Assembly: GCA_040754455.1 (NCBI GenBank)
Contig: JBFMCP010000024.1
Location: 1-51,227 of the forward strand
Origin: Nitrospirota bacterium
GTDB lineage: Bacteria; Nitrospirota; Thermodesulfovibrionia; Thermodesulfovibrionales; Dissulfurispiraceae
DNA: 51,227 bases
Direction: 5' to 3'
Shown: positions 1 through 51,227 of the stretch, piece by piece
Numbering within the stretch: position 1 is the first letter of the stretch
How the letters are laid out: every line of letters begins with the position of its first letter
Notes under the pieces: generated by a model
Database searches by the model: none
Told to the model about the DNA's origin: nothing
What the model saw: only the letters and a program-made list of their open reading frames with translations
Translations under genes and position numbers: made by a program

Positions 1-87
1 TTGCTGGAGCCCATCGGCGATATCCCGCCGGCAGAGAAGGAAATCGAGTATTATAGTCAGCTGCAGGAGTCGACCGTTGCGGTCTGA
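1..87 (+). CDS. IS3-family transposase OrfB, C-terminal fragment (cut by window edge)
   Basis: Frame 1 reads LLEPIGDIPPAEKEIEYYSQLQESTVAV*, the typical C-terminus (LEPIGxIPPAExE..YY) of IS3-family (IS51-group-like) transposases. Not in the ORF track. Confidence 0.88.
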   Translation: MLEPIGDIPPAEKEIEYYSQLQESTVAV

Positions 88-126
88 CTCAAACAAATCG
101 GTCTCCGGAATACCCGGGGGGATTCA
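1..126 (+). mobile_element. IS3-family insertion sequence, right end with terminal inverted repeat
   Basis: The transposase stop is followed by GGTCTCCGGAATACCCGGGGGGATTCA ending in CA at 126. Its reverse complement TGAATCCCCCCGGGTATTCCGGAGACC fits the TG...CA termini of IS3/IS51-group elements. Confidence 0.85.
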
Positions 127-198
127 CCCTGTCCAATTGAGTAAACATTGTTCTTTCCATTACAATAACTTCATGCCACTCTTTGTAAGATACTACTC

Positions 199-1299
199 AT
201 GAAATTTCCAAAACGCATAGAGACACCCCTTCTCGTTCCTCTTGCCCTCTCTCTTATTTTTCATATCTTGCTCGTCATCGGCGTCTCCGGATCCGGCGGG
301 TTCCTTCTCTTTGCGCCCTTCTCCGACACCCCGCTCACTGCACATATTGTTACCGAAGGATTGCCTGCAAAAGCGATGCTCGCATCACCGGCTTCCGTCA
401 AGAACGTCTCGCTGCAAAAGGAGCAGCCCGCTCCTGACCATCCGATAACCGATACGCCTCCTGAAGTCGACAGTACGCCGACTGCGCAACTGCCCGAGCC
501 TCCTTCTGCCGAAGAGCAGAACCCGGCGCCTTCGAAAGAGGAAATACCCGCTCCCGCTGCTGCGAACGACAACAACCAAACCGCCCCTGACAATAGCGGA
601 CCGCTCCCTCACGCCGGAAAGGCCGCTCCTCCCGAAATGCTTACGGCTTCGAAAGAACGTCTTTACTTCGACCTCTACTGGATCGGCATCTATGTGGGCA
701 AGGCGACGCTCGAAGCGGTCAGCAGCGGTGATGATGCCACCATTACCTCCAGGGTCCACTCTGCACCTTTCATCTCGACCTTTTATAAGGTTGAGGATTT
801 TGCAGAGAGCAGAATCGTGGGCGGCATGCCCTCGCACTTCAGAATAAAGCAGCACGAAGGAAAATACCGCAGCGACAAAGAGACGATCTTTGATAATGAG
901 AATAAAAAAATCACTTTTTTTAATTACCTGAAGGGCACGAGGCATGAGCATATTCCGGTCCAGTCGCTTTTCTGGGATGTCATCTCAGGTTTCTATTATC
1001 TGAGGACACAGCGCCTCGAAGCAGGAGCATCCCTCGCTATTGACGTCTTTGATAGCAACAAGTTCATTAAGGTCCAGGTAAATGTCCTCGGCAAAGAGCG
1101 GCTTACTCTCTCCTCTCTCGGTGAAAGGGAGACCATAAAAGCACAGATTGTATTGAAGTCCGAGGGGCTCTTCAAGAAAACCGGGGATATTTTCGTATGG
1201 CTTACTGATGATGACAAAAAAATGCCTGTAAAGGTTGAGACACAGGTTCCCATTGGAACGGTTGTTGCTGAGCTGAAGGCTGTCGAGGCTGAGAGATGA
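199..1299 (+). CDS. DUF3108-domain protein with N-terminal membrane anchor and Pro/Ala-rich linker
   Basis: N-terminal hydrophobic helix (SLIFHILL), Pro-rich low-complexity linker, and a C-terminal domain with ERLYFDLYWIG...DVISGFYYLR...VWLTDDDKKMPVKV typical of DUF3108. Confidence 0.75.
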   Translation: MKFPKRIETPLLVPLALSLIFHILLVIGVSGSGGFLLFAPFSDTPLTAHIVTEGLPAKAMLASPASVKNVSLQKEQPAPDHPITDTPPEVDSTPTAQLPEPPSAEEQNPAPSKEEIPAPAAANDNNQTAPDNSGPLPHAGKAAPPEMLTASKERLYFDLYWIGIYVGKATLEAVSSGDDATITSRVHSAPFISTFYKVEDFAESRIVGGMPSHFRIKQHEGKYRSDKETIFDNENKKITFFNYLKGTRHEHIPVQSLFWDVISGFYYLRTQRLEAGASLAIDVFDSNKFIKVQVNVLGKERLTLSSLGERETIKAQIVLKSEGLFKKTGDIFVWLTDDDKKMPVKVETQVPIGTVVAELKAVEAER

Positions 1300-1359
1300 A
1301 ACATCCTGCTTGTTTCAGTTATAGTATAAGTTGCGACTATTCTACAAGGAAATTTTGTT

Positions 1360-3906
1360 ATGCAGGATTACATCATTATAAAGGGCGCACGGGAGCATAA
1401 TCTCAAAAATATCGACGTCACCATCCCGAGAGATAAAATCACGGTCATTACCGGTCCCTCAGGCTCCGGAAAGTCCTCCCTTGCCATGGATACCATCTAT
1501 GCCGAGGGGCAGCGGCGGTATGTGGAGAGCCTTTCCGCCTACGCGCGCCAATTCCTTGAGCAGATGCAGAAGCCTGATCTGGACTACATCGACGGCCTCT
1601 CTCCTGCCATTGCGATCGACCAGAAGACTGTCACCAAGAGTCCCCGCTCCACCGTAGGGACGATTACCGAAGTGTACGATTATATGCGGGTGCTCTTCAC
1701 GAGGATCGGCATACCGTATTGCTACAACTGCGGCTCCGTTATTTCCACTCAGGATATCTCCAACATCATCAGCTCCGTTTCTTCGCTTCCCGAAGGCACA
1801 CGCGTTCAGGTACTCTCGCCTATTGTCAGGGGGAGAAAAGGAGAATACAAGAAAGAGTTGCAGAAGATGCGGCTGGACGGGTTTGTCAGGGCGCGCATCG
1901 ACGGGAAGATGGTCGAGCTTACCCATGACATATCGTTGAAAAAGCAGCAGCAGCACACCATCGAAATCGTCATCGACCGGTTCATCATCAAACCCTCTGT
2001 CGACCGGCAGATACGGCAGGCGATCGAGACCTCGCTGCGCTATGCCGATTCGATCGTTATCAACCTGGTCGATGAAAATAGAGATATTGCCTTCAGCAAG
2101 ACCCTTGCCTGTCCTCAATGCGGCATCAGCTACCCAGAGATCGAGCCGCGACTCTTTTCCTTCAACAGCAAATACGGCGCATGCCCCCGTTGTGAGGGGA
2201 TGGGGTTCGAGGGGATCGTCGATGAGTCCGCTGAACGAGAGGGATACCAGGAAGAAATATATGAGCGAGAGCTTACCCATCTCTCTCCCTGCAAAGCCTG
2301 CCATGGAATGCGTCTGCGCAAAGAGGCGTTGAGCATAAAGCTCAAGGGGACAAATATCGGCCAGTTTGCGAGGATGTCGGTTGAGGATGCCCAGCAGTTC
2401 ATCAATGCCCTCGACCTTTCGGAACGGGAGATGCTGATTTCCAAAAGGGTGCTCAAAGAGATCAGGGATCGGCTCTCCTTCCTCGAGAGGGTCGGCCTCG
2501 GGTATCTCACCCTCGACCGTCCTTCGCTGACGCTTTCTGGCGGCGAGGCGCAGAGGATCAGGCTCGCAACGCAGCTCGGATCATCGCTGACCGGCGTTCT
2601 TTATATTCTGGATGAGCCGAGCATAGGACTGCATCCGCGGGACTGCGCCAAGCTTCTGAAGAGCCTCGATTCCATACGTGATGCTGGGAATACGGTCGTC
2701 ATTGTCGAGCACGATGAAGAGACCATCAGGCATGCGGACTATATTATCGATATGGGACCCGGCGCAGGCAAAAACGGCGGATGGATCATCGCTTCGGGAA
2801 CCCCCGATGAGATCAGGAACAACGAAGCGTCGATCACCGGGAAATACCTCAGTGGAAAAGCGAAAATTCCCGTTCCTGAAAAAAGGCGCAAACCGGCGGA
2901 ATTCCTTAAAGTCATCGATGCATCAGAGTTCAATCTGAAACATATCAATGTTTCCGTTCCTCTTAGCGTATTTACCTGCATAACGGGCGTCTCCGGATCG
3001 GGGAAGAGCACCCTGGTCTTTGAGGTGCTGTATAAGGCGCTGGCAAAACGTCTCTACGACAGCGATGTCATTCCGGGGGCGCACAAACAGATCGAGGGAC
3101 TCGAAAAAATCGACAAGGTAATCCGTGTCGATCAATCACCCCTGGGCAGGACTCCCCGCTCGAACCCTGCCACCTATACGGGCATCTTCACCTTTATCAG
3201 GGATCTCTTTTCCCGGCTCCCCGATTCGCGGGTGCGCGGATACAAGGCATCGCGCTTCAGCTTCAATCTGCCGGGTGGACGCTGCGAATTCTGTCAGGGC
3301 GACGGCATGAAAAAGATCGAGATGCATTTCCTTCCCGATGTCTATGTAACCTGCGATGCCTGCAAAGGCAAACGGTACAACAAAGAGACGCTCGAAATTT
3401 ATTACAAAGGCAAGAATATCTCCGATATCCTCGAGATGACGATCACGGAGGCGCTGGAGTTTTTCTCTGCGATCCCTCCCCTCAAGCAGCGTCTCGAAAT
3501 CCTCGATGATGTCGGCATGGGGTATCTGAGGCTCGGGCAGCCTGCGACCACCCTCTCGGGCGGCGAGTCGCAGCGGCTGCGGCTTGCCAAGGAGCTCGGG
3601 AAAAAGGCTACGGGCAATACCATCTACCTCCTCGACGAGCCGACGACGGGACTCCACTTTGTGGACATACAGAGGCTGCTCAATGTGATCAACCGTCTCG
3701 TCGATATGGGCAACAGCGTCATTGTCATCGAGCACGACATTGACATCATAAAATCCGCCGACTACCTCATCGACCTCGGGCCTGAAGGGGGGAACGAGGG
3801 AGGGAGGATCATCGCTGCAGGCACGCCTGAGGAAGTGGCGAAGAACAAAGATTCCTACACCGGACGTTTCCTTGCCCAGAAGCTGAAGCACCATCAACTC
3901 TTCTAA
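1360..3906 (+). CDS. uvrA: Excinuclease ABC subunit A (short form)
   Basis: [13 protein letters not shown] start, two Walker A motifs ([16 protein letters not shown]), LSGGE signatures, Zn fingers, FSFN motifs. Confidence 0.97.
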
Positions 3907-3959
3907 TTTTTTTCTGAAAGCAACAAAACAAAGACTAAACTAGCCATGAAGGGAGTATT

Positions 3960-5120
3960 CTAACACTCCCTGAAAGGCGAAAGTTCCCGTACTCTTTTCA
4001 CAACCTCTTCGAGTTTGCCGAGCACATAGTCGATATTCTCGGCAGTGGTATGTTTTCCGAGCGTAAGCCGTAACGAGCCGGTGATGAGGTGATGGGGAAG
4101 ACCTATGGCCAGCAGGACATGGGAAGGCCCCTTGGTTGCGGCATTACAGGCAGAGCCGGTAGAGCAGGCGATTCCCTCTTGATCGAGATAGGTCATGATC
4201 AGTTCGCCCTCTGCATTCTTGAATGAGACATTGACGTTTCCCGGCATTCTCATTGCAGGATGCCCGTTGAGCACCGAATGCGGTATCCGCTCCAGTATGC
4301 CGTTCATCAGCCTGTCTCTTAAAACAGCAACTTCCTTCTGCTCCTGGTAAAGGCCCTCGGACGCGATCTCCACCGCCTTCCCGAACCCGACAATGCCAGG
4401 CACATTATGGGTAGAGGCCCTCCATCCCCTTTCCTGGGTGCCGCCGTGCATGAAGGGGCTGAGCTTTGTCCCCTCCCTGATATAGAGTGCGCCGACGCCT
4501 TTGGGGCCGTAAAGTTTATGCGCCGATACGCTCAGCAGATCTGCACCAAGCTCATTCACATCAAAGCGCATATGTCCGAACGTCTGTACCGCATCGGTGT
4601 GAAAGATAATGCCGTTTTCTTTGGCGATCTTTCCGATCTCTGCGATAGGTTGTATCGTCCCGATCTCGTTGTTGGCATGCATGACAGAGATGAGAATGGT
4701 TCTTTTTGTTATAACCTTCTTGACATCATCGGGGGAAACAAGGCCGTACCGATCAACTGGAAGATAGGTTATGTCAAATCCGTTCTTTTCGAGAAAGGCG
4801 CAGGGCTCGAGAACCGCATGGTGCTCGATGGAGGAAGTGATGATGTGATCGCCGCGGTTGCGGTTGGCAAAGGCAACACCCTTGATCGCTGCGTTGTCGC
4901 TTTCGGTTCCTCCGCTCGTAAAGACAACCTCGTTGCTTCGTGCTCCCATAAACCCGGCGACACTCTTCCTTGCCCTCTCGACCGCCTCCCGTGCTTCGAA
5001 TCCCCATGAATGTGCGCTCGAGGGGTTGCCGTAGATTTCGCTGAAATACGGCAGCATCGCCCTGACCACCTCGGGGTCGGTGGGTGTAGTCGCCGCGTTA
5101 TCAAGGTAGACTTTTCGCAT
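3960..5120 (-). CDS. iscS: Cysteine desulfurase, IscS/NifS family
   Basis: VYLDNAATT, FTSGGTESDN, HTDAVQ, SAHK(PLP)LYGPKG, catalytic STGSAC motif. Confidence 0.93.
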   Translation of the reverse strand: MRKVYLDNAATTPTDPEVVRAMLPYFSEIYGNPSSAHSWGFEAREAVERARKSVAGFMGARSNEVVFTSGGTESDNAAIKGVAFANRNRGDHIITSSIEHHAVLEPCAFLEKNGFDITYLPVDRYGLVSPDDVKKVITKRTILISVMHANNEIGTIQPIAEIGKIAKENGIIFHTDAVQTFGHMRFDVNELGADLLSVSAHKLYGPKGVGALYIREGTKLSPFMHGGTQERGWRASTHNVPGIVGFGKAVEIASEGLYQEQKEVAVLRDRLMNGILERIPHSVLNGHPAMRMPGNVNVSFKNAEGELIMTYLDQEGIACSTGSACNAATKGPSHVLLAIGLPHHLITGSLRLTLGKHTTAENIDYVLGKLEEVVKRVRELSPFREC

Positions 5121-5311
5121 GATCTGTTTCCGGGCACTCCCTTTTTCTCGAGATCAGAAATATCGCAATCTTGGCATTGAGATGGGGAAGCACTCTTATC
5201 ATTCTACCATGCGCAATAAAAAAAGAACTTTCAATAGAGATATTTTTCAAAAAGCAATATGCCTTGAAATCACTGACACCCGCCCCTTCCCTGACGATGT
5301 CGGTGATGATC

Positions 5312-6487
5312 TTATGAGAACATATGCAGTTTTCCATTCGATGCGTTACTCAGGAAGTGTCGTATCAGGGGGGCCTCCTTGCCTGTATCGAGGAGAAACG
5401 CATCATGGCCGTAGGGCGAATCTATTTCGCAGTAGGTGGTCGCAATGCCTGCCATCTTGCAGGCCCTGACGATCTCCCGGGATTGTGAGGCGGGATAGAG
5501 CCAGTCCGAGGTAAAGGCGATGACGAGGACCTTTGCACTCAGCCCTCTGAAAACCTCATGCAATAGCTTTCCCCCGGCAATATCGAAATAATCCATGGCT
5601 TTTGTTATGTAAAGGTACGAATTGGCATCGAACCTCCTGACGAAATTATCTCCCCGATCTCTCAGATATCTCTCGACCTCGAAGTCCGGTGTAAACTTGG
5701 CTGAAGAGCTGTTGTTCCTCATGTGACGACCGAATTTCTTGTCCATCGATTCATTGCTCATATAGGTAATATGTCCCACCATGCGTGCGACAGCGAGTCC
5801 TTTGGCGGGAATATGTCCGCTGTCATAGTAATTTCCGAATTTCCAGCAGGGATCAGCCATGATCGCCTGCCTTCCTACCTCATTGAAGGCAATCTGCTGC
5901 GGAGAATGCCGTAGTGCCGTTGCAATGGGAATAGCGCTCCGTATACGTTCGGGATAGGTTGCCATCCATTCGAGCACCTGCATTCCTCCCATTGAGCCGC
6001 CTGCGGCACAGAGCAACGTATCGATGCCGAGATGGTCGATTAAATGGCGCTGCGCCCTGACCATGTCCTTGATCGTAAGCAAAGGAAACCCCAGGCCGTA
6101 AGGTCTGCCGGTTTCCGGATTCAGTGAGGATGGTCCAGTAGACCCCTTGCACCCGCCGATGACATTCGAGCAGATGACGAAGTAGCGGTCGGTATCGAAT
6201 GCCTTCCCAGGACCGACCATTCTATCCCACCAGCCCGGCCGCTCATCACCTTCATGATACCCGGCTGCGTGGGCATCACCCGAGAGTGCGTGGAGCAGCA
6301 AAATAGCATTGCTCTTATCACTGTTCAAAGTTCCATAGGTCTCATAAGCAATGGTTACCGATGATAAGCGTTCGCCGTTTTCGAGCAAAAACGGTCCGGA
6401 TGACCCGGCGAAATGAAAAAATTTTGTCGCCACGATGCCGACACCGCCGGCCGGCGATGCTCCTCTCTTTGCATGCACGCTGTTCAT
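5312..6487 (-). CDS. metX: Homoserine O-acetyltransferase
   Basis: [19 protein letters not shown] nucleophile elbow, [22 protein letters not shown]. Start moved to the ATG at 6487 to avoid overlap with metY. Confidence 0.95.
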
Positions 6488-6503
6488 ATCGCTTTCAAGG
6501 AGG

Positions 6504-7802
6504 TCACTGCGCTGATTTCTTGAGCGCCTGCTCGATATCAGCGATGATATCGTCTCTATGCTCAAGCCCTATCGAGAGCCTGATGAAATCGGGGGTGACT
6601 CCTGTTGCATGCTGCTCCTCGGCTGAAAGCTGCTGGTGCGTTGTCGTTGCCGGGTGGATAGCGAGTGTCTTGGCGTCTCCTATATTCGCAAGGTGGGATA
6701 TCAGACCGAGGGCATCGATAAATTTCTTCCCTGCCTCGGCGCCGCCCTTGATGCCGAACCCCACAATGGCGCCTGCTCCACGCTGAAGGTATTTGTTGAC
6801 CCGCCCGTATTCAGGACTCGATTCCAATCCAGGATACCGTACCCAGGAGACATAGGGGCTTTCCGACAAGTATCGGGCGACAGCAACAGCATTCTCCGAG
6901 TGCCGGGGCATTCTCAGGTGCAAGGTTTCCAGACCCTGGAGAAAGAGAAAGGCATTGAACGGCGAGAGCGCAGGCCCCATATCCCTCAGGAGCGTCACCC
7001 TCGCCTTTATGATATAGGCGATGTTCCCGATCGGCTTGAGTGCCTCAACAAAGTTGAGGCCGTGATAGCTCAGGTCAGGCCCATCGATCAGGGGGAACTT
7101 CCCGTTGGTCCAATCGAATCTGCCCGAATCGACAATGAGCCCGCCTATGGAAGTCCCGTGGCCTCCGATGAACTTTGTCGCCGAGTACACGGCGATGTCC
7201 ACACCAAAATCAAAAGGTCGGAGGAGGTACGGTGAAACGGTATTGTCGAGCACAAAGGGGATTCCGTGCTCGTGGGCAATTGCTGCTATTCCTTCCAGAT
7301 CCGCGACATCGAGTTTGGGATTGCCGATGGATTCGGCATACACTGCTTTTGTTTTGTCGGTGATCGCACCTCTCAGGGCATCGAGATCGTTGGACCTGAC
7401 AAAGTTCACCTTTATCCCAAGGCGTGGGAAGGTATAGTGAAAGAGGTTGTACGTACCGCCGTAAAGGTTGTCCATCGAAACGATCTCATCTCCGGCCCGT
7501 GCGATGTTCAGAAGGGCGAGCGTTATCGCCGACTGGCCGCTCGACACTGCAAGCGCCCCCACGCCACCGTCGATGAGTGCTATCCTTTTTTCGAGCACAT
7601 CGCTGGTCGGGTTCATCAGCCGTGTATATATGTTGCCGAACTCTTTCAGTGAGAAGAGGTTTGACGCATGCTCCGTATTTTTAAACTGGTACGAGGTCGT
7701 CTGGTAAATAGGTACTGCCCGCGCCCCGGTAGCGGCATCCGGCTCCTGACCACCGTGGAGTGCAAGTGTCTCAACATTCAAAGCGTTTTTTTGTCTGCTC
7801 AT
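6504..7802 (-). CDS. metY: O-acetylhomoserine aminocarboxypropyltransferase (sulfhydrylase)
   Basis: [55 protein letters not shown]. Confidence 0.95.
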
Positions 7803-7849
7803 AGTGCCCCTTTCATTGAATAGCGTCTATTTCCCGATGAAGAGACCGG

Positions 7850-8182
7850 TTACGCTGCCTTAGCCCTGTCCGCATGGGCGGAAACCGGGGCATCCACTGA
7901 CAGAAAGAGTCCGATATGCCCCTCATCGGTGAAATCAAATTGCAGCTTTTCGCGGGTAAGCACCGATACGGTGTACGCGAGATCATCGAGCTTCTCTGTT
8001 ACCTGCTCGATCGTCCTTTCGGTAACATCGTATAACTCAAGAATGTCGATGATATCTTCCGGGTCGCCGGTGTTATAGGATTCGAGGAGAACGCGCTCCA
8101 CTCCCGCCGCCCTGCTCTTTGCAGTAGTGATCTGATGCTTCAATCGCTCCAGGCACAATCCATATATCTTTACGCCGTCCAT
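7850..8182 (-). CDS. Hypothetical protein upstream of metY
   Basis: 110-aa ORF preceded by AGGAG, co-oriented with metY. No recognisable family. Confidence 0.6.
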   Translation of the reverse strand: MDGVKIYGLCLERLKHQITTAKSRAAGVERVLLESYNTGDPEDIIDILELYDVTERTIEQVTEKLDDLAYTVSVLTREKLQFDFTDEGHIGLFLSVDAPVSAHADRAKAA

Positions 8183-8464
8183 ATCCGTGTATGCTCCTTT
8201 CTCTTGATTCGCTTAATTCAAACACAAAAGCAATCAATGTGCCACAAGACAAAACACTGCACATACAATCACTTCCAAATGACAGACACCTTCCGTTTGA
8301 TTACTTTAATAGCATGGTGTTTATTTTATATACAGGAACATTGGGGAAGCAAAGTGAAGGAGTGCACGTAGTATTATGGAGGGAAGCTTGCTTTTTGAAA
8401 GGCGCGTTTCGTGGTTTAAAAAGCTCTTTACTGACGCAAAGAACGGCGTCTATGGTAACATATT

Positions 8465-9484
8465 ATGATGAAATTCAAATTACTTCTGCTGTTAGCGGTT
8501 TTACCTCTCTCGATGCTTCTGCTCTCCTGCACTTCCGGTAAAGAAAAACCATACAAAGTGAGCCGGATCGCGATGGACACGCTCGTCTCCATCACCGTTT
8601 ATGCTCGTTCCGAAGAAAAAGCCGAAAAGGCGATGGACAACGCCTTTAAAGAGCTCAACAGGCTCTCGGATCTTTTGAATTTCTTCTCTGAAACGAGCGA
8701 GGTGGCCTTGATAAACCGCTCAGCGGGTGTCAGTCCTGTAAAGGTATCGAAAGAGACCTTCGAGGTCATCGAGAAAGCGCTCTCCGTTGCCGAAGACACC
8801 GGCGGTGCCTTTGACATCACTATCGGCGCGGTATCGTCACTCTGGGACTTTCATAAGAAGACGCTCCCTGATCCAGAGCTGCTCAAAAAGAGCCTGAAGT
8901 CTGTTGGCTATAAAAACATTGTGCTGGACAAGGAACATTCAACTGTCTATCTCAAAAAGAAGGGAATGAAGATCGACCTTGGAGCGATTGCCAAGGGGTA
9001 CGGCGCTGATAAGGCAGTAGCAGTCCTGAAGAACAATGGAATACGGTCAGGTCTCGTGTCAGTGGCAGGAGATATCAAGACCTTCGGCGCAAAGCCTGAC
9101 GGCAGCTCCTGGAGAATAGGGATCAAAAACCCGAGGCCGCAGAGCGAGGGGGAGGAACTCATCGCCGTCCTCAGTCTCGGCAATAACGCTGTTTCAACGT
9201 CGGGCGACTACGAACGGTTTTTCATCAAAGATGGCATCCGCTATCATCATATCCTCGACCCATCAACCGGGTATCCGGCATCCGGATGCCGGAGCGTGAG
9301 TATTATAACCAAGGAGGGCGTGTACACCGACGCATTTTCAACAGCGGTCTTCATTCTCGGTTCGGAGAGAGGTATGGAGGTTATGAGAAAAATCGGGCTC
9401 GAAGGAATGATCATCGATGATGAAGGTAATATTTCTACTACCGAAGGAATGAAAGGTGCGGTTGAACTCGTCCGGAAGCACTAA
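8465..9484 (+). CDS. apbE: FAD:protein FMN transferase (ApbE lipoprotein)
   Basis: Lipobox LLSC, AMDT, FDITIG, DLGAIAKGY, STSGDYERF, YHHILDPSTGYP, DAFSTA. Confidence 0.95.
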   Translation: MMKFKLLLLLAVLPLSMLLLSCTSGKEKPYKVSRIAMDTLVSITVYARSEEKAEKAMDNAFKELNRLSDLLNFFSETSEVALINRSAGVSPVKVSKETFEVIEKALSVAEDTGGAFDITIGAVSSLWDFHKKTLPDPELLKKSLKSVGYKNIVLDKEHSTVYLKKKGMKIDLGAIAKGYGADKAVAVLKNNGIRSGLVSVAGDIKTFGAKPDGSSWRIGIKNPRPQSEGEELIAVLSLGNNAVSTSGDYERFFIKDGIRYHHILDPSTGYPASGCRSVSIITKEGVYTDAFSTAVFILGSERGMEVMRKIGLEGMIIDDEGNISTTEGMKGAVELVRKH

Positions 9485-9845
9485 AACAACATTTGCCGAC
9501 AAACTCGTGCTGCTCTTCTTTATTGCGCTCTCCCTCTCGAGCTTTTTCTTTGTCAACGAGGTGCTGCCACAGGGAAGCGAGGTCAGAATCGAAGTAGCCG
9601 GCGAACTTAAGTATACGCTGCCGCTTTCGGACGACCGTATTATTTCGGTAGAAGGTCCGATGGGGACGACGATCATTGAGGTGAAGAACAAGCGGGTGCG
9701 GGTTGTGAAATCTCCCTGTCCCAATAAGATCTGCTTACACCAGGACTGGATAGAGCGGGGAGCGGTGGTCTGCCTGCCCAACAAGGTGCTGGTCACCATT
9801 ACCGGTCCTCAGCAAAAGAAAGAGATCGATGGAATCACGGGATAG
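9456..9845 (+). CDS. NusG domain II-containing protein (DUF1312)
   Basis: N-terminal TM helix and SPCPNKIC...VCLPNKV...ID motif. Exact start uncertain. Confidence 0.88.
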   Translation: MRLNSSGSTKTTFADKLVLLFFIALSLSSFFFVNEVLPQGSEVRIEVAGELKYTLPLSDDRIISVEGPMGTTIIEVKNKRVRVVKSPCPNKICLHQDWIERGAVVCLPNKVLVTITGPQQKKEIDGITG

Positions 9846-10362
9846 GTACCGTATCGCCCTCCTCTCTGCATACGCCCTTGCTCTCCACGGCTTCGAGGCA
9901 CTCATTCCCTCTCCCGTCCCGTGGCTCAGGCTCGGACTGTCGAACATCATAACGCTCGTTACGCTCTTTTTTTACGGACTGAAACCGGCCCTCATGGTGA
10001 CCATGATACGGGTGCTGCTCGGATCACTGCTCCTGGGGACCTTTCTGGGCCCTGCCTTCTTTTTGAGTCTCGGCGGCGGGCTGGCGGGTACGCTCTCCAT
10101 GGGGATTATCACCGCTCTCTTTCCGAGGGTCTTCAGCATGATGGGGGTAAGCATGATCGGCGCGTTTTTTCACAATGTCGCGCAGCTCGTTATCGCCTAT
10201 GTGCTCTTTGTGCAGAGGATCGAGGGTATTCTTGCCGTTGCTCCTTTTCTGATCGCTGCGGGCACACTGACCGGCGCGGTCAACGGGGTCGCCTCAAGAT
10301 ACCTCATCAACGAAATACAAAAACAGCACTCCCCTGCACTTTCACCAACAGAGCCTATATAA
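9829..10362 (+). CDS. Gx transporter family protein (annotated as heptaprenyl diphosphate synthase component I; ECF S-component-like)
   Basis: EALIPSPVPWLRLGLSN...GAFFHNVAQL motifs, multiple TM helices, overlaps the NusG-II gene. Confidence 0.88.
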   Translation: MESRDRYRIALLSAYALALHGFEALIPSPVPWLRLGLSNIITLVTLFFYGLKPALMVTMIRVLLGSLLLGTFLGPAFFLSLGGGLAGTLSMGIITALFPRVFSMMGVSMIGAFFHNVAQLVIAYVLFVQRIEGILAVAPFLIAAGTLTGAVNGVASRYLINEIQKQHSPALSPTEPI

Positions 10363-10633
10363 GCGGTAATTTCTTTTCCCGGGCAAAATTCTTGATGACG
10401 GTGATGGCGGTAAAAATCCTCTGCAGCCTCAGATTTCTGCTCCGTATGAGCGCCGCATCATGATAGGGGAAGGGCTCGGCGCGGATCTCCCGCTGCATAC
10501 GCTCCAGCGAAGTGTAGAGCGCCTTGAGTGCATTGGCGTCAAATGGTTTCAGAAAGAGAGGATTGATGGTAATGAACCCGCCTGCTATATCTGCGGCAAT
10601 CGCCTTGTAGTTCCTCTTTGCCTGTTCAGCCAT
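10355..10633 (-). CDS. Conserved hypothetical protein
   Basis: 92-aa ORF directly downstream of tatC, same strand, preceded by GAAGGGG. Confidence 0.65.
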   Translation of the reverse strand: MAEQAKRNYKAIAADIAGGFITINPLFLKPFDANALKALYTSLERMQREIRAEPFPYHDAALIRSRNLRLQRIFTAITVIKNFAREKKLPLI

Positions 10634-10655
10634 TTCCGCCCCTTCGGGAGATCAT

Positions 10656-11477
10656 TCAGCTCTCCACGGCTTCCTCTTGCTTTCTGCTGAAGAGCGGAGA
10701 TATCCAGATTCCAATCTCATAGAGCAGTATGATGGGGATTGCCATCAATATCTGATTGAACGCATCGGGGGTAGGCGTCAAGAACGCGGCAACAATAAAG
10801 GCGACCAGTACGGCATACTTTCTGTTTCTGGCGAGTCCCTGCGGAGTGACAATGCCCATTTTGGTCAGGAAGATAATGATTATGGGAAGCTCGAAGATCG
10901 CGCCGAAGGCGAGGATAAACTTCAGGCAGAAATCGACATACTGGCCCACCGAGAGCATGGGCATCAAGAAGTCCCCCACTTTATAGGTGAGTAGAAAGCC
11001 CATGGCGAAGGGAAGGACGATGAAAAAGCAGAAGGATGCCCCAAAAAGAAAAAGCCCCGTCGCCATGATAATGAAGGGGAGCACATACTTCTTTTCTTTC
11101 GGAAGGAGCCCAGGGGCGATAAATTTCCAGACCTGGAGAAACACTACCGGCAACGCCAGTATCAACCCGGCAACAAAGGCGACCTTGAGGTTCATCCAGA
11201 AGGCCTCCGCAGGCGCGAGAAAAACCAGCTTGGTGTTCTGGAGCTTGTCCTGGGGAACAAACTGTACAAACTGCTCTTTCACGGAGAAGTCCAGGTTGTA
11301 CTTAAGGGGGAACATGATAAATTTGAAGATATCTTCCGAATAGGCAAAGGCAGCAGAAAAGGTTACCAGTACGGCAATGAGCGAGATAAGGATTCGCTTT
11401 CTCAGTTCCCCCAGATGCTCGGTAAGGGGCAGCTTCTCATCGTCCATGGAACTGTCTGCTCCTTGCGTGGAATACAC
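10656..11477 (-). CDS. tatC: Twin-arginine translocase subunit TatC
   Basis: PLTEHLGELRKR, FLAPAEAF, WKFIAPGL, FELP, LTPTPDAF, LYEIGI. Start may be the ATG at 11447. Confidence 0.96.
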   Translation of the reverse strand: MYSTQGADSSMDDEKLPLTEHLGELRKRILISLIAVLVTFSAAFAYSEDIFKFIMFPLKYNLDFSVKEQFVQFVPQDKLQNTKLVFLAPAEAFWMNLKVAFVAGLILALPVVFLQVWKFIAPGLLPKEKKYVLPFIIMATGLFLFGASFCFFIVLPFAMGFLLTYKVGDFLMPMLSVGQYVDFCLKFILAFGAIFELPIIIIFLTKMGIVTPQGLARNRKYAVLVAFIVAAFLTPTPDAFNQILMAIPIILLYEIGIWISPLFSRKQEEAVES

Positions 11478-11782
11478 TATGCTGTGTCGGGTCGGGTTTG
11501 CTTCGTTTCGTTTTTTTCGGATGGTACATCAGTGCTCGTCATATCCTCTGATTTTTGTTCCGCGTGCGGGCTGTTCGTGCTTGTCTCAATATCCAGAGAG
11601 ACCGGCCTCTTTATTTCGTTGATCTCGGCGTCCATCTGCTCCTTTACACCCTGCATCGCCCTTCTGAGCTCAGCAAGTCCCTTGCCCAATGTTTTCCCGA
11701 GTTCGGGCAGCTTTTTGGGGCCGAAAACAAGGAGCGCCACGATGAATATGACAATAAGTTCCTGGATTCCGAGGTCGAACAT
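11477..11782 (-). CDS. tatB: Twin-arginine translocase TatA/TatB family subunit (probably TatB)
   Basis: MFDLGIQELIVIFIVALLVFGPKKLPELGK, immediately upstream of tatC. Confidence 0.8.
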   Translation of the reverse strand: MFDLGIQELIVIFIVALLVFGPKKLPELGKTLGKGLAELRRAMQGVKEQMDAEINEIKRPVSLDIETSTNSPHAEQKSEDMTSTDVPSEKNETKQTRPDTA

Positions 11783-11811
11783 AGTGCTATTTATTATAAC
11801 ATAGCACTGTA

Positions 11812-12648
11812 CTACTCATAAATTTTCTGGTACTTTTTCTTTTCCTTCGGAAGGATTATGCTCAATGAGAAGATCAGGCGAAAATCGGGGGTCCTGTTCT
11901 TGATGTCGAATCCGGCGCCGATGGTAGTAAAGATATTATCGGCAGTCACAATCCTGTACCCCAGCCGCCACTCCAGGAGGTCGATCTTGTTTCTGGTGAA
12001 ATTCTTCTTTCCGACAAGCTCGGCAAGCACTTTGGAATTATGTGATACTGCCAGTTCAGTTCCGATATTAAGAGTATACTCCTCTCTCAATCCCCGTTTC
12101 TCCGGCCTCGAGTAGAGGCCGTTGATATGCCCTTTGAAAGGGCCTACCTTCTTGGTAAGCACCACTCCTCCGCCAACGCCTCCGTCAATCGTAAATTCGT
12201 CTTTGCCCGAGGGCGGCGACACGGTGAGCATATAGGCAACGGCAGGGATAACCTCACCCTCATCGATAATCCTGTGCTTGATACCGATATGCAGATCCTC
12301 GAGGCCGTCGACGCGGTCTTCCCATTCGATGACATAGGGGAGCGTTATATTGATTTCGAACCTGTCATGCAGACCGTAGGCGAACTGGAAGAGTGTACGG
12401 TAGAAGTCAGGGTCAGAGGATTTCTCGAGACCTACCCCAAAGCCGACTTTGTTCTGTTTGAGGCTTTCGGCGCTGAAGGTCGAAAAGACACCATAGGGAG
12501 AAAGGGGCTGGAGACCTTTGACTTCAAAGGCAGCGGAATACTTCGGGAGCAGGAGGGAGAGAGCAAAAAAGAGCACCGCGAAGCATGTCATCTCCCTTGT
12601 CCCTTTCTTTAGGCTTTTTCCGCTTTTTTTCGGAATAAATCTCCTCAT
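11812..12648 (-). CDS. Putative outer-membrane beta-barrel transporter family protein
   Basis: Signal-peptide-like N-terminus and alternating beta-strand pattern (AYGLHDRFEINITLPY, GLEDLHIGIKHR). Confidence 0.6.
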   Translation of the reverse strand: MRRFIPKKSGKSLKKGTREMTCFAVLFFALSLLLPKYSAAFEVKGLQPLSPYGVFSTFSAESLKQNKVGFGVGLEKSSDPDFYRTLFQFAYGLHDRFEINITLPYVIEWEDRVDGLEDLHIGIKHRIIDEGEVIPAVAYMLTVSPPSGKDEFTIDGGVGGGVVLTKKVGPFKGHINGLYSRPEKRGLREEYTLNIGTELAVSHNSKVLAELVGKKNFTRNKIDLLEWRLGYRIVTADNIFTTIGAGFDIKNRTPDFRLIFSLSIILPKEKKKYQKIYE

Positions 12649-12800
12649 GAATACCTGAGCATAGCAGAAACATTCCTCTATGTCAAATACTACAGAACGT
12701 ACGCGCTAGTGCTGAAGGAGGACGAACCAAAGTAGAAGATAAGGAAGCGCGATCAAGCTTCTTTCCGCCCTCCTCCCCGGTTCATCGCGTACATTCTGTA

Positions 12801-13874
12801 TCAGCACTTCCCGAAGGGGCAGACAGGAAACCGGCATTCAGTACAATTAAGGCAGAGACCTCCATGGCCGAGCTCTGCAAGCTCCTTCCTGCCGATCCGT
12901 TCTCCTGCAAGCAATCGGGGGAGAACAAGATCAAAGACCGTTGTTTTATGGTACATACCGCAGGCAGGGATGCCGATGATAGGAATTCGGGTATCAAAGT
13001 AGGCGGTGAGAAACATTGCACCCGGGAGAACCGCAGAACCGTACGTGATATCAACAGCGCCGAGCCGCTTTATCGCAAACCGTGTAACGTCGTCGGGATC
13101 GACCGACATGCCACCGGTAAGAATGAGCAGGTCGGCACCGGCGGCAAGCAGCTCTCTTATGCGTGACTCTATAACCTGTTCATCGTCAGGCGCATAGTAG
13201 ACGCCGACGATCTCCCCGTTGCATTCCTTTATTTTTCGACTGATAACAGGCGCAAAGGAATCCTGTATCCTTCCGTAATAGACCTCATTGCCCGTAATCA
13301 CAATGCCGGCCTTCGGAGCACGAACTGATTTTACCGATATGACCGCCTCTGCACTGTCTCTCGCAATGGTTACCGCCTCCTCAATGACCATTTTCTTCAT
13401 GACGAGGGGGATTGCCCTCGTTCCTGCAACAACCTGCCCCTTCTTTACGAGGGTGTTGCTGTGCAGGGTCGCACACATGACCTCGCCGAGCATGTTAAAC
13501 CGCGCAAGTGCTTCCTTGTCAACTTTGAGCAAGCCGTCGCGAGCGGCAATAATATTGATCCTGCCCTCTTTTGGCGCTCCGGCGAGGGCGACCCCCTCCC
13601 CTGTCAGGGCCTGCGCCAATGCCTGCGCAGCGTCATCTTCGTGCATTTCATCACCGGCGATCTGCATGACAAAGAGGTTATCTTTTCCGAGCCGCCGGAG
13701 GCGGGGGATATCCTCCTCCCGAACAACATGCCCTTTCTTGAAGGCCCTTCCCTTGAATTCACTGCTGCGTATCTCGGTAATATCGTGTGCCAGCACCATA
13801 CCCACCGCTTCAGTTACCGGAACCGTTCTGACACCTGCTCTGCTCTTCACGCCGTCGCGTAGTGTATCACACAT
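12801..13874 (-). CDS. Molybdopterin-binding protein (MoeA-related)
   Basis: AVGMVLAHDITEI, TGNEVYYGRIQD, TGGMSVDPDD, PGAMF, C-terminal GGLCLNCTECRFPVCPFGK. Confidence 0.88.
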   Translation of the reverse strand: MCDTLRDGVKSRAGVRTVPVTEAVGMVLAHDITEIRSSEFKGRAFKKGHVVREEDIPRLRRLGKDNLFVMQIAGDEMHEDDAAQALAQALTGEGVALAGAPKEGRINIIAARDGLLKVDKEALARFNMLGEVMCATLHSNTLVKKGQVVAGTRAIPLVMKKMVIEEAVTIARDSAEAVISVKSVRAPKAGIVITGNEVYYGRIQDSFAPVISRKIKECNGEIVGVYYAPDDEQVIESRIRELLAAGADLLILTGGMSVDPDDVTRFAIKRLGAVDITYGSAVLPGAMFLTAYFDTRIPIIGIPACGMYHKTTVFDLVLPRLLAGERIGRKELAELGHGGLCLNCTECRFPVCPFGKC

Positions 13875-13886
13875 AATCAGGCCTCC

Positions 13887-14231
13887 TTACCGTGTTAAAA
13901 ATGGAAAGAAAATTTCTTGAAATCTTGTATCGACAATCTCACGTATGCCCTCTTCCATAAGCTCGTATTTCTTCAGAAATGCTCTGGCGTCTTCGGTAAG
14001 CGCAGCGCCGCCGCCGTTTTTTCCTCCGCTCTGCCGCTCAACAAGCTTTATTCCGAGCCGGTCCTCCATGGCCTTGATGTAGCTCCAGGCCTTTCGATAA
14101 GAGATATTGATCTCCCGCGCAGCCTGATTGATCGATCCGTACTTGTCGATCGCATGCAGAAGAAAGCATCTCCCCCTGCCGAAGACAGGTTCTCCATCGA
14201 TCTCAATCCACAGCTTGGACTTTATCTCCAT
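13887..14231 (-). CDS. modE: ModE-family winged-helix regulator (N-terminal domain only)
   Basis: FGRGR...GSINQAAREINISYRKAW...LVERQSGGKNGGGA. No TOBE/molybdate-binding domains. Confidence 0.88.
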   Translation of the reverse strand: MEIKSKLWIEIDGEPVFGRGRCFLLHAIDKYGSINQAAREINISYRKAWSYIKAMEDRLGIKLVERQSGGKNGGGAALTEDARAFLKKYELMEEGIREIVDTRFQEIFFPFLTR

Positions 14232-14260
14232 AGTATCACCTCATACTTTCACGGCACTCT

Positions 14261-14283
14261 CGCTATGACATTTTTGCATAGCG
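14261..14283. promoter_or_regulatory. Putative ModE operator
   Basis: Palindrome CGCTATG-N9-CATAGCG about 30 bp upstream of the modE start, resembling the CGNTAT...ATANCG ModE box. Confidence 0.7.
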
Positions 14284-14297
14284 CTCGGCAAAAAAAA

Positions 14298-14903
14298 TCA
14301 TTTCCCTGCCGTGTTGTTCTTCATTACATAGTAGCTCGCATGAGCGCATGCCCGACAGAGCACCTTGCCATTTTGGACAATTTCTCTCATATCCTGCACA
14401 TACTCTCCACATTGTTCGCAGGCGATGCGCCTGAGCGGCCTCCCCGGCATGTCCTCCGGCTTTATCTGCACGACTACTTCCATTATATCAAAAAGCTCCT
14501 CGTCAGCCATTATTTTATATGCTTCGAGCTGTGCTGTATATTTGTCTTCAATATCAGGACAATAGGCCCGCGCGTCTTCGCGTGCCTTTTCCCTTGCCAC
14601 GACCCTCATTGCCTTGCCGGTTCTGAGATTCAAAAAGGTCGCCGCCATTTTACCATAATCCATGAATTTCATGGTCCGGTGTCCGAGACTGCATCCCGTC
14701 ACCGATTGCACGGCATCCGTTGCGCACCGGTCCATTTCGACAAAGACCATAAGGCTCTTCCGGTCTTTACCTCGGGGCTCTTCAATGCCGATTTCCTTGA
14801 GACCGAGTACCGCCATTCTCACCCCGAGTACCTGGCCCGGACAGAGGTGCCCGTGAACCTTGACCGATTCCTGGAGCAGACTCTCAAAATCATACATGCC
14901 CAT
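14298..14903 (-). CDS. FmdE-family protein with C-terminal zinc finger
   Basis: HGHLCPGQVLGVRM, FVEMDRCATDAV, DYGKMAATF, CEQCGE...CRAC. Confidence 0.9.
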   Translation of the reverse strand: MGMYDFESLLQESVKVHGHLCPGQVLGVRMAVLGLKEIGIEEPRGKDRKSLMVFVEMDRCATDAVQSVTGCSLGHRTMKFMDYGKMAATFLNLRTGKAMRVVAREKAREDARAYCPDIEDKYTAQLEAYKIMADEELFDIMEVVVQIKPEDMPGRPLRRIACEQCGEYVQDMREIVQNGKVLCRACAHASYYVMKNNTAGK

Positions 14904-14965
14904 TGCTCATTACCTTAGTTAAGTATACACCAGATCACCTGTAAATATACTGTTAATTTAGAGGC

Positions 14966-17900
14966 TTACTTCACCGCCGCATGGTATTCACGGAGCGATT
15001 TGATGCTCAGCTCTTTTTTCAACAGCATCTCTATAGCCCGCACGACCGCCCGCGCACCGGAAATAGTGGTGGTATAGGGCACCTTGAATTGCAATGCACT
15101 CCTCCGGATCGAGAGCGAATCCCGCTGCGCCTGTGCACCGGTCACGGTATTGATAATGAAGCTCGCCTCACGGTTCTTGATCAGGTCAACAATGTGGGGG
15201 CGCCCCTCCATCACCTTGTTCGTGACATCCACGGTGATGCCCTGCTCGGCAAGGTATTTCGCGGTCCCCCGGGTTGCGATGAGCTGGAATCCAAGACCGG
15301 TGAGCTTTCTTGCTATCTCCACGGTATGCGGTTTGTCCTTGTCCTTTACGCTCAGGACGATCTTCCCCGAAGTGGGTATCTTGTTATTGCTGGCGGCCTG
15401 CGCCTTCGCATAGGCGCGGCCAAAGTCTTCGTCGATCCCCATGACCTCGCCCGTCGATTTCATTTCAGGGCCGAGAATGGTATCGACCCCCGGGAACCGG
15501 TCGAACGGAAAGACCGCCTCTTTAACTGCGACATGCTTTATTTCCCGCTCTTTGGTCAAGCCGAGTTCCTTCAGTGTTTTCCCGAGCATGACCTTTGCCG
15601 CGAGCTTTGCAAGGGGTACGCCCGTTGCCTTGCTCACGTACGGGATTGTCCGGGAGCCGCGGGGGTTCACCTCGAGGATATAGATTTCCTCACCTTTCAC
15701 TGCGAACTGGATATTCATCAGCCCCTTTACCTTGAGCTCCTTGGCCAAGGCCTTTGTCTGCCGCTTGATCTCCTCGACGACCGCCGGTGCAAGTGAATAG
15801 GGAGGGATCGAGCACGCAGAATCACCAGAATGGATGCCGGCCTCTTCTATGTGCTCCATAACCCCTCCGATAATGACGTCAGTGCCGTCGGCAATCGCAT
15901 CAACATCGACTTCGATAGCATCTTCGAGGTATTTATCAACGAGGATCGGGTGCTCGGGCGATGCCTTGACCGCCCGCTCCATATAATCAGTGAGGGAGTT
16001 CTCATCATAGACGATCTCCATTGCCCTGCCGCCGAGGACATAGGACGGCCGCACCATTACCGGATAACCTATTTTATTGGCTATGGCAACCGCGGTCTCG
16101 CAGGACATTGCGGTATCACTTTCAGCCTGCTTGAGGTTCAGTTTGTGGAGCAGTTCCTTGAACCGCCTTCTGTCTTCGGCACGGTCGATGGAGTCGGGCG
16201 AAGTGCCGAGGATCGTGACGCCTTCCTTCTCAAGCGGCACCGCGAGCTTCAGCGGTGTCTGACCGCCGAACTGGACGATCACTCCCTTTGGCTTCTCTTT
16301 ATCGACAATGCTCAAGACATCCTCAATGGTAAGCGGCTCGAAATAGAGCCGGTCCGCCGTATCGTAATCGGTACTGACGGTTTCGGGATTGCAGTTGACC
16401 ATGATCGTTTCGTAACCGAGTTCTTTAAGGGCGAATACGGCGTGAACGCAGCAGTAGTCGAACTCTATGCCCTGCCCTATTCTATTAGGACCTGACCCCA
16501 GGATAACCACCTTCTCCCGATCAGTAGGCTTCGCTTCGCATTCAACGGCGGGACTCGGATTCCTTTCCTGTGTTCTGTCTTCTGTGTTCCATATTTTGTA
16601 GAATGGTTTCTCGTATGTTGAATAGAGATATGGCGTGTAGGCCTCGAACTCGGCGGCGCAGGTATCGACCAGTTTGTACGCCGGCGTTATGCCGAAGGAT
16701 TTCCTCAAGTCCCTGATCTCCTTCTCCGTTGACCCGATGAGTGCCGCAATGCGCTTATCTGAAAATCCGTATTCTTTGGCCTCTCTCAATAAAGCAGGGG
16801 CGTGTTTCTCATCCTTTTGACCACTGACCGATGACCACTGACCTTTTATCTTTTCCTCCATCTCGATGATCTGTCTCATGTTGTTCAGGAACCATGGATC
16901 GATCCAGGTCAGCGAATAGATCTCATCAATGCCGATGCCCTGCCGCAACGCTTGAGCAATGTACCAGATCCTCTCAGCATTCGGTGTCTTTAATCGTGCC
17001 CGTATTTCCTCAAGACCTGTTTCGAGCGGTTCGAGTCCTGCAGACCCGATTTCAAGGCTCCGCAGTGCCTTCTGCAGGGATTCCTTGAAGGTCCTCCCGA
17101 TCGACATCACCTCGCCAACCGACTTCATCTGGGTTGTCAGCGTTGCGTCGGCCTCAGGAAACTTCTCGAAGGCGAAGCGCGGGATTTTCGTCACTACGTA
17201 GTCGATCGTGGGCTCGAACGATGCAGGCGTCTCACGGGTAATATCGTTCTTGATTTCATCGAGGGTATAGCCGACGGCGAGTTTTGCCGCGATCTTCGCG
17301 ATGGGGAAGCCCGTCGCTTTGCTGGCAAGGGCGGAGCTCCGCGACACCCTCGGATTCATTTCAATGACAATCATCCTGCCGTTCTGCGGATTAACCGCAA
17401 ACTGAATATTGGAACCCCCGGTATCGACACCGATTTCACGGATGATGGCGATAGCAGCGTCACGCATCCTCTGGTATTCTTTGTCGGTGAGGGTCTGTGC
17501 AGGGGCAACGGTGATCGAATCACCGGTATGGATTCCCATGGGGTCGAAGTTTTCGATGGAGCATATGATAACAACGTTGTCCCTCATGTCCCTCATGACT
17601 TCCAGCTCGTATTCTTTCCATCCGAGGGCCGATTCTTCCACAAGCACCTGGCTGACAGGACTCAGTTTCAGACCTTTTTCGAGCAGTTCGCGGTACTCCT
17701 CGATGTTATAGGCGATGCCTCCTCCCGTGCCGCCCAGCGTGAACGCAGGCCTGAGGATCGCGGGGAAGCCGATGTGCTCGATGATGTCGAGGCCGTCTTT
17801 GAGGGTGGTGATCGCCGCACTCTTGGGCACATCGAGGCCGAGGTTTCTCATCGCCGCCTTGAAGAGCTCTCTGTCCTCCGCCTTCTTGATGGCCGGGAGC

Positions 17901-18259
17901 TTCGCGCCTATCAGCTCCACACCGTATTTGTCGAGGATACCGGACTCCGACAATTCAACCGCCAGGTTCAGTGCGGTCTGGCCGCCCATGGTCGGCAGCA
18001 GCACATCAGGGCGCTCTTTCTTGATGATCATTTCGAGAATCTCAACCGACAGCGGCTCAACGTACACGGCATCGGCTGTCTCCGGATCGGTCATGATCGT
18101 AGCAGGGTTCGAATTTACGAGTACCACAGTGTACCCTTCTTCGCGCAGCGCCTTGCATGCCTGCGTGCCAGAATAGTCGAATTCGCAGGCCTGGCCTATG
18201 ACGATGGGTCCGGAGCCGATCAATAGAATTTTTTTGATATCAGTCCTCTTTGGCATCAT
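14966..18259 (-). CDS. carB: Carbamoyl-phosphate synthase large subunit
   Basis: [30 protein letters not shown], duplicated ATP-grasp domains, MGS C-terminus. Confidence 0.98.
16569..16589. repeat. Heptamer tandem repeat inside carB
   Basis: TGTGTTC TGTCTTC TGTGTTC; encodes part of the NTEDRTQ insertion. Confidence 0.6.
16816..16843. repeat. Heptamer tandem repeat inside carB
   Basis: TTTGACC ACTGACC GATGACC ACTGACC; encodes GQWSSVSGQ. Confidence 0.75.
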
Positions 18260-18861
18260 TCCCTCTCTATAAAATGGTTTATCGTATGTGCAATATCATC
18301 AGCTTCCCCCGGCGCTCCGGAAGAGAATATCGTTATGCTTCTGCCGTCCCTGAACTCCAGCTCTACCGTGTGGAATTCGGCGGTGGTGCCAAAGTCGGGG
18401 ATCACGGTGCCGTGCTGAAGGGCGATCTTTTCGACGAGCTGTATACCATCGGGGTTGGCAGGGGTCTCAGTAGTGTAGCCCTGCCGTATCTTCTCCAGTT
18501 CATGCAACGTTGCAACAAACGCTCTCCTGCCGATTGCCCTCTTTACTGTTATACCGATCTTCTTTGTTTTCTTGTCAATAACAAGCTGCAGGACAGGCTC
18601 ACGGAAAAGATAGGTACGGAAGGCAAGGAAGAGTATGGCGAACAGAGGAAGCATTGCAATATAGTGAATAACGGTCACGGAAACGTTCGAGGCAAAAAAA
18701 AATCCCAGAGCTATAATGCATGCCCCGGCCGCAAGGCTCGAAGCGAGCTCCCGGTTATAGATACCACTGTGGAGCACGCTCCCCTTCTCGGCCTTGAAGG
18801 AGGTGGTGCTGAACATGAGTCTGTTATTTTCTACTTTTATAAAATAATCTTTACTCATCAC
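18256..18861 (-). CDS. Hypothetical membrane protein
   Basis: 201 aa with two predicted TM helices, overlapping the carB start within the operon. Confidence 0.7.
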
Positions 18862-18871
18862 TCACTACTCA

Positions 18872-19408
18872 TTACGCTTGACGATCCTTAAAATAGACCA
18901 TCCTACCGCCGCTCAAATGAAAGGGTACCGCTGCCGCTTCTGTCCATGCCCCTTTCTTGAAATACCTATCATCGGCATAGGCGGCGAGCACGGAGCCGAA
19001 AAAGGCATAGCACTCGCCTGCCTCAACGGTCTTCCAGAGCTTGCATTCAAGATACCCGATACACCCCTCGACCACCGGCGGCTTTACCTTCAGCGACTGG
19101 TGATAGGTAATCCCCGCTTTTTTGAACTTATCCGCATCCCGCCCCGAGAGTTTACCGCATATCCACAATGCCTTCAGGAGTTTTTCCGAAGGTATATTGA
19201 TCACAAAGGCCCTCGTTTGCCTGATGAGCTCGGCCGTGTAGCTCTCCCTGGCGACGCACACTGTAACGAGGGGAGGCTCTTCGCTTACTGGCGTAGCCCA
19301 GGCACATGCCATGACATTAGGAACGCCGCTCCTGCTGATGCTCGTAAGGAAAAAGGTCATCTTGGGATGGAGCAGATGGTAGATGTCGGCAGTAACTTCT
19401 CTCAGCAT
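18872..19408 (-). CDS. Flavin reductase family protein
   Basis: PNVMACAW, PPLV, FVINIP, CGKLSGRDADKF, LECK motifs. Confidence 0.88.
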   Translation of the reverse strand: MLREVTADIYHLLHPKMTFFLTSISRSGVPNVMACAWATPVSEEPPLVTVCVARESYTAELIRQTRAFVINIPSEKLLKALWICGKLSGRDADKFKKAGITYHQSLKVKPPVVEGCIGYLECKLWKTVEAGECYAFFGSVLAAYADDRYFKKGAWTEAAAVPFHLSGGRMVYFKDRQA

Positions 19409-20520
19409 GCCCTGCCCTGTATCATTTCGCTGAACCGCCTGAACAGATGCGCCGAGTCATTGGGGCCGGGACCTGCTTCGGGATGGTGCTGGACCGAGAA
19501 GATGGGCAGCTCCGCATGCTGCATTCCCTCTTCGGTGCCATCGTAAAGATTCCTGTGCGTCAGGGTTGCCTGTCCTTTAAGGCTGTGGATGTCAACGCAG
19601 TAGTTGTGGTTCTGGGAGGTTATCTCCACCCTGCCGGTCTGAAGGTCTTTCACCGGGTGATTGCCGCCGTGGTGCCCGAACTTCAGCTTGTATGTCTTTC
19701 CGCCCATGGCAAGCCCGAGTATCTGATGTCCGAGACAGATGCCAAGGAGCGGCTTTTTGCCTATCAGTTTTTTCGCATTCTCGATGCCGTAGGTGACAGC
19801 CTCGGGGTCGCCAGGACCGTTGCTCAGCACAATGCCGTCGGGATTCATGTCGAGCACGGCTTCTGAAGGCGTCCGCGCAGGAACCACCGTTACATCGAAG
19901 CCGGCTTCGACCAGGTTTCTCAGGATATTGAATTTAACGCCGAAATCATAGACCACAACCTTCAGAGGAGCCTTGTTCTTTTCAACAACACACCATTTCC
20001 AGCAGCCCTCATTCCATTGGTAGGGCGCGCCGGTGGTAACCTCTTTTACAAGATCGAAAGTCGAAATGCCCGGATAGGTCCTTACCTTCCTGTAAAGGCT
20101 CCGGGGGTCCAGATCGGTGGTCGAGATTATCCCCGGCTGTGCGCCGTTGTTTCTCAGATGGCGCGTCAGCGCCCTCGTATCGACACCCTCGATGCCGACA
20201 ATTGAACCATCTTTGAGATATTCGCCGAGCGACTGCCCGGACCGCCAGTTGCTTGGATAATCGAGGTATTCCTTTACGATAAACCCCTCGACCTTGGGAC
20301 CGCCCTTCGACTCTATATCTTCTTTATTCACGCCGTAGTTTCCCATCTGTGTATAGGTCATCGTAACGATCTGGCCTTTATAGGAAGCATCGGTGATGAT
20401 CTCCTGGTAGCCTGTCATAGAGGTGTTGAAGACCACCTCTCCGACGGTTTCGCCGGCAGCACCGAAGCTTTTCCCCTCAAAAACCGTTCCGTCAAACAAC
20501 ACCAGCAATGCTGTACTCAT
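19402..20520 (-). CDS. carA: Carbamoyl-phosphate synthase small subunit
   Basis: GEVVFNTSMTGYQE, SNGPGDP, GICLGHQ, QHHPEAGPGP. Start set at MSTALL, after GGAGGG. Confidence 0.97.
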   Translation of the reverse strand: MSTALLVLFDGTVFEGKSFGAAGETVGEVVFNTSMTGYQEIITDASYKGQIVTMTYTQMGNYGVNKEDIESKGGPKVEGFIVKEYLDYPSNWRSGQSLGEYLKDGSIVGIEGVDTRALTRHLRNNGAQPGIISTTDLDPRSLYRKVRTYPGISTFDLVKEVTTGAPYQWNEGCWKWCVVEKNKAPLKVVVYDFGVKFNILRNLVEAGFDVTVVPARTPSEAVLDMNPDGIVLSNGPGDPEAVTYGIENAKKLIGKKPLLGICLGHQILGLAMGGKTYKLKFGHHGGNHPVKDLQTGRVEITSQNHNYCVDIHSLKGQATLTHRNLYDGTEEGMQHAELPIFSVQHHPEAGPGPNDSAHLFRRFSEMIQGRAC

Positions 20521-20549
20521 CCACCCTCCCGACCTTTTATGCATGAATT

Positions 20550-21908
20550 CTATAGTACCGTTTCCAAAAGTTTATTGATCTGCCCTTTCCAGATCGTCAT
20601 CACCGGCACACCTTTAACGCTCCATCCATCAAACGGCGAGTTCTTGCCCATCGATGCGAAGCCTCTCGCATCAATCGTTGACTCTTTGCCGGTGTCGACG
20701 ATGACCACGTCAGCATCCGCCCCGACACGCAGTGTCCCCCTCTCCAGACCTAAGATGCGTGCAGGATTGAGCGACATCTTCTCCACAAGTTGATGCATCG
20801 AGAGCACCTTGTCTTCAACCAATCTCAGGCTCAGGCTCAATGCAGTCTCAAGACCGGAGATGCCCGGCGGCGCCTTGTCGAATTCGAGCAGTTTCTCATC
20901 CCTGTGGTGCGGCGCGTGGTCGGTGGCAATGACATCAAGCGTGCCGTCCCTGAGCCCCTCGCGTATCGCATCGACATCCCTCCGTGTTCTCAGCGGAGGG
21001 TTTACTTTGGCATTGGTGTTGTAGCCCTTCACCGCGTCCTCGGTGATGCTGAAATAATGGGGACAGGTCTCGGCAGTTACCGCGATACCGCGCTCTTTCG
21101 CCTGTCTGATCAGCCGCACCGAGCCCTCGGTCGATACGTGGGCGATATGCAGCTTGCCGCCGGTAAGTTCGGCAAGGAGGATATCCCGTGCCACCATGAC
21201 CTCCTCAGCAGCCGCAGGGAGACCCTTCAGTCCCAGCATCGTGCAAAGCGGTCCCTCATTCATGTGGCCGGCATCGGTGAGCGTCAGATCTTCGCAGTGG
21301 GATATGATCGGCACACCGAATATCCTAGAGTACTCAAGAGCCCTGCGCATGATGATGCTGCTCATCACCGGCCTTCCGTCATCGGAGAAGGCGATGCACC
21401 CGGCATCATACATCAGTCCCATTTCTGCAAGCTCTTCGCCCTTTTGCCCCTTGGTGATGGCGCCTATAGGAAGCACCGTGCAGACCCCCTCCTTGAGTGC
21501 TGTTTTGATCATAAAGGCCGTAACGGTGGGGTTATCGTTCACCGGACTGGTGTTGGGCATGGCACATACAGTCGTAAACCCGCCGCGGAGGGCGGCAAGG
21601 GTCCCTGTCCTGATCGTCTCCTTGTGCTCAAACCCGGGCTCCCGCAGATGCGTATGCATGTCTACAAGGCCGGGGATGATCACCATACCCTTCGCATCGA
21701 TGATGATGGCGTCGTCGCCTTCAGCAGTCCTTTCCCTCTTCTGCATCTCCGATTTGCCGCGTTTGCGTGCCTCTCCGCCCTCATGCCTGCCGTTCTTCAT
21801 GGACAACCCGGCAATCCTGCCCCGTTCAATGATAATATCGCCGATGCCCTCGATACCCTGCGAGGGGTCGATGAGAGCACCGTTCTTTATGACAATAGGT
21901 TTATCCAT
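20550..21908 (-). CDS. pyrC: Dihydroorotase
   Basis: DMHTHLREPG, KVNPPLR, ATDHAPH, KNSPFDG. Confidence 0.96.
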   Translation of the reverse strand: MDKPIVIKNGALIDPSQGIEGIGDIIIERGRIAGLSMKNGRHEGGEARKRGKSEMQKRERTAEGDDAIIIDAKGMVIIPGLVDMHTHLREPGFEHKETIRTGTLAALRGGFTTVCAMPNTSPVNDNPTVTAFMIKTALKEGVCTVLPIGAITKGQKGEELAEMGLMYDAGCIAFSDDGRPVMSSIIMRRALEYSRIFGVPIISHCEDLTLTDAGHMNEGPLCTMLGLKGLPAAAEEVMVARDILLAELTGGKLHIAHVSTEGSVRLIRQAKERGIAVTAETCPHYFSITEDAVKGYNTNAKVNPPLRTRRDVDAIREGLRDGTLDVIATDHAPHHRDEKLLEFDKAPPGISGLETALSLSLRLVEDKVLSMHQLVEKMSLNPARILGLERGTLRVGADADVVIVDTGKESTIDARGFASMGKNSPFDGWSVKGVPVMTIWKGQINKLLETVL

Positions 21909-21910
21909 GT

Positions 21911-22819
21911 TCAGTCGCCCCCCACCAGCATATACATAACCGCCATTCTCACGGCGATACCGTTCGTCACCTGATCGAGGATCACCGATTGAGGACTATC
22001 CGCTGCATCGGAGGATATCTCGATACCGCGGTTCATAGGTCCCGGATGCATGACAATGGCATCCTTATGTGCAAGCGCAAGCCGCTTTTTATCAAGCCCC
22101 CAATACCTGAAATACTCCCGTGTCGAAGGGAAGTACCCCTTGCTCTGACGCTCTGTCTGGATCCTGAGCATCATGACGACATCCACATCCTTTATGCCCT
22201 TGTCCATATCATAGAAGACCTCGACGCCATATTCACTCATATCGGGAATGAGCGGCGGCGGACCGATGAGCCTGATCTTCGTATTGAATTTCGAGAGGAG
22301 GTAGATATTCGATTTCGCCACCCTGCTGTGGTGCACGTCGCCGATAATGGCGATCGCGAGTCCGTCAAGAGAGCCCTTCTTTTCGATGATACTGAAGGCA
22401 TCGAGCAGTGCCTGCGTCGGGTGCTCATTGATGCCGTCGCCTGCATTGATCACCGAAGCATTGACGTTGCGCGCGATGAAATGAGGAACGCCGCTCGAAG
22501 AGTGTCGGATAACGATAAAATCCACTCCGTACGCTTCGATGGTCTTGATCGTGTCGTACAGACTTTCGCCTTTGACGACGCTGCTGGTCGGCACCGAGAA
22601 GTTGAGTACATCGGTGCTCAGGCGCTTCTCTGCAAGCTCAAACGAGGTCCTCGTTCTCGTCGAGGGCTCGAAGAAGAGATTAAATACCGTCTTGCCCCGG
22701 AGGGCGGGCACCTTCTTGATATCTCTCCTCAAGACATCCTTGAACGAGGAAGCAGTCGTGAGTATCGATTCGATCCGCTCCTTGGAGAGCTCTTTTATAC
22801 CGACTAAATCTTTGGGCAT
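21911..22819 (-). CDS. pyrB: Aspartate carbamoyltransferase catalytic subunit
   Basis: [36 protein letters not shown]. Confidence 0.97.
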
Positions 22820-22823
22820 GGCG

Positions 22824-23354
22824 TCACGCTTTTGCCTGTATTAAAATTCTGTCCTCAAGGCCTTCTTCCTCGAGCTGTACCTCGATATTTTCGGTCTTTG
22901 AGGTAGGTATGTTCTTTCCGACGAAATCAGCCCGAATGGGCAGTTCCCTATGCCCTCTGTCGATAAGCACCGCCAGCTGTATCGATGCAGGACGGCCGAA
23001 GTCCATCAATGCATCCATGGCTGCGCGGATCGATCTGCCGGTATAGATGACATCATCGACGAGGATGATCTTTTTCCCGACAATGTCGCAGGGGATATCG
23101 GTCTTTCTGACGACGGGGTGGTCCTTACGCATGCCGAGGTCATCGCGGTAGAGCGAGATATCGAGCGACCCCACTGGAATCTCCGCATGCTCGATATCCT
23201 TTATCTTTCTTGAGAGCCGCTTGGCGAGATGCACCCCGCCGCGCTGGATGCCGACGAGGCAGAGGTCCTCGGTGCCCTTGTTCTTCTCCACGATCTCATG
23301 GGCTATTCTCGATACAATCCGTTCGATATCTTTCTTGTTTAAAAGCTCTTTCAT
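22824..23354 (-). CDS. pyrR: Bifunctional pyr operon attenuation protein / uracil phosphoribosyltransferase
   Basis: [51 protein letters not shown]. Start at MKELL (23354); the longer ORF-track start lies within the attenuator. Confidence 0.95.
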
Positions 23355-23365
23355 TGCATTACACC

Positions 23366-23400
23366 AATAAAAAAGCCTTCCCCTCGTGCAGGAGGAAGGC
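23366..23400 (-). terminator. Intrinsic terminator (attenuator) of the pyr leader
   Basis: Minus strand GCCTTCCTC-CTGCAC-GAGGGGAAGGC followed by TTTTTTATT, just upstream of pyrR. Confidence 0.85.
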
Positions 23401-23432
23401 GTATCTATGTACAAGAATATTCACACAGCGCT

Positions 23433-23463
23433 CCTTTTAGTCTCACGGGACTATCATTAAAGG
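23433..23463 (-). ncRNA. PyrR-binding site RNA (cis-regulatory)
   Basis: Minus strand CCTTTAATGAT-AGTCCCGTGAGACT-AAAAGG matches the PyrR binding-loop consensus (CUUUAA...ARUCCNGNGAGGYU...AAGG). Confidence 0.88.
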
Positions 23464-23470
23464 CTCCTTT

Positions 23471-23499
23471 ATTAAAGCATAAAATTACGGGCATGTCAA
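23471..23499 (-). promoter_or_regulatory. Sigma70-type promoter of the pyr operon
   Basis: TTGACA-17 bp-TTTAAT with a TG extended -10, directly upstream of the PyrR site. Confidence 0.7.
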
Positions 23500-23821
23500 A
23501 GGCAGCTATGATCAGTTTCCACATCCGATCATCTCATCACGGGTTTACGAGCTGTCATCTTACAACTATTGTGAAGGGGGTAGAGAGAGCAGAGATCAAA
23601 GAGAAAAATTTAAAAATAAGTTCCTTAATTTTCATCTTTGCTCTTTTCGTTGCCGTTACACCGGAATGCGCCGTTTATGAGACAGCTTCTGCATCTTACG
23701 TGCCGACATTCGGATATCAGTCCGTAGGAATATACGCGTAGTATATGGAAATGTTACTAAAAGCTGTGCTATTTTAATAGTTCATATACCAACGCTGTCC
23801 ACCAGACCAAGGAGTAACGCT

Positions 23822-25555
23822 ATGAAAATTTCAGGTGCGGAGATTATAATCGAAACGCTCAAGCGAGAGGGAGTAAAACATATTTTCGGCTATCCCGGAG
23901 GGGTTATCCTGAATATCTTCGATCTCCTTCACGATGACAAAGACCTCAAACTCATATTAACCAGGCATGAGCAGGGTGCGGTCCATGCAGCGGATGGCTA
24001 CGCACGTGCCACCGGGAAACCGGGAGTCGCACTGGTCACCTCAGGGCCCGGCGCAACCAATACCGTGACCGGCATAGCCACGGCCTCGATGGATTCCGTT
24101 CCCCTTGTGGTCCTGACAGGGCAGGTTCCGACATTCCTTATAGGTAACGACGCGTTCCAGGAGGCGGACATCGTTGGCATCACCCGTCCCTGCACAAAAT
24201 ACAACATCCTTTCAAAGGATGTAAAGGAGCTTGCCACCCAGCTCAGAGAGGCCTTTCACATCGCAAAGACCGGGAGGCCCGGTCCGGTGGTCATTGATCT
24301 TCCCAAGGATGTAACGTCGGCCAAAACGGACTTCCACTGGCCCGATAAAGTGTCGCTCAGGAGTTACAATCCCACGTATGAGGGAAACAAATGGATGATC
24401 GAAAAGGCGGCCCATGAGATCGCGAAGGCCAAAAAGCCCGTTGTCATCGCGGGCGGCGGCTGTATCATCTCCGAAGCCTCTCACGAGCTGAAGGAGCTCG
24501 CAGAGATCACCAAAGTGCCTGTCACCATGACCCTGATGGGCCTCGGCAGTTTTCCCGGAACCCATCCCCTTTCACTCGGCATGCTCGGCATGCACGGCAC
24601 CTACTATGCAAACAAGAGCGTTCAGGATTCGGACCTGCTGATCGCCATCGGTATGCGTTTCGATGACAGGGTCACGGGAAAGATCGAAGGATTCGCGCCG
24701 CATGCAAAGATAATCCATATCGATATCGATCCCACCTCCATTAGAAAGAACGTCCGGGTCGATATACCGATTGTCGGTGACGTAAAGAACGTGCTTACTA
24801 TTCTGAACAAGATATTGAAGAAGGATATAAAAGAGCAGTGGGGAGAGATCAGGAAGTCCTGGCTGAAGCAGATCGATGAGTGGAAGAAGGAGCATCCCCT
24901 GAGCTACACCTATGTTGATGACGTCATCAAACCGCAGTTCGTCGTCGAGAAGATCTACGAGCTCACCAAGGGGGATGCCATCATCACCACCGAGGTCGGA
25001 CAGAACCAGATGTGGGCGGCGCAGTTCTACAAATTCGACAAGCCGAGGCGGTTGCTGACCTCCGGCGGCCTCGGTACCATGGGGTACGGGTTCCCCGCTG
25101 CTATCGGTGCCCAGCTCGCCTGTCCAGACAAGCTGGTCATCGATATTGCCGGTGACGGCAGCATTCAGATGAACATTCAGGAACTCGCCACTGCAGTGAT
25201 CTATAAGCTGCCGGTAAAGGTGGCCATTCTGAACAACCGCTATCTCGGCATGGTACGGCAGTGGCAGGAGCTCTTCTTTCAGGAGCGGTACTCCCATACC
25301 TCGCTCGATGTCACTCCCGACTTTGTCGAGCTCGCCCACGCCTATGGCGCGGTCGGTCTGAGGGCCACCAAGCCGAGCGAGGTCGAGCCGGTGCTGAAAG
25401 AGGCGTTCAAGACCAAGCGGCCGGTATTCATGGACTTCGTGATCGATTGGAAGGAAAAAGTGTACCCTATGGTACCTGCAGGCGCTACGCTGGACACCAT
25501 GCTCTTTGAAGAGAAGGAAAAAAAGCCTGAAAAGAAGCTGAAGGCAGTCAAGTAA
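23822..25555 (+). CDS. ilvB: Acetolactate synthase large subunit
   Basis: [46 protein letters not shown]...NN. Confidence 0.97.
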
Positions 25556-25566
25556 GGGAGGAAACG

Positions 25567-26055
25567 GTGAGACACACGATTTCAGTGCTTGTTGAAAATA
25601 AATTCGGCGTACTTTCGAGAGTAGCAGGGCTCTTCAGCGGCAGAGGGTACAACATCGAGAGCCTTTCGGTCGGCGAGACCATCGATCCGCAGATTTCGGT
25701 CATGACGATCGTCACTTCCGGAGACGACTGGGTCATCGAACAGATCAACAAACAGCTCAACAAACTGATTGATGTCATCAAAGTCACCGACCTCTCCGAG
25801 CTCGACCATGTCGAGCGCGAGATGGTGCTGCTTAAAGTCGCTCCCCGCCAGGACAACAAAGCGGAGGTGCTGCGCATCACCGAGATTTTCAGGGGGAAAG
25901 TGGTCGATTCGAGCCCCACGACCTATACCATCGAGATCACCGGGGACGAGAAGAAAATCGAGGCGTTTATCGAGCTGATGAAGCCGATGGGCATCAAGGA
26001 ATTCGTCAGGACCGGAAAAGTGGCCATAGCACGGGAAATCAGCAGAAAGAAATAG
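25567..26055 (+). CDS. ilvN: Acetolactate synthase small subunit
   Basis: [44 protein letters not shown]. Confidence 0.97.
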
Positions 26056-26070
26056 TTTTGCAGGAGCACC

Positions 26071-27315
26071 ATGGGCAGCAACAATAATAAAGTATATCTC
26101 ATCGACGTTACCAATAGAGACGGTGTGCAGACATCGAGAATTCTTCTGCCAAAGCTTTCGAAAACAATGCTGAATCTCTATCTCGATGAGATGGGCATCT
26201 ACCAGAGCGAGTTCGGGTTCCCTACGATCAGGCACGAGGTCAATTATATCAATGCAAATCTTGAGCTTGCCAGGATGGGTGCCATCAAGAGGACCCATCT
26301 CGAAGGATGGTGCCGAGCGGTGCCCGAGGACATCAAACTGACCTTCAAAAACTGCCCTGAGATAAAGCACCTCAATCTCTCGATGTCGACATCGGAGATC
26401 ATGCTCCGGGGGAAGTTCCAGGGAAAGAAGAGCTGGAAGGACATCCTCAGAACCGTTGCTGATTCGATCAAACTGGCCAAAGAGCTCGGGGCCCTCACGG
26501 TAGGCATTAATGCAGAGGATGCATCGAGGACCGAACTCGACCGTCTCATAGAGTACGCCCTCGCGGGCAAAGAGGCGGGCGCCGACCGGTTCAGATATTG
26601 CGATACCCTCGGCGCCGATGATCCCATTACAATCTACGAGCGCATCAAAGCCCTTTCGTACGCGACAAAGTTTCCGGTCGAGATGCACTGCCATAATGAC
26701 CTCGGCATGGGCGAGGCGGTATCGGTGGCAGGTGCCCAGGGCGCCATCGAGGCCGGTGTCGATGCGTACATCAACACCACAATCAACGGCTACGGTGAAC
26801 GTGCGGGAAACTGCGATCTCGTCTCCACGATCCTCGCGCTCAAGTTTTCCCATGGATTGAAGGACAAAGTCCCGCTCGATGAGCACGTCGACCTGAAGAG
26901 ATCGTGGAAAATAGCACGCTATGCATCGTACGCCTTTAATCTTCCGATTCCCATCAACCAGGTCGGTGTCGGCGCGAATGCCTTTGCGCACGAATCAGGC
27001 ATTCATGCCGATGGTGCGCTGAAGGACAGGAGAAACTATGAACTCTACGATCCCGAGGACGTCGGCAGAGGAGAGCCGGAGCTTCTCGAGACCGGCCGTG
27101 TCATTACCACTGGCGAATACGGCGGGATCAAGGGATTCAGGCATGTCTACAGCAAGCTCGGCATCGAATTCCACGATGACAACGAGGCGCGGAGAATCCT
27201 GGAGCTCGCCCAGTACGCAAACCTCCATACTCAGAAGCCGCTGACCGATGATGAGTTGCGGTTCATCGCCCAGTATCCGGAAGTGGCGAGAAAAATCCTG
27301 ACCGTGAACCCCTAG
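26071..27315 (+). CDS. DRE-TIM metallolyase, homocitrate synthase / Re-citrate synthase-like
   Basis: DVTNRDGVQ, HCHNDLG, GYGERAGN, NAFAHESGIHADG. No LeuA regulatory domain. Confidence 0.8.
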   Translation: MGSNNNKVYLIDVTNRDGVQTSRILLPKLSKTMLNLYLDEMGIYQSEFGFPTIRHEVNYINANLELARMGAIKRTHLEGWCRAVPEDIKLTFKNCPEIKHLNLSMSTSEIMLRGKFQGKKSWKDILRTVADSIKLAKELGALTVGINAEDASRTELDRLIEYALAGKEAGADRFRYCDTLGADDPITIYERIKALSYATKFPVEMHCHNDLGMGEAVSVAGAQGAIEAGVDAYINTTINGYGERAGNCDLVSTILALKFSHGLKDKVPLDEHVDLKRSWKIARYASYAFNLPIPINQVGVGANAFAHESGIHADGALKDRRNYELYDPEDVGRGEPELLETGRVITTGEYGGIKGFRHVYSKLGIEFHDDNEARRILELAQYANLHTQKPLTDDELRFIAQYPEVARKILTVNP

Positions 27316-27501
27316 GCAGGGATACTGGACCACCGCCATTTCAGAAATTAATGTAAAAAATGGTATAATTATCGTGTATGGATCCAAACCTATCGCTTTC
27401 GGGATCGTATCAACGACATGCCATTGAGTTCCACAATAAAGGGGGGATGATGAAGAGCACTCCTTCATCTCCCCTTCGCTTATTCCTTTTTATCCCTCTC
27501 T

Positions 27502-28806
27502 ATGTGGCCTGATATTTTACTGATAGCGCTCTTTATCCTCATCAACGGTTTTTTTGCTGCTGCAGAAATTGCCGTCGTCACGATGCGGAAAACGCGTATC
27601 AAGCAGCTCATTGATGAGGGAAGGAAGGATGCCGAAGCCCTCAACAGGCTGAGGGAGGCGCCCGACCGCTTTCTCGCTACTATCCAGATCGGTGTCACCC
27701 TGGCAGGCGTCATCGCCTCTGCCCTCGGCGGCGCTGCGGCAGTCGAAGTCATTGAGCCGATCGTCGCAGCTGTTCCCATTCCCCCCATCGCTGCTTATGC
27801 CGAAGGGATCGCCATCGGGATTGTCGTCATTGCGATCACTTACTTCTCCCTTGTCTTCGGCGAGCTTATTCCCAAGTCTCTGGCGCTCTCCAACCCCGAG
27901 GGCATCGGCCTCTGGGTTGCTCCAAAAGTTGAAAAGTTTTCGAAGCTGGCGACCGTGCTGGTTAAGATCTTTACCGCGAGTACGGACCTCCTGCTCAAAC
28001 CTTTCCACAAGAAGGTTTTTACCGGACGAGGCTATATCTCCGAAGAGGAGGTAAAGCTGCTCATCGAAGAAGGCGGCGAACAGGGCGTCTTTGAGCCGGA
28101 TGAGAAGGAATTGATCCACAGCGTTTTCGAATTCACCGACACCTCGGTCAAAGAGGTGATGATCCCCGCGCCCCAGATGGTCACCATCGGTCTCGGCATG
28201 TCCGTCGAAGAGGTAAAGTCCATCATCTCCGAAGAGAAGTTCTCCCGCTATCCGGTGATCGGCAAGGATATCAACGACATCAGAGGAATTCTCTACGCCA
28301 AGGATTTCTATAACATTCTCTCCAAAAAAGGCAGCGTCGAGATCCATAAGATCGTCAAGCCGCCCCTTTTCATTCCCGAAACCATGAAGATCAGTATTCT
28401 TCTGAGAGAAATGCAGAAAAAGAGGATTCATATGGCCATTGCCATCGACGAATACGGGTCGGTCTCGGGGCTGGTGACACTGGAGGACCTGCTGGAAGAG
28501 ATCGTCGGCGAGATCAGGGACGAGTACGACACCGAGAGCCCGGTCATTACGCTCGGTGACGGCTCGATGATCATCGATGCTTCCATAAGCGTCAGCGACC
28601 TCAACGAGGATTATCAGGTCGCTATTCCTGAATCGACAGAGTATGAGACCCTGGGAGGGTTCATCGTGACACATCTGCAGCGGATTCCAAAACCAGGCGA
28701 TATCGTCGAGCTCGACAGCAAGCGGCTGAAGGTCGTCGAAATGGTAGCCCAGAGGATCGCAAAAGTAAAGATGGAGAAGATTGACACTGAAGAAAAAGTT
28801 TCATAA
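27502..28806 (+). CDS. Hemolysin-family CNNM/CBS/CorC_HlyC protein (putative Mg2+/Co2+ efflux)
   Basis: NGFFAAAEIA, FLATIQIGVT, GELIPKS, two CBS domains, DEYG..GLVTLEDLLEEIVGEIRDEYD. Confidence 0.92.
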   Translation: MWPDILLIALFILINGFFAAAEIAVVTMRKTRIKQLIDEGRKDAEALNRLREAPDRFLATIQIGVTLAGVIASALGGAAAVEVIEPIVAAVPIPPIAAYAEGIAIGIVVIAITYFSLVFGELIPKSLALSNPEGIGLWVAPKVEKFSKLATVLVKIFTASTDLLLKPFHKKVFTGRGYISEEEVKLLIEEGGEQGVFEPDEKELIHSVFEFTDTSVKEVMIPAPQMVTIGLGMSVEEVKSIISEEKFSRYPVIGKDINDIRGILYAKDFYNILSKKGSVEIHKIVKPPLFIPETMKISILLREMQKKRIHMAIAIDEYGSVSGLVTLEDLLEEIVGEIRDEYDTESPVITLGDGSMIIDASISVSDLNEDYQVAIPESTEYETLGGFIVTHLQRIPKPGDIVELDSKRLKVVEMVAQRIAKVKMEKIDTEEKVS

Positions 28807-28834
28807 TATCTAATAAACAATCTTCGGAGGAATT

Positions 28835-28993
28835 ATGGAAAAATGGAAATGCACGATCTGCGGCTATGTCTACGATCCCGAGGCGGGTGACCCTGATTCC
28901 GGCATTGCACCCGGCACTCCTTTTGAGCAGATCCCCGATACCTGGGTCTGTCCCATCTGCGGCGCTTCAAAAGATATGTTCGAGAAAGTCTAG
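28835..28993 (+). CDS. Rubredoxin (52 aa, below the ORF-track cutoff)
   Basis: [52 protein letters not shown] with GGAGG RBS. Confidence 0.97.
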
Positions 28994-29008
28994 GGCTCTG
29001 GAGGGCGA

Positions 29009-29494
29009 ATGAATTCAGTCGAAATTTCTCTTAAAATGGAGACCGATGCAATCAAGTTTTATAGCGAAGCGGCGGATAAGACGCGACATCCTGTCGGTAA
29101 GAAGATGTTCCTCTCGGTAGCTGAAGATGAAAAACGCCACCTCGAGATGCTCTCCCGTTTGCTCAAGGGTTTGGAACTCTCGATCGCAGAGGCAAGTCCC
29201 ATGGGTCAGATAAAGACCATCTTCGAAACGATGAAAGATGAGATGATGCAGCGGGTTGCTGCGACCGGCGACGAGATGGAGGCTTTCAGGATAGCAATGG
29301 ACATGGAGCAGGAAGGTGCGGCGTTCTACCGTAAAGCTGCTGCGGCGGCAGCAACGGATAAGGAAAAAAAGCTTTTCGAGCAGCTGGTGCATGAGGAGGA
29401 ACAGCACTTCGCCATATTCTCCAACACCTACAGCTTCATGAAGGATACCGGAAACTGGTTCATGTGGGAAGAGCACAGCATCGTTGAGGGGTGA
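29009..29494 (+). CDS. Ferritin-like / rubrerythrin-domain protein
   Basis: Two E...FY...EExxH-type diiron repeats (EDEKRH, EEEQH), downstream of rubredoxin. Confidence 0.88.
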   Translation: MNSVEISLKMETDAIKFYSEAADKTRHPVGKKMFLSVAEDEKRHLEMLSRLLKGLELSIAEASPMGQIKTIFETMKDEMMQRVAATGDEMEAFRIAMDMEQEGAAFYRKAAAAAATDKEKKLFEQLVHEEEQHFAIFSNTYSFMKDTGNWFMWEEHSIVEG

Positions 29495-29583
29495 GCTCCC
29501 TCTCCGTTCATAGTTCATAGCTCGTGTTTTTGACCACTACGTCGTCTTTTTTGCCATGAACGGTGAGAACGGAGTGCGATAAA

Positions 29584-30387
29584 CTACTTAAGCCCCAGTA
29601 CATCCTGCATATCGTAAAGCCCCGGAGTCTTATTGGCGATCCAGAGGGCGGCCTTTAATGCTCCCCGCGCAAACGTATCCCTGCTCGAGGCCTTATGGGT
29701 GATCTCGATCCGCTCTCCCAGACCGCCGAAGAGAACTGTATGCTCGCCGACAATGTCTCCTGCCCTCACCGTCTGGATGCCGATCTCTTTCTTCGTCCGC
29801 TCGCCGATCATCCCTTTCCGGGCATAGATGGCGACCTCATCGAGATTTCGATTGACGGCATCGGCGATCACCTGTGCCATTTTCAGTGCGGTACCGCTCG
29901 GCGCATCCTTTTTCAGCCGGTGATGGGCCTCCACGATCTCGATATCGTAATCATCTCCAAGTACCCGTGCCACGTCCTGCAATACTTTGAGGAGCAGATT
30001 AACCCCCACGCTCATGTTGGGTGCAAGGACAATGGGGACTGCTTTTGCAAAGCCGCTTATTGTCTCGATGTCATCCTTTGAAAGACCGGTCGTGCCGATC
30101 ACTACAGCCTTTTTACGTTCGGCGGCAAGTTTCACATGGTTCATGGTAGCGCCGGTCGAAGTGAAATCGATAATCACATCGGCAGCATCGATAACTGTTG
30201 CGAGCTCGTCGGTCAGCTTTACCGAGGTCTCGCCGATTCCGACCAGAGGACCGATGTCCTTTCCGACATCGGCATGGCCCTTCCGCTCGAGAGCACCTGC
30301 AAGTTTCAATCCCTGATACTCTTTAGAAAGTGCGGTAATCCTGCTGCCCATCCGGCCTGTTGCACCGGTTACGATGATCTTTACCAT
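29584..30387 (-). CDS. dapB: 4-hydroxy-tetrahydrodipicolinate reductase
   Basis: GATGRMG, IDFT, GTTG, EAHHRLKKDAPSGTA, RAGDIVGEH. Confidence 0.97.
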   Translation of the reverse strand: MVKIIVTGATGRMGSRITALSKEYQGLKLAGALERKGHADVGKDIGPLVGIGETSVKLTDELATVIDAADVIIDFTSTGATMNHVKLAAERKKAVVIGTTGLSKDDIETISGFAKAVPIVLAPNMSVGVNLLLKVLQDVARVLGDDYDIEIVEAHHRLKKDAPSGTALKMAQVIADAVNRNLDEVAIYARKGMIGERTKKEIGIQTVRAGDIVGEHTVLFGGLGERIEITHKASSRDTFARGALKAALWIANKTPGLYDMQDVLGLK

Positions 30388-30410
30388 CGACCAGCTCCTC
30401 CTTTATATGA

Positions 30411-30593
30411 TCATTCTTCATGCTCTGATTTCGTCTCCTCGCGCTCTTTGCCGGCATCCTCGTCCGGAACCTTGTATTCCCCGGTGGCCCACTTGCCGAG
30501 GTCAATGAGCTTGCAGCGCTCGGAGCAGAAAGGCCGCCAGGGGTTCTCCTCCCAGGTCGTCTTCTTTTTACATACGGGACAGGTTATCTGCAT
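30411..30593 (-). CDS. yacG: DNA gyrase inhibitor YacG
   Basis: CPVC...[16 protein letters not shown]. Confidence 0.92.
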
Positions 30594-30685
30594 ACCACAT
30601 CACCATTCGTACAACCCTTACTAAGAATTATAAACGAAGCACACCTTTTTTGGTATCAATCGAGGATACAACAGCAGATTCGGCC

Positions 30686-31702
30686 CTAGCGGATCAGTGG
30701 AGGAAAGCTGCTCTCCCGCTGCATAACCAGTTCATTCAGCCTCGTCATCACGAGGACTTCCCGATCATCCATTACGGTTCGCGGAATGATGACAGTAACT
30801 CCGAAGTCTCCTTTACAGAGATTAACCTCACTGATGTAATCACCATACCCGACAGAGGTGAAAAGAGGACAGTAAATTGCAATTCGCTTTTCCTTGAGAT
30901 ATTTGATCACTTCAGGGATATGGTTCAAGCCTATGGTCAGCAACGCCTTCTTGCTTGTGATGGCCCCGCGTACAAACTCAAGCTCAATGAGCTCGGGAAT
31001 TTTCTGGAGCATGATTGCAGTGCGCCTTTCCTGAAGATAGTCCAACTCCGATTTCAGGAAGGGATCGTTGTTGGCCCCCTGCTCAAGCCTGCGAAGACTA
31101 TCATAGACGGCATCGTAAAGCTCCCTGTCTTCGACCTGGCGCAGTTTCAGATGGTAGTGGTCACTCAGCAGCATTTCTGCAGTGATGTAGCGAGTAGTAT
31201 CGGCGAGCTGCGACTCGAGCGTGGCGATGTCCATACCTGAGCCTGAGGGACCGGGCATTCGTTGTTCGGATCCGGACTTGTGACCGGCTGCTGCTTCACG
31301 CCCCTCACTCCGGACCGCGAAATATCCTTCGGGCAAAAGGAGGTTGAGTCCCTCCTTTTGAACCAACCATTCACCGATCTTGTATGCCTCTGCCTGGGCC
31401 CGCGGCGTCGTGCTCCGGTTGGCGCGGGTCAGGGCATCTCTATGGCTCATGCCGATAATATAGAGATGGCGGGGGCTCGCCTCATTCTGCCGGTAAATGA
31501 TTTCACCATACTCGCTGGGAATGGTGAGCGAACCCGTCTTTTCCTGCAGTATCGAGACGGATGCGTGCTCTGCCGCTGCAGTTGAAGAGTTCATCGCGAC
31601 GATGAGGCAGAGCAGGGAGAGGAGAAAGGCCGCGACACCCGGCACGACGTTTTGTCTGAAACTTCCTTGCAACATGGGGCTGATTATAACGAAAGTGTAC
31701 AA
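30686..31702 (-). CDS. Hypothetical exported protein
   Basis: 338-aa ORF with a signal-peptide-like segment; family not recognised; start uncertain. Confidence 0.6.
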   Translation of the reverse strand: MYTFVIISPMLQGSFRQNVVPGVAAFLLSLLCLIVAMNSSTAAAEHASVSILQEKTGSLTIPSEYGEIIYRQNEASPRHLYIIGMSHRDALTRANRSTTPRAQAEAYKIGEWLVQKEGLNLLLPEGYFAVRSEGREAAAGHKSGSEQRMPGPSGSGMDIATLESQLADTTRYITAEMLLSDHYHLKLRQVEDRELYDAVYDSLRRLEQGANNDPFLKSELDYLQERRTAIMLQKIPELIELEFVRGAITSKKALLTIGLNHIPEVIKYLKEKRIAIYCPLFTSVGYGDYISEVNLCKGDFGVTVIIPRTVMDDREVLVMTRLNELVMQRESSFPPLIR

Positions 31703-31823
31703 ACCACGTCAAACAAAGTCCGGAAGCTGTGCAGCGTCCAGAATAAAAATTATTTTTGTTTGACAAAGGATTTGCTTTTTATTTAACATGTTTATTCATT
31801 CTTGCATCATGTAACGAGGTCCG

Positions 31824-32693
31824 ATGTATTTTCAGGATTTGATCGCACAATTAAATGACTTCTGGTCGAAGAGAGGCTGCATTCTGCTTCAGCCCTACGA
31901 TACCGAAGTTGGTGCAGGGACCTTTCACCCTGCCACATTTTTCAGGGTGCTGGGTCCGGAGCCGTGGAGGACTGCCTACGTCGAACCCTGCAGACGTCCC
32001 ACCGACGGCAGATACGGAGAGAACCCCAACCGTCTGCAGCACTACTACCAGTACCAGGTCATTCTGAAACCATCTCCCCTCGAGAGCCAGGAACTTTACC
32101 TCGAGAGCATGGCGCATATCGGCATCGACCCGATCCGGCATGATATCCGTTTTGTCGAGGATGACTGGGAATCACCCACCCTTGGCGCCTGGGGATTGGG
32201 GTGGGAGGTCTGGCTCGACGGCATGGAGATCACCCAATTCACCTATTTCCAGCAGGTCGGTGGCATCGACCTTAAGCCAGTCTCCGTTGAATTAACCTAC
32301 GGACTCGAGAGGATCGCCATGTATCTTCAGGAGATCGACAATGTATACGAAATAGAGTGGTGCAGAGGGATAAAGTACGGAGAGATTCATAAGCAGAGCG
32401 AGATCGAGGGCTCCAGGTTCAATTTCGATTATTCCAATCCCGATCTCCTCATGAAGCAGTTCGATGCGTACGAGAAAGAGGCCAAGCGGCTCAATGAGGC
32501 AGGTCTGGTCCTCCCCGCTTATGAATACTGTCTTAAATGCTCGCATACCTTTAACCTGCTCGATGCCCGGGGCGTGATTTCAGTCAACGAACGGACCGGG
32601 TACATTGCCCGCGTACGGGCGCTTGCGAAGCTCTCTGCCGAGGCATTCTTAAAGCAGAGAGAGGAAAAGGGTTTTCCCCTTCTATCGAGGTAA
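31824..32693 (+). CDS. glyQ: Glycine--tRNA ligase alpha subunit
   Basis: [49 protein letters not shown]. Confidence 0.98.
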
Positions 32694-34795
32694 TGACGAT
32701 GGCGAGAGCAACCACCATAGAGACAACATCATCTGCGTCCCCCGTCCTCCTGCTCGAGATCGGCACCGAGGAGATTCCGGCGCGCTTTCTCCCCGATGCT
32801 CTCAACAAATTAAAGGAAAACGCAGAGAGGATATTCTCCGGGCACCGCATTGCAGTATCGTCGGTACGGACCTATGCAACTCCCCGGAGGCTTGCGCTGC
32901 TCGCTGAAGTGAGTGCAATGCAGCAGGCCTCGGAACGGGAGGTCTGGGGACCGCCGGTGAATGCAGCGTTCGACCAGCAGGGCAATCCGACAAAAGCTGC
33001 TGAGGCTTTTGCCAGAACAAACAACATTGCCGTCGCTGATCTGGTGAGAAAGGAAAAAGGGAAAGGCAGCTATATCGTCGCGCTGATCAGGGAGACGGCA
33101 CAGCACACGGAAGCATTGTTGCCCGGCATCCTTACCGAGTTGATCGCCTCGCTGCATTTTCCCAAATCCATGAGATGGGGCAATGGAAATTTCAGGTTCG
33201 CCCGTCCGATCCACTGGATTCTGGCGACCTATGACAACCGAAAAGTTTCGTTTGAAATCGACGGCATCAAGAGCATCACCACCACCCGCGGCCACCGCTT
33301 CTTGGCGCCTGCCGCCTTCGAGATCAAAGATAACAAGACCTACATGAGCCTCTTACGGAACAGTTTCGTCATCATCGATCCTGAAGAACGGAAAAGGCTC
33401 ATTGTCGAGGGCTCACAAAAACTTGCCGCTTCGGCAAAGGCCTCACTCGTCGAGGATGAGGACCTCCTCCAGCATGTCACCTTCCTCGTCGAGTTTCCGG
33501 TCCCCGTACTGGGGAGCTTCCCCAAAGAGTACCTGTCGCTGCCCAAAGAGCTTCTTATCACCGTTATGAAAGGCCATCAGAAATATTTTGCCCTCGAAGA
33601 TAAGAAAGGCACTCTGGTGAACTACTTCATCATCACGAGCAACACCAAGGAAAACAACTCGGCGACGGTGAAGAAAGGTGCGGAAAAGGTCCTGAAAGCG
33701 CGTTTCGAAGATGCACGTTTTTATTATGAAGAAGACAAAAAGGTACCCCTGAAAGAGCGCCTGGAAGGTTTGAAAAAGGTCATCTACCACGATAAGCTCG
33801 GGACCATCTACGAGAAGAGCCAGCGTACCGCCGCCCTGGCCGATTTCCTCGCCAGGAAGTGCTGCCCATCGAAAAAGGAGGCTGTTCACACTGCCGCCCT
33901 CCTCTCGAAAACCGATCTCATTTCCGGAGTGGTACGGGAGTTCCCCGAACTCCAGGGAATCATGGGCGGTTACTATGCGGCGCATGAAGGATACGGTGAG
34001 GAAGTTGCAACGGCGATATCAGAACAGTATCTCCCGGTTGCATCGGGAGGGGCGCTGCCCGCAACCGACACCGGTGCCGTCGTCAGTCTCTCCGATAAAT
34101 TGGACAATGTCGTCTCGTTCTTTACGATAGGGCTCTCGCCGACTGGTTCTGAAGACCCCTTTGCCCTGAGACGGCAGGCACTCGGGAGTATCGCGATCCT
34201 TCTGGATAAAAAATATAATCTTACCCTTTCGGAAGTACTCGATGCAGCATTGCGGCCCTACGCGCTCCCGGATAAGGATAAAGAAGCGGTGATGAACGAG
34301 CTGGTCAGGTTCTTCGAGCAGCGCCTGGAACCGCTCTTCCAGTCACAGGGCTACCCGCTCGATGCAATTGCCGCAGTGATGAGGTTTGTGAAAGATCAGC
34401 CGCTGCACACCGTAAAAGAACGCCTCGATGCTCTCGAGGCATTCAAGAAAGAGACCGAGTACGAGTCCTTTCTCACGGCGATAAAGCGGGTCAACAATAT
34501 TGCGCCGAAAGAGGGGGAATGGCCGGTCGACAAGGGGCTCTTTTCACAGTACGACGAGACCGTGCTTCACAAAGAGGTGGAATCGATCGCTCCTCAGATC
34601 CGTTCCCTGGTAACGGAGGGCCGCTTCCTCGACGCTCTCAGGCTGCTCCTCGTCCTGCGGGAGCCGATCAACCGGTTCTTCGACAATGTTCTTATCATGG
34701 ACAAGGACGAACAGGTCAAGAAGAACCGTCTTGCTCTCGTCAAGAGTATACAGGCGCTCTCTCTTCAGATTGCCGATCTCTCGAAACTGGGCTGA
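32693..34795 (+). CDS. glyS: Glycine--tRNA ligase beta subunit
   Basis: LLEIGTEEIP, TPRRLA, FPKSMRWG, EFPELQGIMG, PTGSEDPFALRR, FFDNV...NRL. Confidence 0.97.
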   Translation: MTMARATTIETTSSASPVLLLEIGTEEIPARFLPDALNKLKENAERIFSGHRIAVSSVRTYATPRRLALLAEVSAMQQASEREVWGPPVNAAFDQQGNPTKAAEAFARTNNIAVADLVRKEKGKGSYIVALIRETAQHTEALLPGILTELIASLHFPKSMRWGNGNFRFARPIHWILATYDNRKVSFEIDGIKSITTTRGHRFLAPAAFEIKDNKTYMSLLRNSFVIIDPEERKRLIVEGSQKLAASAKASLVEDEDLLQHVTFLVEFPVPVLGSFPKEYLSLPKELLITVMKGHQKYFALEDKKGTLVNYFIITSNTKENNSATVKKGAEKVLKARFEDARFYYEEDKKVPLKERLEGLKKVIYHDKLGTIYEKSQRTAALADFLARKCCPSKKEAVHTAALLSKTDLISGVVREFPELQGIMGGYYAAHEGYGEEVATAISEQYLPVASGGALPATDTGAVVSLSDKLDNVVSFFTIGLSPTGSEDPFALRRQALGSIAILLDKKYNLTLSEVLDAALRPYALPDKDKEAVMNELVRFFEQRLEPLFQSQGYPLDAIAAVMRFVKDQPLHTVKERLDALEAFKKETEYESFLTAIKRVNNIAPKEGEWPVDKGLFSQYDETVLHKEVESIAPQIRSLVTEGRFLDALRLLLVLREPINRFFDNVLIMDKDEQVKKNRLALVKSIQALSLQIADLSKLG

Positions 34796-34950
34796 CATCG
34801 CCGGACAGGATACTGCGACGCCAGAGCCCCTCTTTTCCCTTTGCTCCCCTGCCGTCCTTATGGAAAGGCACGTTCCAAAGTCCGACGAAAAAACATGATA
34901 TAATTTTTCTTATAAGCCTTCTTTTCCCATACGCCGAGGGAGGTAGAGCA

Positions 34951-35322
34951 ATGAAACTTTCCGAATATTTCAAGAAACCCGGCAGAGGTGCTCTTGCTAC
35001 GGCCAGCGCCGACGGCAGGACCAATATCGCCCTCTACGCAGAGCCGCATTTCATAGACGAGGAGACTGTGGTCTGGGGCATTATCGACGGACGCACCTAT
35101 ACCAACCTGAAGGAGAACCCCCATGCATCGTATCTCTATGTGACATCGGGCGACGGCCTCTCGGGCGTCAGGCTCAACCTCACCCTCACCAGGCTGGAGG
35201 ACTCGGGTGAAATGCTCGGCAGGATAAAAAGTGATACCGCCAAACGGGTAAGTCAGGAGGCGGCATCATTGGTGAAGCATGTCGGCTATTTCAAAGTTGC
35301 CGAGCTCAGGCCGCTGACGTAA
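34951..35322 (+). CDS. Pyridoxamine 5'-phosphate oxidase-like (split-barrel) protein
   Basis: Start MKLSEYF after GGAGG; LATASADGRTN...TYTNLKENPHA...RPL. The longer ORF-track N-terminus overlaps glyS. Confidence 0.8.
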   Translation: MKLSEYFKKPGRGALATASADGRTNIALYAEPHFIDEETVVWGIIDGRTYTNLKENPHASYLYVTSGDGLSGVRLNLTLTRLEDSGEMLGRIKSDTAKRVSQEAASLVKHVGYFKVAELRPLT

Positions 35323-35377
35323 AACATAGAGCAAAGGCATGGGGTTTTGTTAAAAACATAAACCTCACTACTCCATT

Positions 35378-36763
35378 CTATAACCCGATGGTCTGAGGCG
35401 CTCTCGGGCAGGGGATTACGTCGCGTATGTTGGTCATTCCGGTAATGTACTGCACCAAGCGCTCGAAGCCCAGCCCGAATCCCGCATGGGGTGCAGAGCC
35501 GAACCTGCGGAGGTCGAGATACCACTGCAAGTTGTCCGTGGGGACTCCCGCCTGCTGCATCTTCTCTTCCAGCACCTCAAGGCGCTCTTCACGCTGGCTT
35601 CCGCCGATAATCTCCCCGATCCGGGGAGCAAGAACATCCATGGCAGCGACTGTTTTTCCATCAGGATTGAGCCGCATGTAGAACGCCTTTATCCCTCCCG
35701 GATAATCCGTCACAATGACCGGCCGCTTGAACACTCTGTCCGTCAGATAGCGCTCGTGCTCGGATTGCAGATCGAGCCCCCATTCGACGGGAAATTCGAA
35801 CTTTTCACCGGCGTTCTTCAATGCTCCTATCGCATCGGTATAGGTGATATGGGCAAAAGGCGTCTCCGCCAGGGCTTTGAGCTCAGCCAGAGATATTGTC
35901 TTATACTGCTTTTCGAGAAAGGCGAGTTCCCTTTCACCCGTCTCCAGAACCCTTTTGAAAAGAAAACGTAAAAAGTCTTCGGCCAGCTGCATGGCATCAC
36001 TGAGGTCGGCAAAGGCCATTTCGGGCTCGATCATCCAGAACTCGGAAAGGTGGCGGGAGGTATTCGAATTCTCCGCCCTGAAGGTCGGTCCGAAGGTATA
36101 GACGTTGCCCAGAGACAGGGCGAGGAACTCTGCCTCGAGCTGTCCGCTCACTGTCAAATAGGCGCGCCTGCCGAAAAAGTCCTGAGTGAAATCGATGCCG
36201 TTATCACCCCTCGGCGGATTCTCAAGATCGAGACTGGTCACGGTAAAGAGCTCGCCTGCCCCTTCGCAGTCACTCGAGGTGATGATAGGCGTATGGACCC
36301 AGGCAAACCCCCTGCTCTGGAAGAACTCATGAACTGCCGCAGCGAGAATATTGCGCACTCTGAAGACTGCCCCGAAGGTGTTCGTTCTCGACCTGAGGTG
36401 GCCGATCTCCCGGAGGAATTCGAGCGTATGCCCTTTCTTCTGCAGAGGATACGCCTCGGGGTCAGCGCTGCCGAAGACCTCGATTTCCGCAACCTCCACT
36501 TCTACGCTCTGGCCCTTTCCCGGAGACTCCTTGAGCGTCCCTGTTGCCCTTATCGCCGCTCCTGTTGTGCATCGCGGCAGTTCTCCAAAGGCCGGTGACT
36601 CACCCGAGACTATAAGTTGAAGCGTGTCCTGCGTTGACCCGTCGTTCAGCGCAATGAAGGCAAATCCCTTTGACTCCCGCTTCGTCCTTACCCATCCGCA
36701 GACCGTGACGGGCTGCCCTACCGTACCGTTGTACAGTACATCCTTTATAAGCAAACGTTCCAC
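35378..36763 (-). CDS. asnS: Asparagine--tRNA ligase
   Basis: [61 protein letters not shown]. Confidence 0.97.
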
Positions 36764-37007
36764 AGTAACCTCCTTAATGCTAACCGTTTTTCACCTTTGA
36801 AGCAGCGGGGCCATACGTAATTGTGCATTCTTCCGCTGCTACAGAATAATGTACAACTATTATTTTACCTCATCTATTTTCATTAATTAAAACGCGGAGG
36901 AAGAAGGAGAGGAGTGGATAGGAAGCAAGATAAAAGAGTTCGAGGGAGGGCATCTACCCTCCCCTCTGCGGCAGTGTTATGCCTTTTGGATCTTTCCGGG
37001 GGTCATG

Positions 37008-37340
37008 CTAAAAATCAGGGAACATCTTTATATCGAGCTCTTTTCCCTCGACTGTTGCAGCCTTGGCAGCGAGAATGCCGCCCTCAATGTAGGTGAGATG
37101 AAAATTTCTGAATCCCTCGGCAACAAAGTCCATAGCATCAGCGGGACAGCCGCCCTCGCACCCTGCAATTCCCTTCACCATCCGGGGAATGAGACCGTGT
37201 ACGTTCAATCCTTCCAGCGTGGCTCCCTTTGATGCCACAAAGGCCTCGATCTTTTGTACTATGCCGCCAATATCCAGATGGAAGGGATTTTCGATAGGGA
37301 TGGACAGGGAATCTTTGTCCATGCGCACATCGATTTCCAT
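37008..37340 (-). CDS. Hypothetical protein with CEGGC motif
   Basis: 110-aa ORF with a strong AGGAGG RBS; contains GIAGCEGGCPADA. Confidence 0.7.
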   Translation of the reverse strand: MEIDVRMDKDSLSIPIENPFHLDIGGIVQKIEAFVASKGATLEGLNVHGLIPRMVKGIAGCEGGCPADAMDFVAEGFRNFHLTYIEGGILAAKAATVEGKELDIKMFPDF

Positions 37341-37509
37341 TGCCTCACTACCTCCTTTTGCTTATAAGATAGACAATAGCCAGCGGCACGGAAAGTCCGA
37401 ATCACTCATTAAAGATTATCATTGTACCCGATTCACTGCAAATAAGCAACGGCCGCCGACACGGTGTGTCAAGCCAATTTAGAAATGTTGTATAAGGAGG
37501 AGATTCATT

Positions 37510-37875
37510 ATGGCCCATCCGGTAATGAACAGAATGGATGTCGAAATGCAGCAGTGCATTGCCGATTGTAATGCCTGCCACACTATTTGTACCGAGGCGG
37601 TACATCACTGCCTGAGCACGGGCGGAAGGCACGCTGAGCATGCTCACATTGTGCTGCTCCTCGATTGTGCGGATATGTGCGGTCTCAGTGCCGACAGCAT
37701 GCTGAGGGGCTCAGAATTCAACACCGGGTTTTGTACTATCTGTGCCGAGGTATGCAATCGCTGCGCCGCCAGCTGCTTACAGTTCGTCGATGATGAGCAG
37801 ATGAGGGCGTGCGGAGAAATGTGCCATCGCTGTGCCGAATCATGCCGCCAGATGGTGAAGATGATGAATATGTAA
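37510..37875 (+). CDS. Four-helix-bundle copper-storage protein (Csp3/DUF326-like)
   Basis: Repeated CxxxC/CxxC motifs (CIADCNACHTIC, LDCADMC, CAEVCNRCAASC, CHRCAESC), no signal peptide, AGGAGG RBS. Confidence 0.9.
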   Translation: MAHPVMNRMDVEMQQCIADCNACHTICTEAVHHCLSTGGRHAEHAHIVLLLDCADMCGLSADSMLRGSEFNTGFCTICAEVCNRCAASCLQFVDDEQMRACGEMCHRCAESCRQMVKMMNM

Positions 37876-37892
37876 TGTGGATCGAAGGGAAT

Positions 37893-38435
37893 CTATTCGA
37901 GAAACATTCCCATGTATACTTCATCGATATAATTCTTCCCGACACGGATCTGTTTTCTCCTGGTGCCGTCTTCGACAAAGCCCGCCTTGCTGAAGAGATT
38001 AAGAGAGCGTTTATTGGTGGTAAAGATACTTGCCTCAAGCTTCTTGAATCCCTTCTCCCTCGCCCATTCGATAGTATACTGCAGCATCCGGGTGCCGATG
38101 CCGAGCCCCCGGAAATCCTTCATTAAATGGAGCCCTATGTTCAGGATGTGTGCCGTGTGGGGCCGGTGTCCCCCGTCCGACTGGAGTGCGGCGAGGCTCC
38201 CGACTACTGCTCCATTAACAACAGCGACCAGCAGGAGGTTGTGCCGGCGATCCATATCCCGTATATAGGCCTCTTCCGCCTCGGCGTTTTTGCCGAAGGT
38301 CTCCATAAGAACATAGCTCCGCTCCAGCGATGTGGACCGCACTGTCTTGATAATCTCACCGGCGTCATCAGGCAACGCAGGCCTGAGTGTGACCTCCGCA
38401 TTATTTTTTGCCGTAAATGTCTGCACTTCCTGCAT
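37893..38435 (-). CDS. GNAT family N-acetyltransferase
   Basis: FRGLGIG acetyl-CoA motif and NKRSLNLFSKAGF. Confidence 0.88.
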   Translation of the reverse strand: MQEVQTFTAKNNAEVTLRPALPDDAGEIIKTVRSTSLERSYVLMETFGKNAEAEEAYIRDMDRRHNLLLVAVVNGAVVGSLAALQSDGGHRPHTAHILNIGLHLMKDFRGLGIGTRMLQYTIEWAREKGFKKLEASIFTTNKRSLNLFSKAGFVEDGTRRKQIRVGKNYIDEVYMGMFLE

Positions 38436-38770
38436 AGTTCCCCCAACGTACTACTTTCTCTGATTATATCTCCTGCCTGGACGAGCATCAATACATCCCG
38501 GCAAACCCAACAGCACGGCATGGATGCCGATCCCCTCCTCTTTACACTCATACTCTACAACCGGAAGTAGAGCGCATGTCAAGCACAATCTCGAAGAGGA
38601 CCAATAGAACCAAATGAATTCACGAAACCGATGGAGCAAACGGAACTGATCAAGGGAGGCATTTCAGTTGATTTTTTATTTTGTTCTGCTATGATTGTTT
38701 TAAGAATCTGTAGAAGAGGCCTTTCACGCCTGCATGACATACCGGGAGATCACTATCCGGACAACAGCAT

Positions 38771-39370
38771 ATGTGTGCAAAGCACGCCCCACGACATAAG
38801 GTCTCACGGCGCTTCGGCGTCGATATCTACGGGACAGGCGGCCCCTCGCTCCAACGGCGCATCGCGGTGCCACCCGGCGGTCTGCGCGCCAAAAAGGGAA
38901 AGGTGTCCGATTATGCCCTTCAGCTCATCGAGAAGCAAAAGCTGAAGGCATTGTACGGTATACGTGAAAAACAGTTCCGCCGCTACTTCGATAGGGCCCA
39001 GCATTCCGGCGAACCGACGGGCCGGGCGCTTATTCAGCTCCTGGAGCAGCGCCTCGACAATGTCATCTACCGTCTCGGCTTTGCGAGGACACGTCTGATG
39101 GCACGGCAGCTCGTCAGCCATGGCCACGTGCTTGTCAACGGCAAACGCGTTACCATACCCTCCTTGCTCGTCGCTCAGGGTGACAGGATCGCCCTTACTG
39201 CCCAGGCGCTGCAGATACCCGATGTGCAGGCAGAGATGGAGTGGCGACATCCTACGGTATCCTGGCTCCGCCGTGATGACGGCAATGGTGAAGTGACCGC
39301 TCTCCCCAGCCGGGATGAGGTCGATCCTGAGATCAACGAAGCCCTCGTGGTGGAGTTCTATTCACGGTAG
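38771..39370 (+). CDS. rpsD: 30S ribosomal protein S4, stand-alone zinc-free type
   Basis: SDYALQLIEKQKLK, LEQRLDNVIYRLGFA, ARQLVSHGHVLVNG, INEALVVEFYSR. Confidence 0.93.
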   Translation: MCAKHAPRHKVSRRFGVDIYGTGGPSLQRRIAVPPGGLRAKKGKVSDYALQLIEKQKLKALYGIREKQFRRYFDRAQHSGEPTGRALIQLLEQRLDNVIYRLGFARTRLMARQLVSHGHVLVNGKRVTIPSLLVAQGDRIALTAQALQIPDVQAEMEWRHPTVSWLRRDDGNGEVTALPSRDEVDPEINEALVVEFYSR

Positions 39371-39372
39371 AC

Positions 39373-41136
39373 ATGACGATTCCGAAAAGAAATATCGTTA
39401 TAATTTCCATTATTGCGTTGATGGTCGTTTCGGGAACCCTCATCTACACATACTTCCTCATTCCTGATCTTGACACAAACACCGACTACGTGCTCCACAT
39501 CCATTCTGATGAGGGGGAAAGCATCGCAGAGATCTATCGCGAGCGGCGGTATTTCATCCCGCATCACAAAATACCCGATCATGTGATGAAGGCTTTTATT
39601 GCGATTGAAGACCGCAGGTTCTATGCGCATAACGGTTTTGATATCAAGGGAATACTACGGGCACTACACAGGAACATTGCTGCAGGCACTGTTGTTGAAG
39701 GCGGAAGCACCATCACCCAGCAGCTCGCAAAACTGCTCCTGAAGAATCATGAACGGAGGATTTCGAGAAAGATCAAAGAGATGTTCCTCACCGCCCGCCT
39801 TGAATTGACACAGAGCAAAAACGAGATACTCGGCATGTACCTTAATCTTGCATATTTTGGGGAGCGGGCATACGGTATCGAGGCCGCAGCACGCACCTAC
39901 TTCAATAAGTCCACGGACAGGCTCACCATAGCCGAAGCTGCGCTCCTTGCCGCACTCCAGAAGGCGCCGAACCGCTATTCGCCCATCAGGAACACCATAA
40001 GGGCGGAGGCCCGCAGGAAGATCGTCCTTAACCTGATGAAGGCCTATGGTTTCATAACAAAAGAAGAGTATGATGCGGCCCTTGAGGAGCCGTTGCCGCG
40101 GAAAATCTACGTTCATCGGCGTTATGAGGCACCGTATTTCGCAGAGCTTCTCCGGCAGCAACTCGGCAGAAAGTATGGGGCTCACCTCTACACCAGCGGG
40201 TTCCATGTCTATTCGACCATTGACACAGCATTGCAGTCAGCGGCTGAGCAGGCGGTGCGCAAGGGAGTGCGCGACATAGAGATGCGGACAAAGCGGGGGG
40301 TACAGGCAGCGCTCGTTGCCATTGATATGCACACTGGCGCTATTAAGGCAATGGTAGGCGGGACCGATTTCAAAACGACCCAGTTCAACCGTGCAACCAT
40401 GGCGCTGAGACAGCCGGGCTCCGCCTTTAAGCCGTTTGTGTATGCTGCTGCTCTTGAACGGGGAATGTCGTGTACCGACCGCGTGCTCGATATTCCCATA
40501 AGCCTTCCGGATCCCGACAAGGGTGGCATGTGGTCGCCGAAGAACCACAGTTGGGCATACTACGGCAACGTCACCCTCAAAACCGCGCTCTCGCTCTCGC
40601 TCAATGCCGCGACCGTGCGTCTCGCCCATGACATCGGTATGGAGAGTGTCTGCGAAACAGCAATGCGCTGCGGCATACGCTCAACACTCAGACCCCGACC
40701 TTCTGCAGCGCTCGGGACCTATGAGGTGACGCTCCTCGATCTAACCGCCTCCTACATTGCCCTGGCAACCGGCAAAAAAATAGTGCCTTTGACCTACACC
40801 ATCATCACCGACAGGAACGGAAAAGTGATCGAGCGAACAAAGCCATTGTCGCAACAGGTGTTTCCGGAGCATGTCGTTAAGCAGATGAAAGTGCTCCTCC
40901 GCGCTGTCGTCGAATCAGGGACCGGCGGAAAGGCCCTTTCCGTACAGAGAACCGTTTACGGAAAAACCGGTACCACCGACGATGCTTCCGATGCATGGTT
41001 CATCGGTTTTGACGATACTATGGCGGTCGGAGTTTGGGTGGGGAGAGACGATCACACCACCATAGGATACTATGAGTCAGGATCCGAGACTGCCCTTCCC
41101 ATCTGGGTAGATTTCATGAGAAAGGTAAAACACTAG
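39373..41136 (+). CDS. PBP1A-family penicillin-binding protein
   Basis: Transglycosylase motifs EDRRFY, GGSTITQQLAK, RKIKE, YLN; transpeptidase motifs SAFK, SLN, KTGT. Confidence 0.93.
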   Translation: MTIPKRNIVIISIIALMVVSGTLIYTYFLIPDLDTNTDYVLHIHSDEGESIAEIYRERRYFIPHHKIPDHVMKAFIAIEDRRFYAHNGFDIKGILRALHRNIAAGTVVEGGSTITQQLAKLLLKNHERRISRKIKEMFLTARLELTQSKNEILGMYLNLAYFGERAYGIEAAARTYFNKSTDRLTIAEAALLAALQKAPNRYSPIRNTIRAEARRKIVLNLMKAYGFITKEEYDAALEEPLPRKIYVHRRYEAPYFAELLRQQLGRKYGAHLYTSGFHVYSTIDTALQSAAEQAVRKGVRDIEMRTKRGVQAALVAIDMHTGAIKAMVGGTDFKTTQFNRATMALRQPGSAFKPFVYAAALERGMSCTDRVLDIPISLPDPDKGGMWSPKNHSWAYYGNVTLKTALSLSLNAATVRLAHDIGMESVCETAMRCGIRSTLRPRPSAALGTYEVTLLDLTASYIALATGKKIVPLTYTIITDRNGKVIERTKPLSQQVFPEHVVKQMKVLLRAVVESGTGGKALSVQRTVYGKTGTTDDASDAWFIGFDDTMAVGVWVGRDDHTTIGYYESGSETALPIWVDFMRKVKH

Positions 41137-41145
41137 GATGCGCTT

Positions 41146-41331
41146 ATGAGCCAGTTTATAAAAGTCTTGCGGCCGGATATCGGCGATATCCATATCAATT
41201 TCGACCAGATCACCTATGTCCATATCCAGGAAAACGGTGTGGTCATGGTCCATTTCGTCGGCGGCTCATCAGTGCCGCTGAGCGTCAACAACCCCGGCGT
41301 TCAGGAGCTGATGACGAGGCTGTTACGATAG
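41146..41331 (+). CDS. Small hypothetical protein
   Basis: 61-aa ORF just after PBP1A on the same strand, with a beta-rich pattern (HINFDQITYV). Confidence 0.55.
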   Translation: MSQFIKVLRPDIGDIHINFDQITYVHIQENGVVMVHFVGGSSVPLSVNNPGVQELMTRLLR

Positions 41332-41422
41332 GATACACCTCCATCCCTGCCTTTAGCACGATCTCTTCCGTGTCATTCCACGCAAAAAGCTGCTATAATT
41401 TCTGTTCAACAGCAACACGGCT

Positions 41423-44400
41423 ATGCACGACGACCGTTCACCATGGAGATTTGCCATCGACAGAGGCGGAACCTTCACCGATATCATCGGTGTCGATAGC
41501 GCCGGACGTTTCCACACCCTTAAGCTCCTTTCGAATGCTCCCGGGTATGATGACGCCTCATTAGAGGGCATTAGGAGAATCCTCCGTGTACCTTCCGGTA
41601 TACCCCTGCCGGAAGAGCGCATTGCATCGATACGGTTCGGCACCACGGTTGCCACCAATGCCCTGCTCGAAGGAAAGGGGGGCAGGGTTGCGCTCTTCAT
41701 TACCGAGGGGTTCGCCGATCTCCTCGAGATCGGCCACCAGGCAAGGCCCGATATATTCAGCCTCTGCATCAAAAAGCCCCTGCCGCTCTATGCTGCAGTG
41801 TTTGAAATGGAAGAACGCATCAGCAGCAGCGGCGATATTCTCAAACCGCTGAATGAAGAAAAGCTGTCCGCCGATATCGAGCAACTCAAGACAATGGCAA
41901 TCGATGCGGTAGCAGTCGTTTCGATGCACTCCTGGAAAAATCCGGAACATGAGCTCCTCTGCGAAACGGTCCTGAGAGCGCAGGGGATCGAACACATCTT
42001 CCTCTCCCATCGCTGTATGAACACCATAAAAATAGTGGGCAGGGGACAGAGCACGATTATTGATGCCTATCTGAGCGCACCTCTCGCTCGTTATCTCGAG
42101 ACAATACGAAAGCATACAGGATCGATTCCTGTCGGCTTCATGCAGAGCTCGGGAAGGCTCGCTGCCACAGACGACTTCACTGGTAAAAGCGCGCTGCTCT
42201 CAGGTCCCGCTGGCGGTGTCATCGCCGTCGCCGACATCTGCAGAAAGACCGGCGTGAAAGGGGCTATTGGGTTCGATATGGGCGGTACATCCACGGATGT
42301 AACGAGATTCGACGGCACGTTCGACCGCGCCTATGAGCAGGCTATCGGCGGGATAGAATTCCAGACGGAAACATTGAACATCACGACCGTCGCCTCAGGC
42401 GGCGGCTCCCTGCTCTGGTTCGACGGCGAGAGAATGCGGGTAGGCCCTGAATCAGCAGGCGCCCTTCCCGGCCCTGCCTGTTACGGGTTCGGAGGGCCGC
42501 TCACCATCACCGATGCGAACCTGCTCACCGGGAGGATCATTCCCGAATACTTTCCGAAGACCTTCGGTCCTGCCAGGAACGCACCGCTCGATGCTGCTGA
42601 TGCTGCGCTGAAGCTCAGAAGCCTTACCGACACCATTAACCATGCAACTGGTACGACGATGTCGCTGGAAGAGACGGCGTCAGGGTTTCTCAGGATTGCC
42701 AATGAAACAATGGCAATGGCGATCAAAGAGATTTCCATTGCGAGAGGCTTTGAGGTGTCAGATTACGCGCTTGTCTGTTTCGGAGGTGCCGGAGGCCAGC
42801 ATGCCTGCGCCGTCGCCGCGATTCTCGGAATGAAAAACATCATCGTTCATCCCTTGTGCGGTCTTATGTCAGCCTACGGCATAGGTCTTGCTCAGCAGGC
42901 GGTACGGTCGACCCGCACAGTCCTTAGACCTTATCATGCCGCCGTCCATGATGAGCTGCACGCCTGCTACCGGGAAATGGAAAGCGCGCTCCTCACCGGA
43001 ACACAAGGGATGCTTGCTTCCCCTTCGGTCAAACGGGAGATCGACCTGCGTCTGCTGGGGAGCGATTCCTTTCTCACCGTTGAGTATACGACGTTCGAGG
43101 AAACGGTCGGAGCATTCAGGACAGCCTATTTCACCATCTTTGGTTTTTTCCCTGAAGAGGCGGGGCTTGAGGCGGTGAACATCAGGGTCGAGGTCCGGGA
43201 TGAAAGAGGTCTCTTTCCTGAATACCGTGAGCCCTCCTCCCGCACCAGACGCTCACTCAGTCCGGCCTCATGGCACAGACTCTATTATCGGGGGCGATAC
43301 CATGAGGCTCCGGTGCATCACTGGCATGCTCTTCCTCTTAATGTGCCGATTGACGGCCCTGCAATCATAGTCGACCCTTATGCAACCATCATTGTGGAGC
43401 CGGGATTCGAAGCGGCTGTAAGCGAGCGTGGTACTCTTCATATCAAAACGACTGCCCTCACGGCACCAGAAGCGAGACCCAACAGGGGGCGTCCCGATCC
43501 AGTGCTCCTCGAGGTATTCAACAACCTCTTCCGCGGGATAGCGACCGAAATGGGATATGTCCTGAGAAATACCGCCCATTCGGTCAACATCAAGGAGCGG
43601 CTCGATTTCTCCTGCGCTGTTTTTGATGCAGAGGGCAACCTTGTGGCGAACGCGCCGCACATCCCAGTGCACCTCGGTTCAATGGCGGATACGGTCAAGG
43701 CGGTCATCGAGGACCATGGCCCGGCGATGAGGCCAGGAGATCTGTACCTCTCGAATAATCCATACAGAGGCGGCTCCCATCTTCCTGATATAACGCTCGT
43801 CTGCCCCGTTTTCGCAGATAGCGGTGAGATCCTGTTCTTTACTGCTGCACGGGGGCATCATGCCGACATCGGGGGGATCACGCCGGGCTCTCTTCCCTCT
43901 GTAGTAACGCATATCGACGAGGAAGGCGTCCTCATCGACTCCATCAAGGTCGCGGCTGGTGGAAAGTTCTTCGAGCACGAGATAAGGGAAGTCCTCTTAC
44001 GCCACCGGTATCCGGTGCGCACTATCACTGAGCGTCTCCTTGATCTCAAGGCACAGATCGCTGCATGCCGCAACGGCATGCGTGAGCTCCGAAGAATCAT
44101 GGAAAAATACGGACGGGAAACGGTCGTGCGCTACATGGGGCTCATCCGGGAAAACGCAGCCAGGTCGGTACAACAGAGCCTCCTCCGGTTTCTCGGCAGC
44201 GATACTATCTTTACCTCCTCCTTTGAGGACTTTCTTGACGACGGCACGCCGATTAGGGTGCGCATCTCGGTAAGGGCAGACACTGCTTCTCCCGAGACCG
44301 TGCGGGCTGTGATTGATTTTACCGGCACCGGCGCGCAGCACAGCGATGACAACCTCAACGCCCCTCTTTCAGTTACCCGTTCAGCAGTGCTCTATGTCCT

Positions 44401-45061
44401 CCGATCCATTGCAAGCTGTGATATCCCCTTAAACAGCGGGTGTCTGAAACCGATAACTTTGATCGTACCCGAGGGATCTCTGCTCAATCCCGCGTACCCA
44501 GTCCCGGTTGCTTCGGGCAATGTAGAGACCTCGCAGCGCATTGTCGATGTCCTGCTCGGCGCTTTCGGCATTGCCGCTGCATCCCAGGGCACCATGAACA
44601 ACCTTCTCTTCGAGGTTGAGGGCGATACTCCCTATTACGAGACCATTGCCGGCGGGGCCGGCGCGATGCAGGATTGTCCCGGTGCATCGGGGGTACAAGT
44701 ACACATGACCAACACACGGATCACCGACCCCGAAGTGCTCGAATTCCGGCATCCCGGAGTGTTGCTCAACCGATTCTCGATCAGAAAGGGTTCAGGGGGA
44801 GAAGGGCGATTCCGCGGCGGGGACGGCGTTGTAAGAGAAATTACCTTTCTGAAACCAGCATCGGTATCGATCATCTCTGAACGAAGAGTTCACGCCCCTT
44901 ACGGAATGGAAGGCGGCGATCCGGGAAAAAGAGGCGCCAATTTCCTGAAGACCGCGGACGGCTCATTGAAAGAGCTCCCCCACAGGATTTCACTTACTCT
45001 TAAAAACAATGACTCTCTCATCATCGAAACCCCAGGTGGCGGGGGATTCGGCAGGAGATGA
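41423..45061 (+). CDS. Single-chain hydantoinase/5-oxoprolinase (A+B fusion)
   Basis: [75 protein letters not shown]. Confidence 0.95.
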
Positions 45062-45256
45062 TCAGCAGCCGGAAACGCCGGGAGTGCATCCCCCAATTCA
45101 TCCGGAGCTATCGTCTTTGCAACAACAGAGAGCACTGCACGGGCATGGCGCTGTGCCGCATCGATGTTCGAGAGATCGGTCCTGTTCTGAATCCTTTCCC
45201 GGAAATCCGGGGGTCGCATACAGCTTTTCCTGTCTCTTTGTCCCCATCGGACCGCG

Positions 45257-45288
45257 GTACGACCGCTTTTTTGCAGAGGCGGTCGTAC
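45257..45288. terminator. Hairpin between convergent transcription units (putative terminator)
   Basis: GTACGACCGC-N12-GCGGTCGTAC, a 10-bp stem between the oxoprolinase gene (+) and the CRISPR array (-). No clear U-tract. Confidence 0.5.
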
Positions 45289-45354
45289 TGTATAGCAATC
45301 TTTTTAACAGCTGAGTTGCTTTCAGACAAGAATCGCATTCACTCTTTAATTCCC

Positions 45355-45460
45355 GTCGCAATCCCTTTTTCATAAGGTCTTCTTTGAATCGTATTGAGGC
45401 GGATTACTCCGGTAATACCGGAGAGTCGCAATCCCTTTTTCATAAGGTCTTCTTTGAATC
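45355..45460 (-). CRISPR. CRISPR mini-array: two identical 36-bp repeats and one 34-bp spacer
   Basis: Repeats at 45355-45390 and 45425-45460. On the minus strand they read GATTCAAAGAAGACCTTATGAAAAAGGGATTGCGAC, ending in the type III-style 8-nt handle ATTGCGAC after a CCTT/AAGG stem. Adjacent to cas2. A probable degenerate repeat lies at 45292-45327. Confidence 0.9.
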
Positions 45461-45554
45461 TGTCCTATCATAAACAGCCCAATAAAATGAGGATATTGGC
45501 AAAACGGCTGTACCAATTTTTTCACTCTCTCCAAGCAACCTGTACATCACCGCC
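45461..45554 (-). promoter_or_regulatory. Putative CRISPR leader
   Basis: 94-bp relatively AT-rich stretch between the cas2 stop and the first repeat, with a TATGAT -10-like hexamer 6 nt before the repeat on the minus strand. Confidence 0.55.
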
Positions 45555-45833
45555 TCACTCAAGAAATATATTGGCTCCGTCCGGCACCCTATCCTCACAT
45601 CCCATTATGCTTACAAGAGCTTTCGAAGGAAGCGGATATATCCTTACATCATCCTCTTTTTCCTTTATACGGCTCCTCAACTCTTCTGTGAGTTTCATCA
45701 GCTCCGGCCACGTCAGCGAACAATAAAAGACAGAATACTGGAGATGTATTCCCCTTCCTTTCATAAACCGCAGGACCCTGCCGAGCCTCTGGGGCTTGGT
45801 GATATCATAACAGACCGGATAGTGCGCCTTCAT
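45555..45833 (-). CDS. cas2: CRISPR-associated endonuclease Cas2 (second copy)
   Basis: VCYDI...RL..V...HLQYSVF...EDDVRIYPL. Confidence 0.93.
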   Translation of the reverse strand: MKAHYPVCYDITKPQRLGRVLRFMKGRGIHLQYSVFYCSLTWPELMKLTEELRSRIKEKEDDVRIYPLPSKALVSIMGCEDRVPDGANIFLE

Positions 45834-46651
45834 AGCCGCAATTCTCTCATCAACTCAAAAAGCTCATCAATAATATTCTCCACCATGTTGTGCACGGTGC
45901 GCCGCCTGTTTTCGAAGCGGTGAATAATGTCGTGCATCCCTTTATCGGTGATCCTCCAACAGTCCTTTCCTTTTGTAAGGTGAAGCGCCGGTTGAGCGGA
46001 TCTGAAGAACTGCAATGTCTGCATATCACTCTCGGCGCCCATGATGTGGCACAAATCCAGCACAAGACCGAAATTATGTCTCCGATGCAGCACGCCGAGG
46101 TGCGGATCAAGGTCTGCCTTGAGGAGTTGCTCCATAATCACCCCCCTGATCAGGTTGGTAATAATCCCCATCACCAGCGCCCAGCGCTCCTCGGCCTTCG
46201 GCTTCAGATCGGAGAGCAGACTCTGATAATCGCCTTCGCCTATGCCGTACCTCACCCTGGCGGGAGCAAGGCGACGGAGCCGCTTCATCATGTCTGTTTG
46301 GATGATCGTCCGCTTCGCCTGCGCCCATTCCTCATACCGCCTGATATGCTCATCACACTCGAGCAAGACCTTCTGCTCCTCGTAGTGTGTCGGCAGCTTG
46401 TGGTTGTAGGGGATCGCCATTGCAACCTCTTCGGCACCGTGCGTCATAAAGACCACCGGAACATCATGCTCCGCCAGCAGGGTGATAGCGCTGGCATCGA
46501 GCCGCACATTGCCTATGACGATCACCCTGCCGAGCAGCCTGACAGGGACTCGCTGGCCTGCCCTCTCTTTGGACTTCACCCAGACCGAAGGGCCGTCTCT
46601 TGTGACCACCAAATGGTTATTGGTCCCGTTCAGATAAAGGGTCCTTCCCAT
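45830..46651 (-). CDS. cas1: Divergent, shortened Cas1 paralog (probably catalytically impaired)
   Basis: Cas1-like N-terminal beta domain (TLYL...RVP...RVIVIGNVRLD...VPVVF) and LDPHLGVLH...LVLDL, but it lacks the RRPP.DPVNA.L segment and has DLCH instead of DLxE. Confidence 0.75.
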   Translation of the reverse strand: MGRTLYLNGTNNHLVVTRDGPSVWVKSKERAGQRVPVRLLGRVIVIGNVRLDASAITLLAEHDVPVVFMTHGAEEVAMAIPYNHKLPTHYEEQKVLLECDEHIRRYEEWAQAKRTIIQTDMMKRLRRLAPARVRYGIGEGDYQSLLSDLKPKAEERWALVMGIITNLIRGVIMEQLLKADLDPHLGVLHRRHNFGLVLDLCHIMGAESDMQTLQFFRSAQPALHLTKGKDCWRITDKGMHDIIHRFENRRRTVHNMVENIIDELFELMRELRL

Positions 46652-47585
46652 CCATAATCCCCCGCGCCAGGTTCCGTACCTCTTCCACCCATACAGGCCT
46701 CATCATCTTTGCCCACTCCTCATATTCGGGATAAAACCTTTTCCTGCTCTCTTTTTTGAGATAGCAGCCGGGCTTTTCATCATCATGCGCAAAATCGCGC
46801 GCTGCAAACTTCCGGTCCCTGAACAATTCCCAGACGAACCGGTCGACATCAGGACGGTAGGGCTCCACCAGATCGCACGCAAGAGAATCCCTGCCGTAAA
46901 CGAAACGGTGGAAAAATCCTATCGTCGGATCAAGCCCGATGACCTCGATCTCCCTGACCATCTCGTAATGGAGCAGTGTATAGCAGAGTAAGAGCATGGC
47001 GTTCACCGGGTCTTCGGGCGGTCTCCGGTTGCGCCGCTCGAATTCGAGCGAGTCCGGAAACATTGCCGTATATGCGGAGAAGTACGCTGCCCCGGCTCCC
47101 CCTTCGTGTCCCCGGAGGGTATCAACCCCGGCATTCTGTGCCTGAATCGTCTCGATTATTCCTGAAAGCACCCTTATCGCAGTAGTGAGCTCAAGCCTGA
47201 GATCAGGCCTCCGGCCCTTGACTTCTTCCAGCAAATCCCTCTGCCCGATGACTTTCCGCAGCACAATATCCCGTGCGGTGTCGAGTGCAAATCTCGAGGT
47301 CGATTTTTCGTACTGCCTTATGCGGAGCAGCCCGTTATTGTGGACTTTGCCGTGGAGCATGCCGCAAAAGCGTAGCCGTTTCCCGGAAAGAAACACCACG
47401 CTCGCCCCTCCATCGGCAAGCCTGTGGAGGACAGGGGTATCGATCGATATATGTCCGACGACCACCACCCGTTTCAGGGGGTTGACAGGAACAATGCCCT
47501 GCCGCTCACCCTGTGAGTAGAAGGCAAGGGCATTGCCGTCGAGCTTCACATGGATGTCTCTTCTGTCGATATAGAGAGTTCCCAT
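46617..47585 (-). CDS. cas1: CRISPR-associated endonuclease Cas1 (canonical)
   Basis: LRGHEGGAGAAYF, RRNRRPPEDPVNAML..CY, GLDPTIGFFH, SLACDLVEPYRP. Confidence 0.96.
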   Translation of the reverse strand: MGTLYIDRRDIHVKLDGNALAFYSQGERQGIVPVNPLKRVVVVGHISIDTPVLHRLADGGASVVFLSGKRLRFCGMLHGKVHNNGLLRIRQYEKSTSRFALDTARDIVLRKVIGQRDLLEEVKGRRPDLRLELTTAIRVLSGIIETIQAQNAGVDTLRGHEGGAGAAYFSAYTAMFPDSLEFERRNRRPPEDPVNAMLLLCYTLLHYEMVREIEVIGLDPTIGFFHRFVYGRDSLACDLVEPYRPDVDRFVWELFRDRKFAARDFAHDDEKPGCYLKKESRKRFYPEYEEWAKMMRPVWVEEVRNLARGIMDGKDPLSERDQ

Positions 47586-47587
47586 GG

Positions 47588-47869
47588 CTATCCAAAATAA
47601 AAATAATCGGGGTCCTTCGGCTGGACCGCAATGCCAAGGACATGAGTCCTGCTTCTGCCATCCATCCGGAAGATGTGGACCCTGTCCTCGGCATTGAGGA
47701 TCAACCTGCCGAGCGTATGCATTACGTGCTTCAGCTCCCCGTCAGTCAGGAAGCACTCAAAGACCGACTTCTGCCCACCCGTGCTATAGCCCTTCAGCAC
47801 ATACCGCACGCTGTTGAGCCGCTTTTCGTCCCGAATATCATAGGCGATGAGGTAAAGCGTCCTCTCCAT
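47588..47869 (-). CDS. cas2: CRISPR-associated endonuclease Cas2 (first copy)
   Basis: YLIAYDIRDEKRL...QKSVFECFL...EDRV. Confidence 0.93.
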   Translation of the reverse strand: MERTLYLIAYDIRDEKRLNSVRYVLKGYSTGGQKSVFECFLTDGELKHVMHTLGRLILNAEDRVHIFRMDGRSRTHVLGIAVQPKDPDYFYFG

Positions 47870-47961
47870 GGAAAATAGTAAAAGAGATCGGACGCCGCAG
47901 TCAGCAAAAGAAATAGTGCGGCAATATTTCTCTTTCCTGAGTTGTCAAAGAGCAGGTGATA

Positions 47962-48342
47962 TTACAGTCGTACAATAATTTTTGAGATATCCGCCATCGG
48001 ATAGTGCTTTCCGTTGCCTGTCGCAAGGGCAGCGTGCTTTATAAAAGCGGTGGCTGCAATTATGCAATCATCAAGTTCCAGGGATTGTCTTTTCTCGTCG
48101 CGCTTGTACTTTCCTGCCTTTTCGGCAACCTCGCGTGTCACATTGATGATATTCAAACTATCAAGAAGCTCCGTTGTTTTTTCCCTCTCACGTTCTCTCA
48201 TGCCCGCATGAATTTCGGCAACAGTTATTGCCGAACAATAGATCGTCGAGTCTTCAAGAAGCGAAACCAGATAATCTCTCGCCTTTTCTCTACCCCTCAG
48301 GAAATCTATAAGAATATCGGTATCAACAAGAACGTTTTTCAT
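47962..48342 (-). CDS. vapC: VapC-family PIN-domain toxin
   Basis: VLVDTDILID, AEI..G, LDDCIIAATA, TGNGKHY. Confidence 0.9.
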   Translation of the reverse strand: MKNVLVDTDILIDFLRGREKARDYLVSLLEDSTIYCSAITVAEIHAGMREREREKTTELLDSLNIINVTREVAEKAGKYKRDEKRQSLELDDCIIAATAFIKHAALATGNGKHYPMADISKIIVRL

Positions 48343-48614
48343 TTCTGCCGTCCGGCCCTCACCGACTTTCTGAGCTTCCTGACATACACTTCCGTACCGT
48401 CTTTCAGTTCAGGATGGTCTCTGTCCTTCCATGCCCCGAAGCTCTCACGGATGGCTTTCTCCAATCTCAAACGCTTTAACTCATGCCGCAAGGCATCGGC
48501 GACAACCTTGCTCTGCTGTCTTTTCGATACTGTTCTTTTCAATTCATCGAGCAGGTCTTCCGGCAGAAGAAAGTTTGCCTGTTTCGTTGCTGTGCTCATA
48601 CTACTTTCCTCCAT
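48339..48614 (-). CDS. Putative RHH-type antitoxin of the VapC toxin
   Basis: ANFLLPEDLLDELK...SKVVADALR...FGAWKD..HPEL, 4-bp overlap with vapC. Start may be 48599. Confidence 0.78.
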   Translation of the reverse strand: MEESSMSTATKQANFLLPEDLLDELKRTVSKRQQSKVVADALRHELKRLRLEKAIRESFGAWKDRDHPELKDGTEVYVRKLRKSVRAGRQK

Positions 48615-48659
48615 AGATATTTGTATAGATATTAGCCTATACAGTAAACTATGTCAATT

Positions 48660-48914
48660 TCAATCAGGGCTGTGGTCGAAAATCACCACATCGCCCGTAA
48701 CCGGGCTTCGGTATACCAGCCGCCGCGCCTTGCCGTGCAACGAATGGGCGATCTTGAGATAGAGCCACACCGGTCCGGCGCCGGTGAGCACAACCTCGTT
48801 CCCCGCGCCTGCCATCTCCCGTGCCTTTCGGACGTATGAGTCGAGCTCGGAGAGCCTGGCGGAAGGGGTAGAGGAATAGAGGGATTCGACGTTGATAATT
48901 ATTTCCTGAGCCAT
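48660..48914 (-). CDS. csx3: Csx3 (Crn3)-like ring nuclease
   Basis: VVLTGAGPVWLY..IAHSLH...YRSP resembles the Csx3 core (GxGPxWL...H...Y.P); overlaps the Card1 stop. Confidence 0.78.
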   Translation of the reverse strand: MAQEIIINVESLYSSTPSARLSELDSYVRKAREMAGAGNEVVLTGAGPVWLYLKIAHSLHGKARRLVYRSPVTGDVVIFDHSPD

Positions 48915-50026
48915 TGTTTTAATGTATCCTTGAGCATGATAATATTTTTCCCGTCGATAAGATCAATTCCTAAAACCTTTGCTCTTTCCCTTATCGCAGG
49001 ATCGTCTATACGTCGTGCAGACGCGAGCATTTTCTTGCCGAACAGTCCAAGCGCCTTATCGCTGAGAGAGTCGAGCTCATAAAGGTAATGTCTGCCGACG
49101 CCTTCGGCGTCACCCTCCGTAATACGATCGGGGTTTGCAGTTTTACAGGAGATATAAAAAAGGCGGTTACCCTTCGAAATCATGACATCGAATTCATTTT
49201 TCGGCTGATATTTGCCCTTCGTAAGCCATCTACCTTCAATATTTAACCACACTTCATCAGCTCCGGCATCTTTGGCTGTCAGATAAACATATTCCTCAAA
49301 CCATATACCCTTAAGGTATCTGAGAGCATCATATTCCTGAATTTCAATGCTGCCATCGTCCCTTCTTGTGACACCTTTGAGGAGCGTAATATGCGAAAGC
49401 AATTTGTGATTTCCGGGCAGTGCAAGAGAAATCGGCAAAGAGGAGTTGCTGTCATAGGCGTGAAGCCGACCGTTCAGCGAAGCAATTATCTTCTCATCAT
49501 GGGCAACCGTATGTGCGAGATAGTGTGTTAAGGTCTTCCGCGCATATATATAACTGTCATCTTTCACATGCGACGTAACCTGAAAGCCATAGGCTTCCAG
49601 ATAATCCTTAATAGATATTGTTACATTGATCGGATATTCAGCTTGCTCTTTTTCGGGGAAGAGCTTAAGAATTCTATTGGATTTTGTATCCACATAGTAA
49701 ATTGGCTTCCCTGACGTATAAAAAGCCTGAAATGTTCCAAGAGTGCCGATTTTTGTACCACCCGTAATGTTAAGGCTCACCTCGCAGTCAGAGCATTTCT
49801 TGATAACGCTCTCACTGACTCGTATGACATCATTTATATCATACGCTTCTATTCGCTCTGAACTGGCCTTAACTTTTTTGGCTGCTAAGATATCCATAAG
49901 AAAAGCAGCTTTTTCATCCATCTCGCTGGTCTTTAATAGTATGACCCCGTCAGGCTTTAGCTGCAGTACGGTTGTAAGAGTAGGAATGGGCTGGTCCGAC
50001 ACTAGACAAACATGGATGCGGCTCAT
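48899..50026 (-). CDS. Card1/Can2-family CARF + PD-(D/E)xK nuclease (DUF1887)
   Basis: CARF motifs VCLVSDQPIP and LNITGGTK; nuclease motifs GIWFEEY, NEFDV...YISCK, LYEL. Start at MSRIHV after AGGAG. Confidence 0.88.
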   Translation of the reverse strand: MSRIHVCLVSDQPIPTLTTVLQLKPDGVILLKTSEMDEKAAFLMDILAAKKVKASSERIEAYDINDVIRVSESVIKKCSDCEVSLNITGGTKIGTLGTFQAFYTSGKPIYYVDTKSNRILKLFPEKEQAEYPINVTISIKDYLEAYGFQVTSHVKDDSYIYARKTLTHYLAHTVAHDEKIIASLNGRLHAYDSNSSLPISLALPGNHKLLSHITLLKGVTRRDDGSIEIQEYDALRYLKGIWFEEYVYLTAKDAGADEVWLNIEGRWLTKGKYQPKNEFDVMISKGNRLFYISCKTANPDRITEGDAEGVGRHYLYELDSLSDKALGLFGKKMLASARRIDDPAIRERAKVLGIDLIDGKNIIMLKDTLKQWLRK

Positions 50027-50094
50027 AGTATCTCCTTTCTTGACAATCATCTTCATATCGCATACAATAGAAGCATATCAAGGAGGTGCAATAT

Positions 50095-50331
50095 ATGCGT
50101 GCGACATTAAACATACCCGACAACCTCATTGCCGAGGTGCAGAAACTCTCCGGCGAAAAGTCCAAGACAAAGGCGATTATCACTGCCATGGAAGAGTTTG
50201 TCCGACAGAAGAAAATCAAGGAACTGCTGGCGCTGAGGGGCAAAATACAGATCGATTATGATTGGGAAAAAGAAGAAGAGTTGGAAATGAAACATCAGGA
50301 AGAAAGGCTGAAACAACTTGAACAGCGATAA
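50095..50331 (+). CDS. vapB: VapB-family antitoxin
   Basis: MRATLNIPDNLI...KTKAIITAMEEF...LRGK, AGGAGG RBS, overlaps the downstream PIN gene. Confidence 0.85.
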   Translation: MRATLNIPDNLIAEVQKLSGEKSKTKAIITAMEEFVRQKKIKELLALRGKIQIDYDWEKEEELEMKHQEERLKQLEQR

Positions 50332-50713
50332 CAATAACGTTCTTGCCGACACCACAATCTGGATCGAGTACCTGAGGGGCAGTTCCAATGCATCAGCAAT
50401 TCTTGAATCCCTAATAATCGGAAAGAGGGTCTGGATATGCGGTCCTGTAGTTTTTGAACTGCTGCAGGGCGTGCGCTCTCCGAAACAGAAAGAGGCGGTA
50501 AAGAATGCCCTCAACGGTCTTCCATATGCGGAGATGTCGGGTGTTCTCTGGGAAAAGGCAGCCGAATCATACGTCTCCTTGAGAAAGAATGGGCTTACTG
50601 TCCCGTTATCTGATCTTTTTATCGCCGTTATTGCCATTGAACACGATCTCTCCGTCTTCACCCATGACAAACATTTTGAGCAAATACCTGGGGTGAAGTT
50701 GTATCAACCATAG
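50318..50713 (+). CDS. vapC: VapC-family PIN-domain toxin
   Basis: VLADTTIWIEY, ELLQG, SDLFIA, THDKHFEQIPG. Confidence 0.9.
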   Translation: MNSDNNNVLADTTIWIEYLRGSSNASAILESLIIGKRVWICGPVVFELLQGVRSPKQKEAVKNALNGLPYAEMSGVLWEKAAESYVSLRKNGLTVPLSDLFIAVIAIEHDLSVFTHDKHFEQIPGVKLYQP

Positions 50714-50734
50714 CGCCTCCCACAGGTTGCACAA

Positions 50735-50932
50735 TCATATCTCCCCGGATCTTACCCTGTCCCGGATATTTTTTGCCTTTTCCAGCATCGCGTAATGGAA
50801 AAATTCCATCTGCGCCTGCAATCATTGCAGTTTAAGCTCGACTGACTTTCATCTGTATTCTGCAATGTCTTCTTTGGTTTTATAGTACAGGAGCGGCTCC
50901 GTGCCGGTTTTTATCGTGCTTCCATCAGCCAT
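50735..50932 (-). pseudogene. Small ORF interrupted by two in-frame TGA codons (possible antitoxin remnant)
   Basis: MADGSTIKTGTEPLLYYKTKEDIAEYR*KSVELKLQ*LQAQMEFFHYAMLEKAKNIRDRVRSGEI*. The ATG overlaps the csm5 stop and the frame stays protein-like across both stops. Confidence 0.5.
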
Positions 50933-51100
50933 CTTTCCATTCCTCGCCCGCTACCTCAAGCACTGCCCAGCCGAAGGGGAGCAGTCCGTTGTTATTTTGA
51001 GGTTTCGGGCTCTCAGAGGCAAGCCAGAGGGTTGTTGAGAAGCCAAGATATTCATAACGCATCTTGCCTTCTTTGTCTCTGCCTTTCATTATTTTGATGG
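50925..51100 (-). pseudogene. csm5: C-terminal fragment of type III-A RAMP Csm5, interrupted by an IS
   Basis: IKIMKGRDKEGKMRYEYLGFSTTLWLASESPKPQNNNGLLPFGWAVLEVAGEEWKDG*. IKIM...TT.WLA...LPFGW is the recognisable Csm5 C-terminus. Similarity stops at the IS end. Confidence 0.7.
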
Positions 51101-51227
51101 GGTAGTGTAAAGTTTCTTGTGTAAATTGCTGAGGGGAGCAAAAAAGGGCACACCTCCAATAAAATAGTTACGCCAATAACACTTTTATTGAGGAGGAGCA
51201 CCCTTGGAAATCAGAATCAGTGTACCA
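51101..51227 (+). mobile_element. IS256-family insertion sequence, left end (cut by window edge)
   Basis: Terminus GGTAGTGTAAAGTTTCTTGTGTAAAT resembles IS256-family inverted repeats (GGTAGTGTAAA...TTGTGTAAAT), followed by a GAGGAGG RBS and a TTG start (51204) reading MEIRISVP. Confidence 0.72.

Follow-up and report, generated by a model that had tools for sequence, protein, structure and literature searches.

A conserved cas2-cas1-cas1-cas2 operon of a type III-A CRISPR lineage encodes a diverged second Cas1 and a candidate heteromeric integrase

The window analyzed here is a 51,227-nucleotide stretch of DNA from a Nitrospirota bacterium (contig JBFMCP010000024.1 of assembly GCA_040754455.1). 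On its minus strand, positions 45555-47869 contain a four-gene spacer-acquisition operon of ∼2.3 kb in the order cas2a-cas1a-cas1b-cas2b, which is followed by a putative leader and a minimal CRISPR array.

cas2a, 47588-47869, minus strand: 93 aa, first gene of the operon; PF09827 E 2.1e-15, TIGR01573 37.7 bits (cut-off 24.5)
cas1a, 46617-47585, minus strand: 322 aa, canonical Cas1 integrase; PF01867 E 4.6e-75 over the full length, TIGR00287 194.7 bits (cut-off 71.7)
cas1b, 45830-46651, minus strand: 273 aa, second Cas1, active site degenerate; PF01867 E 2.9e-14, 35-nt overlap with cas1a and 4-nt overlap with cas2b
cas2b, 45555-45833, minus strand: 92 aa, second Cas2; PF09827 E 6.5e-17, TIGR01573 38.9 bits (cut-off 24.5)
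leader, 45461-45554, minus strand: 94 nt from the cas2b stop codon to the first repeat; predicted leader function
minimal CRISPR array, 45355-45460, minus strand: repeat 45425-45460, 34-nt spacer 45391-45424, repeat 45355-45390

The cas2a and cas1a genes are separated by a 2-bp gap, cas1a and cas1b share a 35-bp overlap, and cas1b and cas2b share a 4-bp ATGA overlap. An earlier note on this DNA had described four tightly coupled genes with these junctions and an uninterrupted open reading frame (ORF) for the Cas1 paralog; both descriptions hold. To place the operon in context, 40 related loci at the species level (L001 onward) were collected starting from Cas1b only. In 29 of the 40 loci, mostly type III-A loci of Nitrospirota, the four ORFs are intact and keep this order, whose conservation in type III loci the earlier note had proposed to test; it is conserved. 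Seven further loci are truncated at contig ends but consistent with the four-gene order, and one additional locus carries an in-frame stop within cas1b. The recurrence of the four genes in the same order indicates that the arrangement in the window is more than chance. Apart from L016, every locus with upstream DNA present has cas1b after cas1a, as does the window. Overlaps make up 37 of the 39 junctions between the two genes, with lengths of 26 nt in 20 cases, 35 nt in 7 and 23 nt in 5. This suggests coupled translation and co-assembly, and the 4-nt ATGA overlap of cas1b and cas2b is found in 29 of 36 junctions. The four genes are inherited together, coupled in translation and subject to purifying selection, and the operon is a real, conserved and previously uncharacterized variant of the Cas1-Cas2 adaptation module.

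The CRISPR array, which is absent from the earlier note, consists of two identical 36-nt repeats 70 nt apart that enclose a single spacer. It was detected as a two-copy direct repeat; Tandem Repeats Finder reported no array in the window. A third, degenerate repeat considered downstream was rejected because 29 of 500 shuffled sequences score equally well. In the related loci, the first repeat mostly lies ∼100-200 nt past cas2b (range 32-1118). In 21 of 37 loci, cas2b is followed by an array of repeats of the same family, with the cas-strand end GGGATTGCGAC, and these arrays, which comprise up to 75 repeats, point to working adaptation in relatives. At L035, cas1b-cas2b is broken, yet five repeat cores remain downstream. 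This locus counts against the four-protein assembly proposed below, in that Cas1a-Cas2a alone may suffice there, or the decay may be recent.

Upstream of the operon, the window contains three features of type III systems.

csx3/crn3-like gene, 48660-48914, minus strand: 84 aa, upstream of the operon; PF09620 E 1.3e-07, C-terminal part of PADLOC CARF_HEPN_CSX3 E 2.1e-34
card1/can2-like CARF-nuclease gene, 48899-50056, minus strand: 385 aa, type III signaling effector; PF23400 E 1.2e-26, PF09002 E 6.9e-20, PADLOC CARF_PDDEXK E 3.5e-83
3' remnant of a Csm5-like RAMP gene, 50925-51089, minus strand: 54-aa ORF, tblastn match to the RAMP C-terminal part, in-frame stop just upstream

The RAMP remnant matches RAMP genes of L001, L006, L013, L026, L027 and L034 (E 1e-12 to 1e-15), which precede the accessory genes there. 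It surfaced in the reverse search only; when the RAMP, nucleotidyltransferase and Cas6 proteins from related loci served as tblastn queries, none matched the window. These three features are the whole type III content before the window end, rather than a set of cas10 and csm2-csm5. The related loci carry the Cas10 palm, Csm2, Csm4_C, RAMP proteins, Csm6 or Card1, and Cas6. This effector content identifies the lineage as type III-A, with a copy in the window that is incomplete within the window. The operon thus belongs to a type III-A (Csm) lineage centered on Nitrospirota. The single spacer of the window array and the missing effector genes count against the four-protein assembly proposed below. 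A profile scan of the cas region and 36 further ORFs gave no match to Cas4 or PD-(D/E)xK, and the window ORFs scanned contain neither a gene nor a domain for reverse transcriptase, in line with what had been stated for the window before.

Cas1a bears all the hallmarks of a complete, active integrase. It matches PF01867 with 252.8 bits (residues 4-290 on profile positions 1-283 of 283), scores above the TIGR00287 cut-off and consists of 322 residues without an extra domain, as expected for the canonical Cas1 that had been recognized here. Across 30 orthologs, no variation is seen at G159/E161/G162, R188-P189-P190, H226 or D238, and at least 90% retain E241. We take the E161, H226, D238 and E241 columns to be the Cas1 catalytic set. 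The top NCBIfam models of Cas1a are cas4g_cas1g and cas1_DVULG, and its nearest solved structures are the type I-C Cas1 (8d3l, E 3.4e-51) and the type I-G Cas4/Cas1 fusion (7mi4, E 1.9e-41). The two Cas2 proteins are clearly different from each other, as had been noted, with 34% identity across 74 residues, and both exceed the family cut-offs (PF09827 57.1 bits for Cas2a and 61.9 bits for Cas2b, cut-off 23.8). The β1 aspartate is invariant in 30 orthologs of each protein (D11 in Cas2a and D10 in Cas2b). Each of the two ortholog sets also has an invariant C-terminal tail, which differs between Cas2a and Cas2b.

Cas1b is a diverged member of the Cas1 family. It exceeds the PF01867 gathering threshold (53.3 versus 22.3 bits) through two partial stretches only, the better of which is N-terminal (residues 11-113), and it stays under the TIGR00287 equivalog cut-off (51 versus 71.7 bits). 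The N-terminal dimerization domain is the region of Cas1b most similar to Cas1a, with 33% identity across 67 residues. Motifs were mapped by hhalign of the Cas1a and Cas1b family alignments (probability 96.4%, 246 columns). Cas1b retains GVLH (residues 186-189) and the LDL aspartate D199. An 11-residue gap deletes the RRPP-bearing segment, DPVNA is replaced, and the position of the DLxE glutamate is occupied by His202. A second deletion of 21 residues corresponds to Cas1a residues 71-91, which bear the invariant HNNG..LR..QY stretch. The retained motifs, the lost RRPP segment and the replaced acidic ligand (DLCH) are therefore as the earlier note had read them. The degeneracy extends beyond the window copy to the whole family: position 202 is Tyr in 98, His in 48, Phe in 10 and Glu or Asp in 8 of 180 Cas1b family members, and the catalytic His (H189) is retained in 131 of them. 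The glutamate metal ligand is required for Cas1 activity, given that the E142A mutant of SsoCas1 is inactive according to the passages covered of PMC4574026.

In its predicted structure, Cas1b retains the two-domain Cas1 fold. The claim rests on the Atlas model (pLDDT 0.84), which superimposes on the Cas1 domains of Cas4-Cas1 and RT-Cas1 with TM values of 0.83-0.84 over 268-271 residues; the N-terminal domain of the AlphaFold2 model is poor. A Foldseek search of the PDB with the AlphaFold2 model (26-row alignment) listed exclusively Cas1 or casposase chains, with the best matches to 4xtk and 6opm at TM values of up to 0.59, values that are low because residues 1-62 have a pLDDT below 50. Conserved Cas1b orthologs are numerous, with 185 matches and, in a further search, 72 clusters at E ≤ 1e-30. 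A search for fused forms restricted to 479-2000 aa at E ≤ 1e-10 found none, although this evidence is weak, and none was present among the matches listed in other searches. The lack of natural fusions of Cas1b with Cas1a or Cas2b among these matches counts against the heteromeric proposal below. Plasmids gave no tblastn match to Cas1b.

Cas1b is under strong selection. Its dN/dS ratio (ω) is 0.110, compared with 0.108 for Cas1a, and unsaturated pairs give 0.19 at dS 0.34 (L015-L023) and 0.13 at dS 0.64 (L032-L033), so that all values lie at ∼0.1-0.2, far below 1. Its non-synonymous rate is ∼1.5-fold that of Cas1a, and Cas2b is likewise faster than Cas2a. The length is constant at ∼273 aa among orthologs that are 48-72% identical, and 52 columns are invariant in 26 Cas1b sequences. 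Broken copies are limited to a few loci (L030, L024 and L035). Cas1b is thus very probably a selected, non-catalytic component of the adaptation machinery. As to its origin, the earlier note had invoked duplication, which the data do not bear out for a recent or tandem event. In a quick tree, Cas1b groups with other short, diverged Cas1-like proteins, at the end of a long branch with full support that sets them apart from canonical Cas1 proteins, including Cas1a. A simple tandem duplication was rejected because the gene order is cas2-cas1-cas1-cas2 and Cas1b is not near Cas1a in the tree. Recent duplication of Cas1a is not the source of Cas1b.

In an ordinary Cas1 dimer, one protomer only is catalytic. 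The best explanation overall, to which we assign an even chance, is that the conserved operon encodes a heteromeric integrase with a non-catalytic Cas1b. Cas1b would act as a dedicated non-catalytic subunit that replaces the idle protomer, giving rise to Cas1a-Cas1b heterodimers, and Cas2a and Cas2b would form the bridging dimer of a Cas1a2-Cas1b2-Cas2a-Cas2b complex. Both transesterifications at the leader-proximal repeat would be carried out by Cas1a, and the mixed subunits would break the two-fold symmetry of the integrase. For this particular architecture, our confidence falls slightly short of even. A stricter version, in which the four proteins form a single obligate integrase and the asymmetry of the idle Cas1 and the Cas2 heterodimer fixes how the prespacer is held and hence the direction of insertion, is decidedly unlikely.

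Co-folding of Cas1a with Cas1b, the heteropair for which it was run, gave a weak score of 0.41 (0.41, 0.46 and 0.36 in individual runs), whereas the best of three controls scored 0.00. The runs have at least 71% of contacts in common, with a partner pLDDT of at least 77. In calibration, 116 of 157 solved complexes passed the mark, as did 2 of 215 mismatched pairs; those that passed with scores of 0.60 or lower were just 18 of the 157 solved complexes and both passing mismatches. Since solved Cas1 homodimers exist, the pass may reflect likeness only. Given the weak co-fold, the heteromeric integrase is the best reading but a candidate only.

Somewhat unlikely, although the strongest of the alternatives, is a division into two assemblies, in which Cas1a4-Cas2a2 integrates and a separate Cas1b-Cas2b acts as an accessory in prespacer capture or protection, leader-repeat binding or restraint of Cas1a. 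Accessory roles in adaptation are played by Csn2, Cas4 and IHF in other systems. In gene order, cas2a pairs with cas1a and cas2b with cas1b, and the cas1b/cas2b junction is the tightest and most constant of the operon. Cas1a falls into an I-C/I-G-like clade that normally works with Cas4, which is missing from the ORFs scanned, and L035 keeps its small array despite the broken cas1b-cas2b. The co-fold, for its part, can be cited on both sides: support for the Cas1a-Cas1b pair is weak, but the score stands above those of the controls. The division into two assemblies is further opposed by the near-constant cas1a/cas1b overlap and by the dimerization domain of Cas1b, which is its most Cas1a-like part. 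Moreover, no cas1b-cas2b was seen serving another array.

Cas1b could alternatively still be an enzyme, an integrase or nuclease that uses a remodeled metal site (E139, H189, D199 and His/Tyr202) and works with Cas2b on a different substrate or at a different step. Position 139 is Glu in 148 and Asp in 12, position 199 is Asp in 179, and position 189 is His in 131 of the 180 family members, and the His202 of 48 members could bind metal. However, 108 members have Tyr or Phe at position 202, H189 is replaced by Tyr (16) or Asn (14) in 30, and E139 lies outside the catalytic-Glu column in the profile alignment. With the RRPP segment and 21 conserved residues deleted and the Cas1 equivalog cut-off not reached, an enzymatic Cas1b is very unlikely. 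The retention of E139, D199 and His189 nevertheless allows for a remodeled active site and speaks against the heteromeric proposal to that extent.

Less probable still is a role of Cas1b-Cas2b outside acquisition, such as type III regulation or signaling beside Csx3 and Card1. In 23 of 40 loci, cas2a has a csx3 homolog upstream, and Card1 or Csm6 genes also regularly precede the operon, but cas1b-cas2b is always positioned between cas1a and the leader or array, never among the signaling genes, and profile searches identified no sensor or effector domain in Cas1b or Cas2b. Finally, the idea that cas1b-cas2b is a functionless, decaying leftover of a second adaptation module, to which the active-site losses, the faster non-synonymous change of both proteins and the broken copies would lend themselves, can practically be dismissed in view of ω values of 0.11-0.19, the constant length, the invariant columns and the conserved overlaps and intact ORFs of 29 loci; a pseudogene reading of Cas1b was rejected on the same dN/dS and conservation.

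The candidate heteromeric integrase resembles known adaptation complexes in part. As in canonical Cas1-Cas2, a Cas1 tetramer with a Cas2 dimer (E. coli I-E, 5ds5/4p6i), Cas1a and both Cas2 proteins score above curated cut-offs, the operon adjoins a leader and an array, and the Cas1b fold matches the canonical structures. Canonical modules contain one Cas1 and one Cas2 gene, whereas two of each are present here and one Cas1 is, by its residues, genetically fixed as non-catalytic. No solved structure of a two-Cas1/two-Cas2 complex was found among the structure-search matches. In type I-C and I-G complexes, an extra subunit renders the integrase asymmetric. Cas1a is nearest to the Cas1 of those Cas4-Cas1-Cas2 complexes (8d3l and 7mi4), but in the present module Cas1 and Cas2 paralogs make up the additional subunits, with no Cas4 among the window ORFs scanned. 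The RT-Cas1/Cas2 of type III systems (7kfu) is likewise a modified type III integrase, and the Cas1b model superimposes on its Cas1 domain with a TM value of 0.84. That modification is a fusion, whereas an inactive paralog is added here, without a reverse transcriptase.

Characterized CRISPR integrases, as far as the literature and structures found extend, use one Cas1 and one Cas2 species, and their protomer asymmetry is conformational. Encoding the idle protomer in a separate, selected gene and adding a second Cas2 would amount to a natural experiment on the purpose of a non-catalytic Cas1 and on how integrase symmetry is broken. It also bears on the choice of spacer orientation in type III systems, since the crRNA must pair with transcripts. 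We know of no use of a PAM by type III-A systems. If the stricter, obligate version is true, a PAM-less, RNA-targeting type III-A system would need neither Cas4 nor a reverse transcriptase to orient spacers or recognize the leader, although a role of Cas1b/Cas2b in either process is speculation. The compact 2.3-kb module, a cultured host (Thermodesulfovibrio sp. N1, L032) and the long arrays of relatives make these ideas directly testable.

Within the literature covered, the earlier statement that such a complex lacks characterization stands. No description of the four-gene module or of the PDLC01185 proteins discussed below was found in the literature outside subscription-only papers. Literature matches to "Cas1b" denote the second protomer of a homodimer rather than a paralog and were set aside, as was the "diverged Cas1" of PMC12669027, which is a Cas10 in the portion of that paper covered. 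The phrase "second in the loci" is absent from the text covered of its three supplements, and the passages covered of 10.1101/2025.09.30.679098 (12 of 16 matching) describe no second Cas1. The notion of a diverged second Cas1 is itself, however, already a PADLOC-DB profile, PDLC01185 ("Cas1, diverged variant, second in the loci"), which represents a short (∼250-275 aa), diverged second Cas1 like Cas1b. It is matched by 25 of 30 Cas1b orthologs (best E 2e-11), but generic Cas1 profiles score better in all 30. For the window Cas1b, PDLC01185 ranks 15th of 22 with 24.3 bits, and the match covers profile positions 15-116 of 246, in the N-terminal part only. In the tree, the PDLC01185 group and Cas1b fall together beyond the long branch from canonical Cas1, but the proteins that fit the profile well form a clade of their own (SH-aLRT 97) in this comparison by sequence without gene context. 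Three PDLC01185-like proteins gave no tblastn match in plasmids. The Cas1b family is therefore outside the PDLC01185 profile, even though the concept of a diverged second Cas1 has been cataloged before, and the profile covers one branch only of a wider set of short Cas1-like proteins.

The adaptation operon of the window consists of four minus-strand ORFs arranged head to tail.

47588–47869, minus strand: cas2a, 93 aa; Pfam Cas2 (E 2.1e-15)
46617–47585, minus strand: cas1a, 322 aa; Pfam Cas1 at full length, profile positions 1–283 of 283 (E 4.6e-75)
45830–46651, minus strand: cas1b, 273 aa; partial Pfam Cas1, best stretch residues 11–113 (E 2.9e-14)
45555–45833, minus strand: cas2b, 92 aa; Pfam Cas2 (E 6.5e-17)

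The ORF coordinates exactly reproduce the junctions claimed in the earlier note (2-bp gap, 35-bp overlap and 4-bp ATGA overlap). Its two clearly different Cas2 proteins are likewise borne out by Pfam and by the 34% identity of Cas2a and Cas2b across 74 residues. Cas1a (194.7 bits) lies well above the NCBIfam cut-off for a Cas1 equivalog (71.7 bits), and Cas1b (51 bits) lies below it; the two proteins share 33% identity across 67 N-terminal residues. The operon combines an intact integrase gene with a fold-preserving, active-site-degenerate paralog and two distinct Cas2 genes.

Orthologs of Cas1b, for which a homolog search had been proposed, are plentiful. A word-indexed search returned 185 relatives, the best 120 of which are 229–292 aa long and 48–72% identical, many of them named Cas1 of Nitrospirota. 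In an exhaustive profile search, the number of clusters rose from 72 at E≤1e-30 to 111 at E≤1e-10 and 413 at E≤0.001. A scan starting from Cas1b, run with two peptide patterns on a single genome for each species, yielded 40 loci, 32 of which carry Nitrospirota names. The other eight come from Syntrophorhabdales (2), Candidatus Saccharicenans, a Deferribacteres MAG, a Deltaproteobacteria MAG, an Archaeoglobi MAG and two other bacteria. The gene orders answer the question of whether the four-gene order is conserved in type III loci.

Gene order in the 40 loci
29 loci: cas2a-cas1a-cas1b-cas2b, all four ORFs intact
1 locus (L030): identical order, in-frame TAG at cas1b codon 23
7 loci (L011, L012, L017, L024, L031, L037, L040): cut by the contig end, order right as far as present
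3 loci (L016, L035, L038): degraded

In L024, cas2b is also frameshifted. L016 is a solitary cas1b fragment. In L035 a deletion spans the cas1b-cas2b junction and breaks both genes, and L038 has lost cas2a and most of cas1a and keeps cas1b-cas2b intact. The cas1a and cas1b genes overlap in 37 of 39 junctions, most often by 26 nt (20 junctions), 35 nt (7) or 23 nt (5). The overlaps measure 8, 20, 23, 26 or 35 nt (35 nt in the window, 46617–46651), apart from two that are estimated to be longer because a contig end truncates cas1a, and every one of them places cas1b in frame +1 with respect to cas1a. Of 36 cas1b/cas2b junctions, 29 overlap by 4 nt and four by 11 nt, and the cas2a-cas1a spacing ranges from −1 to 467 nt. 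From the Cas1a side, the sign of co-occurrence is indirect only: the 120th Cas1a match is 67% identical and the 120th Cas1b match 49%, in line with the ratio in paired loci, and, on reading through the two match lists, 25 of the 59 listed Cas1a matches on contigs of at least 5 kb lie on a contig equal in size to that of a listed Cas1b match. The Archaeoglobi-labelled MAG (L006, MTND01000030.1) carries the whole csx3-cas2a-cas1a-cas1b-cas2b-array block with 57–80% protein identity to the window, reflecting either a binning error or between-domain transfer.

The active site of Cas1b was compared with that of Cas1a through a profile–profile alignment of 30 Cas1a orthologs and their 30 Cas1b partners (probability 96.4%, E 1.1e-09, 246 columns). 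Cas1b lacks the counterpart of Cas1a residues 71–91, a 21-residue deletion that covers the invariant G79, H82, N84, G85, L87, R88 and Q91 residues of the Cas1a orthologs. The loss of the FxxR.RRPP.DPVNA segment described in the earlier note is resolved into an 11-residue deletion, which removes the invariant R188-P189-P190 segment, and a substitution of the DPVNA motif. A Glu metal ligand is essential to Cas1 chemistry, as shown for the SsoCas1 E142A mutant (PMC4574026). All Cas1a orthologs have E161, H226 and D238, and at least 90% retain E241. H189, D199 and position 202 of Cas1b are the counterparts of Cas1a H226, D238 and E241, respectively. Among 180 family members of 255–300 aa, position 202 is Tyr in 98, His in 48, Phe in 10 and Glu or Asp in just 8, in agreement with the reported replacement of the acidic ligand of DLxE. 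The H189 column contains His (131), Tyr (16) and Asn (14), and D199 is Asp in 179 of the 180. The E139 column contains Glu (148) and Asp (12), and its equivalence to the catalytic Glu is uncertain because it lies four columns off in the profile alignment. Structural models indicate that the Cas1 fold is retained in Cas1b. The Atlas model of the identical sequence (pTM 0.82, pLDDT 0.84) aligns with the Cas1 domains of Cas4-Cas1 and RT-Cas1 over 268–271 residues (TM 0.83 and 0.84), and the Foldseek matches listed for the Cas1b model are Cas1 or casposase chains throughout.

The operon is followed by a CRISPR array of two identical 36-nt repeats and one 34-nt spacer, starting 94 nt past the cas2b stop; a third, decayed repeat was unsupported on search. 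Within the sole spacer (45391–45424, minus strand) lies a near-perfect palindrome of 17 nt, CTCCGGTATTACCGGAG, an unusual feature in a spacer. The same 36-nt repeat family, which ends in GGGATTGCGAC on the cas strand, recurs 3' of cas2b at CRISPR spacing in 21 of 37 loci that extend to the end of cas2b, with up to 75 copies in L039, 65 in L034 and 42 in L001. Five other loci stop just past a first repeat core, and the repeats are absent in six loci having at least 500 nt 3' of cas2b. In eight loci examined, Cas10, Csm2, Csm4, RAMP proteins, Card1 or Csm6, and Cas6 are encoded upstream, a gene set of type III-A organisation. A Csx3 homolog lies 5' of cas2a in 23 of the 40 loci. Upstream of the window operon, a Card1/Can2-like CARF nuclease gene lies on the same strand, accompanied by the following features.

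47962–48614, minus strand: VapC/VapB-like pair (PIN domain and small antitoxin), between csx3 and cas2a
48660–48914, minus strand: Csx3/Crn3-like gene, 84 aa, overlapping the card1 stop by 16 nt
50086–50713, plus strand: second VapBC pair (PIN domain and small antitoxin), between card1 and the RAMP remnant
50925–51227, minus strand: Csm5-like RAMP gene reduced to a 3' remnant (last ~36–57 codons only), seen as a 54-aa ORF (50925–51089); an in-frame stop immediately precedes it

The Csx3-like protein matches the C-terminal positions 386–464 of 464 of the PADLOC CARF-HEPN-Csx3 fusion profile (E 2e-34), far better than stand-alone Csx3 profiles. The csx3-cas2a distance is just ~100 nt in many related loci; in the window, the VapBC pair is inserted there. 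Related loci have type III effector genes ahead of card1/csx3; these were not seen before the window end, and the remaining window is chromosomal housekeeping. Decay or interruption of the system is possible in the window, and the one-spacer array would be consistent with this.

Cas1a and Cas1b may form a heteromeric Cas1a2–Cas1b2–Cas2a–Cas2b integrase, in which Cas1b would stand in for the idle protomer of each Cas1 dimer and a Cas2a–Cas2b bridge would join two Cas1 dimers. With paired alignments, the Cas1a–Cas1b co-fold scored 0.41 (runs 0.41, 0.46 and 0.36; best of three controls 0.00), although solved Cas1 homodimers exist and the score may therefore reflect likeness only. At least 71% of contacts are shared between the runs, and the partner pLDDT is at least 77. 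Among 157 solved complexes, 116 attained the co-fold mark, as did 2 of 215 mismatched pairs; just 18 of the 157, plus both passing mismatches, lay at 0.60 or under. Scored for the heterodimer only, the co-fold weakly suggests an association. The main alternative, an ordinary Cas1a–Cas2a integrase aided by a separate Cas1b–Cas2b complex, appears rather unlikely to us. It fits the gene pairing (cas2a with cas1a, cas1b with cas2b), the L035 locus and the missing Cas4; neither Cas4 nor reverse transcriptase was found among 36 further window ORFs scanned, as the earlier note had indicated.

Natural dropouts of the module were also observed. L035, with cas1b-cas2b broken, still has 5 repeats; L038, without cas2a and cas1a, has no array; and L030, with the cas1b stop, has no array within 2.7 kb. 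Together with L016, these four cases are too few for a conclusion.

Omega values from a codon model, computed on fixed 30-sequence trees over most of which synonymous sites are saturated, are 0.108 (Cas1a), 0.110 (Cas1b), 0.075 (Cas2a) and 0.090 (Cas2b). Close pairs were also taken because of this saturation. Omega is 0.19 for Cas1b (dS 0.34) and 0.11 for Cas1a in L015–L023, and 0.13 (dS 0.64) and 0.12 in L032–L033, L032 being Thermodesulfovibrio sp. N1. The dN/dS check proposed for Cas1b thus gave low values in trees and close pairs alike, and a pseudogene reading of cas1b is therefore rejected. Across 435 pairs, non-synonymous change is ~1.5 times faster in Cas1b than in Cas1a and likewise in Cas2b than in Cas2a. 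Distances of the Cas1 and Cas2 partners are correlated (r 0.85 and 0.76, 435 pairs), as expected for co-inherited genes. The four genes are tightly coupled, co-inherited, under purifying selection and adjacent to growing arrays.

Cas1a is closest to type I-C Cas1 and the I-G Cas4/Cas1 fusion. A quick maximum-likelihood tree was built from 40 rows picked from search matches (7 Cas1a, 7 Cas1b, 10 canonical Cas1, 8 PDLC01185-like and 8 intermediate short proteins) by a quick rather than careful search. Canonical Cas1 proteins, Cas1a among them, are divided from the short diverged Cas1-like proteins as a whole by a branch of length 1.71 (SH-aLRT 100); this split is a lead only, owing to long-branch attraction and uneven composition. 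The split and a gene order unlike that of tandem duplication argue against recent local duplication of cas1a as the source of Cas1b; the earlier note had suggested that duplication may have produced it.

A full-text literature search found no paper describing or testing a cas2-cas1-cas1-cas2 module or a heteromeric Cas1. PADLOC-DB (2023) already catalogues a related kind as profile PDLC01185, 'Cas1, diverged variant, second in the loci'. The window Cas1b matches it weakly, in its N-terminal part (24 bits, rank 15 of 22). PDLC01185 is matched by 25 of 30 Cas1b orthologs, and generic Cas1 profiles score higher in all 30, so the Cas1b family is a separate branch of the catalogued kind. PDLC01185 is the top model for 10 of 16 distant short Cas1-like proteins scanned. 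The distant proteins P0210–P0269, retrieved by the exhaustive search with Cas1b, form a broad set of 250–275 aa whose similarity to Cas1b is confined to the N-terminal domain and which are without the GxxH motif.
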